DNA of 61,665 nucleotides, counting the filler, from Deltaproteobacteria bacterium (GTDB taxonomy: Bacteria; JAUYMQ01): assembly GCA_030698575.1 (NCBI GenBank). It is 11 parts of 11 records of this genome, joined end to end, with 100 filler letters (N's around TTAATTAATTAA, not from the genome) between each part and the next. Parts side by side here need not be neighbours in the genome. Positions count along the whole stretch, not along the records: positions 32,281 to 35,970 come from JAUYMQ010000608.1; 10 more parts are not named here. The stretch is one strand, 5' to 3'. The notes beneath the pieces are model-generated. The model ran no database searches, had not been told where the DNA came from, and saw only the letters and a list, made by a program, of their open reading frames with translations. The position numbers and the translations under genes are program-made. Numbering within the stretch: position 1 is the stretch's first letter; every line of letters begins with the position of its first letter. This document shows positions 1-61,665 of this stretch, one piece after another.

Positions 1-139
1 CCATTCGCTACTTCGACGAGCTAGGAGTACCCCGGCTCGCCGCGTAACCTCAACCTTTCGAACCGCCGGATGCGGACCCGCATGTCCGGTGGTGTGGGAG
101 GGGAACGGCGGGGCGAACCCCGCCGTCCCCTATCCCGAT
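1..139 (+). mobile_element. 3' end of a group II intron (bacterial class C-like): end of RT/maturase ORF, domain V and domain VI
   Basis: ORF tail IRYFDELGVPRLAA* (3-47). DV-like GAACCGCCGGATGCGGACCCGCATGTCCGGTGGTGTGGGAGGGG at 60-103. DVI hairpin ending CCCCTATCCCGAT at 139. Truncated by the window start. Confidence 0.9.
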
Positions 140-184
140 TCGATTGCCTTGTCCCCGATCCCTGTGCGTGATATAGCTCCGCCC

Positions 185-1234
185 ATGAAGCTCGATGAAC
201 TTGCCTCTCTCCTCGGTTGCGAACTGGAAGGGGACGGGCGGGTCGAAATAGAGGGGGTCGATTCCCTGGACCGCGCCGGTCGGGGGAAGATCACCTTTGC
301 TGTCGACCGGAAGCGCGCCGGCGAGGTCGAGAAGAGCGCAGCGTCGGCCGTGATCCTTCCGCCGGGCGTCGATGCGTACGGCAAGCCCACCCTTCGAACG
401 AAGCACCCACAGCTGGCTTTCGCGCGCGCTCTTCACGCGTTCCACCCTGTCCTTCCGCCTCCGCCGGGCGTGCACGCCCTGGCGTCCATCGACCCGACGG
501 CGCACGTCGATCCGACAGCCCGGATCGGCCCCTACGTCGTCATCGAGAAAAACGCTCGCATCGGCGCCCGCACGGCCATCGAGGCCTTCACCTTCGTCGG
601 GCAGGATGTGAGCGTTGGAGACGATTGCCGCATCGCGGAGCACGTTGGTTTGCGGGCGCGCGCGACCATCGGGAACCGCGTGATCATCCACGGCGGTGCG
701 AGCATCGGCAGCGACGGCTTCGGCTTCACGCCGGACGAGAAGGGCGGCATCGCGAAAGTGCCCCAGGTCGGGACCGTCGTCATCGAGGACGACGTGGAGA
801 TCGGCGCGCTCACGGCCATCGATCGGGCCACCGTGGGCGCCACGCGGCTTCGCAAGGGCGCGAAGATCGATAACCTCTGCCAGATTGCCCACAACTGCGA
901 CATCGGCGAGTACGCAATCCTGACAGGCCAGTGTGGCCTGGCCGGCAGCGTGCGGATCGGGAAGGGCGTGATCATGGGTGGCGGCGCGGGCGTGCTCGAT
1001 GGCGGCCAGGTCGGGGACGGCGCCCGCATCGCTTCGCTGGCGGGAGTGGTGGGCGATGTGCCAGCCGGCGAAGCTTATGGCGGTGCGCCTGCGATGCCTC
1101 TCGTCACCTACCGGCGCGCGATGATAGCGCTCCGAAAACTTCCGGACATGCTGCAGCGCCTCCGTCGGCTCGAGCGATCCGCCCGGAAAGACGGGGCGCT
1201 CCCCGAGCGAGAAGACCCACCCGGCAAAGCCTAG
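185..1234 (+). CDS. lpxD: UDP-3-O-acylglucosamine N-acyltransferase
   Basis: MKLDELA start, hexapeptide repeats, IGSDGFGF, VPQVGTV, IDRAT, KIDNLCQIAHN. Confidence 0.95.
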   Translation: MKLDELASLLGCELEGDGRVEIEGVDSLDRAGRGKITFAVDRKRAGEVEKSAASAVILPPGVDAYGKPTLRTKHPQLAFARALHAFHPVLPPPPGVHALASIDPTAHVDPTARIGPYVVIEKNARIGARTAIEAFTFVGQDVSVGDDCRIAEHVGLRARATIGNRVIIHGGASIGSDGFGFTPDEKGGIAKVPQVGTVVIEDDVEIGALTAIDRATVGATRLRKGAKIDNLCQIAHNCDIGEYAILTGQCGLAGSVRIGKGVIMGGGAGVLDGGQVGDGARIASLAGVVGDVPAGEAYGGAPAMPLVTYRRAMIALRKLPDMLQRLRRLERSARKDGALPEREDPPGKA

Positions 1235-1342
1235 GCGGATTTCTGGAATAATCAGATCCCTTCGCGGCGTCTTGCAGGTGACCGGGGAGGGGCGGCGACA
1301 ATCCTCCCGCAGAATTCTACTCACTCGAGAGGAGACGCCGAG

Positions 1343-1792
1343 ATGAAACGAATGATCGCCCTTGCCTTCGCCCTGACCCTGGCCCTCGCCCTTGCGGCAG
1401 GCAGCGCCCGAGCCCAGGAGTTCCTTCCTCCAGGCAGTTACGGAAGCGTCACGCTTACCGCGCTCGACGGCGCTACGACTCTTGCAGGCGGCGTGCTGCG
1501 GACCTCGAGCCGGGAAGAGCGGGACGACGAGGACTATGCGCGGGATGCCGTGCTGTTCCAGATCCCGCTCTTCGAAAACGCTCCGGCGAGTTTCAGCGCG
1601 CCCTTCGCCTTCCGGCGTGACAGCCGCACCCGCGTGCTGCTCATCAACAGCGATGACGTCAACCTGCTCCGGGTCAGAACGACCTTCTACCGGCCGAACG
1701 GCGACGTGATCGGCTGCAACGAGGTGGAGCTGGCGCCTCACGAGCGCAGGAGCCGCCGAGTCCAGAACATCCCGCTCGGGTCCTGCCCCTGA
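1343..1792 (+). CDS. Hypothetical secreted protein
   Basis: GAGGAG RBS, Sec signal peptide ending ARA-Q, two C-terminal Cys; no family recognised. Confidence 0.7.
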   Translation: MKRMIALAFALTLALALAAGSARAQEFLPPGSYGSVTLTALDGATTLAGGVLRTSSREERDDEDYARDAVLFQIPLFENAPASFSAPFAFRRDSRTRVLLINSDDVNLLRVRTTFYRPNGDVIGCNEVELAPHERRSRRVQNIPLGSCP

Positions 1793-1863
1793 TCGTCCCG
1801 CGCAACCGGCCCGCCCGGCGCAGGCGAAGCGGCGTGATCGCCCGGCGATCGCGCCGTCTCGAT

Positions 1864-2676
1864 TCACAGCCTATCGCCCCTTTCAACTTCTTCACCTGAC
1901 CAGGCAACGGCGCGCGCGGTGACGACGGCGTCAATGCGGCGGGCGCCGGCGCGCCGGAGCGCGCGAGCGCAGGCGTCGAGAGTGGCGCCGGTGGTCATCA
2001 CGTCGTCCACGAGGAGCACATGCCGGCCGCGCACCCGCTCGGCGCGTCCCCGGAAGGCGCCGCGAAGATTGCTCTGTCGCGCGATGCGCGTAAGGCGTGT
2101 CTGGGGGGTCGTCTCCCGCGTGCGTATCAACGCGTCGGGCGCGAGCTCCGCCCAGGAAGCGAGGCGGCCTCCACGGAGAAGCGCGGCCGCGAGAAGGTGG
2201 GCCTGATTGAAGCCGCGCTCGCGGATCCGGCGCGGATGAAGCGGCACCGGCACGACGAGATCGTAGGGCGGACGTGCGTCGAGAACGACATGATGGGGTG
2301 AAGGGGCGGCTTGGAGCCGCGATGCATGCGGGCGGGGAAGGCGGCGGAGCGCGCGCACGAGCAGGAGGGCGAGCGCGGTGATCTGGACGATATCGCCCGC
2401 GAACTTCAGGCGGTGGATCGAATCGAGCAGCCCTCCCTCGTATCGCCCCCCCGCCCGGACCGCGCCGAAGGCGGGCGGCTGCCTCACGCAGGCGCCGCAG
2501 GGGTGATCGGCCATCGCCGCCGCGAACGGGACGCCGCAGCAGGTGCAGAGCGGCGACGCCACCGCCCGGAAGGTCCGCGCGCAGCGGCGGCAGAAGCGCG
2601 TCGGCCCGCGGGCGGCCTGGCTGCCGCATAGCGGGCAGGCCGCGGGGGCAAGGACGTCGAGGAGGAGATCGACCAC
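1864..2676 (-). CDS. comF: ComF family protein (double zinc ribbon + PRTase domain)
   Basis: N-terminal CxxC pairs, VPVPLH..RERGFNQA, VLLVDDVMTTGATL. Confidence 0.9.
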   Translation of the reverse strand: MVDLLLDVLAPAACPLCGSQAARGPTRFCRRCARTFRAVASPLCTCCGVPFAAAMADHPCGACVRQPPAFGAVRAGGRYEGGLLDSIHRLKFAGDIVQITALALLLVRALRRLPRPHASRLQAAPSPHHVVLDARPPYDLVVPVPLHPRRIRERGFNQAHLLAAALLRGGRLASWAELAPDALIRTRETTPQTRLTRIARQSNLRGAFRGRAERVRGRHVLLVDDVMTTGATLDACARALRRAGARRIDAVVTARAVAWSGEEVERGDRL

Positions 2677-2769
2677 CGTTCCGGACGCCAGGCGCAGCGG
2701 GGGTGCTCACGAACCCGGGCGGGGCGAAAAGGGAGCGGAATCGGTTCGGGTGCGCCCATGGGGTGCCCG

Positions 2770-4365
2770 TCAGGGCTTCTCGATGAGGGATCGCCCGGTC
2801 ATCTCGCCGGACTTTGGAATTTCCATGATCGCGAGAATGGTGGGAGCCACGTCACATAGCCCCCCGTCCCGGAGCTTACGCACACGGGAAGCGGCTTCGG
2901 CCCGCCCGTCCAGGACGTGCAGGGGAACGAGGTTTTTCGTGTGGGCGGTGTGGGGCTCGCCAGTCTCCGGGTCGCGCATCTGCTCCAGGTTGCCGTGGTC
3001 GGCTGTGATGAGCACCACGCCTCCGGCTGCGAGGGCCGCCTGGCTCACGCGGTCGAGGCAGGCGTCGATGATCTCCGCAGCTTTCACGGCGGCGGGAAAG
3101 ACCCCCGTGTGTCCCACCATGTCGGGGTTCGCGTAGTTCATGAGGATGAAGTCGTAGTTTCCGCTCTCGATTCGCCGAATCACCTCGTCGGTGACGCCCG
3201 GTGCGCTCATCTCGGGCTTGTGATCGTAGGTCGGCACGTCGCGCGGCGACGGGATCAGCACACGATCCTCTCCCTCGTAGCTCTTCTCCTCGCCTCCGTC
3301 GAAGAAGAAGGTCACGTGGGCGTACTTCTCGGTCTCGGCGATCCGGAGCTGCCTGCAGCCCGCGGCCGATAGAACTTCTCCGAGGACTTGCCTGGGCTTC
3401 TGCGTGGGAAACAGAACCGGGAGCCGGAAGAGCTCGTCGTACGCGGCCATGCAGGCAAAAGCGGAAAGCTTGGGGACCGACTTACGGACCAGCTTTCCCT
3501 CGAACAGGTCCGGCCGCTGATCGTTCAGCGCGTTCGTGATCTGCCGCGCGCGATCGGCCCTGAAGTTGAAGAAAACGGCCGCATCACGGCTCTCGATGCA
3601 ACCGTCGTTTACCGCCCCCCCCGGGGGGGGATCTATGAAAACCGGCTTCACGAACTCGTCCGTCTCGCCCTTTTCGTAGGCGGTAACGATGGCCTCATCG
3701 GCGGAGGCCGCCCGCCTTCCCTCGCCCCCCACCAGGCACGCGTAGGCTTGCCCTGTTCGCTCCCATCGCGAATCGCGATCCATGGCGTAGTAGCGGCCCA
3801 TGATGGTTGCGATGCGAAGGGTGCATTCGGGGTGCGACGTCCGAATCGCGGCAATCGCCTCCTCGAGCGCAGCGATATAGCCGCGGGCGCTGGAGGGAGG
3901 CGTGTCACGGCCGTCGAGAAAGGCGTGGACGAAGATGCGCGGGCATTTCTCATCGACGGCGGTCCGGAGGAGCGCGATGAGATGCTTCATGTGGCTGTGG
4001 ATGCCGCCATCGGAGACGAGCCCCATGAAGTGAACCGACCCGCCGGCTTCGCGGGCAGCGCGCAGCGTGTCGAGGAGCGCCGGATTGCGCGCAAGCGAGC
4101 CATCCTCCGTGGCCTTTGTGATGCGCCGGAGGTCCATGTCGATGATGCGGCCGGCGCCGAGCGTCAGGTGTCCCACCTCGGAGTTGCCCATCTGCCCCTT
4201 GGGAAGGCCGACCGCCTCACCGGTGGCGTCGAGCCTGCACATGGGATGCTCGCGCGTGATTCGATCGAAGAAGGGCGTATGCGCGCAAGAGGCCGCGTTG
4301 TCCTCAGCAGGTTCCCGAAGGCCCCAGCCGTCGAGCACGATAAGCATGGTGAGAGGTGGTCGCAT
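2770..4365 (-). CDS. gpmI: 2,3-bisphosphoglycerate-independent phosphoglycerate mutase
   Basis: LDGWG, GQMGNSEVGH, DGRDTPP, AETEKYAHVTFF, NPDMVGHTG, TADHGN. Confidence 0.97.
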   Translation of the reverse strand: MRPPLTMLIVLDGWGLREPAEDNAASCAHTPFFDRITREHPMCRLDATGEAVGLPKGQMGNSEVGHLTLGAGRIIDMDLRRITKATEDGSLARNPALLDTLRAAREAGGSVHFMGLVSDGGIHSHMKHLIALLRTAVDEKCPRIFVHAFLDGRDTPPSSARGYIAALEEAIAAIRTSHPECTLRIATIMGRYYAMDRDSRWERTGQAYACLVGGEGRRAASADEAIVTAYEKGETDEFVKPVFIDPPPGGAVNDGCIESRDAAVFFNFRADRARQITNALNDQRPDLFEGKLVRKSVPKLSAFACMAAYDELFRLPVLFPTQKPRQVLGEVLSAAGCRQLRIAETEKYAHVTFFFDGGEEKSYEGEDRVLIPSPRDVPTYDHKPEMSAPGVTDEVIRRIESGNYDFILMNYANPDMVGHTGVFPAAVKAAEIIDACLDRVSQAALAAGGVVLITADHGNLEQMRDPETGEPHTAHTKNLVPLHVLDGRAEAASRVRKLRDGGLCDVAPTILAIMEIPKSGEMTGRSLIEKP

Positions 4366-4392
4366 GATCTCTCGAATAGCTCTGGGAGCTTG

Positions 4393-4806
4393 TCAGGCGC
4401 CCGCGCGGCCGCGGGCCTCTTCTTCCCAGGGGAGCAGATCGACCCGGGCGGCCTGATGCCAGAGGCTCTCGAGGTTGTAGAAGCTTCGGATCGGCTCGTG
4501 GAAGACGTGGATGATCAGATCGTCTGCGTCGATGAGGACCCACTTTCCTTCCCGGTACCCTTCGACGCCGAGAGGCGGCGCTCCGCTCTGCTTCAGCGCC
4601 TGCCCGATCGCGTCGGCGATGGCCTGGACCTGCTTGTTGGAACGGCCGCTGCAGATCAGGAAGTAGTCGGCAAAAGAGGAGAGTTCGCCAATGTTCAGCA
4701 ACGCCAGGTTTTCGGCTTTCTTCTCGAGCGCGGTGAGCACCGCGAGATGGGCCTTGGCCTCGGAGGCAAGCTCTTCGACGGCGGGGTTATGCTTCTTCTG
4801 TCTCAT
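4393..4806 (-). CDS. rsfS: Ribosome silencing factor
   Basis: ADYFLICSG..QVQAIAD, WVLID, YNLESLW; follows nadD. Confidence 0.93.
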   Translation of the reverse strand: MRQKKHNPAVEELASEAKAHLAVLTALEKKAENLALLNIGELSSFADYFLICSGRSNKQVQAIADAIGQALKQSGAPPLGVEGYREGKWVLIDADDLIIHVFHEPIRSFYNLESLWHQAARVDLLPWEEEARGRAGA

Positions 4807-5504
4807 CTGGCTCCGGGATCAGGGTACTGGTAGAGGCCGCGCTGTTCGATCAACGTGACGACCGTTTCCGGCACGAGGTAGCGGATGGATCGCCCGCCTG
4901 CCACGAGCCCGCGGATCTGTGTCGAGCTGACCTGCAGCGCCCCAACATCTCGAAAATACACATGTTTTCCGGAGATGTGAGTGAAAGCATCGACTTCCGG
5001 ACTATAGCAGAAGGCCTCTCGCACCTCAACAGGAAGCATCGTCTCGGGCGGCTTCCCGGGGCCCTCGGGCCGCCGCACCACGATGATGTGGGCCAGGGTG
5101 AACAGCCGTTCCCAGTCCTTCCATGTGTCGATCTCGATGAAGGCGTCGTCCGCCATCGCGAAGAAGATCTCGGTCCCGGCTCCGTGTTCGCGGCTAAGCG
5201 CGTCGAGCGTCTCGACCGAGTAAGAGGTTCCACCGCGCCGGACCTCGATGTCCGAGACCTTGAACCGCGGGTTGTCCGCGACAGCCAGCCGGACCATCTC
5301 GAGCCGGACCTCGCTCGGGCACAGGCCGGCCACGGTCTTGTGCGGTGGAATCTCGGACGGGATGAAGATGAAGGGATCGAGTGAGAAGCTCTCGCTGAGG
5401 ACCTCTGCCAGCCGCAGATGGCCGAGGTGAACGGGATTGAACGTGCCTCCCAGCACGCCGATCCGCCCGGGACCTCCGGCGGAGGCGTTCGGAGCCTTCG
5501 TCAT
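4803..5504 (-). CDS. nadD: Nicotinate-nucleotide adenylyltransferase
   Basis: GGTFNPVHLGH, PPHK, SSTQIR. Confidence 0.95.
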   Translation of the reverse strand: MTKAPNASAGGPGRIGVLGGTFNPVHLGHLRLAEVLSESFSLDPFIFIPSEIPPHKTVAGLCPSEVRLEMVRLAVADNPRFKVSDIEVRRGGTSYSVETLDALSREHGAGTEIFFAMADDAFIEIDTWKDWERLFTLAHIIVVRRPEGPGKPPETMLPVEVREAFCYSPEVDAFTHISGKHVYFRDVGALQVSSTQIRGLVAGGRSIRYLVPETVVTLIEQRGLYQYPDPGAR

Positions 5505-6760
5505 TCGCGAACCTGTCCTTCGCCCAGCACCACGTACTTGTAGGTCGTCAGCTCCGCGAGCCCCATCGGGCCCCGGGCGTGCAGCTTGGAGGTCGAAATG
5601 CCGATCTCGGCGCCGAATCCGAACTCGAAGCCGTCACTGAAGCGGGTCGACGCGTTCACCAGCACGGTCGACGAATCGACCGCCTGCGTGAACCGGCGGG
5701 CGGCGTGATAGCTGTCGGTCACGATGGCGTCGGTGTGTCCGGAACCGTATCGGGCGATGTGATCAATGGCTGCATCGAGGCTCGGCACGACCCGCACTGC
5801 GAGCACCAGATCGAGGTATTCCGCCGTCCAGTCTGAATCGTTGGCAGTGGCGACACCGGGTGCGAGGGCTCTCGTCTCCTCGCAGCCGCGGATCTCGACG
5901 CCCGCTGCGCGGAACTTCTCGATCATTCCCGGCAGGAACTTCTCGGCCACGTCGGCGTGCACCAGCATCGTCTCCATGGCGTTGCACACACTCGGCCGCT
6001 GTACCTTTGCGTTGAGGCAGATCCGTTCGGCCATCTCCAGATCGGCGTCCTTGTCGACGAACACGTGACAGACCCCGGCGTAGTGCTGGATCACGGGGAT
6101 CGTGGACGCTTCGGTCACCATGCGGACCAGGCCCTCGCCGCCCCGCGGTATGATGAGATCGATGTGTCGATCGAGTTTCAGCAGGTGACCAACCACCTCG
6201 CGATCGGTCCATGGAACGAGCTGGATGGAATGCTCCGGTGCGCCGGCGGCGGAAGCGGCCTCGGCAAGGAGCGAAGCGATGGCCATGTTCGAGTGAAACG
6301 CTTCCTTCCCTCCCCGCAGGATGGTGGCGTTCCCCGATTTCAGGCAGAGCGCCGCCGTGTCGGCGGTGACGTTGGGGCGCGACTCATAGATGATGCCCAC
6401 CACGCCGATGGGAACCCGCACGCGCGCGATCTGAAGCCCGTTCGGGCGCGTCCAGGCGCGCATCGTCTCGCCCACCGGGTCTGGTAGTCCCGCGACGATC
6501 TCGACACCTGCAGCCATGGCCTCGATCCGCGCGGCGTCGAGCACGAGGCGGTCGATCAGCGCCTCGGAAAGGCCCGCTGCCCGGCCCGCCTCGACATCCT
6601 TCCGGTTGGCCGCCTCGATCTTCGCGCCGCCGTTGCGGATGGCGCCTGCCATTCCGCTCAGGGCGCGGTTCTTCACATTCGTCGGGAGCGTGGCGAGCCC
6701 GCGCGAAGCCTCACGCGCCTGGCGGGCCATTGTTTCGGTCTCGCGCTTGTAATCCGTCAT
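5501..6760 (-). CDS. proA: Gamma-glutamyl phosphate reductase
   Basis: IYESRPNVT, IPRGG, CNAMET, NASTRFSDGFEFGFGAEIGIST. Confidence 0.96.
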   Translation of the reverse strand: MTDYKRETETMARQAREASRGLATLPTNVKNRALSGMAGAIRNGGAKIEAANRKDVEAGRAAGLSEALIDRLVLDAARIEAMAAGVEIVAGLPDPVGETMRAWTRPNGLQIARVRVPIGVVGIIYESRPNVTADTAALCLKSGNATILRGGKEAFHSNMAIASLLAEAASAAGAPEHSIQLVPWTDREVVGHLLKLDRHIDLIIPRGGEGLVRMVTEASTIPVIQHYAGVCHVFVDKDADLEMAERICLNAKVQRPSVCNAMETMLVHADVAEKFLPGMIEKFRAAGVEIRGCEETRALAPGVATANDSDWTAEYLDLVLAVRVVPSLDAAIDHIARYGSGHTDAIVTDSYHAARRFTQAVDSSTVLVNASTRFSDGFEFGFGAEIGISTSKLHARGPMGLAELTTYKYVVLGEGQVRE

Positions 6761-6817
6761 GCCGGCATCCTGTCCGGGGCCCCCAACGCCCCTGTCCATG
6801 GTAAACGGAGGGCCGGG

Positions 6818-7990
6818 CTAGAGCAATACGAGATCGTCGCGGTGGACGACCTCGTCGGTGGCCTTGTAGCCCAGGGTGGCTTCGATCTCGGTCGTCCGGA
6901 GCCCCTTGATCTTGTCGACTTCATTGGAGGCGTACTCCACGAGGCCGCGGGCGAATTCCTTTCCTTCCGGATCGACAATCTGCACGAGGTCGCCCGCACC
7001 GAAGCGGCCCGTTACGCGCGCGACGCCGGAGGGCAGGAGGCTCTTGCCGCGATCGCGAAGGGCCGCGACCGCGCCGGCGTCGACCTGGAGCGATCCCTGC
7101 GGCTGCCGCGTGAACGCGATCCAGTGCTTCCGGCTCCGGAGCGGCGCTTCGTGCGGAAGGAAGAGCGTGCCGATCGGCTCGCCGTCGAGCACGCGGCTCA
7201 CGCAGCGACGAAGCCGCCCACTGGCGACAACGCACGGAACGCCGAAGTGCCCTGACTTGCGGGCTGCGGCGATTTTGCTCGCGATTCCACCAGTGCCCAC
7301 GCTGCCGCTCAACGGTTCGTCCGCGAGCGTCTCGAGGCCGGGATCGATCCGTCGCACGAGCGGAATGAGGCGGGGACGGCTGTGCTTGCGGGGGTCGCGG
7401 TCGTAGAGCCCCTCCGTGTCGGTCAGGAAGATCAGCAGCCGTGCCTCGATAAGATTGGTGACGAGGGCGGCCAGGTGATCGTTGTCGCCGAACTTGATCT
7501 CCTCGACGACCACGGTGTCGTTCTCGTTGATCACGGGCACCACACCGAGGCCGAGCAAGGTCAGCAGCGTGTGGCGCGCGTTCAAGAAGCGGCGGCGATT
7601 GCCGAGGTCGTCGGACGTCAGCAGCACCTGCCCAACCTTCAGGCCGTGCCTGGCGAAGGCGCGCTCCCAGGCCTGGATGAGGCCGGATTGTCCCACGGCC
7701 GCCGCCGCCTGCTTCTCCGGAATTGTGCAGGGGCGCCGCGCCAGCAACAGGCGGCTCGTTCCCGCAGCCACCGCTCCGGACGACACGAGCAGGATTTCGT
7801 GCCCGCCGCTCACCGCGTGGGCGATGTCCTCCGCGATTCGGTTGACCGCACGGGTGTTCAGCCCCTTCCCGTCCGCGGTGACGATCGAACTGCCGACCTT
7901 CACAAGGACCCGCTTCGCCTTGGCCACGGCTTGCTGGCGCTCACGCGCAATTTCGGCGGCGACATCGGCGCCGTCGTCTTTCCTCTTCAC
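6818..7990 (-). CDS. proB: Glutamate 5-kinase with PUA domain
   Basis: VKVGSS, VSSGAV, NENDTV, FGDND, GTGG..SK; GTG start overlaps obgE stop (GTGA). Confidence 0.95.
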   Translation of the reverse strand: MKRKDDGADVAAEIARERQQAVAKAKRVLVKVGSSIVTADGKGLNTRAVNRIAEDIAHAVSGGHEILLVSSGAVAAGTSRLLLARRPCTIPEKQAAAAVGQSGLIQAWERAFARHGLKVGQVLLTSDDLGNRRRFLNARHTLLTLLGLGVVPVINENDTVVVEEIKFGDNDHLAALVTNLIEARLLIFLTDTEGLYDRDPRKHSRPRLIPLVRRIDPGLETLADEPLSGSVGTGGIASKIAAARKSGHFGVPCVVASGRLRRCVSRVLDGEPIGTLFLPHEAPLRSRKHWIAFTRQPQGSLQVDAGAVAALRDRGKSLLPSGVARVTGRFGAGDLVQIVDPEGKEFARGLVEYASNEVDKIKGLRTTEIEATLGYKATDEVVHRDDLVLL

Positions 7991-8231
7991 TGCCAGGCAT
8001 CCTCCAGGCTCTGCCGGACGTGTGCGCGCGCCCCCCGCTCGCGCGACACGTGCCGCCACATCTCGGCCACGAGCGCGTCGACCCCCTCTCCCGTTACCGC
8101 GGAGATCGTCAGCGGCTCAATTCCCTCGCCCTCGAATAGCGAGCAGACCTCCGCGACACGCGCGTCCTCGCCGCCGAGGGCGTCGATCTTGGAGAGAACG
8201 ACAATCTCGGGATTCGCGAGCAGGGCTTTGT
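7987..8231 (-). CDS. obgE: GTPase ObgE, C-terminal fragment (contig end)
   Basis: Manual translation ...VVLSKIDA...ISAVTGEGVDAL...WQ*; typical obgE-proB synteny. Confidence 0.8.
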
Positions 8232-8331
8232 NNNNNNNNNNNNNNNNNNNNNNNNNNNNNNNNNNNNNNNNNNNNTTAATTAATTAANNNNNNNNNNNNN
8301 NNNNNNNNNNNNNNNNNNNNNNNNNNNNNNN
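8232..8331. other. Artificial contig linker; identical linkers at 12618-12717, 24422-24521, 28876-28975, 32181-32280, 35971-36070, 38913-39012, 48584-48683, 53860-53959, 56774-56873
   Basis: 100-nt N run containing TTAATTAATTAA (stops in all six frames); genes are truncated at the linkers. Confidence 0.99.
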
Positions 8332-10455
8332 GACAACATCCCCGGCGTTCCGGGCGTGGGCGAGAAGACGGCGTCGGATCTCATCCGGCAGTTCGGCAGC
8401 ATCGAGGGCGTGCTCGAGCGCATCGACGAGGTGCGGGGCGAGAAGCGCCGCGAGAACCTGCGCAACCACCGCGAGCAGGCGCTTCTCTCGAGAAAGCTCG
8501 CGACCATAGACTGCAACGTGCCGCTGGATTTCGATCTCGAGGATTTCGCCCGGCGCGACCCCGACCGCGAAGCGCTGGGGAAGCTCTTCACGAAGCTCGA
8601 GTTCGGGCGTCTCTCCCGCGAATTCGGCGAGAACCGCGATGGCCTCTCCTACGACGCCTACGTGACGATCCTGGACGAGAAGGATCTGAAGGCGTTCATC
8701 AAGAAGGCCGCAACGTCCGGCGTTCTCTCGGTCGACGTCGAGACCGATGCCCTCGATCCCATGCGCGCGAACCTCGTGGGCATCTCCCTGGCGGGCAAGC
8801 CGGGAGAGGCGGCCTACGTTCCGCTCGGCCACGTGGGGGAGGGAGTGCCGGCGCAGATCCCGCTCGAGAAGTGCCTCGACATTCTCCGCCCGGTGCTCGA
8901 GAACGACTCGCCCCGGAAGGTGGGTCAGAATCTGAAGTACGACTGGATCGTTTTCAGGCGGCACGGCGTCACCCTCGGCGGGGTCGGGGGCGACTCGATG
9001 ATTGCGGCCTATCTGCTCGACCCCTCGCGCCTTCAGTACAGCCTCGATGATCTCGCGCGGCAGCATCTCGCCCACGACACCATCCGTTTCGAGGACGTGG
9101 CGGGAAAGGGAAAGAACCAGATCCCCTTCTCCGAGGTGGTGCTGGAGAAAGCCGCGCCCTACGCCTGCGAGGATGCGGATGTGGCGCTCCGCCTGGTCCG
9201 TCTGCTCGAGCCGCGTTTGCGCGAGGACGACCTCGAATCGCTCTACACCGACGTCGAGGTACCGCTGCTCGTCCTTCTGGCGCGGATGGAGATGAACGGC
9301 GTCCTGGTCGACCGGGAGAAGCTCGCGGCGCTATCGACCCAATTCGACGACGAGCTTCAGGAGATCGAAAAGCGCGCGCACCAGCTGGCCGGCGAGGCTT
9401 TCAACCTGAACTCCCCCAAGCAGCTTTCGAAGATCCTCTACGAAAAGCTCAAGCTTCCGGTGCTGAAGCGCACGCGCAAGGGGGCCCACTCGACCGACTT
9501 CGATGTTCTCGTGCAGCTCGCCGAGGAGCACGAGCTGCCCCGCGAGATCGTGCGCCACCGGCAAATCGCCAAGCTGAAGGGAACCTACGTCGACGCGCTT
9601 CCGGCGCTGATCCACCCGGAGACGGGCCGCATCCATACGTCCTACAACCAGACGGTGGCGGCCACGGGCCGCCTCTCGTCAAGCGACCCGAACCTGCAGA
9701 ACATCCCCATCCGGACCCCCGAGGGGCGGGAGATACGAAAGGCTTTCGTAGCGGCCCCGGGGCGGCGCCTCCTTTCGGCCGACTACTCGCAGATCGAGCT
9801 TTGCCTCCTGGCCCACCTCTCCGAGGACCCGACCCTCATGGAGGCCTTCCGGCAGGGCGAGGACATCCACAGAAGAACGGCTTCCGAGGTGTTCGGGGTC
9901 CCGCCCGGCGAGGTCACCGATGCCCAGCGCTCGGGCGCCAAGGCGGTGAACTACGGCCTGCTCTATGGCCAGGGGGCCTACGGGCTCTCGCAGCAGCTCG
10001 GCATCAGCACGGGGGAGGCGGAGACCTACATCGAGGGGTACTTCCGGCACTTCGGGGGCGTCCGGGCCTACTTCGACCGGACCCTCGAGGAAGCCCGGGC
10101 CCGGGGCTACGTCACCACGATTTTGAACCGGAGACGGTATCTTCCTGATATAACATCAGAAAAGCGAGGCTTCCGGAGCGCCGCGGAGCGGATGGCCGTG
10201 AATACGAGGCTCCAGGGGAGCGCGGCCGATCTCATCAAGGCGGCCATGCTCCGTGTGCAGGCCCGGCTCGACCGGGAAAGCCCGGAAACCCTCATGATCA
10301 TGCAGGTCCACGACGAACTGGTCTTCGAGGTTCCCCTGGGGGAGGTCGCCGCGGTGACCTCCCTCGTCCGGGCCGAGATGGAGGGGGTCTTCCCCCTCAA
10401 GGTTCCCCTCCGGGCGGACGTCCGGGAGGGGGCCAACTGGGACGAGGCTCACTAG
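8332..10455 (+). CDS. polA: DNA polymerase I (5' truncated)
   Basis: DNIPGVPGVGEKTA, exonuclease motifs VDVET/QNLKYD/YACEDAD, TGRLSSSDPNLQNIP, ADYSQIEL, QVHDELVFE. Confidence 0.97.
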   Translation, partial: DNIPGVPGVGEKTASDLIRQFGSIEGVLERIDEVRGEKRRENLRNHREQALLSRKLATIDCNVPLDFDLEDFARRDPDREALGKLFTKLEFGRLSREFGENRDGLSYDAYVTILDEKDLKAFIKKAATSGVLSVDVETDALDPMRANLVGISLAGKPGEAAYVPLGHVGEGVPAQIPLEKCLDILRPVLENDSPRKVGQNLKYDWIVFRRHGVTLGGVGGDSMIAAYLLDPSRLQYSLDDLARQHLAHDTIRFEDVAGKGKNQIPFSEVVLEKAAPYACEDADVALRLVRLLEPRLREDDLESLYTDVEVPLLVLLARMEMNGVLVDREKLAALSTQFDDELQEIEKRAHQLAGEAFNLNSPKQLSKILYEKLKLPVLKRTRKGAHSTDFDVLVQLAEEHELPREIVRHRQIAKLKGTYVDALPALIHPETGRIHTSYNQTVAATGRLSSSDPNLQNIPIRTPEGREIRKAFVAAPGRRLLSADYSQIELCLLAHLSEDPTLMEAFRQGEDIHRRTASEVFGVPPGEVTDAQRSGAKAVNYGLLYGQGAYGLSQQLGISTGEAETYIEGYFRHFGGVRAYFDRTLEEARARGYVTTILNRRRYLPDITSEKRGFRSAAERMAVNTRLQGSAADLIKAAMLRVQARLDRESPETLMIMQVHDELVFEVPLGEVAAVTSLVRAEMEGVFPLKVPLRADVREGANWDEAH

Positions 10456-10530
10456 GCCCTAGGGTCCCGGTCTTTCTGGATTTTTCTCTCGTGCGGGACC
10501 GAATAGGATCGAAACGGAGGCGTCAGGGCC

Positions 10531-11115
10531 GTGGACAGGTCAGCAAACGGCGGACCGTCCGATCTCGAACTGGTAGAGCGTTGCCAGGCCGATGATACGG
10601 CGGCTTTCCAGGTGCTCGTGGAGCGCTACCAGCAGCGCGCCACCCGCTTGGCCTACCGCTACGTTCGCAACCAGGAGGACGCCCGGGACATCACCCAGGA
10701 AGCTTTCATCCGGGCCTTCCGATCAATCAAGGACTTTCGAAACGAGTCCCAGTTCTACACCTGGCTCTACCGCATCCTGGTGAACCTCTCGCTGGATCAC
10801 CTCCGGAGGAACAAGATGGAAACCTCCGAGTACCAGGACGATCTCATGCTCCGGAGCCAGACGGTCGCCGAGGCGCAGCACAAGCGCACCAATCCGCGCG
10901 AGGAGCTCTGGAAGAAACAGCGGCAGGTGGCGATCGTCGGGGCGATCGAATCTTTGCCGGACGATCAGAAGACCACGGTGATCCTCCGGGAGATAGACGG
11001 ACTTTCCTACGAGGAGATCGCCCAGGTAACGCGGGTGCCGATCGGCACCGTGATGTCGCGGCTCTTCTACGCAAGACGGAAGCTGCAGGACAAGTTAAAG
11101 GAGTACGTGGACTAG
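10531..11115 (+). CDS. ECF RNA polymerase sigma factor (RpoE-like)
   Basis: DITQEAFIRAF, FYTWLYRI, LSYEEIA..PIGTVMSRL. Confidence 0.92.
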   Translation: MDRSANGGPSDLELVERCQADDTAAFQVLVERYQQRATRLAYRYVRNQEDARDITQEAFIRAFRSIKDFRNESQFYTWLYRILVNLSLDHLRRNKMETSEYQDDLMLRSQTVAEAQHKRTNPREELWKKQRQVAIVGAIESLPDDQKTTVILREIDGLSYEEIAQVTRVPIGTVMSRLFYARRKLQDKLKEYVD

Positions 11116-11146
11116 CTGACAGGATCTGGTCCGGAAGGGCCAGCCA

Positions 11147-11650
11147 ATGGGGGAAGTAGCGATGGAATCGCCGGAAACCTGCGAAGCGCGAGATGAACGG
11201 CTGAGCGTCTTCGTCGACGGCCAACTGGGCCAGAGGGAGCGGGTGGGCATCGAGGCGCACCTGGATGGCTGCGAGCGCTGCCGCCAGGAGGTTGCGCGTT
11301 TCGGGCGGCTCTCGGCCCTGCTGCGTGAGGCCGACGCGGAGGCCCTGGCGGCGCTTCCCGAGGTGTCGTTGTGGGAGCCCATATCGGCCGAGATCACCAG
11401 CGGCCCGCGCGGCGGAATTCTCGGTGTGATCGCGAAGAGCTGGGAAAACCTGGCGCCGGTCTGGGCGCGCCCCGTCTGGGTGCCGCTCGCGATCGGCGCG
11501 GCCCTGGCTCTGATCCTCGCGCTTCCGCTCATCAAGGGCGGGGGCGAGCTGCAGGCCGACGAGGCGATCGTCGAGAGCGTCGACGAGGGCGAAGTAATGG
11601 TGATCAAGCAGGGAAATAGCAGTACCATCATCTGGGTGTTCGATGACTGA
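11147..11650 (+). CDS. Zinc-binding (zf-HC2) membrane anti-sigma factor
   Basis: HLDGCERC (HxxxCxxC), one TM helix, directly after the ECF sigma. Confidence 0.85.
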   Translation: MGEVAMESPETCEARDERLSVFVDGQLGQRERVGIEAHLDGCERCRQEVARFGRLSALLREADAEALAALPEVSLWEPISAEITSGPRGGILGVIAKSWENLAPVWARPVWVPLAIGAALALILALPLIKGGGELQADEAIVESVDEGEVMVIKQGNSSTIIWVFDD

Positions 11651-12221
11651 TGAATCGAACCGCGAGGATGGGAGGGACAGCGTGAAAAAGAGGGGACGGA
11701 CCCTGCACATCCTGATGGCGGCCGTGATTGCGCTGGCCTTCTGGCCCGCGCCGGGCGCCGGGGCGGGGGAGGAGGCGCTGCGGGTGGCACACGCGGGGCC
11801 CCGCCTGATCCTGCAGCCGGGCGCGCGCGCCGGATTCGGGGCGCTGAGCGCCTGGGCGCAAGGATCGAAGATCGCACTCGACGTCAAGGTCATCCGGGCG
11901 TCGAACGACGGAACCGGGATCGATCCGGAACTGGGCGATCTGCGGAGCCGCCTGTCTAACCTGAAGTTCAACTCCTACAAACTGGTGTCGTCGAAATCGC
12001 TGAATGTCGAACCGCCCAAGGGAGGCAAGGTTTCTCTTCCCGGAGGGAAGGTGCTTCAGTTAGGTGATGTGGCGCGGACGGACGATCGGGTGCAGATGGA
12101 CGTGTCGGTCGCGAACATCGTGCGCACGCGCGTCTCGCTGGCGAACCACGGGACAGTCATGCTGGGCGGTATCGACGACGCGAACGGAGAACTCATTCTG
12201 GCGATCTCCGCGAACTTCTAA
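11643..12221 (+). CDS. Hypothetical exported protein, third gene of the ECF module
   Basis: Overlaps the anti-sigma stop; signal-peptide-like N-terminus; beta-rich C-terminus. Confidence 0.7.
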   Translation: MTDESNREDGRDSVKKRGRTLHILMAAVIALAFWPAPGAGAGEEALRVAHAGPRLILQPGARAGFGALSAWAQGSKIALDVKVIRASNDGTGIDPELGDLRSRLSNLKFNSYKLVSSKSLNVEPPKGGKVSLPGGKVLQLGDVARTDDRVQMDVSVANIVRTRVSLANHGTVMLGGIDDANGELILAISANF

Positions 12222-12244
12222 AGCACGCGGACGCTGAACGTACG

Positions 12245-12275
12245 AAGGCGGGAGCCCTGGCTCCCGCCTTTTTTT
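12245..12275 (+). terminator. Rho-independent terminator
   Basis: AAGGCGGGAGCC-CT-GGCTCCCGCCTT followed by a T run. Confidence 0.85.
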
Positions 12276-12311
12276 GTCCGCGCATCCCGGCTGCGCGCGG
12301 AAACGGCCTGC

Positions 12312-12364
12312 GCGCATGTCATTGCGAGGAGGGCCGGAGGCCCGACGAAGCAATCCCCCTCGCA
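12312..12364. repeat. REP-like palindromic repeat (GTCATTGCGAGG...CGAAGCAATCC family)
   Basis: 53-bp unit matching the reverse complement of 42310-42362 with 2 mismatches; partial third copy at 12592-12617. Confidence 0.85.
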
Positions 12365-12717
12365 TTGGCCACTGAATCGATCGCGCGGCCTTCCCGTGCT
12401 CGGCGGGTCCCGCCCCCGCGCGGCGCAACGGCGGCGCAAGCCCCTCGCGCGCCAGCGAAGGTCGCATGATGGGTGTCAGGGTGCGCGGCGATGCCGGGCG
12501 ACTGGTCGCTGGCGCGCTTCGGGCGCCGCCTTTCGCGCCAAGCGCGCGGGGACTCCCGCCGGGGCGCGGAAAGGCCGCGCCCCCACCCGCCTGTCATTGC
12601 GAGGCGCCCCGGCGGGGNNNNNNNNNNNNNNNNNNNNNNNNNNNNNNNNNNNNNNNNNNNNTTAATTAATTAANNNNNNNNNNNNNNNNNNNNNNNNNNN
12701 NNNNNNNNNNNNNNNNN

Positions 12718-12950
12718 CCGCGGCCCCGATGCCGGCCCCCGTCGAGGCGTCGGACGATCTCGTTCCGGCGCTCGAGGAGACCGTCGACTCTCAGGCCGCG
12801 TCCCAGACTGACGTCACCGACATCGACTTCGAGCCTCTCGGAGCCGACGAGGAGCTCAGCTCCCCGGTCGATGAACTCGATCTCCTCGACGGCATCGAAC
12901 CGCAGCGGCGACAGAAGCCCGAGAAGGATCTCGAGAAAGACGAAGACTGA
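12718..12950 (+). CDS. Acidic C-terminal fragment of an unknown protein
   Basis: Open from the contig start, D/E-rich, stop overlaps the next ATG. Confidence 0.55.
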
Positions 12951-13531
12951 TGTCGGCGATCAACACCACCCACCCGGGTCGTTCCCCGCGGGCCGAAAAG
13001 CTGCCGGACCCGGTGGAGATCCGAACCCTCGCCCGGATGATCGAGGAGCTGGACTACTATCAGGTACTCAAGGTGGAGCCCGGAGCCGCACTGGGCGGAA
13101 TCCGGGCCGCCTATCACGAGCAGTCGCGCATCTTCCACCCCGACCGTTACCTCTCGATCGACGACGATAGCCTGCGCCGGGCCGTCAACGACGTCGCCAA
13201 GCGAATCAAGGAAGCCTACGCCGTCCTGCGCCATCCCGTGAAGCGCAGGCAGTACAACCTCGTGCTCCAGGACGGAACGCGGCGTGAGAAAGGCCTCCGG
13301 TTCACCCAGGCAACCGCCGTTGCCGCCCAGCGCGCCCGCGAGGAAGCCGTCGGCAAGACGCCCAAGGGTCGGGAGTTCATCCGGATGGCCGAGGAAGAGC
13401 GACGGAAGGGAAACTTCGCTGCGGCGCTTCGCAACGTGAAGATGGCGCTGGTGTACGAGCCGGGGAACCCTCGCTTCGTCACCCTGCAGCAAGAGATCGG
13501 CCAATCGCAGCGGGGCATCAAGAACTCCTGA
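12950..13531 (+). CDS. J-domain (DnaJ-like) protein with TPR-like C-terminus
   Basis: DYYQVL, FHPD motif, IKEAYAVL..RRQY. Confidence 0.88.
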   Translation: MSAINTTHPGRSPRAEKLPDPVEIRTLARMIEELDYYQVLKVEPGAALGGIRAAYHEQSRIFHPDRYLSIDDDSLRRAVNDVAKRIKEAYAVLRHPVKRRQYNLVLQDGTRREKGLRFTQATAVAAQRAREEAVGKTPKGREFIRMAEEERRKGNFAAALRNVKMALVYEPGNPRFVTLQQEIGQSQRGIKNS

Positions 13532-13576
13532 TATTCACTTGACCTCCCCTGGGTCATGGGTTAATTGTTCACACCC

Positions 13577-14824
13577 ATGACACGTCCCTGTTTCTCCCTA
13601 CAAACTGTTTCCGGAACGAACCGATCGCGCAATCCGATGCCGATGCGGCCGGGGGCCGCTGTGCGCCTGGCGGCGCTCTTTCTCGTGACGGCCCTGATCC
13701 TCCCCGCGGCCGCCGCCGGTGCCGAGCCCCGGGCCGGGCGAAGCGGCCCCGAGATCACGGCGCCGATCGGCCTGCTCGTGGAGGCCTCGTCGGGCAGGGT
13801 GCTCTTCGAGAAGAACGCCGACGAACTCCATCCGCCCGCCAGCATCGCCAAGATCATGACCATGCTGCTCATCATGGAGGCCATCGACTCCGGGGAGATC
13901 AGCCTGGACGACAAGGTGGTGGTGAGCGCCCAGGCATCGAAGATCGGCGGATCGCAAGCCTATCTCGCGGAAGGGGAGGAGATGACCGTCCGCGACCTGC
14001 TGAAGGCGATCGCGATCCACTCCGCGAACGACGCCTGCGTCGCACTCGCCGAATACATCACAGGAGACGTCGAAGCCTTCGTCGACCGGATGAACGACCG
14101 GGCGCGGGAACTCGGGATGGATCATACGGACTTTTACACTCCTCACGGGCTACCGCCCGGGCCTGGGCAGGAGCCGGACATGACGACCGCTCGCGAGGTC
14201 GTCATCATGTCGGTCGCCCTCATTCAGAAACACCCGAAGATCCTCGAGTTCACGGGCACCGCCCACGACAGCCTCCGGGACGGGAAGTTCCGCCTGGACA
14301 ACACCAACAAACTCGTGGGACGCGTGGCGGGGGTGGACGGTCTCAAAACCGGATTTACCAATACCGCGGGCTTCGGCCTTGCGGCCACGGCCAAACGCAA
14401 GGATCTGCGGATGGTCTCGGTGGTCATGGGGGCGAAGAGCAACCGCGACCGGGCGAGTGACTCTGCCCGGCTCCTCAGCTACGGTTTCTCCCACCTGCGG
14501 CACTATACGGCCGCCAAGCAGGGGCTGGACATCGAGGAGATAGGCGTGTCCCGCGGGAGAACCGAACGGGTTATGGCGCAGGCGGGCACCGATTTCAAGA
14601 TCCTTCTCCCCCGGGGCGATGAGCGGCAACTCGTGTTCGAAGTTAAGCCGCTGGAGGATCTCCGGGCGCCCCTCAAGGCCGGACAGGAAGTCGGCACCTA
14701 CGTCGCGCTTCTGAACGGCGAAGTCGTCGGCAAGATCCCGCTCGTGGCGCGGGACCCCGTCGAGAAAGCCAACATTGTCATCCTCTTCTTCCGCTTGCTG
14801 CTGGCTCTGCTTCACTTTTCCTAG
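13577..14824 (+). CDS. D-alanyl-D-alanine carboxypeptidase (peptidase S11, DacA-like); start uncertain
   Basis: SIAK (SxxK), SAN, PHGL, LKTG motifs. Confidence 0.92.
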   Translation: MTRPCFSLQTVSGTNRSRNPMPMRPGAAVRLAALFLVTALILPAAAAGAEPRAGRSGPEITAPIGLLVEASSGRVLFEKNADELHPPASIAKIMTMLLIMEAIDSGEISLDDKVVVSAQASKIGGSQAYLAEGEEMTVRDLLKAIAIHSANDACVALAEYITGDVEAFVDRMNDRARELGMDHTDFYTPHGLPPGPGQEPDMTTAREVVIMSVALIQKHPKILEFTGTAHDSLRDGKFRLDNTNKLVGRVAGVDGLKTGFTNTAGFGLAATAKRKDLRMVSVVMGAKSNRDRASDSARLLSYGFSHLRHYTAAKQGLDIEEIGVSRGRTERVMAQAGTDFKILLPRGDERQLVFEVKPLEDLRAPLKAGQEVGTYVALLNGEVVGKIPLVARDPVEKANIVILFFRLLLALLHFS

Positions 14825-14968
14825 ACTACCGGGATGGACGCATTACAGCGTCGCCGGAACGGACTCCTGCCCCGATCACTTCCACGCTGACACTATAACC
14901 TCACCCCTGGAACATTCGCGCAGCCGACCTGGAACGGTTAGACTGGAGTCGGGAGGAAAGCGAAGCGC

Positions 14969-17266
14969 ATGAAGCCCAAGACCCCTGATCGGCACATGAG
15001 AACCATCCTCGAGATCGGCAAGCTCATCACGGGCAGCCACGAGTTGCATCGTGTCCTCCAGGGGGTGGTTTCGAAAGTTTCAAGCGTGATGGGAACCGAT
15101 GTGGCCTCCCTCTATCTGCTCGACAGCGCGCGGAATGAGCTGGTGCTGGCAAGCACCAAGGGGCTCTCGCCCCAGTCGGTCGGACAGGTTCGCATGAAGA
15201 TCGGCGAGGGGCTCACAAGCCTCTGCGTCGAGCGGATGCGCCCGGTTGCGGTCCCCGATGCGAAACGCCACCCCAGGTACAAATTCTTCCCCGAAACTCA
15301 CGAAGAGAAGTACCGCGCATTTCTCGCCGTCCCCCTGATCGACAAGCACAGGCCCGTCGGCGCGCTGGTGGTCCAGACCAGGGAGTCGCGCGAATTCACG
15401 CGGGACGAGGTGAATCTTCTCTCGGCTATCGCCACCCAGGTTGTGGGCGTCGTCGAGAACGCAAGGCTGCTGGAGCAGGTCGAGCGCAGCAAGAGCGAGT
15501 CCGCCGCTCCATCGCGGCCCGAGGCGAAGAAGCCCGCTACCACGCTCCTCAGCGGGCTAGGGGCGTCGGAGGGGATTGGCGTCGGCCAGGCGGTCAACCT
15601 GCGGCGCCGCACGAAGATCGCCGCCGACACGAAGCGAGTGGGGAATCTCAAGGCCGAGAAGCGGCGCATGGTAACAGCCCTCCGCAGCGCCGAGCGCGAG
15701 ACCGCAGAAACGGTGCGCCGCGCCGCGAAGCACTTCTCACGCGAGGAGATCGCGATCTTCGACGCCTACGAGCTTATCCTGAAGGATCCCACTTACCGCG
15801 ATCGGATTCTCGAAGGGATCGACAGTGGATTGAGCGCGCCGGAGGCGCTCCAGAAGGTCACAAAGGATTACGCGCGGGCCCTGGCCAAGGCTGAAGACTT
15901 CTATCTCCGTGAGCGCGCCTACGACGTGGAAGACGTCGGCGCACGAATCCTCGAGTATCTCGTGGGTGCCGAGCGGAAGCTCGAGCGCGCGCGGAATCAG
16001 CGGGCCCCGGAGGTGCTCTTCGCACAGACGCTGGGGGTTTACGACCTGGTCGAACTCGATCGAAAGCGTTTCCAGGCCGCCGTCACCGCAAGCGGGGCGG
16101 TGTACTCCCACGTCGCGATCCTGGCCCGGGCGATGAACTTCCCGATCGTCCTGGGTGTGGAAGGGCTGCTCGAGCAGGTCAAGGCAGGGGATCGGATCGT
16201 GGTCGACGGCACCGCCGGCCTCGTCCACGTGAACCCCCAGACCACGGTCGAAACCGAGTACCGCAAGGCCCAGAAGGAGGAACAGGCGCTCCGGCGGAAG
16301 ATGCTCGGCGAGTCGCCGGTGCCCGCGACGACCCTCGACAGCGTCACCGTCAGCATCGGCGCCAACGTCGGGATGCTCTCGAACGTGCGCGAGGCCGTCC
16401 TGGCGGGCGTGGACGAAATAGGGCTCTACCGGACAGAGTTTCCCTTCCTCATCCGGAGCACAACCCCGACGGAGGAGGAGCAGTACAATATCTACCGGAA
16501 AGTGCTCGAGCAGATGGAGGGGAAGCCGGTCACTCTGCGCACCCTCGATGTGGGGGGCGACAAGACGCTTTCCTACATCGGTTTTCCGACCCAGGAGAAC
16601 CCCAACCTCGGCTGGCGGTCGATTCGCGTCTCGCTGGAGCGCGAGGACCTGTTCAAGATCCAGCTTCGCGCGGTCTTCCGAGCGGCGCTGCACGGGAAGC
16701 TCAATCTGCTCTTTCCGATGATCACGCGCGTCGAGGAGGTGCGGCGCGTGAAGGAAATACTGGCCGATGTGACAGCCGAGCTACGGGAGGAGAACGTCCC
16801 CCACGAGAGGAATATCCCCATCGGGGCGATGATCGAAGTTCCCGGCGCGGTCCACATCATCGACGCGCTGGCGCGCGAAGTCGATTTCTTCAGCATCGGG
16901 ACGAACGATCTGGTCCAGTACACGCTGGCTGTCGATCGCAATAATCAAAAGGTGGCGCCGCTGTACGATCCGCTGCATCCGTCGGTGCTTCACCTGATCA
17001 GGCTGGTGGTGGAGTCGGGCGAGCGAAACGACCGCCTCGTAACCGTCTGCGGGGAGATGGCGGGCGATCCGCTTTACGCCGCCGCCCTCCTGGCGCTGGG
17101 CGTACGCAGGCTCAGCATGGGAGCGAGCGCCATACCACGCCTCAAGCTCTTCATCCGGAAGATCGAAATGAAACGCCTGCGCGACCTGGGCCCCGCCCTC
17201 CTGAAGCTCGATACCAGCAGCGAGATCCGCGCCGCCCTGAAGGAACTGCTGCCACCCGCCGACTAG
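14969..17266 (+). CDS. ptsP: PEP-protein phosphotransferase EI-Ntr (GAF + enzyme I)
   Basis: N-terminal GAF domain, SHVAILARA phospho-His, GLYRTEF, RTLDVGGDK, SIGTNDL, VCGEMAGDP. Confidence 0.93.
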   Translation: MKPKTPDRHMRTILEIGKLITGSHELHRVLQGVVSKVSSVMGTDVASLYLLDSARNELVLASTKGLSPQSVGQVRMKIGEGLTSLCVERMRPVAVPDAKRHPRYKFFPETHEEKYRAFLAVPLIDKHRPVGALVVQTRESREFTRDEVNLLSAIATQVVGVVENARLLEQVERSKSESAAPSRPEAKKPATTLLSGLGASEGIGVGQAVNLRRRTKIAADTKRVGNLKAEKRRMVTALRSAERETAETVRRAAKHFSREEIAIFDAYELILKDPTYRDRILEGIDSGLSAPEALQKVTKDYARALAKAEDFYLRERAYDVEDVGARILEYLVGAERKLERARNQRAPEVLFAQTLGVYDLVELDRKRFQAAVTASGAVYSHVAILARAMNFPIVLGVEGLLEQVKAGDRIVVDGTAGLVHVNPQTTVETEYRKAQKEEQALRRKMLGESPVPATTLDSVTVSIGANVGMLSNVREAVLAGVDEIGLYRTEFPFLIRSTTPTEEEQYNIYRKVLEQMEGKPVTLRTLDVGGDKTLSYIGFPTQENPNLGWRSIRVSLEREDLFKIQLRAVFRAALHGKLNLLFPMITRVEEVRRVKEILADVTAELREENVPHERNIPIGAMIEVPGAVHIIDALAREVDFFSIGTNDLVQYTLAVDRNNQKVAPLYDPLHPSVLHLIRLVVESGERNDRLVTVCGEMAGDPLYAAALLALGVRRLSMGASAIPRLKLFIRKIEMKRLRDLGPALLKLDTSSEIRAALKELLPPAD

Positions 17267-18582
17267 CCCGGCCCGCATCCCGCCTCCTGGGCTCCACCTG
17301 CGCCCGAGCGGCGTCGGTGCCGCCACCACTCGGCGGCCCAGACGATCGCTCCCGCGGCGTAAGCCGCCGCTTTCCATCCATCGTGCTCCTGAAGTCCTTC
17401 CCACCCGCCCGTTGCCGCCACGAGCCCCTCGGCGTACAGCGGGACCGTGAGGCTCAGCGCCACCCAGCCCCAGGGCCGCCCCAGCGCAAGCCAGGGAAGG
17501 ACCCAGAGGAAGTACCAGGGGTGAACCGTCGGGCTCAGTAGCAGCGTCGCGCCGAGCATGACGCGCGCCCCCCGCGCGGGATCGGACTCCCGCGCCGCGA
17601 GCGCCCCCCCGATGGCAAGGAGCGCCGCGGCGCAGAGCAGCCGGGCCCAGCCGGGTCCGAGGGCGATGGTGGCCAGGGCGTTCAGCGAATCGGCGAAGTG
17701 CCCCTCGGCATGGAAGCGGCGAAGGCTCGCGAAGAGATCCGGCCCGGCATCGAGGTACGGAACGGCGAGCAACAGCCCCGCCCCGGCGGCAGCGAGGAGG
17801 CCGGGAAAGCGCAGGCGGCGCGCCCAGACAAGGAGGAGCGGCAGTGCGGTCCATTTGGCCATGATCGCCGCGCCCGCGAGCAACCCGCCGAGGGATCGCG
17901 CGCGCGCCCTGCCGGCGGCCCAGGGAACCGGCAGGGACAGGGCGGCCAGAATGAGCGGGAGCAGGAGGAGCGGCTCCATGTGCCCCCTCCCCGCGTTCTG
18001 AAACGTCGCCAGCGGGCTCCACGCGTAGACCAGCGCACGCCCCGGCGGCAGGCCCCGCTTACGGAGCAGCAGCCCCAGGGCCGCCACGACGAGGAGATCC
18101 AGACCCGCCATCACCCCCTTGAATCCCCGGGGACCGAGCCCGGCCGCGGCCAGCAGACGGAAGATCCGCTGGGCGCCGGGCGGATAGATCGCGGGAAAGT
18201 CGGGGTGATTGATGCCGGACCAGACGTCGTCGCGCTGTTCTTCCAGGGCGGGGTCCGCCGGCGCCGAAACGAAGGGGTTGATTCCTTCGCGCTGAACCCG
18301 TCCCTCCCACACGTACCGGTTGACGTCGTCCGAAGGCGCTGCGCCCAGGACCAGGAGGCGCATGAGGACGGCCACGACGAGCACCGCGGCGAAGGAAGGC
18401 GCGCCACCCGGACGGAGCGCCGCGCGCAGCGCCCACGCGTAGGGGACAAATCCGGCTGCAAAGGAAACGAGAAGGCCCCCCGTTGCGAGGGGGGCCTTTC
18501 CGAAATAACCCATCGCCGCGGCGGCCATGCAGGCCGCTACGGCCGCCGGAAGGATTCCGGCCCGGGCCGCGGGATCAGGCAT
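17263..18582 (-). CDS. Polytopic GT-C-type (GT87/DUF2029-like) glycosyltransferase
   Basis: SDDVNRYVWEG, IYPP, YAWSPL, LSPTVHPWY; many TM helices. Confidence 0.75.
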   Translation of the reverse strand: MPDPAARAGILPAAVAACMAAAAMGYFGKAPLATGGLLVSFAAGFVPYAWALRAALRPGGAPSFAAVLVVAVLMRLLVLGAAPSDDVNRYVWEGRVQREGINPFVSAPADPALEEQRDDVWSGINHPDFPAIYPPGAQRIFRLLAAAGLGPRGFKGVMAGLDLLVVAALGLLLRKRGLPPGRALVYAWSPLATFQNAGRGHMEPLLLLPLILAALSLPVPWAAGRARARSLGGLLAGAAIMAKWTALPLLLVWARRLRFPGLLAAAGAGLLLAVPYLDAGPDLFASLRRFHAEGHFADSLNALATIALGPGWARLLCAAALLAIGGALAARESDPARGARVMLGATLLLSPTVHPWYFLWVLPWLALGRPWGWVALSLTVPLYAEGLVAATGGWEGLQEHDGWKAAAYAAGAIVWAAEWWRHRRRSGAGGAQEAGCGPG

Positions 18583-20101
18583 TCACCGCCTTCTCCGACA
18601 GCTGCCCTGAGGGGCCCTGGATGGAGTGCAGGATCGACATGATGCCCGTGTAGGTGAAGCCCACCGTGTAGATCGCGAGGAACGGGCCGATCAGGTACTT
18701 CCCGCTGTCGAGGTAGAGGAGGAACCCGGCGAAGCAGTACGCCCCCATCAACAGCTCGAGCAGAAAGACCGGGCGAAGCGGCATCCGGTACTTGCGGTCG
18801 TCCACCTTGTCACCCTTCATCAGGATGTTGAGCTTGGGCGTGCGAACGAACTCTGACGGGCGGTTGAACAGCGCCTCGAGCACCGCCTTGGTGTTGCTCA
18901 GGGCGATCCCGGTCCCGATGAACATCAACGCGGGAATGAAGGCAATCTTCCGGCGCCAGTTCTCGGGGTTGAGTGTCCGCTGTGAAAACATGTAGAGCGA
19001 CGAGGGCCCCGTGGTCGCAATCAGCAGAAGGAATACCAGCAGCCCGAAAGCAAGGGGCGTAAAGTTTATCTCGAAGTACCGCAGCATCGGGATCGACAGT
19101 AACGCCACGGTCACCATGAGCGGGTGGACCATGTAGTGCGTCATGTGAACCACCGCCTGCACCTTCCGCCGCAGGGGTTCATCGGTCGAGAAGAGCATGG
19201 GCAGGATCTTCTTGGCAGTCTGGATCGACCCCTTGGCCCACCGGTGCTGCTGGGATTTGAAGGCGTTGATGTCCACCGGGATCTCGGCAGGCGTGCACAC
19301 GTTGTGGAGGAAATGCATCTTCCAGCCGGCCAGCTGGGCGCGGTAGGAAAGGTCCATGTCCTCGGTGAGCGTGTCGGCCTGCCACCCGCCAGCCGATTCG
19401 ATGGTTTCCTTCCGCCAGATCCCCGCCGTTCCGTTGAAATTCATGAACAGGTTTCCCCAGGCGCGACCTGCCTGCTCGACGACGAAGTGCCCGTCGATCC
19501 CCAGCGACTGCGCGAGGGTCAGGAAGGAGTAATCCGCGTTCACGTGGCTCCAGCGGGTCTGCACAAGCCCGATCTTTGGGTTCGAGAAGTAGGGGACGGT
19601 CTTGTAGAGAAAGTCTTTCGGAGGCATGAAATCGGCGTCGAAGATGGCGATAAACTCGCCGCGGCACCGCTCCATCCCGAACTTCAGGGCGCCCGCCTTG
19701 TAGCCTTCCCGGGTGGGACGCGTGATGTGGTGGACATCGTGCCCCATCTCCCGGTAGCGATCGACGATCTTGACCACGAGGTCCTTCGTCTCGTCCGTCG
19801 AATCGTCTAGAACCTGGATCTCGACCTTGCCTGGCGCGTAGTCGATGTTGCAGGCGGAGCGGATGAGCCGCTCCACGACGTACTGTTCGTTGTAGATCGG
19901 CAGCTGGATGGTGACGAGCGGAAGATTCTCGTAGGACTTGTCGTTCCAGTACTCCCGAACGACGGCCTCGTCGTTCTGCTCCGAGCGCCGGCGATTCTTC
20001 ACAAACTGATAGACGAGGTAGTAGCTGTTCACGCCGTAGAGAAACAGCAGGATCACCGCCAGGCCATACACGGCGAATAGTGGGTATATCAGAACTCCCA
20101 T
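18575..20101 (-). CDS. Processive GT2 glycosyltransferase (cellulose-synthase-like, CslA-type)
   Basis: QVLDDSTD, KAGAL, FDADF, TED, QQHRWAKG (D,D,D,QxxRW), FVRTPK. Confidence 0.9.
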   Translation of the reverse strand: MGVLIYPLFAVYGLAVILLFLYGVNSYYLVYQFVKNRRRSEQNDEAVVREYWNDKSYENLPLVTIQLPIYNEQYVVERLIRSACNIDYAPGKVEIQVLDDSTDETKDLVVKIVDRYREMGHDVHHITRPTREGYKAGALKFGMERCRGEFIAIFDADFMPPKDFLYKTVPYFSNPKIGLVQTRWSHVNADYSFLTLAQSLGIDGHFVVEQAGRAWGNLFMNFNGTAGIWRKETIESAGGWQADTLTEDMDLSYRAQLAGWKMHFLHNVCTPAEIPVDINAFKSQQHRWAKGSIQTAKKILPMLFSTDEPLRRKVQAVVHMTHYMVHPLMVTVALLSIPMLRYFEINFTPLAFGLLVFLLLIATTGPSSLYMFSQRTLNPENWRRKIAFIPALMFIGTGIALSNTKAVLEALFNRPSEFVRTPKLNILMKGDKVDDRKYRMPLRPVFLLELLMGAYCFAGFLLYLDSGKYLIGPFLAIYTVGFTYTGIMSILHSIQGPSGQLSEKAVNA

Positions 20102-20207
20102 GCGAGCGACCTTCCAGACCGGCTCATTGCTATTTTGCGCGCGGATCGTTCCTGGGGCCCAAAGGGCTCACCGGAGCATCCGCAGGCCGTGCGAGCCTTT
20201 TGCACGG

Positions 20208-20960
20208 CTAGCGCGCCATCAGGCCGTACCTGAAGATCGTCATCACGATCTTGGCTCCGGCCCGAAGAGAACCGCCGACGGTTCCCGAGATCTTCGACTG
20301 CCCGATCCGCTTTCGATAGCTGACCGGCACTTCCTTTACACGAAGGCCCTTGCGGAGGGCCTTGATCTGCATCTCCACCGTCCACCCGAAAGTCGCATCA
20401 CGCATCCCCAGCGCATCGAAGCTCGACCGGCGGATGGCCCTGAAGGGTCCCAGGTCGGTGTAGTTGAACTTCCAGAAAATCTGAATGAGGAACGTCGCGA
20501 GCTTGTTCCCCCAGTAGGCCTGGGGTAACAGGGCCCTCCGGCTCGCGCTCTTGATCACCCGTGAGCCGATGACCAGGTCGGCCTCCCCTTGAAGAACGGG
20601 CCGCACGAGATCTTCGAGCTCCTCCGGGAAGTCGCTGTAGTCCCCATCCAGGAAGACGATGACGTCGGTGCGGGGATCCAGCGCGTCGATGCCCGCCAGG
20701 CACGCGGCGCCATAGCCGCGCCGCGGCTGTCGGACGACCCGGGCCCCCGCGCGCTCTGCGACGACCGCCGAGTCGTCGGCGCTCCCGTTGTCCACCACGA
20801 TCACCTGTTCGACGATATCCCCGGGCAGGTCACGCAGCACCAGACCGATTGACTCCCGCTCGTTCAGGACAGGGATGATAACGGAAACGAACGCCCCTCC
20901 CGCCTCCCGCTCGGCGGGGGCATCGGAGGGTGCGTGGCTTGTCGGGCGATTAGAGATCAT
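20208..20960 (-). CDS. GT2 glycosyltransferase (DPM/DPG synthase-like); start uncertain
   Basis: IIPVLNE, VVDNGSAD, GYGAAC, FLDGD, TDLGPFRAI, GWTVEMQ. Confidence 0.9.
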   Translation of the reverse strand: MISNRPTSHAPSDAPAEREAGGAFVSVIIPVLNERESIGLVLRDLPGDIVEQVIVVDNGSADDSAVVAERAGARVVRQPRRGYGAACLAGIDALDPRTDVIVFLDGDYSDFPEELEDLVRPVLQGEADLVIGSRVIKSASRRALLPQAYWGNKLATFLIQIFWKFNYTDLGPFRAIRRSSFDALGMRDATFGWTVEMQIKALRKGLRVKEVPVSYRKRIGQSKISGTVGGSLRAGAKIVMTIFRYGLMAR

Positions 20961-21287
20961 TGGGTGGTCAGCGGGCCGATCAGCAGGCAAAAATTAACGG
21001 CCCCAGCTCCCTTGCATCATTTTCCAACATGACGCCAGGTGAGGACGGGCCGAAAACGGGGGTATCTGCTTAAGTCCCCGGATTTCAAGCAACTCCGTGG
21101 CCTGCTGCGCGAGTTGGTACCGCATTCGGGGGGCGCTGTCAACGACACTGCTCCGCCCCTCTCCTGGTTACACGGCCCCCTAGACTGCCCCCTCCCCGGT
21201 TCATTCGACGGCAAACCCTTTTTTCCGAAGGGTCCTCCCCCAGGCGGCCATGCCCCCGCGGGGTGTTCGGCGGCGGCCCCTGGACCT

Positions 21288-22076
21288 TCAGGCCCGCCGT
21301 CTTCCCCCCGCAGCGGCCCCTTCACGAGACGATTTTTCGAGTTGCACCGCAATTTCGTTCCGGACCACCCCGGCGAACTCGTGCTTCTGCTCGAGGGTGA
21401 AGCCGGCCGGGGAGATCGGAGGGTGGACAATCATCTCCACCGTCCCCGGCTGGAAGAGCAGGCTGCGCTTGCGCATGATGTCGTGGGTTCCGACCAGGCT
21501 CACGGGCAGGACCTGAAGGCCGGTCTGGATCGAGAGGACGAACGCGCCCACCTTGAACCGTTTGATCTCGCCGTCCGGGCTGCGGGTTCCTTCGGGGAAG
21601 AACATGATCGACGCCCCCTTCCCGACCCGCCCTTTCGCCTCGAAAACGCTGGCCCAGGCTCGCTCCTTGTCTTCCCGATCGACCCGCACGTAGCCGATTC
21701 GTCGCATGCCCCACCCCATGAAGGGAATCTGGAAAAGTTCCTTCTTGGCGACCCAGCGGAAGTGAAGCGGCATGAAAGCGGAGACCACGAGAATGTCGAA
21801 GTTGCTCAGGTGGTTGGCGACGATGACGTAGGACTCGCCGGGCGTGAGGTGCTCCAGGCCGGTTACCCGGGCGCGAACGCCGACCACGGCGAGGATCGTG
21901 CGGCCCCAGGCCCGCGTCGCGAGGATGTGACCGAGCCGGCCGGTTCGGTCGAAGTACGAGCTGACGACCGCGACCATGGCGAAGAAAAAGGTGCTGACAA
22001 ATACGAAGAGCCACCCGAAGGCCGAGAAGAGGCACATCTTCAGGTAACGGAGAGGCGGGATTCGTTGCTCAGGCAT
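21288..22076 (-). CDS. Lysophospholipid acyltransferase (PlsC family)
   Basis: NHLSNFD (HxxxxD), FPEGTRS; GGAGG RBS before MPEQ. Confidence 0.92.
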   Translation of the reverse strand: MPEQRIPPLRYLKMCLFSAFGWLFVFVSTFFFAMVAVVSSYFDRTGRLGHILATRAWGRTILAVVGVRARVTGLEHLTPGESYVIVANHLSNFDILVVSAFMPLHFRWVAKKELFQIPFMGWGMRRIGYVRVDREDKERAWASVFEAKGRVGKGASIMFFPEGTRSPDGEIKRFKVGAFVLSIQTGLQVLPVSLVGTHDIMRKRSLLFQPGTVEMIVHPPISPAGFTLEQKHEFAGVVRNEIAVQLEKSSREGAAAGGRRRA

Positions 22077-22144
22077 GACCGTCCTCCCATTGCTGGCCAC
22101 TGCTGGCTTCTACTGGCCAATGCTGGCCACTGCTGGAAGGAAGC

Positions 22145-22954
22145 TCAACCCGCGATCGGTCCCGGGAACGGCGGGAAGAGACTCAGCAGGATCACGATGC
22201 CACAACATATATCCCACTGCCACGTGCGTCGCGGAAAATTGAAGAAGACCCAGTTCAGGACCGGGTTCTGAAACGACGTGCTGGTTGGGGGCGCCCCGGC
22301 GGTGCCGGCGCCTTTCTCGGCGTCGATCCTGTGAAGCTCGGTCCGGAAATGAATGATGCGGCGGAGCACCGTCAGGTGGCTCAGAACCGCGATGAGCCAC
22401 ATAGCCATATAGATATGATTGGCGGCGCCCGCGATTATAAGAAGAACGGTGCGTTCAGCCCGCTCCATGTAGCCCACGTGACAATCGGGAATGATGTTCT
22501 CTGCCCGGGCGCGCACGTAGCTCGTGAGAACCGAGCCCATCAGGGCCACGGAAGTCAGGATGAAGTAGAGGTGCCGCTGCCCCTCCAGATCCCTCCCTTC
22601 GCCGAAGGCGAAGTGGAACGCGATGCCCGTGAAGATGACGATGTCCGAGAACCGATCAATCGTGGAGTCGAAAAAGGCCCCGAAGCTCGTGACCTTGTGG
22701 GCTTTCCGGGCATAGGCCCCGTCGAGCACGTCGAACATCCCCGCGAGAAAAATCACCGCCGCACCCGACCGCGGGTATCCGCAGGCCAGCGCGATGGCGG
22801 CGACCACGTTGATCCCGAATCCGATGGCCGTAAGTGTGTTCGGATTGACGTCCGCCTGCATGAGCTGCCGCACGTGCATGTCGCGCCACGCGCTGAAGAA
22901 GGCGGAGATGGGCCTCGAGGGAAGCCAGGCGGGCTGGGTGGAAGGTTCGCTCAT
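22145..22954 (-). CDS. CDP-alcohol phosphatidyltransferase (PIP/AIP-synthase-like)
   Basis: PNTLT, DVLDGAYAR...GAFFDSTIDR, SYVRARAE, ERAER. Confidence 0.88.
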   Translation of the reverse strand: MSEPSTQPAWLPSRPISAFFSAWRDMHVRQLMQADVNPNTLTAIGFGINVVAAIALACGYPRSGAAVIFLAGMFDVLDGAYARKAHKVTSFGAFFDSTIDRFSDIVIFTGIAFHFAFGEGRDLEGQRHLYFILTSVALMGSVLTSYVRARAENIIPDCHVGYMERAERTVLLIIAGAANHIYMAMWLIAVLSHLTVLRRIIHFRTELHRIDAEKGAGTAGAPPTSTSFQNPVLNWVFFNFPRRTWQWDICCGIVILLSLFPPFPGPIAG

Positions 22955-23178
22955 AACAGGGATTGCGCCGGTCTCGAGGCTAACTGCCGTGCCCCGGTGA
23001 TCGCAAGCAAGAAGGACCCCTAACGGGCCGGCCAATGTTATCAGCCCACCCCCGCCTGTCAATGTGCTGGAAAACCGTGCTCGCAAACCGTGGTCGCAAA
23101 CCGTGCCCGCAAAGCGTGCGCACGGAGCGGGCGTGCCGGCGGGCCCCTCCCGCAACCGGCGTGATGGCGAACACCGCG

Positions 23179-23481
23179 TCAGACGGGTCGCGTGCTGTCG
23201 GCGAGGAGCTCCTTCTTGCGGCGTGAGATGAGCACGAGATTTCTGAGATAGATGACGAGCCCCGCTCCCTGCCCGAGAATGAACACCGGGTCCTTCCGGT
23301 GGATCGCGTAGACAAGGAGCATCGAGCCCCCGACGAGGCTCAGGTACCAGAAGGGAACGGGAATCACGCTCTCCCGCTTCGCCTCCGAGACGACCCATTG
23401 AACGATAAAGCGGGCCGAAAAGGCGAGCTGGCCGGCAAATCCGACGACAAGCCACACTTGCGGGATGTCGAACCAGTTCAT
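23179..23481 (-). CDS. Lipid-A-disaccharide synthase N-terminal (LAB_N) domain membrane protein
   Basis: GQLAFSARFIVQW..SE..S.IP..FWYLS, DPVFILGQ, IYLRNL. Confidence 0.88.
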   Translation of the reverse strand: MNWFDIPQVWLVVGFAGQLAFSARFIVQWVVSEAKRESVIPVPFWYLSLVGGSMLLVYAIHRKDPVFILGQGAGLVIYLRNLVLISRRKKELLADSTRPV

Positions 23482-23494
23482 CGGGCTTTTCCTT

Positions 23495-24268
23495 TCAAGA
23501 GCGTGTTTGCCTGTCCGGGCCGCCGCCTTCCTCGGACTTTATCCGGTAGCGGAGGAGGCGCGACTTCATCCAGCGGATTGCGAGCAGGTCGTGAAAGGAC
23601 CTGAAGACGCGATTTCCGATCCCGTACTTTGAATCGCCCGCGTGCCGCGGAAGATGATTGACAGGAACCTCCATCACGGTGAAGCCCTCCATCTTGAGGA
23701 GGGTGGGAAGAAATCGATGGAGCCCGTTGTACAGCTTGAGCCGTTCGAGATGCGCGCGCCGGAACCCCTTCAGCGAGCAGCCGGTGTCGCGAATCGTCTC
23801 CTGTGAGAGCGCGTTTCGCACCCCGTTGGCGATCTTCGAGGAAAAGCGCCGCACCACGGAATCCATCCGCTTCACGCGCCATCCGCAGACGGCATCGGCG
23901 TCCTTCATGGCGTCGAGAATCTTCGGGATGTCGGCGGGATCGTTCTGCAGATCGGCATCCAGCGTCACGACGAATTCGCCCCGGGCCTTGCGGAAGCCCG
24001 CGTCGAAGGCCGCGGTCTGCCCGGCGTTTCGCTCAAACGTGACGACACGCACGCGGGGGTCTGACGATGCGAGCTCATGAAGGATCTCCGGACTCCGATC
24101 CGATGAGCCGTCGTCGATGAAGAGAATCTCGTAGGAGAAACCAATTCCTGCGAGGGCGGCCAGGAGCCTCTCGTGCAGCGGCTCGAGGTTCCCTTCCTCG
24201 TTGTAGACGGGAATCACGACGGAGAGCCGGGGATTGCCAGGATTTGGAGAGCCGGGCCGGTTCGACAA
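23495..24268 (-). CDS. GT2 polyprenol-phosphate glycosyltransferase (ArnC/Ppm1-like); start uncertain
   Basis: VVIPVYNEE, DDGSSD, GQTAA, LDADLQNDP, DTGCSLK, HRFLP. Confidence 0.9.
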   Translation of the reverse strand: MSNRPGSPNPGNPRLSVVIPVYNEEGNLEPLHERLLAALAGIGFSYEILFIDDGSSDRSPEILHELASSDPRVRVVTFERNAGQTAAFDAGFRKARGEFVVTLDADLQNDPADIPKILDAMKDADAVCGWRVKRMDSVVRRFSSKIANGVRNALSQETIRDTGCSLKGFRRAHLERLKLYNGLHRFLPTLLKMEGFTVMEVPVNHLPRHAGDSKYGIGNRVFRSFHDLLAIRWMKSRLLRYRIKSEEGGGPDRQTRS

Positions 24269-24521
24269 GCTCCCACCCCCATTCAGCGGGGCGAGCGCAG
24301 CGGCCGCCCCATTTCCGCGTGAACGCGCGGCAAGGTAGCACCGGGCCCGTGGAGCGTCAAACAAACGGCGGGCCGGGAGAGTTCAGCGCGCGCGCTGCCT
24401 CCTGCAAAAACAACTCCACCTNNNNNNNNNNNNNNNNNNNNNNNNNNNNNNNNNNNNNNNNNNNNTTAATTAATTAANNNNNNNNNNNNNNNNNNNNNNN
24501 NNNNNNNNNNNNNNNNNNNNN

Positions 24522-25363
24522 GGCAGGAACTTCATGAATCCGTAGGGTTTCGTGGCCGCCGCGTCGATCACCTCCCAGACGTCTATGCCCAGCTTGCCGC
24601 ACATGATGGCGACCTCATTGGCGAGCCCGATATTGATCGCGCGGAAGGTGTTCTCGAGGAGCTTCACCATCTCGGCGGACTGGCTGGAGGAGACGGGGAA
24701 GACCTCTTTCACGATCTTTCCGAACAGCAGATGGGTGAGGCGCGTGCAGTTGGGCGTAATTCCGCCCACGACCTTCGCGACCTTCCAGAGCGGGAACTGC
24801 TTGTTCCCCGGATCGATCCGCTCGGGGGAGTAGGAAAGGAAAAATTCCCGCCCCACGCGGAGACCCGAATCCTCGAGCATCGGCAGGAACAGTTCGTAGG
24901 TGGTGCCCGGGTAGGTCGTGCTGCCGAGGATGATGAGCTGCCCGGGCCGGAGGCGCTTGTTGATCTCCTCGACGGCCGAAAGAATGTAGGAGACGTCCGG
25001 ATCCTTGGTCTTCTTGAGCGGCGTGGGGACGCAGATGTTGATTGCATCGCACGTTTCAAGTTCGGCGAAATCGATGGTGGCGCGCAGGGCGCCCCTCTTG
25101 ACGACCGTCGCGAGGGCGGCATCCTCGATGTCTAGGTTGTAGCTCTCGCCCGCGTTGATCCGCCTAACCTTCTCCGCGTCGAGATCGAAGCCGATGACCT
25201 CGAAACCAATCTTCGCAAACTCGAGCGCGAGGGGAAGCCCGACGTAGCCGAGCCCGATCACCCCGATCCGCGCGGTCTTTGCCTCGATGGCCGCATGCAG
25301 CGTCGTGTACGAGTCCTTCCCCCGGCGCGCAGGCTTTTTCGTGGCCTTCTTCCCGCCCTTCAT
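24522..25363 (-). CDS. Nucleotide-sugar dehydrogenase (UDP-GlcNAc/ManNAc 6-dehydrogenase family), 3' truncated
   Basis: GLGYVGLP, CVPTP, STTYPGTT, SPERIDPGN, AEMVKLLENTFR. Confidence 0.92.
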
Positions 25364-25956
25364 GATCTTCCTTCCAGCGTAAGATCAGCTTGCGCGTAAG
25401 ACCGGATGTAGGTGTAGCCGGACCAGAGCGTCAGAACCACCGCCAGGTAGAGAACCCACTGCCCGATACGGATGAGATCGATGGGCTTGTCCCAGGCCAG
25501 GATCAGGCACGTGATGGCGAAGTACTGAACGAAGCTCTTGTGCTTCCCCCAGGAGGACGCAGCCATGACGTGCCCCTGGCTCGAGGCGATGCCCCGGAGG
25601 CTTGTCACGGCCAGTTCCCTGCCGATGATCACGACCGCTGCCCATGCGGGCACCCGGTCGAGCGGGATCATCATGATGAGCGCGCTTGCCACCAGCAGCT
25701 TGTCGGCGAGCGGATCAAGGAATTTGCCGAGTGACGTCACGTTGTTGAAGCGGCGGGCCAGCCAGCCGTCGACCAAGTCGGTCGTCCAGCCCAGCGCGAA
25801 GATCGCGGCGCCGACGGTGTTCCAGAAGGGATCGTCCCACCTGAGCGTGATCATGAGCAGCGGAACGAGAGCTATTCGCCCCAGGGTCACGCGGTTGGGG
25901 AGAGATGACAGTTCTGCGCGAAGGGTGCTGTTCACGGCGCTCGCCGGGGCTTCCAT
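25360..25956 (-). CDS. pgsA: CDP-diacylglycerol--glycerol-3-phosphate 3-phosphatidyltransferase
   Basis: LPNRVTLGR, TDLVDGWLAR...LGKFLDPLADK, GRE..V..LR. Confidence 0.9.
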   Translation of the reverse strand: MEAPASAVNSTLRAELSSLPNRVTLGRIALVPLLMITLRWDDPFWNTVGAAIFALGWTTDLVDGWLARRFNNVTSLGKFLDPLADKLLVASALIMMIPLDRVPAWAAVVIIGRELAVTSLRGIASSQGHVMAASSWGKHKSFVQYFAITCLILAWDKPIDLIRIGQWVLYLAVVLTLWSGYTYIRSYAQADLTLEGRS

Positions 25957-25985
25957 GAGACCTGCCGTAGGGGCGGGGGGTGGGT

Positions 25986-26639
25986 TTAAGGGCTTTCCAC
26001 GCGGGCTGGACGCGCCCGTGTTCTGAAGAGCCGGTAAAAGTGCTGAACACGACGCACGTAAGTCTGCGTTTCTTCATAGGGCGGGATGTCGCCGTATCGA
26101 ACGACGGCGTTCTCCCCCGCGTTGTAGGCTGCCAGGCTCAGGTCGAGATTGCCGTCGAACATGCCGAGCAGCTGCTTCAGGTAGCGCGATCCCCCTTCGA
26201 TGTTGGCCCTGGGGTCCAGGATGTCCCCCACGCCCATCCGGTAAGCGGTCTCGGGCATGAGCTGCATGAGCCCCATGGCCCCCTTCGTGCTGACCGCGTA
26301 GGGATCGAAGTCCGACTCCGCCTTGATCACCGCCAGCACCAGCGCGGGATCGAGCCCGAACTGTTCGGCGACGGCGTGGACCGTGGGACTGAACCGATCG
26401 TAGGAAGCCGATGAACCCAGACTCCGGCGGACCGTCTTGTAGCGGCCCGAGTAGCTCCTGACCTTCTTGAAGCCCGAGGCCTGGGGGGTGTCGGTGAAAT
26501 AGGGTACGCCGTTCAAGTACTTAACGTATACGTTGTCGACAGCCATTATAGGGGAGGCCTGAATCGCAGACAACCCCAAAGCCAGAACAGTCACGAGTCC
26601 CTGGAGAACCCACCTGAACCATCCTGTCGAACCCGCCAT
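25986..26639 (-). CDS. Soluble lytic transglycosylase (SLT domain)
   Basis: AES, GAMGLMQLMP, AAYNAGE, PPYEETQ.YV. Confidence 0.92.
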   Translation of the reverse strand: MAGSTGWFRWVLQGLVTVLALGLSAIQASPIMAVDNVYVKYLNGVPYFTDTPQASGFKKVRSYSGRYKTVRRSLGSSASYDRFSPTVHAVAEQFGLDPALVLAVIKAESDFDPYAVSTKGAMGLMQLMPETAYRMGVGDILDPRANIEGGSRYLKQLLGMFDGNLDLSLAAYNAGENAVVRYGDIPPYEETQTYVRRVQHFYRLFRTRARPARVESP

Positions 26640-26915
26640 ACACGCTCCCCCCCAGCCGGCGCCGGGGCGCCGGGCCGAGAATTCGGTCCGGGATGACGAG
26701 CCCCCCGCCTCCCCCGTCCGCGGGCAGCGGATTTCTTGCTAGATTCCGGCGACACGGCTAGCATTGCAAACACTGGCCAGCGTCGGCGATATCCGGTCGC
26801 GGCGGTCGGCCACCGGAGGCTTCGTCGCCTTCCTTATCGGCATCCGGGCGGGATATTTGAGCCCGGCCCTCCCCTTCCCGGACCGTCGCCGGAGGGGGAC
26901 CCGGGGGTTGCGCCC

Positions 26916-28586
26916 ATGGTCGGTCAGTCGAAAATCCTCAGTGATTTCCTGGTGATCGGCAGCGGGATCGCCGGGCTCTCCTTTGCCCTCGGCGCCGCCG
27001 GCACGGGCACAGTGACTGTTCTAACCAAAAAGGACCGGAAGGAGTCGGCCACCAACTACGCGCAGGGCGGAATCGCCGCGGTGACCTCGGAGGAGGACTC
27101 CTTTGACGTTCACATCGGCGACACCCTGAGCGCGGGCGTGGGTCTGTGTCACGAGGACGCCGTGCGCCTCATGGTCACGCGGGGGCCGGACGCCATCGAG
27201 CGTCTGCTCGAGTGGGGGGTGGGATTCACGCCGCTCTCCGGGCCGGGCGGCGGGTGGGATCTCGGAAAGGAGGGCGGGCATACGAAGCGCCGCATCCTGC
27301 ACGCGCTCGATCAGACCGGCATCGAGATCGAGCGCGCCCTCGTCGCGGCGGTGACAGCACATCCGCGAATTCAGGTGCTCGAGTACCTGATCGCGATCGA
27401 TCTCATCACCTCCGCGAAGCTGGGGCGGGCGGGCGAGGATCGATGCCTGGGCGTCTATGCCCTCGATCCCGCCCGGGACGAGGTCGTGACGGTCCTGGCC
27501 CGGGCGACGCTCCTTGCCACGGGCGGCGCCGGAAAAGTCTACCTCTACACCTCCAACCCGGACATCTCCACGGGCGACGGCATCGCGATGGCCTATCGCG
27601 CCGGCGCCGTCGTGTCGAACATGGAGTTCATCCAGTTTCACCCCACCTGCCTCTACCACCCGCAGGCGAAGAACTTCCTCATCAGCGAAGCGGTTCGCGG
27701 CGAGGGGGGGGTTCTCAAGCGGGTCGACGGCACCGCCTTCATGAAGGACGTCCATCCGATGGCGGACCTCGCGCCGCGCGACATCGTGGCGCGCGCCATC
27801 GACCGCGAGCTCAAGGCGACGGGCGATGATCACGTCCTGATCGACGTCTCGCACAGGGGTGAGGAGTTCGTCGCGAAGCGGTTTCCCGGGATCCGGCAGC
27901 GTGTCCTCGAGTTCGGCTATGACATCGCGCGGGGGCCGATCCCGGTGGTGCCGGCCGCCCATTACGTTTGCGGAGGAGTGCGGGTCGATCTCGGGGGCGA
28001 GACATCGCTGCGGGGGCTCCTCGCCTGCGGCGAGACCGCATGCACGGGGGTCCACGGCGCAAATCGCCTGGCCTCGAACTCGCTCCTCGAAGCCGTGGTG
28101 TTCGCCGACGAGGCCGTCCGCCGGGCGGCGCAGCGCCTCCCCGATCTGCCCGCTCCGCCGGAGGACGTTCCGGACTGGGTTCCGGCGCCGGCGGTCGCCG
28201 AGCACGAGGCGGTGGTGGTCGCGCAGAACTGGGACGAGATTCGCCGCTTCATGTGGAACTACGTCGGGATCGTGAGAAGCGACAAGCGGCTGGCCAGGGC
28301 GCTTCACCGGATCGAGCTACTGCAGGAGGAGATCAACGAGTATTACTGGAACGCAAGCGTGACGCAGAACATCGTGGAGCTCCGGAACATCGCGACGGTG
28401 GCCGAGTTGATCATACGGTGCGCGATGGATCGGAAGGAGAGCCGCGGCCTTCATTACACGCTCGACAGCCCCGAGAGGGACGATGCGGGAGGGTTGCACG
28501 ACACGCTCATCGTCCTCGACCCGGACTCCCGCAAACCCCTCCTGACAGAAGGCCCCCTCACTTCGGGCCCCCTCCCCAGGCGCTGA
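26916..28586 (+). CDS. nadB: L-aspartate oxidase
   Basis: GSGIAGL, AQGGIA, EGGH, QFHPT, ISEAVRGEGG, HGANRLASNSLLE. Confidence 0.96.
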   Translation: MVGQSKILSDFLVIGSGIAGLSFALGAAGTGTVTVLTKKDRKESATNYAQGGIAAVTSEEDSFDVHIGDTLSAGVGLCHEDAVRLMVTRGPDAIERLLEWGVGFTPLSGPGGGWDLGKEGGHTKRRILHALDQTGIEIERALVAAVTAHPRIQVLEYLIAIDLITSAKLGRAGEDRCLGVYALDPARDEVVTVLARATLLATGGAGKVYLYTSNPDISTGDGIAMAYRAGAVVSNMEFIQFHPTCLYHPQAKNFLISEAVRGEGGVLKRVDGTAFMKDVHPMADLAPRDIVARAIDRELKATGDDHVLIDVSHRGEEFVAKRFPGIRQRVLEFGYDIARGPIPVVPAAHYVCGGVRVDLGGETSLRGLLACGETACTGVHGANRLASNSLLEAVVFADEAVRRAAQRLPDLPAPPEDVPDWVPAPAVAEHEAVVVAQNWDEIRRFMWNYVGIVRSDKRLARALHRIELLQEEINEYYWNASVTQNIVELRNIATVAELIIRCAMDRKESRGLHYTLDSPERDDAGGLHDTLIVLDPDSRKPLLTEGPLTSGPLPRR

Positions 28587-28602
28587 GATCGGCGGGACGG
28601 CG

Positions 28603-28875
28603 CTATTCCGGCTGGAAGAGGTTCAATTGCGGCGGCTGGGTCTCGTCGCGGATATCGACGGGATAGTTTCCGGTGAAGCAGGCGTCGCAATAGGTGTTGG
28701 CCGCAGAGGCCGCGACGGCGTGCATCCCCTCCACCGAGATGTAGCCCAGGCTGTCCGCCTGGATGAACCGGCTGATTTCCTCGATCGAGCTGGAGGACGC
28801 GATGAGCTCTTCCCGGTTAGGCGTGTCGATTCCGTAGTAGCAGGGATTGGTGGTGGGCGGCGCGGTGATCCGGAC
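28603..28875 (-). CDS. purF: Amidophosphoribosyltransferase, C-terminal fragment
   Basis: Manual translation [45 protein letters not shown]. Confidence 0.92.
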
Positions 28876-29098
28876 NNNNNNNNNNNNNNNNNNNNNNNNN
28901 NNNNNNNNNNNNNNNNNNNTTAATTAATTAANNNNNNNNNNNNNNNNNNNNNNNNNNNNNNNNNNNNNNNNNNNNCGGTGGACATGGCCGTGACGCTCAC
29001 GCAGGGGCGCACTCAGGTCAAGGCGCAGGTCACCGGCTCGAGTGGAGGCGCGCTCCGCGTGGTCCCCACCGACATCAAGTACCGGGAGCGGGGCGGGA

Positions 29099-29362
29099 TC
29101 AGGAAGCTCCTGGAGCAGCTGTGGCGCTGACGCGGGCGCCGCCGAGCTTGCCCGCCCCCACGAGGCCCACGAAGAAGGCGTAGAGCTGATCCTACTCGTC
29201 GTAGCGCGCCTGGCCCAGCCGTGCCACGGTGTCCTCGCGCAGGCTGCGGTACATCTCGAGCCGGCGCCGCAGGATCTCGATCTCGCCTACGCTCCGCGAC
29301 AGGAATGCCCCGAGGTAGCTTCCGATGGCTCCAGCGCCGACGAAGAGGAGCTTCTGGCCCAT
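29099..29362 (-). pseudogene. Chimeric remnant: ketopantoate-reductase-like N-terminus joined to an unrelated C-terminal segment, with in-frame TAG
   Basis: MGQKLLFVGAGAIGSYLGAFLSR then EILRRRLEMYRSLREDTVARLGQARYDE*DQLYAFFVGLV; TAG at 29192-29194. Confidence 0.5.
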
Positions 29363-29399
29363 GTGTCCCTCCCGGTGTGGGGCGTGCCCTCGGCATTAT

Positions 29400-30090
29400 G
29401 ACACCTCCACAGCTGGTATCTGACCTTCATGGTGGAGGGCAAGAAGCGGGTGGAACGGATTCCGGCGGCGTGGGTCGCGGAGGTGCGGCGGCGGGTGGAC
29501 GCCGGGCGGGAGTTCAAGCAGGCGGTGGCGGAGGTCTTGGCGGCGAATGCGCAACTGCTGGTGCTCGAGCGGCAGCAGGGCGGACGGTGAGGCGGCCGAC
29601 GCCGCGGCGGCTGTGGGGAAGTACGTGCGGAGCAGCCACCCACGGTGACGTTTGAGGAGCGCGGCGAGCGCATCGAGATCTGGGCCGCCGCCGACTCCGA
29701 CCCGTGGGAGGCGCTGCGCTGGCCGACGGTGCGAGTGCTGCGCTATCGGCAGCACCAGCCCACTGGCCTGGTGGTCGAAGCGTACTGGCTCACGGACTTG
29801 CCGCCCCAGCGCGTCAGTAGTCCGCTCGTCTACGGGTTTGCCAAGAGTCGGTGGGAGATCGAAAACGAGGGCTTCAACGACGGCAAGACTCGGCACGGCA
29901 TGGAGCACCTCAGCCATCACCACGCCAACAGCTTGCTGGTCGGCTGGCTGCTGACGGTCTTGGCCGCGACGATTGAGCGGCTGTACCGGCTGCGGTACCT
30001 GCATCGCGGCGCGCACCGGCCTGCGACATCGAGTTCGTGCGCTTGCTCCGGCTCAGTCTCTGTCCTCGACGCGCGCCCGACACCAGCTGA
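29400..30090 (+). mobile_element. Decayed IS: truncated DUF6788-like accessory ORF (to 29590) plus internally deleted, frameshifted DDE transposase (IS4/ISAs1-like)
   Basis: WYLTFMVEGKKRVERIP...; SRWEIENEGFNDGK (R-x3-E-x-K region); C-terminus RLLRLSL..DTS* lies in another frame. Confidence 0.7.
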
Positions 30091-30439
30091 CGCCCGACCC
30101 CGCCCCCGCGTGCGCCGCACGAGCCACTACGCGGGTCATCGCCCCGCCGGCCGTGCTGTCTGCCCACTCGTGTTGGCGGCCGGCCGAATGGGCCGCGCGG
30201 CCCTCGCGACGATAGCCCCGCTGCCGACCACCCGGTCACTGCCCGTCCTTGAATCGATCCAGTCGGCTTGCTGAGCCCAAGTTCCGAAACGCTTGTCTCG
30301 TCGACCGTTGCCATTGACACCCCGAGTAGGCCCACGTAAACTCCGACGCGTGCCGGGTGGTCGTCACGCCTCGTCCTCACGGGTCGTCCGACCGTCGGGT
30401 AGGGGGTTGTCTCGCCAACGGGAGCCGAAGGAGGGCGCC

Positions 30440-31669
30440 ATGAAACGATTGCTTCTCTTTGTCAGCGCCGCGGTGCTCGGTCTCATTGCCCTGAGGGTTG
30501 GGACGCCTCTGCCGGTCTCGGCGCAGCAGGATCCCATCAAGGTCGGCATTATCTACGGCCTCGGCGGCGCCGCCGCTCCGTACACGAAGCCGGCCATCAC
30601 CGGCCACGAGCTCGCCGTGGACGAGATCAACAACAAGGGAGGGCTCCTAGGGCGCAAGCTCCAGCTGGTGATCCGGGACGACCAGTCCAAGCCCGACGTG
30701 GGGATCCGCGAAGCCCGGGATTTGATCCTGAAGGAGAAGGTAGACTTCCTCATGGGGGTCATCCACAGTGGGGTGGGGCTGGGGATCTCGGAAGTGGCCA
30801 AGGAGTACAAGAAACTTTACCTGAACACGATCGCCAAGACGGCGGCGCTGACGGAAGAGAAGGGGCACCGCTATGTCTTCCGCTCCGCGTCCAATACCTC
30901 GATTGAGGGGCGGGCCGCCGCCATCCTCATGGCGGACAAGCCCTTCAAGCGCTACGCCGTGATCGGCCCCGACTACGAGTACGGGCACCGGCTGGTCGAT
31001 GACTTCATGAACTATCTCAAGAAGCTCAAGCCCGATGTCCAGGTGGTCGGCGAGGCGTGGCCCAAGTTCGGTGAGCGCGACTTTACGGCTCACGTCAACG
31101 CGCTTCTCCAGGCCAAGCCCGAGATGGTCTTCTCCTCCCTCTGGGGCGGCGACGCGATCGCCTTCGTCAAGCAGGCCAAGCCGTACGGCTTCTTCCAGAA
31201 GACCCAGTACATGAACATCGCGGCAGGCGACCTGGACGTGGTGGTCCCGCTGGGCGCCGAGACGCCCGAGGGCATCTGGGCCTCGTCGAACTACGCCTTC
31301 TACCATCCCGACACGCCGGCCAATCGCGAGTTCGTCGCCAAGTATCGGGCCAAGGCGGGCGAGCTGCCGCCCTCAGGCGCGTTCTTCGGATACGTCGGGA
31401 CGTACTTCCTGGCGGAGGCGATCAAGAAGGCCAAGAGCGTGGACACCGAGAAGGTCATCGACGCTCTCGAAGGGCTGACCATCGAGACGCCGATCGGGCC
31501 GCTCACCATGCGGGCGTACGATCATCAGGCCACCAAGGGACAGTACTGGGGACGCCTCAAGCGGGTGCCCGAGCACCCGTTCCCGATTCTGGGGGACATT
31601 CAGCTCATCGGCGGTGAGAAGACGCTCCGCCCCGTGGACGAGATCAAGGCGATGCGGGGGACCAAGTAG
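30440..31669 (+). CDS. Branched-chain amino acid (LivK-like) ABC substrate-binding protein
   Basis: GGAGG RBS, signal peptide, INNKGGLLGR, RDDQSKP, PDYEYG. Confidence 0.9.
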   Translation: MKRLLLFVSAAVLGLIALRVGTPLPVSAQQDPIKVGIIYGLGGAAAPYTKPAITGHELAVDEINNKGGLLGRKLQLVIRDDQSKPDVGIREARDLILKEKVDFLMGVIHSGVGLGISEVAKEYKKLYLNTIAKTAALTEEKGHRYVFRSASNTSIEGRAAAILMADKPFKRYAVIGPDYEYGHRLVDDFMNYLKKLKPDVQVVGEAWPKFGERDFTAHVNALLQAKPEMVFSSLWGGDAIAFVKQAKPYGFFQKTQYMNIAAGDLDVVVPLGAETPEGIWASSNYAFYHPDTPANREFVAKYRAKAGELPPSGAFFGYVGTYFLAEAIKKAKSVDTEKVIDALEGLTIETPIGPLTMRAYDHQATKGQYWGRLKRVPEHPFPILGDIQLIGGEKTLRPVDEIKAMRGTK

Positions 31670-31741
31670 CGCCGCCGTGCGCCATTCGAGCGCTGCCGCC
31701 TGGGCCCGCGGGGAGGCCGTGCTCCCTCCGGGCCGCCGCTC

Positions 31742-32180
31742 ATGCCTGACCTCAGCGCCCTGACCGATCCCGGCTTCATCGCCGTGCAGTGCTTGAACGG
31801 GCTGACGCAGGCGATGTTCCTCTTCCTGATCGCTTCGGGTCTCTCGCTTATCTTCGGGGTGCTGGGCGTGCTCAACTTCGCCCACGGTTCGCTCTACATG
31901 CTCGGGGCGTATCTCAGCTACACGGTCGCGTCCCTCTTCGTCGGTTCCCCAGTCGGCTTTTGGCTCGCCCTTGTTCTGGGCTCGGTCGGGGTCGCCCTCC
32001 TGGGTGGGATCGTCGAGTCGGTCTTCCTCAGGCCCGTCTACGGGCGAGAGGAGCTGGATCAGCTCCTCGTGACCTACGCCTTTGTGCTGATCATCGGCGA
32101 TCTCGTCAAGATGGCGTGGGGATCTGACAATCGTTCCGCTTCCCGGCCGTTGCTCCTGGCTGGATCTGTGGACATCGCGG
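31742..32180 (+). CDS. Branched-chain amino acid ABC permease (LivH-like), 3' truncated
   Basis: NGL..., GLSLIFGVLGVLNFAHG. Confidence 0.9.
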
Positions 32181-32280
32181 NNNNNNNNNNNNNNNNNNNN
32201 NNNNNNNNNNNNNNNNNNNNNNNNTTAATTAATTAANNNNNNNNNNNNNNNNNNNNNNNNNNNNNNNNNNNNNNNNNNNN

Positions 32281-32310
32281 AACAAGCTCAAGCTGCAGGG
32301 CCTCGCCTGA
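32281..32310 (+). CDS. Possible 3' tail of a sigma54-dependent activator (Fis-type HTH)
   Basis: Only NKLKLQGLA* is visible; resembles the TLRNKL tail of NtrC-family proteins; sigma54 site lies downstream. Confidence 0.35.
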   Translation, partial: NKLKLQGLA

Positions 32311-32550
32311 TCCCTCCTTCGCGCCACAGCCGCGACAGATGATTGCCGGCTCCTCAGCGCCGCTCCAGGATTGTGCTGACAGACACCGGGAGGGGACGCC
32401 GAACGCGCCGGGTGACGACAAATTGTGTAACTTTCGCCGGCCGCCAGCCCGTCCGCGCGACCCGGGCGCGCGCGCGGGCGGCCGGTATTTTCCTTTTGCT
32501 GCAGCCACTTGCGGCCACTTCACCGCCGAAGCCCGCCCGCCGCCCCTACC

Positions 32551-32566
32551 TGGCACGACACTAGCT
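32551..32566 (+). promoter_or_regulatory. Sigma54 (-24/-12) promoter
   Basis: TGGCACGACACTAGCT = TGGCAC-N5-TAGC, exact GG-N10-GC; palindrome ACAAATTGT at 32418-32426 is a candidate upstream activator site. Confidence 0.7.
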
Positions 32567-32627
32567 TTATCCACTTCTCGGGAACCGCCCGCGCGTCGGG
32601 CGGCCCGGAACAGAAAAGTTGTTCGCA

Positions 32628-32715
32628 CCATCGCAAGAGGGCAAACCATCCGTAAGGGTGGGACGCAAAGTCTCCGGACCTTTCGCCGGGCGAGAGGTTA
32701 GCGGGACTGTCGAGG
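32628..32715 (+). ncRNA. Cyclic dinucleotide riboswitch, c-di-GMP-I (GEMM-I) class
   Basis: GGGCAAACCATCC-GTAA-GGGTGGGACGCAAAGTCTCCGG...GGTTAGCGGGACT; aligns by eye to the Vc2 aptamer with GNRA tetraloop and compensatory P3 pairs. Confidence 0.93.
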
Positions 32716-32732
32716 AAGCGAACCCCGACACG

Positions 32733-32770
32733 GCCCCTTCAGGTGTGATCTCTGGAGGGGCTTCTTTTTT
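32733..32770 (+). terminator. Intrinsic terminator forming the riboswitch expression platform
   Basis: GCCCCTTCAGG/TCTGGAGGGGC stem followed by TTCTTTTTT, upstream of the RBS at about 32780. Confidence 0.85.
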
Positions 32771-32790
32771 GCCCGGTTTGGAGGGAAACC

Positions 32791-33135
32791 ATGGCCAGGA
32801 CGCAATCACGCAGAGAGAAACCCGGAGCCAATCAAACGCTTCGCGGGGCCGCCGACAGAGCGGCGTACCCGGAGCTTCAGGAGCTGCCGCTCACCATGAC
32901 GGCGCCGGCGCACCCCTCTTCGGGGGGCCCGGAGCACGCTCCGCCCCTTCCAGCCTCGGCGGCCAGCGGTGTCTTCGTGCTGGACATCAGTGAGAACCTG
33001 GAGGTTACGGGCAAGTTCATCTGCAAGGTTCCGGTGGGCAACGACGTGCTCCACTGCGGCTGTGGGGGCGTTCTGAGCCAGCGCTTCAACGAATCGCTCT
33101 TCTGCAGGACCTGTGGAAAGGAGGGGTCGCACTGA
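32791..33135 (+). CDS. Small hypothetical protein with C-terminal zinc-ribbon-like Cys motif
   Basis: GGAGGG RBS; CGC...CRTC; directly downstream of the riboswitch. Confidence 0.7.
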   Translation: MARTQSRREKPGANQTLRGAADRAAYPELQELPLTMTAPAHPSSGGPEHAPPLPASAASGVFVLDISENLEVTGKFICKVPVGNDVLHCGCGGVLSQRFNESLFCRTCGKEGSH

Positions 33136-33205
33136 TCGGCCAGGCATCCTGACATCTCCCCGGCTTCGCGCCGGACTTCATCCCCCTCATGAATCATCCG
33201 GCGCG

Positions 33206-33239
33206 AAAAGAAACGCCGCGGCAACCGCCGCGGCGTTTC
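33206..33239 (-). terminator. Terminator between convergent genes (possibly bidirectional)
   Basis: GAAACGCCGCGGC-AACC-GCCGCGGCGTTTC with a T run on the minus strand. Confidence 0.75.
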
Positions 33240-33263
33240 GCTTCAACCTCTGATGGATCGCAC

Positions 33264-33590
33264 TCAGGCGGTCTTGAAGAGGTTCTGAAGCTTCATGGCG
33301 AGGGACATGTCGCCCTTGATCTTGAGCTTCCCGCTCATGAACGCCATCTGTCCGTTGAGCTTGCCGTTCACGAGGTCGAGATAGTCCTTCGACGTCATGG
33401 TGATCGTGATGTTGGGGCTGGCGTGCGTTCCTTCCTTGACCTCGAGAGCGCCGTCCTTGATCTCGTTGTAGAACTGCGCGCCATCGTCGCCCGTGATGTC
33501 GTACTGGTAGATGGCGTTCATGCCCTTGGCGGCCTCGGCATTGAACGACCCAGCCATCCCCGCAATCACTTCCTTGATGGTATCAGGCAT
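33264..33590 (-). CDS. SCP2 sterol/lipid-binding domain protein
   Basis: YQYDITG, GKLNGQMAFMSGKLKIKGDMSLAMKL. Confidence 0.92.
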   Translation of the reverse strand: MPDTIKEVIAGMAGSFNAEAAKGMNAIYQYDITGDDGAQFYNEIKDGALEVKEGTHASPNITITMTSKDYLDLVNGKLNGQMAFMSGKLKIKGDMSLAMKLQNLFKTA

Positions 33591-33938
33591 CTGTCCTCTC
33601 CTCTGATTTGATTTGACGTCGCCTTGGAAGCGACGCGCTGAAACGGAATAGCGTGGCGGATCCCATCCGCCGACTTTCACGGTAAGCGCACACCAGGTTA
33701 CCGCCCGGTCGCCGGGGCGTGCTTCTTGCTGAACGCCCTAAGGGCGCGGACATTATAGGCTGATCGCCCCAAAAGCAAAAGGCCGCCCCAGGAATGGCCT
33801 CTTTTCTGCAGTTGGATGAGGCCTTCCCTGGGCAGCGGGCCGAGGCATCGCGGAGATTACACGCGATCATGCGGGCATATACCCACTCATCCAGCTCAGA
33901 CTTTGCGTAAATCGCGCAAGAATAGCGCGCCCTGCTCC

Positions 33939-35234
33939 TCACGCGTTCCCCAGGGGGCGGAGCTCCCCGCGAACCGTGGGAAGCACATAGGGCCCTTCGG
34001 GAATGACGGCCACGCGCGCCCCTTCTCCATGACGGGCCAGCGCTTCGCTGAGGGCCGCCTCCACGGTCTGCGCGCGGCGCACCAGAGCTTCTCCGAGAAG
34101 CGCCGGCGGAATCCCCTCGCTCACGACCGTCACGCGCGCCTTGCGGAGCACCTGGCAGAGGTGCTGGAGCATCCACTGGTCCGGCACGAAAAATGCCGGA
34201 TCGAAAAGCCGCGTCATGAACCTTTCTGCGCTCTCGGTTTCGGAAAGCAAACGGCTGAAATCCGGACTCCCGAGCCCCTCCGACATCCTCGAGGCGAGGA
34301 TGATGTCGCCTCCAGGGCGAATGATGTTGAGGCAGCCAATCATCCCCTTGATCGACTGGTAGAAAGTGGCGTCGATCGGAAATCCCCCGCCGCTCGTCAC
34401 GGCTACGTCCACCGGTTCGTCAATGCGCCGGATGGTATCCCCCCCGGCCTTCCGCACGCCGGCCATGAAAGCGGCTTCGAGATCCCCGGCGAAGACGCCG
34501 GTCAGCTGCTTCTCGCGATTCACGGTGCAGTTCAGGATGAAATCGGCGCCCGTCCGGCGGGCGATGTCGAGGATGTCCTCGTGAAAGGGATTCCCCTCGA
34601 GAATCCCGTTGCCGATGTTTCCCTCGAGCATCTGCGGCCCGTGCTCGATGCGCAACATGTCGATTGAGGCGAGGCCCGGACAGATGGCCTTTCTTCCCCC
34701 GGAGTATCCCGCCATGAGATGAGGCTCGATGAGCCCCGTGAGGATCTTGAGATCTGCCTCGACGTAGCGGCGATCGATGGCGATGGGGGTTCCCGCAGCC
34801 GACGCTCCGAGCCGTGCGTGGCTCTCACGGTCGCGGCCGTCATGACTTTCGATGCGGTAGCCCTCCGCGATTCCGGACCCGAGCATTTCCCGGAGCTCCG
34901 CCTGCGAAGCAGCCCGGTGAAGCCCAGTGGCCACGAGAATGAGAACGCGGTCCCGGGGGATCCCCGCCGCGTCGAGAATCTCGAGGAGTGGTGGAAGGAG
35001 ATCCCGGTAGGGAATCGGCCGGGTCCGATCGGAGATCACCACGCAGGCGCCAGTGCGCCCCGCGGCAATCCGGGAGAGCGGCCGGCTCCTGATCGGAGCC
35101 TGCAGCGCGGCTGTCACGGCCCCTCGCGGATCCGGAAGCGGGGGGTCAGGAGCAAGACAGATGATCTCGGCAAGGTGCTTGTCCGGGATCTCGACCGGAA
35201 GCCTTCCCGTGCCGTAGGCAAGATCGATGAGCAC
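33939..35234 (-). CDS. larA: Nickel-pincer-dependent lactate racemase family protein
   Basis: SDRTRP, ATGLHR, EPHLMAGYSGGRKAICPG, YQSIKG, PDQW. Confidence 0.85.
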   Translation of the reverse strand: MLIDLAYGTGRLPVEIPDKHLAEIICLAPDPPLPDPRGAVTAALQAPIRSRPLSRIAAGRTGACVVISDRTRPIPYRDLLPPLLEILDAAGIPRDRVLILVATGLHRAASQAELREMLGSGIAEGYRIESHDGRDRESHARLGASAAGTPIAIDRRYVEADLKILTGLIEPHLMAGYSGGRKAICPGLASIDMLRIEHGPQMLEGNIGNGILEGNPFHEDILDIARRTGADFILNCTVNREKQLTGVFAGDLEAAFMAGVRKAGGDTIRRIDEPVDVAVTSGGGFPIDATFYQSIKGMIGCLNIIRPGGDIILASRMSEGLGSPDFSRLLSETESAERFMTRLFDPAFFVPDQWMLQHLCQVLRKARVTVVSEGIPPALLGEALVRRAQTVEAALSEALARHGEGARVAVIPEGPYVLPTVRGELRPLGNA

Positions 35235-35321
35235 CCCGCACCTCTCCGGCAAAATATAAGACAGGAAATCAAACGAACGAAAGCTCAGGATAGCAGAGGC
35301 GGGACATTTCCAGAAAGCAGC

Positions 35322-35970
35322 CTAGTGGAAGTCGGGCTCGCTCACCGTGAAGGAGACGGACTCGCCGACTTCCACCACGACATCGGTACCGGCCATCTGG
35401 AGCGCCACCGATCCGAACTGTATCTCGCCGACGTGAATTCCCTGCACGTCGTCACCCTCTCGCACCTTCCTCGCCGGCCCTTTCCCAATTTTGATCCGCG
35501 CCCACCGGTTCTCGGGCCGCGCGTGGTGAGTGACTTCGGTCACCGTCAGCATCGGGAAATCGGTCTCAATGAGCGGCATCGATTCGGGAGCGGGAGCCGG
35601 GGTGGGAGCGCCCGGGGGCGGTGCGGGGTCCTCCGCGGTGGCGACCCGCGCGGGGACCGCCGGGGGCGCGGGCGCCTCGGGCACCACGCGCGTGATCGGC
35701 CCCGGTCGATTATCGAGCGGGAGGGACGGTGCGGCGGACGGTTCGATCACGGCGACGGGCGCAGCCGGTGCGGGAGCGGGGACTTCAGCGGCAGCATCAG
35801 TGGGAGTATCACCGGGTACCCCAGCTGCGACATCAGCGGGCACAGCCGCCGGCAACGATGGCGCCGGCTCGGGGACAGGGGCCGCAGCGGGAGAAGGCCC
35901 CGGGGCCGGGGCAGCCGCCCCCTCCCCTGCTTCGCTCGCGGACGTGCTCGCCTGAAGGGCCGCGTACTTC
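35322..35970 (-). CDS. Pro/Ala-rich protein with GspB-like C-terminal domain (5' truncated)
   Basis: Long PA linker, then H..PENRWARI..VREGD.V.G..V.EI. Confidence 0.55.
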
Positions 35971-36070
35971 NNNNNNNNNNNNNNNNNNNNNNNNNNNNNN
36001 NNNNNNNNNNNNNNTTAATTAATTAANNNNNNNNNNNNNNNNNNNNNNNNNNNNNNNNNNNNNNNNNNNN

Positions 36071-36220
36071 GGCAACACACCCGCCGCAAGTCATGCCCTT
36101 GATGGTCAGGGTCGTCTTGTCTTCTTTGTTCGAGGGCGTAGCGCCGATCGCCCAAGGAGCCGGGGCCGACAACACCAGCAGCACGGGCAGGAGCAAACGG
36201 AGCCAACTGCGAAGTTTCAT
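36071..36220 (-). CDS. Exported heavy-metal-associated domain protein (MerP/CopZ-like), 3' truncated
   Basis: Signal peptide followed by GMTCGGC. Confidence 0.88.
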
Positions 36221-36238
36221 GTGAGCCTCCGAGGCCTT

Positions 36239-36583
36239 TCAAAAAAGGTAGCGTGAGTAATAGGGGAATGTCGCCGTCAGGACAACCACGAGTGTGACCA
36301 GCCAAAGGAGCATCTTTCCGATCCTGTTCGCCTTGGGCAGCTCGCAGGCGTTCCCGGGGCCGCAGGCGCCGGCCGGTCGCCGGTACGTCAGGAAGAACGC
36401 CAGGCCGAGGAAGGCAGCCGTCAGGGCAAGGAGATAGGGACGATACGGCGCCAGGGCCAGGGCCGACGCGGCTCCGCCGATCCCGACGATGGCGAGCACC
36501 AGCGGCCCAAGGCAGCAGGCCGAAGCCGCGAGGCCGGCCACGAGCGCTCCCGTGAGAGTCAGACCTTCTTTCGAGACTTTCAT
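36239..36583 (-). CDS. merT: MerT-family mercuric/metal transporter
   Basis: ASACCLGPL, PYRP, cytoplasmic Cys pair ACGPGNAC, FPY. Confidence 0.88.
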   Translation of the reverse strand: MKVSKEGLTLTGALVAGLAASACCLGPLVLAIVGIGGAASALALAPYRPYLLALTAAFLGLAFFLTYRRPAGACGPGNACELPKANRIGKMLLWLVTLVVVLTATFPYYSRYLF

Positions 36584-36589
36584 CTGCGT

Positions 36590-37042
36590 TTACTCCTCCT
36601 GCGCGGAATCGGTGCCTTGAACCGAAGCGAGGGCAGCCTTGACCTCCTTGTTGACGTCGCCGAGGCAGCAGGTGCCCCTCGGGTTAAGGACTTCACAACT
36701 GCACTCGCCCGCTTCCACCTTCGTCCTGATCGATGCAACCACCGTGCTCCGACCCGTCTTCTCGATCTCCTGCCGTATGCTCTCGGCGGTGTGATCGAAG
36801 CAGTAACAGATCGGCCGTGGAGCCTCCTTCTCCTTGAGCCCCACGCGGACGGTCAGGGCGTTTTTCTCGAGCGTCCGCCCGTCGTCGGTGAAATAGACGA
36901 CCTCGCAGTCGAGCCGATCGCAGAAGTACCACGCGCGGTCCTCGACGACGGCGGCATGCTCGCGGAGGACGAGGCTGCGCAACGTGACGAGAGGCACCGG
37001 CTTGCCTCGTTTGCCGGAGACGGGACAGAGCGCATTCGCCAT
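36590..37042 (-). CDS. CopZ N-terminal-like zinc / [2Fe-2S]-binding protein
   Basis: CP.SG, FC...C.VVYF, ICYCF, CSCEVLNP.GTCC. Confidence 0.8.
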   Translation of the reverse strand: MANALCPVSGKRGKPVPLVTLRSLVLREHAAVVEDRAWYFCDRLDCEVVYFTDDGRTLEKNALTVRVGLKEKEAPRPICYCFDHTAESIRQEIEKTGRSTVVASIRTKVEAGECSCEVLNPRGTCCLGDVNKEVKAALASVQGTDSAQEE

Positions 37043-37122
37043 GATTCTCTCCCCTGGGCGTCGAACGTCAGTCTTATCCGCCGCTGTTCAGATCGCCCGA
37101 CGGCATCGGTCCGACGTAGGAG

Positions 37123-37154
37123 AGTCTAGGCCTTGAACCTGGGTTCAAGGTCAA
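37123..37154 (-). promoter_or_regulatory. MerR-type promoter/operator (TTGACC-N20-TAGACT)
   Basis: Over-long 20-bp spacer containing the dyad CCTTGAACC..GGTTCAAGG (37131-37150). Confidence 0.85.
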
Positions 37155-37618
37155 GTGCGATTGGAGGATTCTCTCGAGGATGCGCGGCGGGGGGCCCGGG
37201 TCGTGGAGGCAGATGCAACAACCTTCAGCGTGTCCAAGACCTCGCAGCGCCCGCGGCGTTCGGTCCTGCGACACCTCCGGAGAGACGAGCGGAGGATGGC
37301 CTGCACATGGCGCAGCTGCCCGAGTCTCTTCTTGAGTTCCGACAGCCGCTCTTCAAGAAGGGTCTGGACCTCCCTGCAGGGGGCGGTCCGGCCATTCCGG
37401 AAGTCGAGCAGCGTCGTAATATCCTCGAGCGTGAGGCCGATGGCCTGGGCCGCGCGTATGAAGCGCAGACGCTCGAGCGCCTCAGGACCGTAGATCCGGT
37501 AGTTCCCCTCGGTCCTGCCGTCGGGCCGGAGAAGCCGGCTGCGCTCGTAGTAACGGACCGTCGAGGCAGGCACACCCACCTCCCGCGCCAGCCGGCCGAT
37601 GGTGTAGCGAGGCTCCAT
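37151..37618 (-). CDS. MerR-family divalent-metal-responsive regulator
   Basis: TIG.LA...TVRYYE HTH; Cys81, Cys116, Cys125. Confidence 0.92.
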   Translation of the reverse strand: MEPRYTIGRLAREVGVPASTVRYYERSRLLRPDGRTEGNYRIYGPEALERLRFIRAAQAIGLTLEDITTLLDFRNGRTAPCREVQTLLEERLSELKKRLGQLRHVQAILRSSLRRCRRTERRGRCEVLDTLKVVASASTTRAPRRASSRESSNRT

Positions 37619-37625
37619 CGCCTCT

Positions 37626-37654
37626 ACCCTAGCAAACCCTGCACCTCACTTCAA
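37626..37654 (-). promoter_or_regulatory. Candidate sigma70 promoter of the MerR gene (TTGAAG-N17-TAGGGT)
   Basis: 17-bp spacing, ends a few nt before the ATG. Confidence 0.45.
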
Positions 37655-37786
37655 CCCCCCGTCCGTCGTATCGAGACCTGTCAAGTTCGAACCTCGTTGA
37701 AGGTGTGGTCTGCCCCGGTTTAACGAGACACCTTCGGGTTTAGAAAGGAGTTACAGCAGGGTAGCGCATGTGGGACCGGGACAGGT

Positions 37787-38912
37787 TCACGGCCGATCCG
37801 TCCCGCGCTCCCGGGCATGCACATGCGCGCCGTACGGCGGGAGCGTCGTGAGGCGGGGGTCGTCCACGGGCCCGCCGATTGTGAAGTGATACAGCGATTG
37901 GAATGTGGCATCCGGAAAGCCGAAGACGTCGTGGACCGGGTCATCAAAAAAACAGCCGATCCCGGTGGCCCGGACGCCGGCCGCTTCCGCCTCGAGATAG
38001 AGAACCTGCCCGACGGCGCCAGCCTCCCAGAACATGCGCCGGTAAAACCACGGGCCTACCTTTCGCAGGGTCGGCTCGAACTCGGCGATCATGCCGAGGG
38101 AAAACGCGCCGTCTCCGGCAATCCCCTGGTGGCAACTGACCGTCGTGGCGACGTCCCTCACATCCCCCTCCGCGAGCAGGTAGAGGGGGAGATCGGGAGG
38201 GCAGCGCGGCGGCGGCGTCCAGGAAAACTCCGTCCGCATGACGCTTCGGAGCGTCTTCATCGTGCCGGGGTTCCGGGGCAGCATGTACAACCCGGGTGGG
38301 ATGTCGACGACCCTGTGCACGAACAGGGCCAGATGGATCGTCGGATCCCAGGGTATCCCGTCCCATGGCATGGGACGTTGGTTCACGGTCCGTTCGACGC
38401 GAGGCATCACCCGGAAGAGCATTCGGTAGAAACTCTCCGCTGCAATCATCGTTTCACCGTCGCAGCTCAGGAGGCTTCGGCGTTGCCGGATGATCTGTCC
38501 GGCTGACGGCCCATTGCCAGCCCCCCCGACCCGGCCCCGTGTCCTCGCCGGATTCACGAGCTCGAGGGTCGTTCGTTCGCTGCTCAACTTGCGCGACGCC
38601 GTTGCCACATGATCGATGATCTCCCAGGGAAACGGATCGTCCGCGCTCAGCCGGTTTGCCTTGCCGCACCAGCGTTGTTGTGTCAGCGCGTGAACTGCGT
38701 CGGGATCGATGTGGAGCGGAAGAGATCGCCCGGCGACCTCCAGCCCGCCGATTCCAGCATCGGTCGGCCAGACGACCATGATCAGCTCCGGCTCTTCGCG
38801 CTCGGCGCCCTCGAAATCCCCGGGTCGATCGAGTCCCAACAGTTGTTCGATGGTCCGATCCGCCAGGCCGTCCAGAATGACCGCGTTCCACCCCAGCGTC
38901 GCGGCGGCGATC
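37787..38912 (-). CDS. SagB/ThcOx-type nitroreductase-family protein (5' truncated)
   Basis: IRQRRS, SCHQ.IA.DG, YRRMFWEAG..GQVLYLEAEA.G...TGIGCFFDD. Confidence 0.85.
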
Positions 38913-39012
38913 NNNNNNNNNNNNNNNNNNNNNNNNNNNNNNNNNNNNNNNNNNNNTTAATTAATTAANNNNNNNNNNNNNNNNNNNNNNNNNNNNNNNN
39001 NNNNNNNNNNNN

Positions 39013-40295
39013 AGGTGCTCCCGCATGAGCCGCTCCTCGATGTGGAGCCGCTCGGCGGCGAGCTTCATATAGAGATCGAGTTCGACCGGGTTCTTGATCT
39101 TCTGCAGCACCGCGCCGATCACCGCCGCGCGCCGCCCCCGCTCGGCGAAGGACCTGAGCCCCTCGGCCTGGCGCACGACCCACTCCTCGAGAAGCGGGCG
39201 CGCGAGCCGGATGTCCTGCTGGAGCGAGTCGGGCCCGTGCTGGCGAACGTAGTCGTCGGGGTCGAGCCCCTCCGGCAGTCCGACCCCGTAACCCTGGACG
39301 CCCTCCTCGAGAAAAAGGTGCATGGCGCGCTCGGTTGCGCGCCGGCCCGCATCGTCGGAGTCGAAGACCGTGACGATGTCTTCGGCGAACCGCCGGAGCA
39401 CGCGAACCTGGCCGTCGGTGAGCGCCGTTCCGCAGGGCGCCACCACGTTATCGATGCCGGATTGCGCCAGCAGGATAGCGTCGAAGTAGCCTTCGACCAC
39501 CACCACGCGCCCGGCGCGCCGCACCGCTTCGCGCGCTTCGAGGATCCCGAAGAGCGCCCGCCCCTTGTCATAGAGCGGCGTCTCGGGCGAGTTCAGGTAC
39601 TTGGCGTCCTCGCCGCCGGTCTTCCCGCCGCTGAGCGCCCGCCCCCCGAAGCCGAGGACGTTGCCGTTCAGATCGTGGATTGGAAAGACGACCCGGTGCC
39701 GGAAACGATCGTAGTGGCCCGATCCCTTTCGGGGGATCAAAAGCCCGGCCTTCACGCCAAGCCCGGCTGTAAATCCCTTCCGCTCGAGGTGCTCGGCCAG
39801 GCCCGTCCAGCCGTCCGGCGCGTAGCCCACATGGTAGCGCTTTACGGTCTCATCGCCGACACCCCGCTCGGCCACGTAGGCCCGGGCCTCGGCGCTCGCC
39901 GCCAGCTGGGCTTCAAAGTAGTCGCGCGCAGCCGAGGTCACCTCGCGCAGCCGCTCGCGTTCGCTCCGGGCCTGCGCCTCGGCGGGTGAGGCCTCGCGGC
40001 GCGGAAGCTCGATGCCACGCTCCCGGGCCAGCCTCTCGACGACCTCGGGGAAAGTGAGTCCCTCGAGGCGCATCAGATAGGTGAAGACATTGCCGCCCGT
40101 GCCGCAGCCGAAGCAGTGGAAGGTCTGCCGCTCGGGGCTCACGTTGAAGCTCGGCGTCTTCTCCGTGTGAAAGGGGCAGAGGCCGAGGAAGTTTCCGCCG
40201 GAGCGCTTGAGCGAGACCTGCGCCGAGATCACCTGGGTGATGTCGGTCCGATCCCGGATGAGATCGATCGTCTCTTCGGGGATGCGTCCCCCCAC
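39013..40295 (-). CDS. dnaG: DNA primase (3' truncated)
   Basis: CPFH.EKTPSF..FHCFGC zinc finger, KYLNSPET, VEGYFD, FDSD.AG, DPD. Confidence 0.97.
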
Positions 40296-40315
40296 GCCCG
40301 GAACCTCCGCCGCGC

Positions 40316-40966
40316 TCAGGCGCGCGACACGTACGGGTTTCCCTTCAAATAGAACCGGAGCTTCGCATCCGACCGGCCGGACACGCCCACCCGCGGCCCG
40401 CGCGCGATCGCGCCACGCCGGGCGCAGGGAGCGGCGACGAACAAATCGCCCTCGACCAGGGGCGCTCCGTTGTGCCGCGGCCCCAGACCCAGGGCCCGCG
40501 TCAGACGTCCGGGCCCGTTCGTGAGATCGCGCTCGCGGCGCACGCGCCTCCGCCGCCGCATTCGCTCAAAACCTGCAAGCGGTTCGAGCGCCCGGATCAG
40601 CACCGCGGCGGGCTCTCCCGCCTCTCCGCAGACTGCGTTCAGCATGTAGTGGTTTCCGTAAATGAAGTAGACGTAGGCATGCCCCGGCGGGCCGAACATC
40701 GGGGCGTTGCGCTGCGTGCGCCCGCGATGAGCGTGGCTCGCCGGATCACCGTCGCCGTAGTACGCCTCGTTCTCGACGATCACGCCTGCCGTCAGGTGGC
40801 TTCCCTCGCGACGCACGAGGACGGCCCCCAGGAGATCACGCGCCACCTCGGCGCAGTCGCGCCGGTAGAAAGATGCCGCGAGTCTGTGGGCATAGAGGAA
40901 CGGGTACAGCGAGTGGCGGTCGTCAGTGCCGGATGCCGCGCGCTGCCTGTGGGTCCTCGCCGTCAT
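40316..40966 (-). CDS. mpg: DNA-3-methyladenine glycosylase (MPG/AAG family)
   Basis: IVE.EAY, DPASH, YVYFIYG, VLIRALEP, NGPGRL, PRVGV. Confidence 0.92.
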   Translation of the reverse strand: MTARTHRQRAASGTDDRHSLYPFLYAHRLAASFYRRDCAEVARDLLGAVLVRREGSHLTAGVIVENEAYYGDGDPASHAHRGRTQRNAPMFGPPGHAYVYFIYGNHYMLNAVCGEAGEPAAVLIRALEPLAGFERMRRRRRVRRERDLTNGPGRLTRALGLGPRHNGAPLVEGDLFVAAPCARRGAIARGPRVGVSGRSDAKLRFYLKGNPYVSRA

Positions 40967-41118
40967 GTCTGTCCAAGCGCGGCACGCCGGCCCGGTAACC
41001 CGGGCCGGGGCCGTCGAGATTTTGCGACTGGATCACGAGATGGGACGGACCTGGATTGCGGCCCGGGCCGGTGACTGGAACAGAAACACCGCGCTGGAAC
41101 GAGGACCCGTCGTCCGAC

Positions 41119-41316
41119 TCAGGCCTGCGCCCGGCGCATCTTCTTGAGCGCGCGCTTATGCGCGGCAATTGCCTTGCGCTTGCGGCGCACGCTCGGCTTC
41201 TCGTAGTGCTGACGCTTGCGGATCTCCGAAAGAATACCCGCCTTTTCGCACGCCTTCTTGAACCGCTTCATGGCGTACTCGAAAGGCTCGTTGTCCTTGA
41301 CCTTGATTCCCGGCAA
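41119..41316 (-). CDS. rpsU: 30S ribosomal protein S21
   Basis: [27 protein letters not shown]. Confidence 0.97.
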
Positions 41317-41391
41317 TGAAATCGCCTCCCCTCAGTCGGGATTTGGACGTAGTAAACGAAAACGGTCCGACCCAGCCGGACCGAAGCGGTA

Positions 41392-41419
41392 AGTATATAG
41401 CCCGAACCGGTGCTGTCAA
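41392..41419 (-). promoter_or_regulatory. Sigma70 promoter of rpsU-mpg-dnaG (TTGACA-N16-TATACT)
   Basis: Near-consensus hexamers; leader hairpin CGGTCCG/CGGACCG at 41363-41383. Confidence 0.75.
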
Positions 41420-41456
41420 CTGCCCCGGGCCCAAAAAAGTCTTGAAATACGCCTCT

Positions 41457-42224
41457 TTAGAGCCGTATCGGCACATCGCGGGCGGCCAGGTAGGCCTTGG
41501 CCTCGCGGATCGTGTGCTGGCCGAAGTGGAAGATGCTCGCCGCCAGCGCCGCTGTGGCGCCGCCCGCCGTGAGCCCCTCGTAGAGGTGCTCGAGGGTGCC
41601 GACGCCGCCGGAGGCAATGACGGGGATACCGACCGCGTCGCTCACCCGCCGGGTGAGGTCGATGTCGTAGCCCTTCAGCGTGCCGTCGGCATCCATGCTC
41701 GTGAGAAGGATCTACCCGGCGGACGCCATTTCCATCCGCCGCGCCCTGGCAAGCACTTCGCTCCCGGTGGGACTGCGCCCGCCGTGCGTGAAGACCTCCC
41801 AGCGCAATTCACCCCCGTCAGGTGCGCGCTTGGCGTCAATGGCCACCACGATGCACTGGCTTCCGAAGCGGCCCGCGGCGCGCCCGACGAAGTCGGGATC
41901 CTCGACGGCGCTGGTATTGATAGAAACCTTGTCGGCCCCCGCGCGCAGCAGCGCGCGAATGTCCTCCAGTTCGCGGATTCCGCCGCCGACCGTGACGGGC
42001 ATGAAGACCCCCTCGGCCGTGCGCGCGACCACGTCAATCATGGTGCCGCGAGTCTCGTGGGAAGCCGTGATGTCGAGGAAGGTCAGTTCGTCGGCGCCCG
42101 CCGCGTCATAAGCCAGCGCGGCGGCGACCGGATCGCCGGCGTCGCGAAGATTCACGAAGTTGACCCCCTTCACGACACGGCCATCCTTCACGTCGAGGCA
42201 GGGGATGATTCTTCGAGCCAGCAC
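41457..42224 (-). pseudogene. hisF: Imidazole glycerol phosphate synthase subunit HisF with in-frame TAG (pseudogene or sequence error)
   Basis: [30 protein letters not shown] with TAG at 41712-41714, and the frame continues to ASIFHF. Confidence 0.85.
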
Positions 42225-42263
42225 TTGAAGATCTCCTTTGTACCCGGGACCGTGCCTCATTCC

Positions 42264-42362
42264 GCATGTCATTGCGAGGAGCGAAGCGACGAAGCAATCC
42301 CCCGGCAGCTGCGAGGGGGATTGCTTCGTCGGGCCTGCGGCCATCCTCGCAATGACATGCGC
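42264..42362. repeat. Inverted pair of REP-like units forming an approximately 100-bp hairpin between hisA and hisF
   Basis: GCATGTCATTGCGAGG...GAAGCAATCCCCC / GGGGGATTGCTTCG...CCTCGCAATGACATGC. Confidence 0.88.
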
Positions 42363-42371
42363 AGCGGGACG

Positions 42372-43100
42372 CTAGCCGCCGCCGAGGAGCGTGAGCGCGT
42401 CGGCCATCACGACGTCGCCGGTGTAGAGCGCGCGTCCGACGATCACCCCCGCGACGCCCGCCGCCTCTATTTCGAGAAGGCGGCGCAGATCCTCGAGCTT
42501 CCCCACGCCGCCCGAGGCAATCACCGGGGTTACCAGCGCGCGCGCGAGCGTCTCCGTCGCCTTCAGGCTGGGGCCGCGCAGCGTGCCGTCCACCTCTATG
42601 TCGGTGTAGATGATCGCCGCTAGCCCGAGCCCGTCGAAACGCCCGGCGATCTCCGCGGCGCTATCCTCCGTCGTCTCTTTCCAGCCGCGGATCGCAACGC
42701 GGCCGCCGCGCGCATCGAGGCCGAGAGCCACGCGCCCCGGATGCTTCGCCGCCGCGCGCTCGAGCAGCTCCGGATCGGAAAGCGCTGCGGTGCCGATGAC
42801 GACCCGCGAAGCCCCGAGATCAATGAGGCGCGAAGCGGCGTCGAGCGTGCGCACCCCGCCGCCGATCTGAACGGGGATCCGCACGGCTTTCAGTATCTTC
42901 TCGATGGCAGGCAGGTTGCGCGGTTCGCCGGCCACGGCGGCGTCCAGATCGACCACGTGGAGCCACCGGGCCCCCTCGCTTTCCCACCGCTTCGCCGCGT
43001 TCTCGGGATGGTCGTCGTAGCGCGTCTCGCGGGCCATGTCGCCCTGCGTGAGGCGCACCGCGGCGCCCTCCTTGATGTCCACCGCGGGATAAAGGATCAC
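42372..43100 (-). CDS. hisA: ProFAR isomerase
   Basis: PAVDIKEG.AVRL.QG, HVVDLD, QIGGGVR, YTDI..DGTL.GP. Confidence 0.95.
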   Translation of the reverse strand: MILYPAVDIKEGAAVRLTQGDMARETRYDDHPENAAKRWESEGARWLHVVDLDAAVAGEPRNLPAIEKILKAVRIPVQIGGGVRTLDAASRLIDLGASRVVIGTAALSDPELLERAAAKHPGRVALGLDARGGRVAIRGWKETTEDSAAEIAGRFDGLGLAAIIYTDIEVDGTLRGPSLKATETLARALVTPVIASGGVGKLEDLRRLLEIEAAGVAGVIVGRALYTGDVVMADALTLLGGG

Positions 43101-43861
43101 GGCGCGGCCTCCTCGGGGGCATTCTTTCCGGTCTCCCCGGGCCGGGGAAACTCCTCCAGGATCTGCTCGACGGCCCAGGTGGCGAGCTGGCTGGCCGTCA
43201 GGAACTTCGCGCCACGCTGCACGAGCGTGCCGAAGCTCGCCACGTTCTCACTCAGTGTCGCCTGCGCTTCCTGGTAGCTGCCCTCCCACAGCAGCGCGCC
43301 CGTCCGCGCGTCCATGAGATGCGTGTCGATCGCGACCGAGGCCGACCGCTCGGCGCCGTAGGCCGATCCCCTGAGCTCGTCGAAGCGAAGGACGTTTCCC
43401 GCGACAACCGCGTCGACCTTGAGCCCCTGGCCGATCGCCATGAAGAAGGTCGCCGGATCGAGTGTCGCTGCATCGAGACCCTGCCGGTCGACGAACGCCT
43501 GTGTCTCGCCCGGCAGAACCAGCTCGTAGCCGCCGCCCCGCAAGGTGAGTTGCTGCACGAAGGCCGCGGTCACCTCGTCGGGCGCGGTCTTGGGAATCAG
43601 CCCGCCCGCATAGCGCCTCCCCTCGATAAGACAGGTGACAACCGGTTCGAAGGTCCCCTTCGTCCGCTCGACGTAGAGATCGGTCGCAAAGGGCAGGACG
43701 GCTATTCGCCGCACCGGCCGCTCCTTCAGAAGATCGCTCCGGTGCACCTCGACGAACCGCGCGCAGGCGGCAAGCATGGGAAGAAGCGCCATTGCGGCGC
43801 AGGCAAGCCGGAAAGGTCCGGCCCGGCGCCGTCCGCGCGTGCTGGAGGTTCGTGGCTTCAT
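43097..43861 (-). CDS. Hypothetical lipoprotein inside the his operon
   Basis: LAAC lipobox, RIAVLPF, D..TG.LLW (TolB-N/CsgG-like fold features). Confidence 0.7.
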   Translation of the reverse strand: MKPRTSSTRGRRRAGPFRLACAAMALLPMLAACARFVEVHRSDLLKERPVRRIAVLPFATDLYVERTKGTFEPVVTCLIEGRRYAGGLIPKTAPDEVTAAFVQQLTLRGGGYELVLPGETQAFVDRQGLDAATLDPATFFMAIGQGLKVDAVVAGNVLRFDELRGSAYGAERSASVAIDTHLMDARTGALLWEGSYQEAQATLSENVASFGTLVQRGAKFLTASQLATWAVEQILEEFPRPGETGKNAPEEAAP

Positions 43862-43882
43862 GTTTGGAGAAATCTCCGTCGG

Positions 43883-44509
43883 TCAGCCCTGGCAGAGATT
43901 GCCGAAACGCGCGAGCACCTCGAGACCGAGCTGCTGGCTCTTCTCGGGATGGAACTGGACTCCCCAGATGTTGTCGCGCGCGATGGCCGCGGTGAAGGGG
44001 GAGCCGTATTCAGCCGTGCCGGCCAACCAGTCAGGATCGTCCGGGGCCACGTAGTAGGAGTGGACGAAGTAGAGATAGCTTGGATCGGGCAGGTCCTCGA
44101 AGATGCGCGCCCGCTTTCGCCACCGGACCTCGTTCCAGCCGATGTGTGGCACCTTGAGTGAGCCGCCGTCCGGATCGGTGGACGGGAAGCGGAGCACGCG
44201 CCCCGGAACCAGGCCGAGACCCTCCTGCCGTCCGAACTCCTCGCTTTCGGTGAACAGCAGCTGAAGCCCGAGGCAGATCCCGAGAAACGGCTTCCCGCTC
44301 CTGACAACCTCCACGACTGCCTCGCGCAGGCCCCCGCGCTCGAGATTCGCCATGCAGTCGCCGAAGGCGCCAACCCCCGGCAGAACGACGCCCGCGGCGC
44401 CGCGCAGCCGGTCGGGATCGGGCGTGACTTCCGCCGCGTGACCCAGGTTCTCAAAAGCCTTCTGCACGCTTCGGACGTTTCCCATCCCGTAGTCGACGAT
44501 GGCGATCAT
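43883..44509 (-). CDS. hisH: IGP synthase glutamine amidotransferase subunit
   Basis: DYGMGN, LPGVGAF, GICLG.Q, QFHPEKS. Confidence 0.96.
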   Translation of the reverse strand: MIAIVDYGMGNVRSVQKAFENLGHAAEVTPDPDRLRGAAGVVLPGVGAFGDCMANLERGGLREAVVEVVRSGKPFLGICLGLQLLFTESEEFGRQEGLGLVPGRVLRFPSTDPDGGSLKVPHIGWNEVRWRKRARIFEDLPDPSYLYFVHSYYVAPDDPDWLAGTAEYGSPFTAAIARDNIWGVQFHPEKSQQLGLEVLARFGNLCQG

Positions 44510-44511
44510 TG

Positions 44512-45132
44512 CTAGAGAACACCCTTTGTCGAGAGCGCGCCGCTCACGCGCGGCTCGGCGCTGCTCGCCTGATCGAGGGCCCGGCCAAGCGCCTTGAATA
44601 TGCTCTCGACCAGGTGGTGCGAGTTTTTTCCGTACCGCACGTTCACGTGCAGATCGATCTGCGCATTCGAACCGAAGGCGCGGAGAAACTCCTCCACCAG
44701 CTCCAGATCGAAGCCGCCGATCTTGTTCACCGGCAGTACGGCATTGAAGACGAAGTGCGGCCGGTTCGAGAGATCAACCGTCACCTCCGTCAGCGTTTCC
44801 GTCATGGGGACCACGCCGTGGCCGTAGCGCCGTACGCCCTTGTAGCCGTCGAGCGCCTTCCGGAAGGCCTGTCCGAGCACGATGCCCACGTCTTCGACCG
44901 TGTGGTGGAGATCCACCTCGAGATCGCCGCGAGCCTTGAGCTGCACGTCGAAGAAACCGTGCTTGAACGCGGCGCCGAGCAAGTGGTCGAAGAAGGGGAT
45001 CCCGGTGTCGACGTGGTAGTCGCCCGTCCCGTCCACAACGAGTTTCATCGAGATGTCGGTCTCGCGCGTTTTACGACTGAGCTGGGCGCTGCGCGCCCCC
45101 TCGCCGCGTTTTCTGGGCGTCGTCTTCTTCAT
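44512..45132 (-). CDS. hisB: Imidazoleglycerol-phosphate dehydratase
   Basis: RETDI, FFDH.L, DLHHTVED, NSHH..E..FKA, STKGVL. Confidence 0.96.
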   Translation of the reverse strand: MKKTTPRKRGEGARSAQLSRKTRETDISMKLVVDGTGDYHVDTGIPFFDHLLGAAFKHGFFDVQLKARGDLEVDLHHTVEDVGIVLGQAFRKALDGYKGVRRYGHGVVPMTETLTEVTVDLSNRPHFVFNAVLPVNKIGGFDLELVEEFLRAFGSNAQIDLHVNVRYGKNSHHLVESIFKALGRALDQASSAEPRVSGALSTKGVL

Positions 45133-46495
45133 CGTCCCCTCCGCTCCTTCCGTCGCGATCCGTCTGCCCGGCGGCTCCGGCCCCCCCGGTCCGCCTCCAT
45201 CCTCACCCGCACCGCCTCAGCGTGCCCCGCCAACCCCTCCAGCCCGGCAAGCGTTCGCGCGTGCGGGCCCAGCCGCTGGATGCCGGCGCGGCTCACCTCG
45301 ATCACGCTGGAGCGCTTCACAAAGTCCTGCGCGCCCAGCGGGGAGAAGAAACGCGCCGTGCCCGCCGTGGGAAGCACGTGATTGGGTCCCGCCACGAAGT
45401 CCCCCAGCACCACGGTTGAATTGTGCCCGAGAAAGATAGCGCCGGCGTGGCGAATCTGCCGGAGCCAGAGCGACGGCCGGGCAACGGCAAGCTCCAGGTG
45501 CTCCGGCGCATACCGGTTGGCAAGACCGACCGCCTCCGCGGCGCTCCTCGCCCGGATGAGCGCGCCTCCGCGCGCGAGCGCCTTTTCGATGATGCGCCGG
45601 CGGGGCGCCCGCGCCATCTGCCTGGCAAGCGCCGCGCGGGTCTTCTCCAAAATTGCCCGCGAGGTCGAAATGAGAATCGCTCGCGCATCCTCGTCGTGCT
45701 CGGCCTGCGAGAGAAGATCCGCCGCAAGCCACTCGGGGTTGGCGGTCTGATCCGCCAGGATCAGGATCTCCGTCGGCCCCGCGATGGCGTCAATCCCGAC
45801 CTCGCCGAAAGCCAGCCGTTTGGCCGTGGCGACGTAGATGTTGCCGGGCCCGACGATTTTGTCGACCCGTGGCACCGTGCGCGTGCCGTAGGCGAGCGCG
45901 GCGATCGCCTGGGCTCCGCCGATGCGGAACACGCGATCCACGCCGGCGATTTCCGCCGCCGCGAGCACCGCGGGGCTCAGCTTCCCCCCGGATGCCGGCG
46001 TGGCCAGCACGATCTCGCCAACACCCGCCGCCCTGGCCGGAACGGCGGCCATCAGAACCGATGAGGGGTAGGTAGCCTTGCCGCCCGGCGCGTAGACACC
46101 CACGCGATCGAGCGGCGTCACCTGCTCGCCCAGCTTCACCCCGGGGCCGCCGTCCATGCGCCAGGAGCGCGGGCGCGCCTTCGCGTGAAAGCGCGCGATG
46201 CGGGCCGCAGCCACTTCGAGCGTGCGAAGCGCGGCGGCAGGCAGCCCGCGGCCCGCGGCCCGGATGGTGCGCCGATCCACCTCGAGGGTGGCCGGCGTCA
46301 GGCGAAGGCCGTCGAACTTCCGCGTGAGCTGGATGAGCGCGCGATCGCCCTTGCGCCGCACCGCCTCCATGATCGCGCGGACCTCGGTCTCGACCTGCCG
46401 CCCGTCCACGAGGCCACGCTCGCAGATGCGGTCGAAAGTCCGGCCGAAATCTTTCGAGGTGGTCGAGAGCAGTGGCATCGAGGGTGCGGCGGCTT

Positions 46496-46499
<4 letters not shown>
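45129..46499 (-). CDS. hisD: Histidinol dehydrogenase
   Basis: [44 protein letters not shown]. Confidence 0.96.
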
Positions 46500-47749
<1,250 letters not shown>

Positions 47750-47788
47750 GGTGTCCCCCCTCGCCGCCGCGTCGCGCGGGCCTCCTGA

Positions 47789-48583
47789 TTACCGTCGCCT
47801 TGCCGAGACCACTCTTGGAATTCCAGCCAGATCCGCGATCACCCGGATCCCCTCGAAATCGCCGCCGGCCTCGTAGAGCGCCGACACGGCCGCCGCCTGC
47901 CCGACGCCCACCTCGACGGCGATCGAGCCGCCGGGAAGAAGGTGCGCGGGGGCGTCTGCCCGAAGCCGCCGGTGGACCGCAAGGCCGTCGGGTCCGCCAC
48001 GCAACGCACCCGCGGGCTCCCAGTCACGAATGTCCGGCGGCAGCTTTTCCCAGTCGCCGTCTTCGACGTAGGGCGGGTTCGAGAGAATGAGATGAGCCGG
48101 CGCCGCTCGCCCGCTCTTCCCGGCCCCTCTGGCTCCGTCCCGCTCGCCGAGGAGATCGCCCCGGCAGAGCGTCACCCGCCCCACAAGGTCTAGCCGTTCC
48201 ACGTTGCGGGCCGCCACACGCAGCGCTCGCGCGCTGCGATCGATGGCGAGGACCTGCGCGCGCCGGTTCGCGTGAGCCAGCGCCACAGCCACGCAGCCTG
48301 ATCCCGTTCCGACGTCGATGACGCGCGCCCCTTGATCCGTACCGCCGCGCGGCGCCCGGTCATGGAACCCCGCTTTCTCAAGAAGTTCAAGCCCTTCCTG
48401 CACCAGCGTCTCGGTATCCGGGCGCGGTATCAGGACCGATCGGGTCACTCGAAAGGGCAGGGACCAGAATTCCCGCTCCCCGGTGATGTAGGCCACCGGC
48501 TCCCGCCGCCCCCGGCGCGCGATGCGCCGCCGGTAGGCCTCCGCATCGCGCTTCCCGAGCGGCAGGCGGCGGTCGAGGATCAT
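47789..48583 (-). CDS. prmC: Release factor glutamine methyltransferase (5' truncated)
   Basis: EPVAYITG.REF, LIPRPDTE, DVGTGSG, SNPPY. Confidence 0.93.
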   Translation of the reverse strand: MILDRRLPLGKRDAEAYRRRIARRGRREPVAYITGEREFWSLPFRVTRSVLIPRPDTETLVQEGLELLEKAGFHDRAPRGGTDQGARVIDVGTGSGCVAVALAHANRRAQVLAIDRSARALRVAARNVERLDLVGRVTLCRGDLLGERDGARGAGKSGRAAPAHLILSNPPYVEDGDWEKLPPDIRDWEPAGALRGGPDGLAVHRRLRADAPAHLLPGGSIAVEVGVGQAAAVSALYEAGGDFEGIRVIADLAGIPRVVSARRR

Positions 48584-49013
48584 NNNNNNNNNNNNNNNNN
48601 NNNNNNNNNNNNNNNNNNNNNNNNNNNTTAATTAATTAANNNNNNNNNNNNNNNNNNNNNNNNNNNNNNNNNNNNNNNNNNNNCTACGCCCTGTTCCTGG
48701 TCGGCCCCGCCGCCAACGCCGTCGAGATCGCGATCCAGCGAACACGGGCTCGGGCCCGGCCGGCGTCGGCGGCTAGCCCGGATTCATTGGTCATACCTTA
48801 GGGCCCGCGCAAGAATAACTGCGCAGATTTTCGGCGAGCCATTCGGCTTCGGGAAGCCGAGGAGCGACGACGAACGGCATACCCACAGCGGTATGTAGAG
48901 GAGGAGCGACAAAGCTGGCGGAGCCCTTGGCCGTTGAAAAGTGTCCTTCCGGCGAGCGTGCGTGACTGAGCCCCCGGCGGCCCGTAGGCTAGTGAGCGTA
49001 GGAGGTTACGCTC

Positions 49014-49397
49014 ATGGGAGAGTCCGAGGATCTGAGGGCGCTGCAGCGGCGCGTGGAGGGCTGGCGTAGGAATGGGGGCGGTCGGGGGTCGCGGATCCCC
49101 GAGGAGCTGTGGCGCGACGCGGTTGCGGTGGCGCGAACGGCCGGGTTGTACGCGACGGCACGGGCTCTTCGCTTCAACTACGAGCGGCTGAAGAAGCTGG
49201 CGGGCACGATGGAGCCGAGCCCAGGGAAGCGGGCGATGGAGTTCGTCACGCTGCAGATGCCACAGGTGCCGGCCGGGCCCAAGGTGGTGATCGACCTGGC
49301 GGGGCGTGACGGCGAGCAGATGCGCATCGACGTGTCGGGCGGGAGCGCGGTGGACGTTGCGGCGCTGGCGAGCGCGTTCTGGGGGAGGAGGTCGTGA
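49014..49397 (+). CDS. tnpA: IS66 accessory protein TnpA-like (HTH)
   Basis: RIPEELW..AV..A, FV.L; GTGA overlap with tnpB; GGAGG RBS. Confidence 0.75.
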   Translation: MGESEDLRALQRRVEGWRRNGGGRGSRIPEELWRDAVAVARTAGLYATARALRFNYERLKKLAGTMEPSPGKRAMEFVTLQMPQVPAGPKVVIDLAGRDGEQMRIDVSGGSAVDVAALASAFWGRRS

Positions 49398-49762
49398 TCC
49401 AGGTGACCCCCCAGATGCGAATCCTCGTGGCCGTGGAGCCGCAGGACTTCCGGCGCGGGATCGACGGTCTGAGCCGGATCTGTCGAGAGGTGCTCGCAAG
49501 CGACCCGCTCTCCGGCACGATCTTCGTGTTCCGGAGCCGGCGCGGCACGGCGATCCGGCTTCTCTGCTACGACGGCCAGGGGATGTGGCTGGCCCACAAG
49601 CGCCTGTCCGAGGGCAAATTCAGGTACTGGCCAGGACGGAAGGGGGCGGCGGGACACGAACTCCTGGCCCACCAGCTCCAGGTACTGCTGGCGGCGGGCG
49701 ACCCAGACGCGACGAGAGCGGCGCCGCTGTGGAGGCCCATCGCCCAGGCGGCCACGACGTAG
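49394..49762 (+). CDS. tnpB: IS66 accessory protein TnpB
   Basis: DFRRGIDGL, FVFRSRR, L.YDGQG.WL..KRL..GKF..WP. Confidence 0.92.
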   Translation: MIQVTPQMRILVAVEPQDFRRGIDGLSRICREVLASDPLSGTIFVFRSRRGTAIRLLCYDGQGMWLAHKRLSEGKFRYWPGRKGAAGHELLAHQLQVLLAAGDPDATRAAPLWRPIAQAATT

Positions 49763-49801
49763 GGACTTGCGTTCTCTTCCGGAGTTTGGTACCAATGGGG
49801 C

Positions 49802-50677
49802 GTGGACATCGTGCTCCGGTACCGGGGACGCGCCATCAACGCCGCCGACGTGGACGCGATTCGGAGGCTCATCGCGGAGCATCCGAAGGCGAAGCGCCGG
49901 GCCCTGTCGATCCTGCTGTGCGAGGCGTGGTCGTGGCGTCAGGCCAACGGGGCGCTGCGCGACGCAGTGTGCCGGGGCCTCCTGCTGGCGCTGCACCGTG
50001 CCGGTCACATCACGTTGCCGCCCCCGCAGTGCCGAACGGTCCCGAGGTGGAGGCCACCGCAACGAGTCCACGTTCGGCCGGTCCCGCGCGAAGGAAACCT
50101 CGGCGATCTGGGGCCGATCGAGATACGGCAGGTGCGTCGCACCCCCGAGGAGGCGCTGGTCGATTCGCTCATCGACGAGCACCACTACCTCGGCTACGCG
50201 AGGCCTGTCGGCGAGCACCTCAAGTATCTCGTGACGGCGAGCGGCTCGCCGCTGGCCTGCTTCTGCTGGACATCGGCGCCAAGGCATCTCGGACCGAGGG
50301 ACCGGCACATCGGGTGGTCCGCGGAGGCGAGGAAGGCCAACGTCCGTTACGTGGCCTACCAGAGCCGGTTCTTGATCCTGCCGTGGATCCATGTGCCGCT
50401 CTTGGCGTCGCACTTGCTCGGGCGCATGGCGCGGCAGCTCTCCGGCGACTGGGAGCAGCAGTACGCGCACCGGATCTACTTCACCGAGACCTTCGTCGAT
50501 CCGGCACGCTTCCGCGGAACATGCTACAAGGCCGCCAACTGGACGTACCTCGGGATGACGACGGGCCGCGGCAAGGACGCGCCGACGAAGCGGCCCAACC
50601 GGCCGCCGAAGGACGTCTATGGCTACCCGCTGGTGAAGGACTTTCGCCAGAGGCTGGGGCAGATGCCACCGCCATGA
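49802..50677 (+). CDS. DUF4338 / Druantia DruA-like protein (IS cargo)
   Basis: HHYLG, RD..IGW, RFLILPW..P.LASH.L, ETFVD..RF.GTCY.AANW..G.T.GRGK. Confidence 0.85.
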   Translation: MDIVLRYRGRAINAADVDAIRRLIAEHPKAKRRALSILLCEAWSWRQANGALRDAVCRGLLLALHRAGHITLPPPQCRTVPRWRPPQRVHVRPVPREGNLGDLGPIEIRQVRRTPEEALVDSLIDEHHYLGYARPVGEHLKYLVTASGSPLACFCWTSAPRHLGPRDRHIGWSAEARKANVRYVAYQSRFLILPWIHVPLLASHLLGRMARQLSGDWEQQYAHRIYFTETFVDPARFRGTCYKAANWTYLGMTTGRGKDAPTKRPNRPPKDVYGYPLVKDFRQRLGQMPPP

Positions 50678-52479
50678 GCAAGACGCCGGAGGTGGTCGAG
50701 GTGGACATGGCTCAGCTCGAGGGGCTCGTGGATCGCACGAAGGGGATCGTCGTCCCCGAGGACCACGAGCTGATCGAGGGCCTGGTGGGAACGGTCGTGG
50801 CGCTGACGAAGCTCGTGCGGGAGGGGCGAGCGACGCTCGCCCGCATCCGCCACCTGCTCGGTCTCCGGAGCAGCGAGAAGACGGACGATGTCCTGCCCCG
50901 AGGCGGGAAAGGCACGGCAGGGGACTCGGATGCGGGTACCAAGCCAGAGGCGCCCGAGGGGGCGGCGGTGACGGGCATCGATGAGAACGGGGCGACCTCC
51001 CCGACGCCCGATGCCGACAAGCCCCAAGCCCCGGGGCACGGCTGTCTGCCCCTCTCGGCGTACCTCGATCTCTGCCCGATCCGGGTGACGCACGACAAGC
51101 TCCACCCCGGAGACCGATGCCCGCTGTGCGGTCGGGGCAACCTCTTCGAGCTGCGGGAGCCGGCGAAGATCTTGCGAATCCAGGGTCAGCCCCCCCTGGT
51201 GGGGGAGTGCTGGCTCTCTCAGCGACTTCGCTGCAACAGTTGCGGCGCGGTCTTCACGGCGGCCGCGCCCCCCGAGGCGCAGGGTCGGAAGTACAGCGCC
51301 TCGGCCGTGGCCATCATCGCGCTGCTGCGCTACGGCGGGGGGATGCCCCTCTACCGCCTCGAGGGGCTGCAGGGACATATGGGCACCCCGGTCCCGGACG
51401 CCACGATGTGGGATGTCCTGGTCGTGCGAGCGGACGAGATCAAGCCCGTCCTTCAGGAACTGCGCCGCCTGGGGGCCCAGGGGGTCCTCATGCACAACGA
51501 CGACACTTACATGCGCATCCTCGAGTTCATGGGGAAGCGCCGTGCCCGGCTGATCGAGAGCGGAGCGCTTCCCTCTCCCGAACGCACCGGGCTGTTCACG
51601 ACGGGCATCGTGGCGATCTTCGAGAGTCACCCGATCGCGCTCTACATCACCGGCCGTCAGCACGCGGGCGAGAACCTCGCGGATCTCCTGACGGAGCGGG
51701 AGCCCGGGCGCCGACCGCCGATCCAAATGTGCGATGGGCTCGACCGCAACCACCCGAAGGGGCACGAAGTGGTCCCCGCCAACTGCCTGGTCCACGGCCG
51801 CCGGCACGTCGTAGACCAGGTCGAGAGCTTCCCCGAGGAGTGCCGCTACCTGCTCGAGAGGATGAGGGACGTCTTCCGTGTCGACGACCTCTGCCGGAAG
51901 GCGGGCCTCTCGGACGACGAGCGCCTCCATCGCCATCAGCGGGAGAGCGGGCCCATCATGGAGGAGATCCAGCGATGGATGGAGGCCCAGATGGAGGAGA
52001 AGCGCGTCGAGCCCAACTCGGGGCTGGGCGCCGCGATCAGGTACCTGCTCAAGCGCTGGGACAAGCTCACCCTCTTCCTGCGCGTTCCCGGAGCCCCCCT
52101 GGAAAACAACCTCGTGGAGAGGGCGCTCAAGCGAGCGATCCGCCACCGAAAGAACAGTCTCTTCTACTTCAACGCGCGTGGTGCAGAGGTGGGCGACCTG
52201 TACATGACGCTCATCCACACGACGGAGCTCAATGGCGGCAACGCCTTCCACTACCTGACCGAGCTGATGCGGCACGCGAAGGCCGCGTCCGAGAGGCCCG
52301 GCGACTGGCTGCCCTGGACCTATCTCGAGACTCTGGCCCGCTTGCAGGCCGCAAATGCAGCCCCCGCGCAGAGCACGTCGCCTACGCCTCCACCCCCACA
52401 CCCCCGGCCCGTGAAGCCTCGTAGGCGACCCCTCGCAGGTAAGCCGGCCGCCGAGCCACATCAGCCGCACGCTCCGTAG
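50674..52479 (+). CDS. tnpC: IS66 DDE transposase TnpC
   Basis: SSEK, CPLC..C.SC zinc finger, DDT, CDG, C.VHGRR, ENN..ERALK...RKNSLF; ATGA overlap with DUF4338. Confidence 0.92.
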   Translation: MSKTPEVVEVDMAQLEGLVDRTKGIVVPEDHELIEGLVGTVVALTKLVREGRATLARIRHLLGLRSSEKTDDVLPRGGKGTAGDSDAGTKPEAPEGAAVTGIDENGATSPTPDADKPQAPGHGCLPLSAYLDLCPIRVTHDKLHPGDRCPLCGRGNLFELREPAKILRIQGQPPLVGECWLSQRLRCNSCGAVFTAAAPPEAQGRKYSASAVAIIALLRYGGGMPLYRLEGLQGHMGTPVPDATMWDVLVVRADEIKPVLQELRRLGAQGVLMHNDDTYMRILEFMGKRRARLIESGALPSPERTGLFTTGIVAIFESHPIALYITGRQHAGENLADLLTEREPGRRPPIQMCDGLDRNHPKGHEVVPANCLVHGRRHVVDQVESFPEECRYLLERMRDVFRVDDLCRKAGLSDDERLHRHQRESGPIMEEIQRWMEAQMEEKRVEPNSGLGAAIRYLLKRWDKLTLFLRVPGAPLENNLVERALKRAIRHRKNSLFYFNARGAEVGDLYMTLIHTTELNGGNAFHYLTELMRHAKAASERPGDWLPWTYLETLARLQAANAAPAQSTSPTPPPPHPRPVKPRRRPLAGKPAAEPHQPHAP

Positions 52480-52913
52480 ACGGTCTCGGCGCGGGGCCCG
52501 TGGCTCCCGCTCATCGCCACGCTCGGCTGTCGCTACGTCTTCTCGTTCTTGACCCGCCGGCCGTCCTTCACGAACGCCAGCCCGGCCATGTCCTCCCCCG
52601 CTCGGGACCCAGCTCCGATTCGCGCCCCCCACGCCCACCTCCGGGCTACGACCTCCCGGGCCACCAGGACATCCACATCGCCACGCCGGTCGGCTGCGGA
52701 CGGTCGCGCTGCCAGTCCCACTGCGCGTTGGCCGACCGTCAGTCAAGCACGCTCCCCGGAAGGACACGTTGGTTCAGACGCACTCGCGCTGAACGCCTCC
52801 AGGGGGTCGGACCGACCAACCAACCCAGGACTCTTCATGCCGAGCTGCTGCCAGGACCCGCCACTGGCCGTGAACCACACGCCCCCCCCCGGGGGGGAGA
52901 GAGGAGAGTGCGC

Positions 52914-53669
52914 ATGCAAGCCAAGGATCAGACCAAATTGATGATTCGCTGGTGGACGTGGGCCGGCATCGACTGCGCGGACCTCGCGGTAAGGCGTCCG
53001 GATGGATCGATGCTCTGGCACACGAACCTCCCGATCAAGGAGCTTCCCCTGGGTTGGGCCGGGGCGGAGAACGCTCGCGGCGCGGATGTCTACGTGCGGC
53101 CAGCTCGTGGCTACGTCTGGCCGATCATGTTCCTCGACGATGTCCCGATCGAGGTGATGCACCGCGTCATTCGGAAGTACGCGGCGCTCGCGGTCCGCAC
53201 GTCGCCGCAGGGTGGATGCCACATCTGGATGCTCTGCCGCCGCCGCCTGGACGAGCAGGAGCGGGCCGAGGCGCAGAGGCGGATTGCTCCGCTCGCGGGA
53301 GCCGATCCTGGGTCGGTCTCCGGCGAACACCTCGGACGGCTCGCCGGGTTCAAGAACTGGAAGCGCGACGGCGTCTGGGTGAACGTTGCCCGGAGCTCGT
53401 CAGGACAAGCCTGGGATCCCGACGCCATCGTTCCCGTTCGCACGCCCATACGTCCGATGATCCCGCTCCCACAGCCCAGTAGGGGCTTGGATCGGAGCGA
53501 GTCCGGCCGTGACTGGGGCTGGGTCTGCGGACGCCTGGAGGCTGGCTGGGAACCACGCGAGATCTACTGGGATCTGGTCGCTCGCTCACGGCCGCGTCGG
53601 GGCGCCGACGCTGAGCGCTACGCCGGCCACACGCTCTCCAACGCCCTCCAGAACCGGGCTAACGGCTGA
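52914..53669 (+). CDS. RepB'-type DNA primase domain protein (AEP superfamily)
   Basis: VYVRP, FLDD, TSP.GGCH.W, H.GRLAGFKN.K, C-terminal DRSES.RDW helix bundle; GAGGAG RBS. Confidence 0.78.
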   Translation: MQAKDQTKLMIRWWTWAGIDCADLAVRRPDGSMLWHTNLPIKELPLGWAGAENARGADVYVRPARGYVWPIMFLDDVPIEVMHRVIRKYAALAVRTSPQGGCHIWMLCRRRLDEQERAEAQRRIAPLAGADPGSVSGEHLGRLAGFKNWKRDGVWVNVARSSSGQAWDPDAIVPVRTPIRPMIPLPQPSRGLDRSESGRDWGWVCGRLEAGWEPREIYWDLVARSRPRRGADAERYAGHTLSNALQNRANG

Positions 53670-53959
53670 AAAAGGAGCCCCACGTGAGACCCACGAGAGA
53701 TCCCCCTTGACAACAGTGGCCCTCATAGGAGCACTAGCCGGTCTGGGAGGTATGTTGCTCCACGTAGGTCCGGATGGTCTCGGCCTCGGCCGCCCCGAGC
53801 GGCTCGAATTGCACCCCGATCCAGTACTGACCGTCACTCTCCTCGGAGGGGGCGCACCANNNNNNNNNNNNNNNNNNNNNNNNNNNNNNNNNNNNNNNNN
53901 NNNTTAATTAATTAANNNNNNNNNNNNNNNNNNNNNNNNNNNNNNNNNNNNNNNNNNNN

Positions 53960-54058
53960 AAATCAGGCGAAGTCACCGCGCCGCCGGCCCCTAAGGGTGT
54001 CAACAAATACACCGTCCGTGTGACGGGGGACGTCATAGAAATCGAGGTCGAGGCGTAG
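53960..54058 (+). CDS. Rieske-type ferredoxin, C-terminal fragment
   Basis: SGEVTAPPA..V..Y.VRV.G..IEI*. Confidence 0.65.
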   Translation, partial: KSGEVTAPPAPKGVNKYTVRVTGDVIEIEVEA

Positions 54059-54353
54059 TCAAGCGAAGAAACGAATAGAGGGAGCACATTGAGCAATTTC
54101 TAGACGGCCAGACCGTCCGGAAGGCAAGGCGAGGCCAGAACCGCGTTGCCGAAGCTAGCACACGAGGGAAGCTGAGCCCGCCGGCGTCGCTCAGCTTACC
54201 GCCCGGGCGCTAGGTTAGTAAGAAACCATACAAGTTGGAGAGATTCATATTTGACGTCGTACAACTGTATTACGACTTCTTCGCCCGGAAAGGTCACTAC
54301 CCTACGTTCCTCGGCTTATATTTTCCCTCGTGATCTCTATTTAAGGGGTTTTC

Positions 54354-55886
54354 GTGTCCAACGCCGACACGCGACTGGCACGCGAATTTCACGAGTACAC
54401 GAAGCACTCCTACCTGAGCGTCCGACAGAACCCTCACTGGCTCGACTTTGACAATCAACCGCATCCCTACAAGATCTATCCCGATGCGCCCGAACTAGAC
54501 CTGCCTCGCGACTTCGACCAGCCGGCGGCGGACACTTTCGAGGCCATTTCCGGGACGGCTCCTCCCGGGGGCCAGCTGGACCTTCCGAAGCTCGCGAGAA
54601 CCCTTTATTTCACTTACGGCATCACCCGAACGAAGGTTTACGGGCATCGGCGCTTTGATTTCCGGGCCTGCGCCGGCGCGGGGGCGCTGTATCCGACGGA
54701 ACTGTATGTGGTGGCGCGCCACGTGGAGGGGATGGCGCCGGGCCTATACCATTTCAACCCGGGGGACTTCAAGCTTCGGAGGCTTCGAGAGGGGGACCTC
54801 GGGGAACCGCTCGTCACCGCCACCGGCGGCGACCCCGCCGTGGCGGTGGCAGCGGCCGTGATCGTCGAGACGGCTATCTTCTGGCGAAGCACGTGGAAAT
54901 ATCGGGATCGGGCCTACCGTTACGTGTACTGGGATGCGGGGATGGTGACGGCGAATCTCCTTGCCGTGGCCACCTCTGAGGGTTTAGGCGCACGCGTGAT
55001 CACGGCGTTCCTGGATCAGGCCGTGGATAGATTGCTCGGCATCGATGGCCAACGCGAGGGGACCCTTTGCCTCGTCGTGCTCGGGGGCGATGCGCCCCCT
55101 ACCACCTCCATGGCGGATTTGACGGCCCTGCCACATCGTGCGACCCCACTCTCCGCTGAAGAAGTGGACTACCCCGCGCTACACCGCGTCCACCGGGCGT
55201 GTTTTCTTGGAGGAGAGCAAGAGGTACAAAGTCTTCGAGGTGCCGCGGCGGCCGTGGGGAACCCTCCGGCTAAAGGACGTGTTTTAACCCTGCGGATCCC
55301 TTCTCCCCTGCACGGTCCAGCTCTCGGTGCCACGATAATAAGACGCGGCTCCACACGAATATTTGGACGGGTAGGAATTGGATTAAGTGGGTTCTCGGTG
55401 ATTCTCGATCGCGCTTCCCGCGGTATACCAATGGATGTCTTCGCGCGCGACGGCGACAGCACGCTGGATCTCTACGTGATCGTCAATGATGTTGAGGAGC
55501 TACCTGCTGGAGCGTATTACTACCGCCGCGGCGAGGGCACGCTCGAGCTCCTCAAAGAAGGGGAGTTCCGCGCGGATGCCGGCCATCTCGGATTGGGGCA
55601 GGCCCTGCCCGGAGATGCGGCGGCCTGCGTCTTCTTTCTCGCCGATCTGAAGCGAGTCCTGTCGGCCCTGGGGAACCGAGGTTATCGAATTGCACAACTT
55701 GAGGCGGGCATAATGGGTGGCAAGATGTACCTCGCCGCCTTCGCGCAGGAGATCGGCGCCACGGGTCTGACGTTTTACGATGACGACGTCATCACCTTCT
55801 TCTCCCCCCACGCATCGGGCAAGGAACCGATCTTCCTCATGGCCTTTGGGATTCCAAAGAGCAGGGTTATGAGTATAAATAGGTGA
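54354..55886 (+). CDS. SagB/ThcOx-family dehydrogenase (tandem nitroreductase domains)
   Basis: HEYTKH, AGALYPTELY, WKYRDRAYRY, second domain RRGSTR..GATGLTFYDD. Confidence 0.88.
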   Translation: MSNADTRLAREFHEYTKHSYLSVRQNPHWLDFDNQPHPYKIYPDAPELDLPRDFDQPAADTFEAISGTAPPGGQLDLPKLARTLYFTYGITRTKVYGHRRFDFRACAGAGALYPTELYVVARHVEGMAPGLYHFNPGDFKLRRLREGDLGEPLVTATGGDPAVAVAAAVIVETAIFWRSTWKYRDRAYRYVYWDAGMVTANLLAVATSEGLGARVITAFLDQAVDRLLGIDGQREGTLCLVVLGGDAPPTTSMADLTALPHRATPLSAEEVDYPALHRVHRACFLGGEQEVQSLRGAAAAVGNPPAKGRVLTLRIPSPLHGPALGATIIRRGSTRIFGRVGIGLSGFSVILDRASRGIPMDVFARDGDSTLDLYVIVNDVEELPAGAYYYRRGEGTLELLKEGEFRADAGHLGLGQALPGDAAACVFFLADLKRVLSALGNRGYRIAQLEAGIMGGKMYLAAFAQEIGATGLTFYDDDVITFFSPHASGKEPIFLMAFGIPKSRVMSINR

Positions 55887-56000
55887 GTGCTAACGGTAGT
55901 TTCCAGTTGTGATAATCTCAACCCGCCGATGGGCAGATGAATTTTATGAGATTCACACCGGGCGCGCAGGCGCGCGGACCCGCGCGCGCGAGGATCATGC

Positions 56001-56773
56001 GTGAGCAGCCCACACCAGGTCGTGATCCTCGGCGGCGGCTTCGGCGGCCTGTACGCCGCCCTGTCGCTCCGCCGCGCCCCGGTCGAGGTCACCCTTATCG
56101 ATCGTCGCAACTATCACCTCTTCCAGCCGCTCCTCTACCAGGTCGCGACCGGCGGCCTCTCGCCCGCCGACATCGCATCCCCGCTCCGCTGGATCCTGCG
56201 CAAGCAGCGGCACATGCGCGTGCTTCTCGCGGAGGCAATTGACATCGAGCCGCACCGCCGGTGCGTGATCCTCCACGATGGAGAGGTCCCCTACGACACG
56301 CTGCTGGTCGCCACCGGCGCGGGCCACCACTACTTCGGCCACGAGGGCTGGGAGGTGCTCGCCCCCGGTCTCAAGACCATCGAGGACGCCACGGAGATCC
56401 GCGGGCGGGTTCTCCTCGCGTTTGAGCTAGCTGAGCGCGAACCAGGCCCGGAGCGGCGCCGGGCGCTCCTCACGTTCGTGATTGTCGGCGCGGGACCCAC
56501 GGGGGTGGAGCTGGCGGGAGCCCTCGCCGAGATCTCGAGGGACACTCTGCGGCAGGAATTCCGCGCGATCCGCGCCGCGCACGCGAGGATCCTCCTCCTC
56601 GAGGGGGAGGGCCGCGTGCTCCCCGGATATCCCTCCGATCTCTCGACGAAGGCCGAGCGATCGCTGCGCCGGCTGGGCGTGGAGGTACGTACGTCCTCGG
56701 TGGTGACGGCCATCGACGAGGGAACGGTCACGCTCCGCCGCGGCGAGGAGACCGAGCGAATCGCCGCGCGGAC
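56001..56773 (+). CDS. ndh: Type II NADH dehydrogenase (3' truncated)
   Basis: GGGFGGL, HLFQPLLYQVAT, LKTIEDA, VGAGPTGVELAG. Confidence 0.92.
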
Positions 56774-56873
56774 NNNNNNNNNNNNNNNNNNNNNNNNNNN
56801 NNNNNNNNNNNNNNNNNTTAATTAATTAANNNNNNNNNNNNNNNNNNNNNNNNNNNNNNNNNNNNNNNNNNNN

Positions 56874-57907
56874 CCGATCCCCGCGTCGTGGTGAAGGCCG
56901 GTGAACTGGCAGCGGCCTGGGGCGTCACCGATGCGTCGAAGGCGCTCTCCGGACTCCTCTTCACCTCGGCGGACCCGGCCATCCGCTTCTCGGCCGCGGT
57001 GTCCCTGCGCACGCTCGCGTCCCCCGACTCCGTCGGCGCGCTTCTGGAAGCCTCGAATGATCAGGCGGCGATGGTGCGAGCGGAGGCGTGCGCCGCACTT
57101 GCGGCAGTCGCGATGAAGACGTCGGAGAAGTCGGAAAAGTCGGAAAAGTCGGAAATCCGGGGAGCCCTACGGGCGCGGCTGGCCGACTCCGCTCCCGTCG
57201 TCCGGGCTGCCGCCACGAATGCCCTCGGTCAGGTCGGGACCATGGAGGACGTGCGAGTGGTCGTGGCGCGGTTCGAGGATCCCGATGTCGGCGTGGTGGC
57301 CGCGGCGGCGCGCGCCACGGGGGAGATCGGCGGCAACGAGGCGATCCCCGCGCTCCTGCAGCTGCTCGACTCGCCCGATGCGCCGGTGGAGAGCGCCGCC
57401 GTGCGGGCGCTTGGCGTCCTGGGCGCCAAGCCGGCTGTGGCCCCGATCATTCTCCTCCTCGCCTCGCCCGATCAGAGCCTGCGCATGACAGGGCTGGAGG
57501 CGCTGCGCCGCATCGGCGACCCCCGTGCGCTGGAAGCGGTTCTGGACCTGGCCGGCGATCCCGATCCGGCCGTCTCACGCCGCGTTGCCTGGGCGACGGC
57601 GGCGTTTTACGACGCCGGCTCGCTGCCGAAGGTTCTGTCGCTCCTTGGCGACCCCGACGCGCGGGTGCGGGCGACGGGAGTCCTGACGCTCGGATTCTTG
57701 AGCGAGCAGCGCGCGGCCGCGCAGGTGATGGCCTTGCTTGCCGATCCGGACCCCATCGTGCGGCGGGCAGCGGCTGAGGCCGTCGGCCTTCTCAGCGTCC
57801 CGGAAGCCTCAGTGCCCCTCTCGCGTCTTTACACAGAGGATCCAGATCCGGCGGTCCGCGAGATCGCCCACGCATCGATGGAGCGCCTGGGCCCTGCCGG
57901 GCGCTGA
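56874..57907 (+). CDS. HEAT/PBS-lyase repeat protein (5' truncated)
   Basis: Repeated L.D.D..VR.AAA.ALG units. Confidence 0.88.
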
Positions 57908-57940
57908 TACGGCTCGATCGGCATTAGCTCCCGAGGCAGG

Positions 57941-58684
57941 TCAGCGCGCGGGCGCAGGCGCGGATCGGGGCGCTTCGTTGCGGATGAGGCCCAGGCGAAG
58001 CTTCCAGACGGTCCAGACGGCCTCCCAGATGATCGACTTCGAGAATTTCGTCTCTCCCTTGTCCCGCCCGTAGAAGATGATCGGAATCTCGCACACGCGG
58101 AACCCGCGTTGCACCGCCCACCAGGTCATCTCGATCTGGAAAGCGTAGCCGATGCTGTTCACCCGCGCGAGATCGATCGACTCGATAATCGCCCTGCGGT
58201 AGCACTTGAAGCCGCCGGTGAGGTCGGAATAGGGGAGGCCGGTGACCGCCCGCGCGTACCAGTTGCCGAAGATCGAGATCAAGAGCCTCCTCATGTCCCA
58301 GTCAACGACCCGGATCCCGCCGAGATATCGGGATCCCAGGACGAGATCGGAATCCTGCGCCGCGGCGAGCAGCTCGGGAATCTGATCGGGATTGTGCGAG
58401 TGGTCGGCGTCCATTTCGAAGATGAACTCGTAGCCGTGCTCGATCGCCCACTTGAAACCCGCCAGGTAGGCGCGACCAAGACCCTCCTTCCTCACCCGGT
58501 GAAGCACGTGCACCTCGCGGTGCTGGCGGACGATCTCGTCGGCGACCTCACCCGTGCCATCGGGAGAGTTGTCGTCCACGACGAGAATGTCGACGGGAGT
58601 GTTCAGCTTGAGGATCCTGTCCACGAGGCGGGGGAGGTTGTTGCGCTCGTTGTAGGTCGGAACGATGACGAGGGCGTCGCTCAT
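57941..58684 (-). CDS. Polyprenol monophosphomannose synthase (Ppm1/DPM1-like GT2)
   Basis: VPTYNE, VDDNSPDGT, GLGRAY, EMDAD.SH, DLTGGFK, GYAFQIE. Confidence 0.92.
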   Translation of the reverse strand: MSDALVIVPTYNERNNLPRLVDRILKLNTPVDILVVDDNSPDGTGEVADEIVRQHREVHVLHRVRKEGLGRAYLAGFKWAIEHGYEFIFEMDADHSHNPDQIPELLAAAQDSDLVLGSRYLGGIRVVDWDMRRLLISIFGNWYARAVTGLPYSDLTGGFKCYRRAIIESIDLARVNSIGYAFQIEMTWWAVQRGFRVCEIPIIFYGRDKGETKFSKSIIWEAVWTVWKLRLGLIRNEAPRSAPAPAR

Positions 58685-59844
58685 GGCTTCACGGGCTCCC
58701 TGCCACGTCCCGCGGCGGCCTCTTCCACGATGGCAAGCATCTTTCCTGCCTCCATGTCCCAGTCGAACCGCTGTGCCCACTCTACGCCGGCCGCCCCCAT
58801 CCGCTCGCGAAGCGGGGCGTCGGTCAGTACTTCCACCATTCGATCCGCCCAGCATCCGGCGTCGTCGTGCGGGATCAGGAAGCCGGTCACGCCGTGGCGG
58901 ACGGCGTCGCGCAGGCCCTCGGCATCGCTCGCCAGCACGGGCGTGGCGCAGGAGGCCGCCTCGAGGGCCGAGATTCCCCATCCTTCGCGAGGGCTCGAGT
59001 AGACCAGCGCATGCGCCCGGCGGAGCCAGTCGATCTTCGTGTCCTCGTCGACGTACCCCTCGAAGCTTACCCGATCCGCGGCGCCGAGCGACGCGGCGAG
59101 GGCGCGCAGCCTCCCCTCGTCGTCGCCCCGGCCGAGCAGGACCAGCCGCGCTCGCGGCACGCGGCCCTGGATTGCGGCAAAGCCACGCAGGACCGTGTCG
59201 ATCCCCTTGTAGCGCTTGAGGCGGCCAACGAGCAAGAGCAGCGGCTCACTGGATCGCGGAACCGTCACGCTCGGATGGTAGCGCTTGAGATCGAGGCCGG
59301 GGTGGACGATCGCGATCCGGGTCCGCTCGAGCCCGCGACGGGCTAGATCATCCGCCGTGCTCGGGCTCAACGCCACGACGGGGCCGCCGCGATAGACCGG
59401 GGGGATGAGCTTTTCGTAGAGCCAGACGTAGCTGCCGAGGATCGGGTTCGTTTCCTGAAAGATGGTATGGCCGAAGAGGTGAAGCACCACGGGCAGCACC
59501 GGGGCGCGCGTGAGCAGAGGCATGAGGAAGGGAAGTTTGCAGAGGTTCTCGACAAACAGATCGACGGGTTCCCGGCGCGCCAGGCGCAGCGCGGCGCGCG
59601 CGACCATGAAGTTCGCCGTTGCCTGGTTGCCCGTGCGCAGAACGCGGATCTCTCCGATCCGGTCCTCCGCGGGGGCCTCGCCGTAGCGCGCGCAGAGAAG
59701 CGTCACGCGGTGGCCGGCGGCCGCGATGCGCTGGAAGATCTCGTTGAGATAGATCTCTGCGCCGCCCGCCTCGGGATGGTTGATATCCCGGTAGTCGAGC
59801 AGGGCGATGTGAAGGGGAGGGGGCAAGCGTCCGGACCTCGTCAT
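58681..59844 (-). CDS. GT4 glycosyltransferase; start uncertain
   Basis: HPEAGGAE, GRL..YKG, EGWGISALEA (EX7E). Confidence 0.9.
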   Translation of the reverse strand: MTRSGRLPPPLHIALLDYRDINHPEAGGAEIYLNEIFQRIAAAGHRVTLLCARYGEAPAEDRIGEIRVLRTGNQATANFMVARAALRLARREPVDLFVENLCKLPFLMPLLTRAPVLPVVLHLFGHTIFQETNPILGSYVWLYEKLIPPVYRGGPVVALSPSTADDLARRGLERTRIAIVHPGLDLKRYHPSVTVPRSSEPLLLLVGRLKRYKGIDTVLRGFAAIQGRVPRARLVLLGRGDDEGRLRALAASLGAADRVSFEGYVDEDTKIDWLRRAHALVYSSPREGWGISALEAASCATPVLASDAEGLRDAVRHGVTGFLIPHDDAGCWADRMVEVLTDAPLRERMGAAGVEWAQRFDWDMEAGKMLAIVEEAAAGRGREPVKP

Positions 59845-60201
59845 GTGGGTCAACGGAGGGGCCAACCGGGCCGCCCCCGGGCTGGCACGTTCGCGCGAAG
59901 TTGGAAAACGGCGGAACACCCCGTTTCCTCTGGGGAAATCATGGTAAGGCCGGCATCCTAGCACGGCCCGCGAGACGCCATCAACCCGCCCGGCCAGGGG
60001 CGGGCGATGACCCCGGCGCGCAAAGGCGCTGTCCGCTATTTCGGCTCCGCTTCGGATTGCTTTAACTCCGGCCGGCCACTAAGATTCGCGCCGCCCACCC
60101 CGTTTCCGATCGCTCGCTCGCCCGGGCGGTTGATGAGGAAGGTTTAGCCCATCGGAAAGGACGCACCGGAGCGCCGGGCCCCGGCCCGCTTTGGAGCCAC
60201 G

Positions 60202-61299
60202 GTGCTGGCTGCCCTCCTGGCGCCCGCCGCCGTCTTTCTCTACCTCGCCGCCGTGACCTCCGACGGGAGCGGGCGCGTAGAACGGCTCACGCGATGGGAG
60301 AGCGGAGGCGCCTTGCCCGCGGACGCGGGCGGCGGGGTCACCTTCCCCGTCGGCGCGTACCCGGTGCTCCTGCTCCACGACAAACCCGATCCCGGCCCTG
60401 TCTATTCGCTGCTCACCTTCGAGGTTTACCTCCGCAATCCGCTCCCGGCTGAGGCGGGGTTCCTCTACGGGCGCGGCCGGGCGCTGGATCGCTTTCAGGT
60501 GCACGACTTCTCGACGCAGATCGGACGAACCGGCTGGAACCCCATCGCCGTCACGGCGGACGATGCGGCGGGCATGGGGAATGCCCCGGTTGTCGGCCTC
60601 TCGTTCGTTTCGGTGGCCGGTCCCAACGTGATGGGCATCCGCGGCGCCGAGCTCCGGACCGTTCCCTTCAGCCGGAGGCTCGGGCAGATGGTCTCCGCGC
60701 TGCTTCGCCCCGAGCTCCTCTCGCAGCGGAGCATGAACTTCATCCCCTCGCAGAAGATCGCCGGCCGTGGGTTCCTTCACCTGATCTGGGTGGCGCTCCC
60801 TCTCGCGCTGATCGTCCTTCTCTTCCGCCGCTTCGTGCTGCGGCGGCCGCTGCGGATGGCTGCGCACGCCGCCGTGACCGTGCTCGTTCTCTTCGTGCTC
60901 GCGGATCTCCGGAACAGCGCCGACCTCGCGGCGAATGCAGAGGCATCGGCGTCGCGCCGCGCGAGGCTCCCCGATACGATGGCAACACTTGCCGAGATCG
61001 AGGCGGGTTTCCCCTGGTTCACCGACGCGCTGCGGTACCTGGGCGCCTGGGGCGAGACGCACCCCGACGGGAGCTACTACCTCCACGTCGCCGGCAGCTA
61101 CTTCGCGCCCCAGGCCGCCGACCGCGCCGCGTACTACCTGCTCCCCCTGCGGCGCGCGGCCACTCTCAACGAAGCCGACGTCGCGCTGGTCTACGGCCAC
61201 TCGTTCGAGCCCTTCGAGGCATCGGTGGGGTGGGGGTATCCAGACGCGCTGCCCAGCGGCGCGGCCGTCTACAAGCGCCTCGACTGGACTCCCCGATGA
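60202..61299 (+). CDS. Hypothetical membrane protein
   Basis: Long ORF with TM segments and an ATGA overlap with the next ORF; no family recognised. Confidence 0.65.
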   Translation: MLAALLAPAAVFLYLAAVTSDGSGRVERLTRWESGGALPADAGGGVTFPVGAYPVLLLHDKPDPGPVYSLLTFEVYLRNPLPAEAGFLYGRGRALDRFQVHDFSTQIGRTGWNPIAVTADDAAGMGNAPVVGLSFVSVAGPNVMGIRGAELRTVPFSRRLGQMVSALLRPELLSQRSMNFIPSQKIAGRGFLHLIWVALPLALIVLLFRRFVLRRPLRMAAHAAVTVLVLFVLADLRNSADLAANAEASASRRARLPDTMATLAEIEAGFPWFTDALRYLGAWGETHPDGSYYLHVAGSYFAPQAADRAAYYLLPLRRAATLNEADVALVYGHSFEPFEASVGWGYPDALPSGAAVYKRLDWTPR

Positions 61300-61665
61300 T
61301 CGTCGTCCTTCACATCGCCGCCACGTTCGTGGTGATGGGCGCCGGATTCGCGCTCCTCTCGCTCCTGCGGCGCCCCGATGCCGCCGCTTCCGGTTGGGGC
61401 GAGACCGCTGCGCTCTGCTATCTCCTCGGCCTGGCGGCGCTCACCGGATGGATGGAGCTTCTCGATCGCTTCTCGATTCCGGTGCGGGCGCCCGCCGTCC
61501 TCACCGTCCTGGCGCTGCCCGCGGCACTGCTCGCGGCCGTGATCGCCGGAGGCGTGTACGGGTTCATCCCGGGCATGCTCAAGGCGTACACCGGGGCGCA
61601 CGAAGTTGTGACCACGATCATGCTCAACTACGTTGCCATTCAACTGGTCGGCTACGCCATCACCG
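61296..61665 (+). CDS. Membrane protein running off the window; the last part matches a nucleoside/sugar ABC permease (possible chimera)
   Basis: Manual translation MIVVLHIAATF...GETAALCYLLG... in frame with GFIPGMLKAYTGAHEVVTTIMLNYVA. Confidence 0.55.
   Translation, partial: MIVVLHIAATFVVMGAGFALLSLLRRPDAAASGWGETAALCYLLGLAALTGWMELLDRFSIPVRAPAVLTVLALPAALLAAVIAGGVYGFIPGMLKAYTGAHEVVTTIMLNYVAIQLVGYAIT

Follow-up and report, generated by a model that had tools for sequence, protein, structure and literature searches.

A natural GEMM-I riboswitch with U at the ligand-pairing position 92 upstream of a gene encoding a cysteine-rich protein in a deltaproteobacterial genome bin

Introduction

In the Vc2 riboswitch of Vibrio cholerae (GEMM-I), G20 is described as pairing with the alpha guanine of the ligand and C92 with the beta guanine (excerpt of PMC6140456), and the contact of one ligand guanine with C92 is also given in the excerpted text of PMC11705072. 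A GEMM-I aptamer within the window, by which we mean the whole 61.7-kb (61,665 nt) stretch of Deltaproteobacteria bacterium DNA analysed here, has U at the place of C92 and G at the place of G20. The initial annotation of this locus suggested an altered specificity, with U92 reading an adenine of 3',3'-cGAMP, or else a low-affinity sensor of c-di-GMP. The question is which ligand this riboswitch reads, whether its U is a real and conserved base, and how the aptamer might control the gene that follows it.

Results and discussion

Aptamer identity and register

The locus is a genuine member of the class-I cyclic-di-GMP riboswitches. Rfam cmscan matched positions 32630-32714 to RF01051 (c-di-GMP-I) with 60.6 bits (E 2.1e-9; the curated gathering threshold is 35 bits) over model positions 1-87 of 87, with every model pair standard (zero 'v' marks) and with a posterior probability of '*' along the entire 3' end of the alignment. 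The same aptamer scored 75 bits under R1, a custom covariance model built from the window's aptamer and the 30 best RF01051 matches among 151 sampled genomes of one phylum. The P2 tetraloop is GUAA (GNRA-like), C32664 and G32701 fill the C44 and G83 columns of the interhelical pair, and the P3 closure AGUCUC/GGGACU described at the outset is correct, though Rfam bulges U32673. The Rfam model does not extend to the P1 helix and includes none of its pairs; in constrained folds this helix is formed by 11 pairs (32621-26/32718-23, 32628-29/32714-15 and 32631-33/32711-13) with a small internal loop. The pairs next to the junction are G32633:C32711, then C32632:G32712 and U32631:A32713, and P1 closes the junction directly 3' of position 92.

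In the RF01051 alignment G32640 occupies column 11, A32667 column 38, and U32708, G32709, U32710 and C32711 columns 81, 82, 83 and 84. The pairs given for Vc2 in the excerpted text of PMC11705072 (G21-C46, C22-G45, G50-U89, G88-C51, U90-A48, G14-C93, C13-G94 and A12-U96) make column 37 the equivalent of C46, column 38 of A47, column 41 of G50, column 81 of U90 and column 83 of C92. In two other papers C92 is assigned to J3/1, and P1 is said to be closed by G14-C93 (PMC5049679, PMC3764141). Together, these descriptions define C92 as the second base past the last P3 base, just 5' of P1, which is position 32710, and U32710 does sit there, flanked by the final pair of P3 and by C32711:G32633, with which P1 begins. 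The register is clear, because column 83 of our own covariance-model alignments holds C in 155 of the 162 other aptamers and U in the remaining 7. The initial placement of U32710 at C92 and of G32640 at G20 was confirmed in this way: it is U32710, not C32711, that the Rfam alignment places at Vc2 position 92. The Watson-Crick partner C92 is replaced by U here, as it is in those 7 of 162 family members, so that C92 is typical of the family but not defining for membership, and its replacement bears on the ligand instead. The features of the locus are listed in Table 1.

Table 1. Features of the riboswitch locus and joints of the window (positions along the window)
Feature	Position	Strand	Description and basis
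P1 5' strand	32621..32633	+	GUUCGC, CC and UCG, with A32627 and A32630 unpaired; constrained folds
GEMM-I (c-di-GMP-I, RF01051) aptamer	32630..32714	+	cmscan (60.6 bits) and R1 (75 bits)
G at the Vc2 G20 position	32640	+	reads ligand base alpha; column 11, G 127 / A 35 in 162 others
A at the Vc2 A47 position	32667	+	intercalates between both ligand bases; column 38, A in 163/163, window included
Alternative hairpin H	32709..32729	+	GUCG/CGAC (32709-12/32726-29) plus GG/CC, pairing U32710 with A32728; predicted in minimum-free-energy folds
U at the Vc2 C92 position	32710	+	pairs with ligand base beta; column 83, C 155 / U 7 in 162
P1 3' strand	32711..32723	+	C32711:G32633 equivalent to Vc2 C93-G14; constrained folds
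Intrinsic terminator	32732..32772	+	12-bp stem, 7-nt loop, then UCUUUUUUGC; hairpin -19.8 kcal/mol; terminator scan
Candidate antiterminator partner of 32623-32642	32733..32748	+	terminator 5' arm and loop; predicted in minimum-free-energy fold
Regulated gene, 114-aa protein	32791..33135	+	GGAGG 6 nt before ATG; disordered N-terminus, Cys-rich C-terminal domain
Joints	8232-8331, 12618-12717, 24422-24521, 28876-28975, 32181-32280, 35971-36070, 38913-39012, 48584-48683, 53860-53959, 56774-56873		each 44 N, TTAATTAATTAA, 44 N

Reality and conservation of the U

Support for the base at 32710 was assessed on assembled Logan contigs. A 736-nt contig from run X1 (groundwater, in all likelihood the sample from which the window derives) spans 32450-32753, and a 4834-nt contig of about 91% identity from run X5, a cave metagenome belonging to a different study, spans 32476-33200; neither has a difference listed at 32710. 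Runs X2 and X3 aligned only to the core 32638-32677 (other GEMM-I copies) or to part of the gene and are uninformative on this base. The X5 contig differs from 32476-33200 by 63 substitutions and 3 indels. The listed differences include 18 in 32512-32608 and 21 in 32768-32973, and 23 further rows seem, from the table order, to fall beyond 32973, whereas within 32609-32767 the only ones listed are 32653 T>A, at a position where many unrelated GEMM-I contigs also align, and a 1-nt deletion in the terminator loop, which is the sole difference listed in the terminator. Judged by these listed differences, the aptamer and terminator are near-invariant in the X5 relative, with flanks that differ at about 10-18% of places.

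The base could also be read from a protein record. P0008, a 167-aa orthologue with 42% identity to the protein encoded in the window (alignment A6), has its start called at an upstream GTG, and its N-terminus, MGRKVSGPLRCGEVSGTVEKANP, is the aptamer translated in the frame of window positions 32658-32726, which gives VGRKVSGPFAGREVSGTVEEANP; the pattern GRKVSGP...EVSGTVE.ANP of this frame is retained. Codon 32709-32711 is GUC (Val), and Val stands at the same place in P0008, which means G-U-N and thus U at position 92, since C there would give Ala. Residues 1-45 of P0008 and the N-termini of P0009, P0010 and P0014 are translated riboswitch, terminator and ribosome-binding site, the starts having been called upstream of the true ATG. 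Such misplaced starts make the nucleotides of an unseen locus readable from a protein record.

The agreement of two independent assemblies at the contig level, together with the Val codon of P0008, upholds the initial view that U32710 is a real base and not a miscall. By these comparisons U92 is retained in three lineages of the orthologous switch, and the conservation of 32609-32767 in X5 and of the aptamer frame in P0008 indicates that the switch is under selection. That the aptamer is decaying or non-functional, or that 32710 is a sequencing or assembly error, is very improbable. The majority state of position 92 is C (155/162) and the base support consists of assembled contigs rather than raw reads, which leaves this explanation some room, but it is opposed by the high score over the full RF01051 model, by the conservation of aptamer and terminator in the X5 relative despite the divergence of the flanks, by the U in an orthologue as distant as P0008, and by the intact and conserved downstream gene.

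Distribution of U92

Aligned with R1 were 150 listed matches (64 further matches being left out), 11 matches from five related genome bins and extra copies in flanks. Among the 162 aptamers besides the window's, the counts are 127 G and 35 A for position 20 and 155 C and 7 U for position 92; the combinations at positions 20/92 are G/C (120), A/C (35) and G/U (7), with A20/U92 absent (0/162). A metagenome pattern scan allowing C or T at position 92 yielded at least 119 matching stretches, and the 80 loci listed, a non-random sample, comprise 78 with C and 2 with T.

The seven U92 copies of the 162-aptamer set come from four of the 60 genomes. When all copies in these four were counted, the result was G/C 5, G/U 3 and A/C 15 for G140; G/C 2, G/U 3 and A/C 9 for G071; G/C 0, G/U 1 and A/C 7 for G107; and G/C 4, G/U 1 and A/C 0 for G002. 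The first three are dominated by A20 (15/23, 9/14 and 7/8 copies, respectively), and U92 is found in 7 of their 14 G20 copies, compared with 1 of the 117 in other genomes (Fisher p 2e-7, a value that overstates independence because both the genomes and the riboswitches are related). One U92 aptamer was matched by BLAST in 43 of the 87 genomes of the family to which G140 belongs.

In a short-P3 subfamily (alignment A7), represented by 32 model matches across the 30 loci retrieved with that aptamer (L388-L417), the counts are G/U 16, G/C 11, G/A 3 and A/C 2, so U92 is the commonest state there, alternating with C among close relatives. The members with A92 are L411, L408 and L401, two of the three scoring weakly; we know of no description of an A92 GEMM-I pocket. 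The counts in the phylum sample, the metagenome scan and the short-P3 subfamily make U92 a recurrent natural state. The survey of homologues proposed initially thus did return further natural G20/U92 aptamers (7/162, 2/80 listed and 16/32), and the rarity that had been implied for this combination does not hold.

Expression platform

The terminator scan of 32000-33200 found a single terminator-like site, the 12-bp hairpin at 32732-32762 with UCUUUUUUGC behind it. No sigma-70-like promoter was found at the locus by scan. For RNA ending at 32750, the predicted minimum-free-energy structure, obtained from three different 5' starts, joins 32623-32642 to 32733-32748, and the former segment contains the P1 5' strand, J1/2, G20, G21 and C22. 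At this nascent length the antiterminator fold was calculated at -58.7 kcal/mol versus -49.8 kcal/mol with the aptamer (P1) enforced, i.e. 8.9 kcal/mol better, and at full length the terminator fold was calculated at -68.0 versus -59.8 kcal/mol. In these models the fold energy gap would be about the energy of nanomolar binding. The candidate antiterminator duplex (-20.4 kcal/mol) is equalled in 7 of 1000 dinucleotide shuffles and in 41 of 454 natural 31-nt windows nearby, which are GC-rich, and it is not statistically special against these natural surroundings.

The 3' tail of the aptamer has an alternative of its own, hairpin H, which excludes P1. The complementarity of TGTCG (32708-32712) and CGACA (32726-32730) noted initially is exact, the two being reverse complements, and their pairing is part of this hairpin. 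Hairpin H alone was calculated at -8.1 kcal/mol, and at -3.0 kcal/mol with 32710 read as C.

Two other antiterminators were considered and rejected. Pairing of the P1 3' strand with the terminator 5' arm gave only -6.4 kcal/mol; pairing of the same strand with the 3' arm and U tract gave -16.2 kcal/mol, but this partner emerges too late to compete.

According to the proposed mechanism, the ligand-free RNA would pair the aptamer's 5' half (P1 5' strand, J1/2 and G20-G21-C22) with the terminator 5' arm and fold its 3' tail, U32710 included, into hairpin H, and RNA polymerase would read through into the gene. Bound ligand would lock P1 and the junction, allowing the terminator to form and turning the gene off. 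Ligand binding is, therefore, modelled as a signal that probably switches expression OFF, and the folds are in modest agreement with a kinetic OFF switch in which the energy of ligand binding tips the balance.

The participation of U32710 in hairpin H opens another explanation for its conservation: U92 might be kept mainly for the expression platform, where U32710:A32728 competes with P1, the aptamer tolerating U with its ligand unchanged. Hairpin H is present in all minimum-free-energy folds, and about 5 kcal/mol is lost with C at 32710. On the other hand, the codons that follow ANP in P0008 differ (T-L-P versus D-T-A), so that CGACA may be lost there while U stays; unrelated switches whose platforms differ from this one also carry U92; and the duplex search in 32 relatives showed no consistent partner of position 92. 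As the main reason for U92 this explanation is improbable. It is compatible with the reading preferred below, in which c-di-GMP is bound with lower affinity, and both may well apply together.

Terminator-like hairpins also lie downstream of the aptamer in all eight other natural U92 switches examined. A duplex search across 32 related aptamers for a shared downstream partner of position 92 returned only scattered sites and no usable covariation. In several U92 relatives (L394, L396 and L407) the sequence UUUGAC(R)G, located in the terminator loop and 3' arm, complements the aptamer tail C(Y)GUCGAA including position 92, which hints that the aptamer tail may take part in switching.

Regulated gene and its contig

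The 114-aa protein encoded downstream has a conserved part, its last 55 residues, in which C78, C89, C91, C105 and C108 are invariant in the alignment of homologues. It matched no Pfam family. Four matches, its own included, were found in an index of 5.8 billion proteins, and 13 cluster representatives among 1.84 billion. The AlphaFold model is poor (mean pLDDT 52.6), and the atlas search with the protein produced only zinc-ribbon-like leads below the search's own bar. Searches for orthologous loci gave 420 pattern-matching stretches in genome contigs (with the 114-aa protein as query) and 171 in metagenome contigs (with alignment A1 as query), none of which was confirmed.

The riboswitch lies on a contig of 3690 nt (32281-35970). 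On this contig two convergent genes are present: an ORF at 33264-33680 (-) that might be read as SCP2-like from its sequence alone, and a LarA-like gene (Lar_N/LarA_C) at 33939-35252 (-). The window strings together separate contigs of a genome bin at ten joints (Table 1), so the gene neighbourhood across these joints is not real. Elsewhere in the window there are an Rfam Intron_gpII match (group II intron domains V/VI) at 61-139 (+), with 40.6 bits against a cut-off of 40, and, at 49306-52479 (+), a long ORF encoding an IS66-family transposase domain. DNA polymerase I, encoded on another contig of the window, reached no more than 52% identity in its matches, which belong to Syntrophaceae and Syntrophobacterales genome bins; this distance is too great to assign the organism, and the result depends on the contigs having been binned together correctly.

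Ligand

The explanation that we favour, with moderate confidence, is a functional, transcription-terminating GEMM-I switch in the leader of the gene for the Cys-rich protein, which binds c-di-GMP through a G·U wobble with lower affinity and acts as an OFF switch. The ligand would most likely be c-di-GMP with G-beta held by the wobble pair at U92, and the resulting sensor would bind more weakly, and respond at a higher threshold, than a switch with C92. A chromosomal C92U mutation in V. cholerae is reported to lower the Vc2-dependent sRNA 30-fold, with partial restoration by over-expression of a diguanylate cyclase, which in the authors' view fits an affinity that is reduced but not lost (excerpt of 10.1101/617340). 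Structures of C92U Vc2 are available as 3MUR, 3UD3 and 3UD4 in a table of PMC10671752, and the crystallisation of C92U complexes with c-di-GMP counts for this ligand. A47 is conserved in all members of the class, G20 and C92 less so, according to the part of PMC9049102 that deals with these bases.

The genes behind other U92 switches bear on the same question. The first genes after the eight switches encode a REC-GGDEF protein, a PilZ protein, a polysaccharide-synthesis membrane protein, a multi-PAS sensor, a secreted FlgD_ig/PKD protein, an IS transposase and two proteins without a family. GGDEF, PilZ and polysaccharide-synthesis genes are classical c-di-GMP themes, and their occurrence downstream of 3 of the 8 switches was counted for c-di-GMP. 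The GGDEF protein behind one of them has Asp in its GHxxGD motif, which we take to be the mark of an ordinary diguanylate cyclase and not of the cGAMP-making Hypr type. The alternation of U and C at position 92 among related species is the pattern expected if both bases serve one ligand. In work by Smith and colleagues from 2010, C92U Vc2 reportedly had a Kd for c-di-GMP in the low nanomolar range, versus 0.011 nM for the wild type; G20A and C92U are also said to be the commonest natural variants in that work, C92U binding with low-nanomolar affinity via a G·U wobble.

Two points argue against a preference for c-di-GMP. A U at position 92 should favour adenine (Watson-Crick) at least as much as guanine (wobble), and U92 is enriched where A20 copies, i.e. 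those of the cGAMP type, abound (7/14 versus 1/117). The rival reading is that of a mirror-orientation sensor of 3',3'-cGAMP or, with dual specificity, of both cGAMP and c-di-GMP, in which G20 would read guanine by its Hoogsteen face and U92 would form a Watson-Crick pair with adenine. In GEMM-Ib aptamers A20 reads A and C92 reads G, and the orientation modelled for the window would be the opposite. The initial premise that U at 92 could pair with adenine is sound in principle, and sensing of cGAMP in the mirror orientation is chemically reasonable; we regard it as an unlikely, though serious, candidate for this switch.

Structural and binding data give the mirror orientation some footing. C92U Vc2 has been crystallised with further ligands (3UD3 and 3UD4; table of PMC10671752), and wild-type Vc2 is reported to bind cGAMP with a Kd of 10 uM by ITC, whereas G20A by itself turns it into a bispecific aptamer (120 nM for cGAMP, 53 nM for c-di-GMP; excerpt of PMC6140456). 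One pocket base can therefore reset specificity. The distribution of U92 could be read the same way, as it is concentrated in the three A20-dominated genomes and as the short-P3 subfamily also has A20/C92 and A92 members, as if its pocket were diversifying. The further ligands in 3UD3 and 3UD4 are presumably A-containing linear analogues.

The enrichment of U92 in A20-rich genomes is, however, weak support for mirror cGAMP sensing. It comes from a single clade and from a small number of orthologous riboswitch families, and thus reflects few independent events, and among 12 other genomes with A20 there are four (G010, G054, G128 and G146) that hold 17 G20 copies with zero U92. The alternation of U and C among close relatives also speaks against it. 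The gene contexts resemble c-di-GMP regulons and not the cytochrome/pilus regulon given for GEMM-Ib in the excerpted text of PMC6456294. Within the 61.7-kb window of separate contigs there was no sign of cGAMP production by the organism, the motif scan finding no GGDEF-motif ORF of at least 120 aa. The low-affinity c-di-GMP alternative of the initial annotation is, on this evidence, better supported than an altered specificity.

If the mirror reading were true, natural G20/U92 GEMM-I aptamers, including that of the window, would constitute a further class of riboswitches for 3',3'-cGAMP (or for both cGAMP and c-di-GMP), the mirror image of the first. Such a class, whose existence we consider doubtful, would explain the clustering in A20-dominated genomes and the G/U, G/C, A/C and G/A pocket variation within one subfamily. 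No treatment of a natural G20/U92 aptamer was found in the accessible full-text literature, a set outside which the key structural and variant studies fall.

Comparison with known riboswitches

The scaffold of the window's aptamer is that of Vc2, with P2 and its tetraloop, P3, the C44-G83-type pair (C32664/G32701), A47, G20 and a P1 closing on a G-C pair. It differs in having a J1/2 of 6 nt (5 nt in Vc2) and an 11-bp P1 with an internal loop. The platform in the window is an intrinsic terminator, whereas Vc2 is reported to be insufficient for termination in vitro (excerpt of 10.1101/617340), and Vc2 controls tfoY, whereas the window's switch precedes the gene of a Cys-rich protein of unrecognised family. 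The pocket is the natural equivalent of the engineered C92U mutant of Vc2 (3MUR), with the difference that U92 of the window is natural and conserved in orthologues.

The GEMM-Ib riboswitches of Geobacter that sense 3',3'-cGAMP (e.g. Gs1761/pgcA, 4YAZ) share the scaffold of the window's switch. Their specificity is reset by one pocket base and their control is transcriptional, by a terminator, as would be the case here too. Their pocket is A20/C92 and that of the window G20/U92, with G32640 in place of the A20 of GEMM-Ib. They are described as ON switches before cytochrome, pilus and polysaccharide genes (excerpt of PMC6456294), whereas the window's switch is modelled as OFF and precedes an unrelated gene. 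The engineered Vc2 double mutant G20A/C92U (3MUT, 3MUV) shares U92 with the window and binds c-di-AMP (PMC7288161), while its binding of c-di-GMP is given as 4900 nM versus 0.011 nM for the wild type in the excerpted text of PMC9049102; the mutant needs A20 as well to bind c-di-AMP, and the window has G20. Since A20/U92 was also found in 0 of 162 natural aptamers, c-di-AMP is an unlikely ligand here.

Pocket variants of this class have already been mined, as indicated by the Rfam variant families c-di-GMP-I-GGC and c-di-GMP-I-UAU (PMC12452182). Both are GEMM-I look-alikes with changed pocket bases, and the window's aptamer was assigned by cmscan to the parent family. The letters in these names presumably denote positions 20/47/92, and the window would then be of the type 'GAU'.

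The riboswitch described here belongs to a well-known class, in which it represents a pocket variant that is natural and recurrent; an engineered counterpart of this variant was studied earlier. If U92 merely weakens the binding of c-di-GMP, it would be another case of a threshold being set by a single pocket base. If instead it is true that U92 turns the pocket to adenine, a few per cent of the riboswitches annotated as "c-di-GMP-I" would be mis-assigned, half of the non-A20 copies in one clade would be affected, and cGAMP signalling would extend beyond the A20 rule. The 114-aa Cys-rich protein represents a very small unannotated family, for which the cyclic-dinucleotide switch upstream of its gene is the only functional clue.
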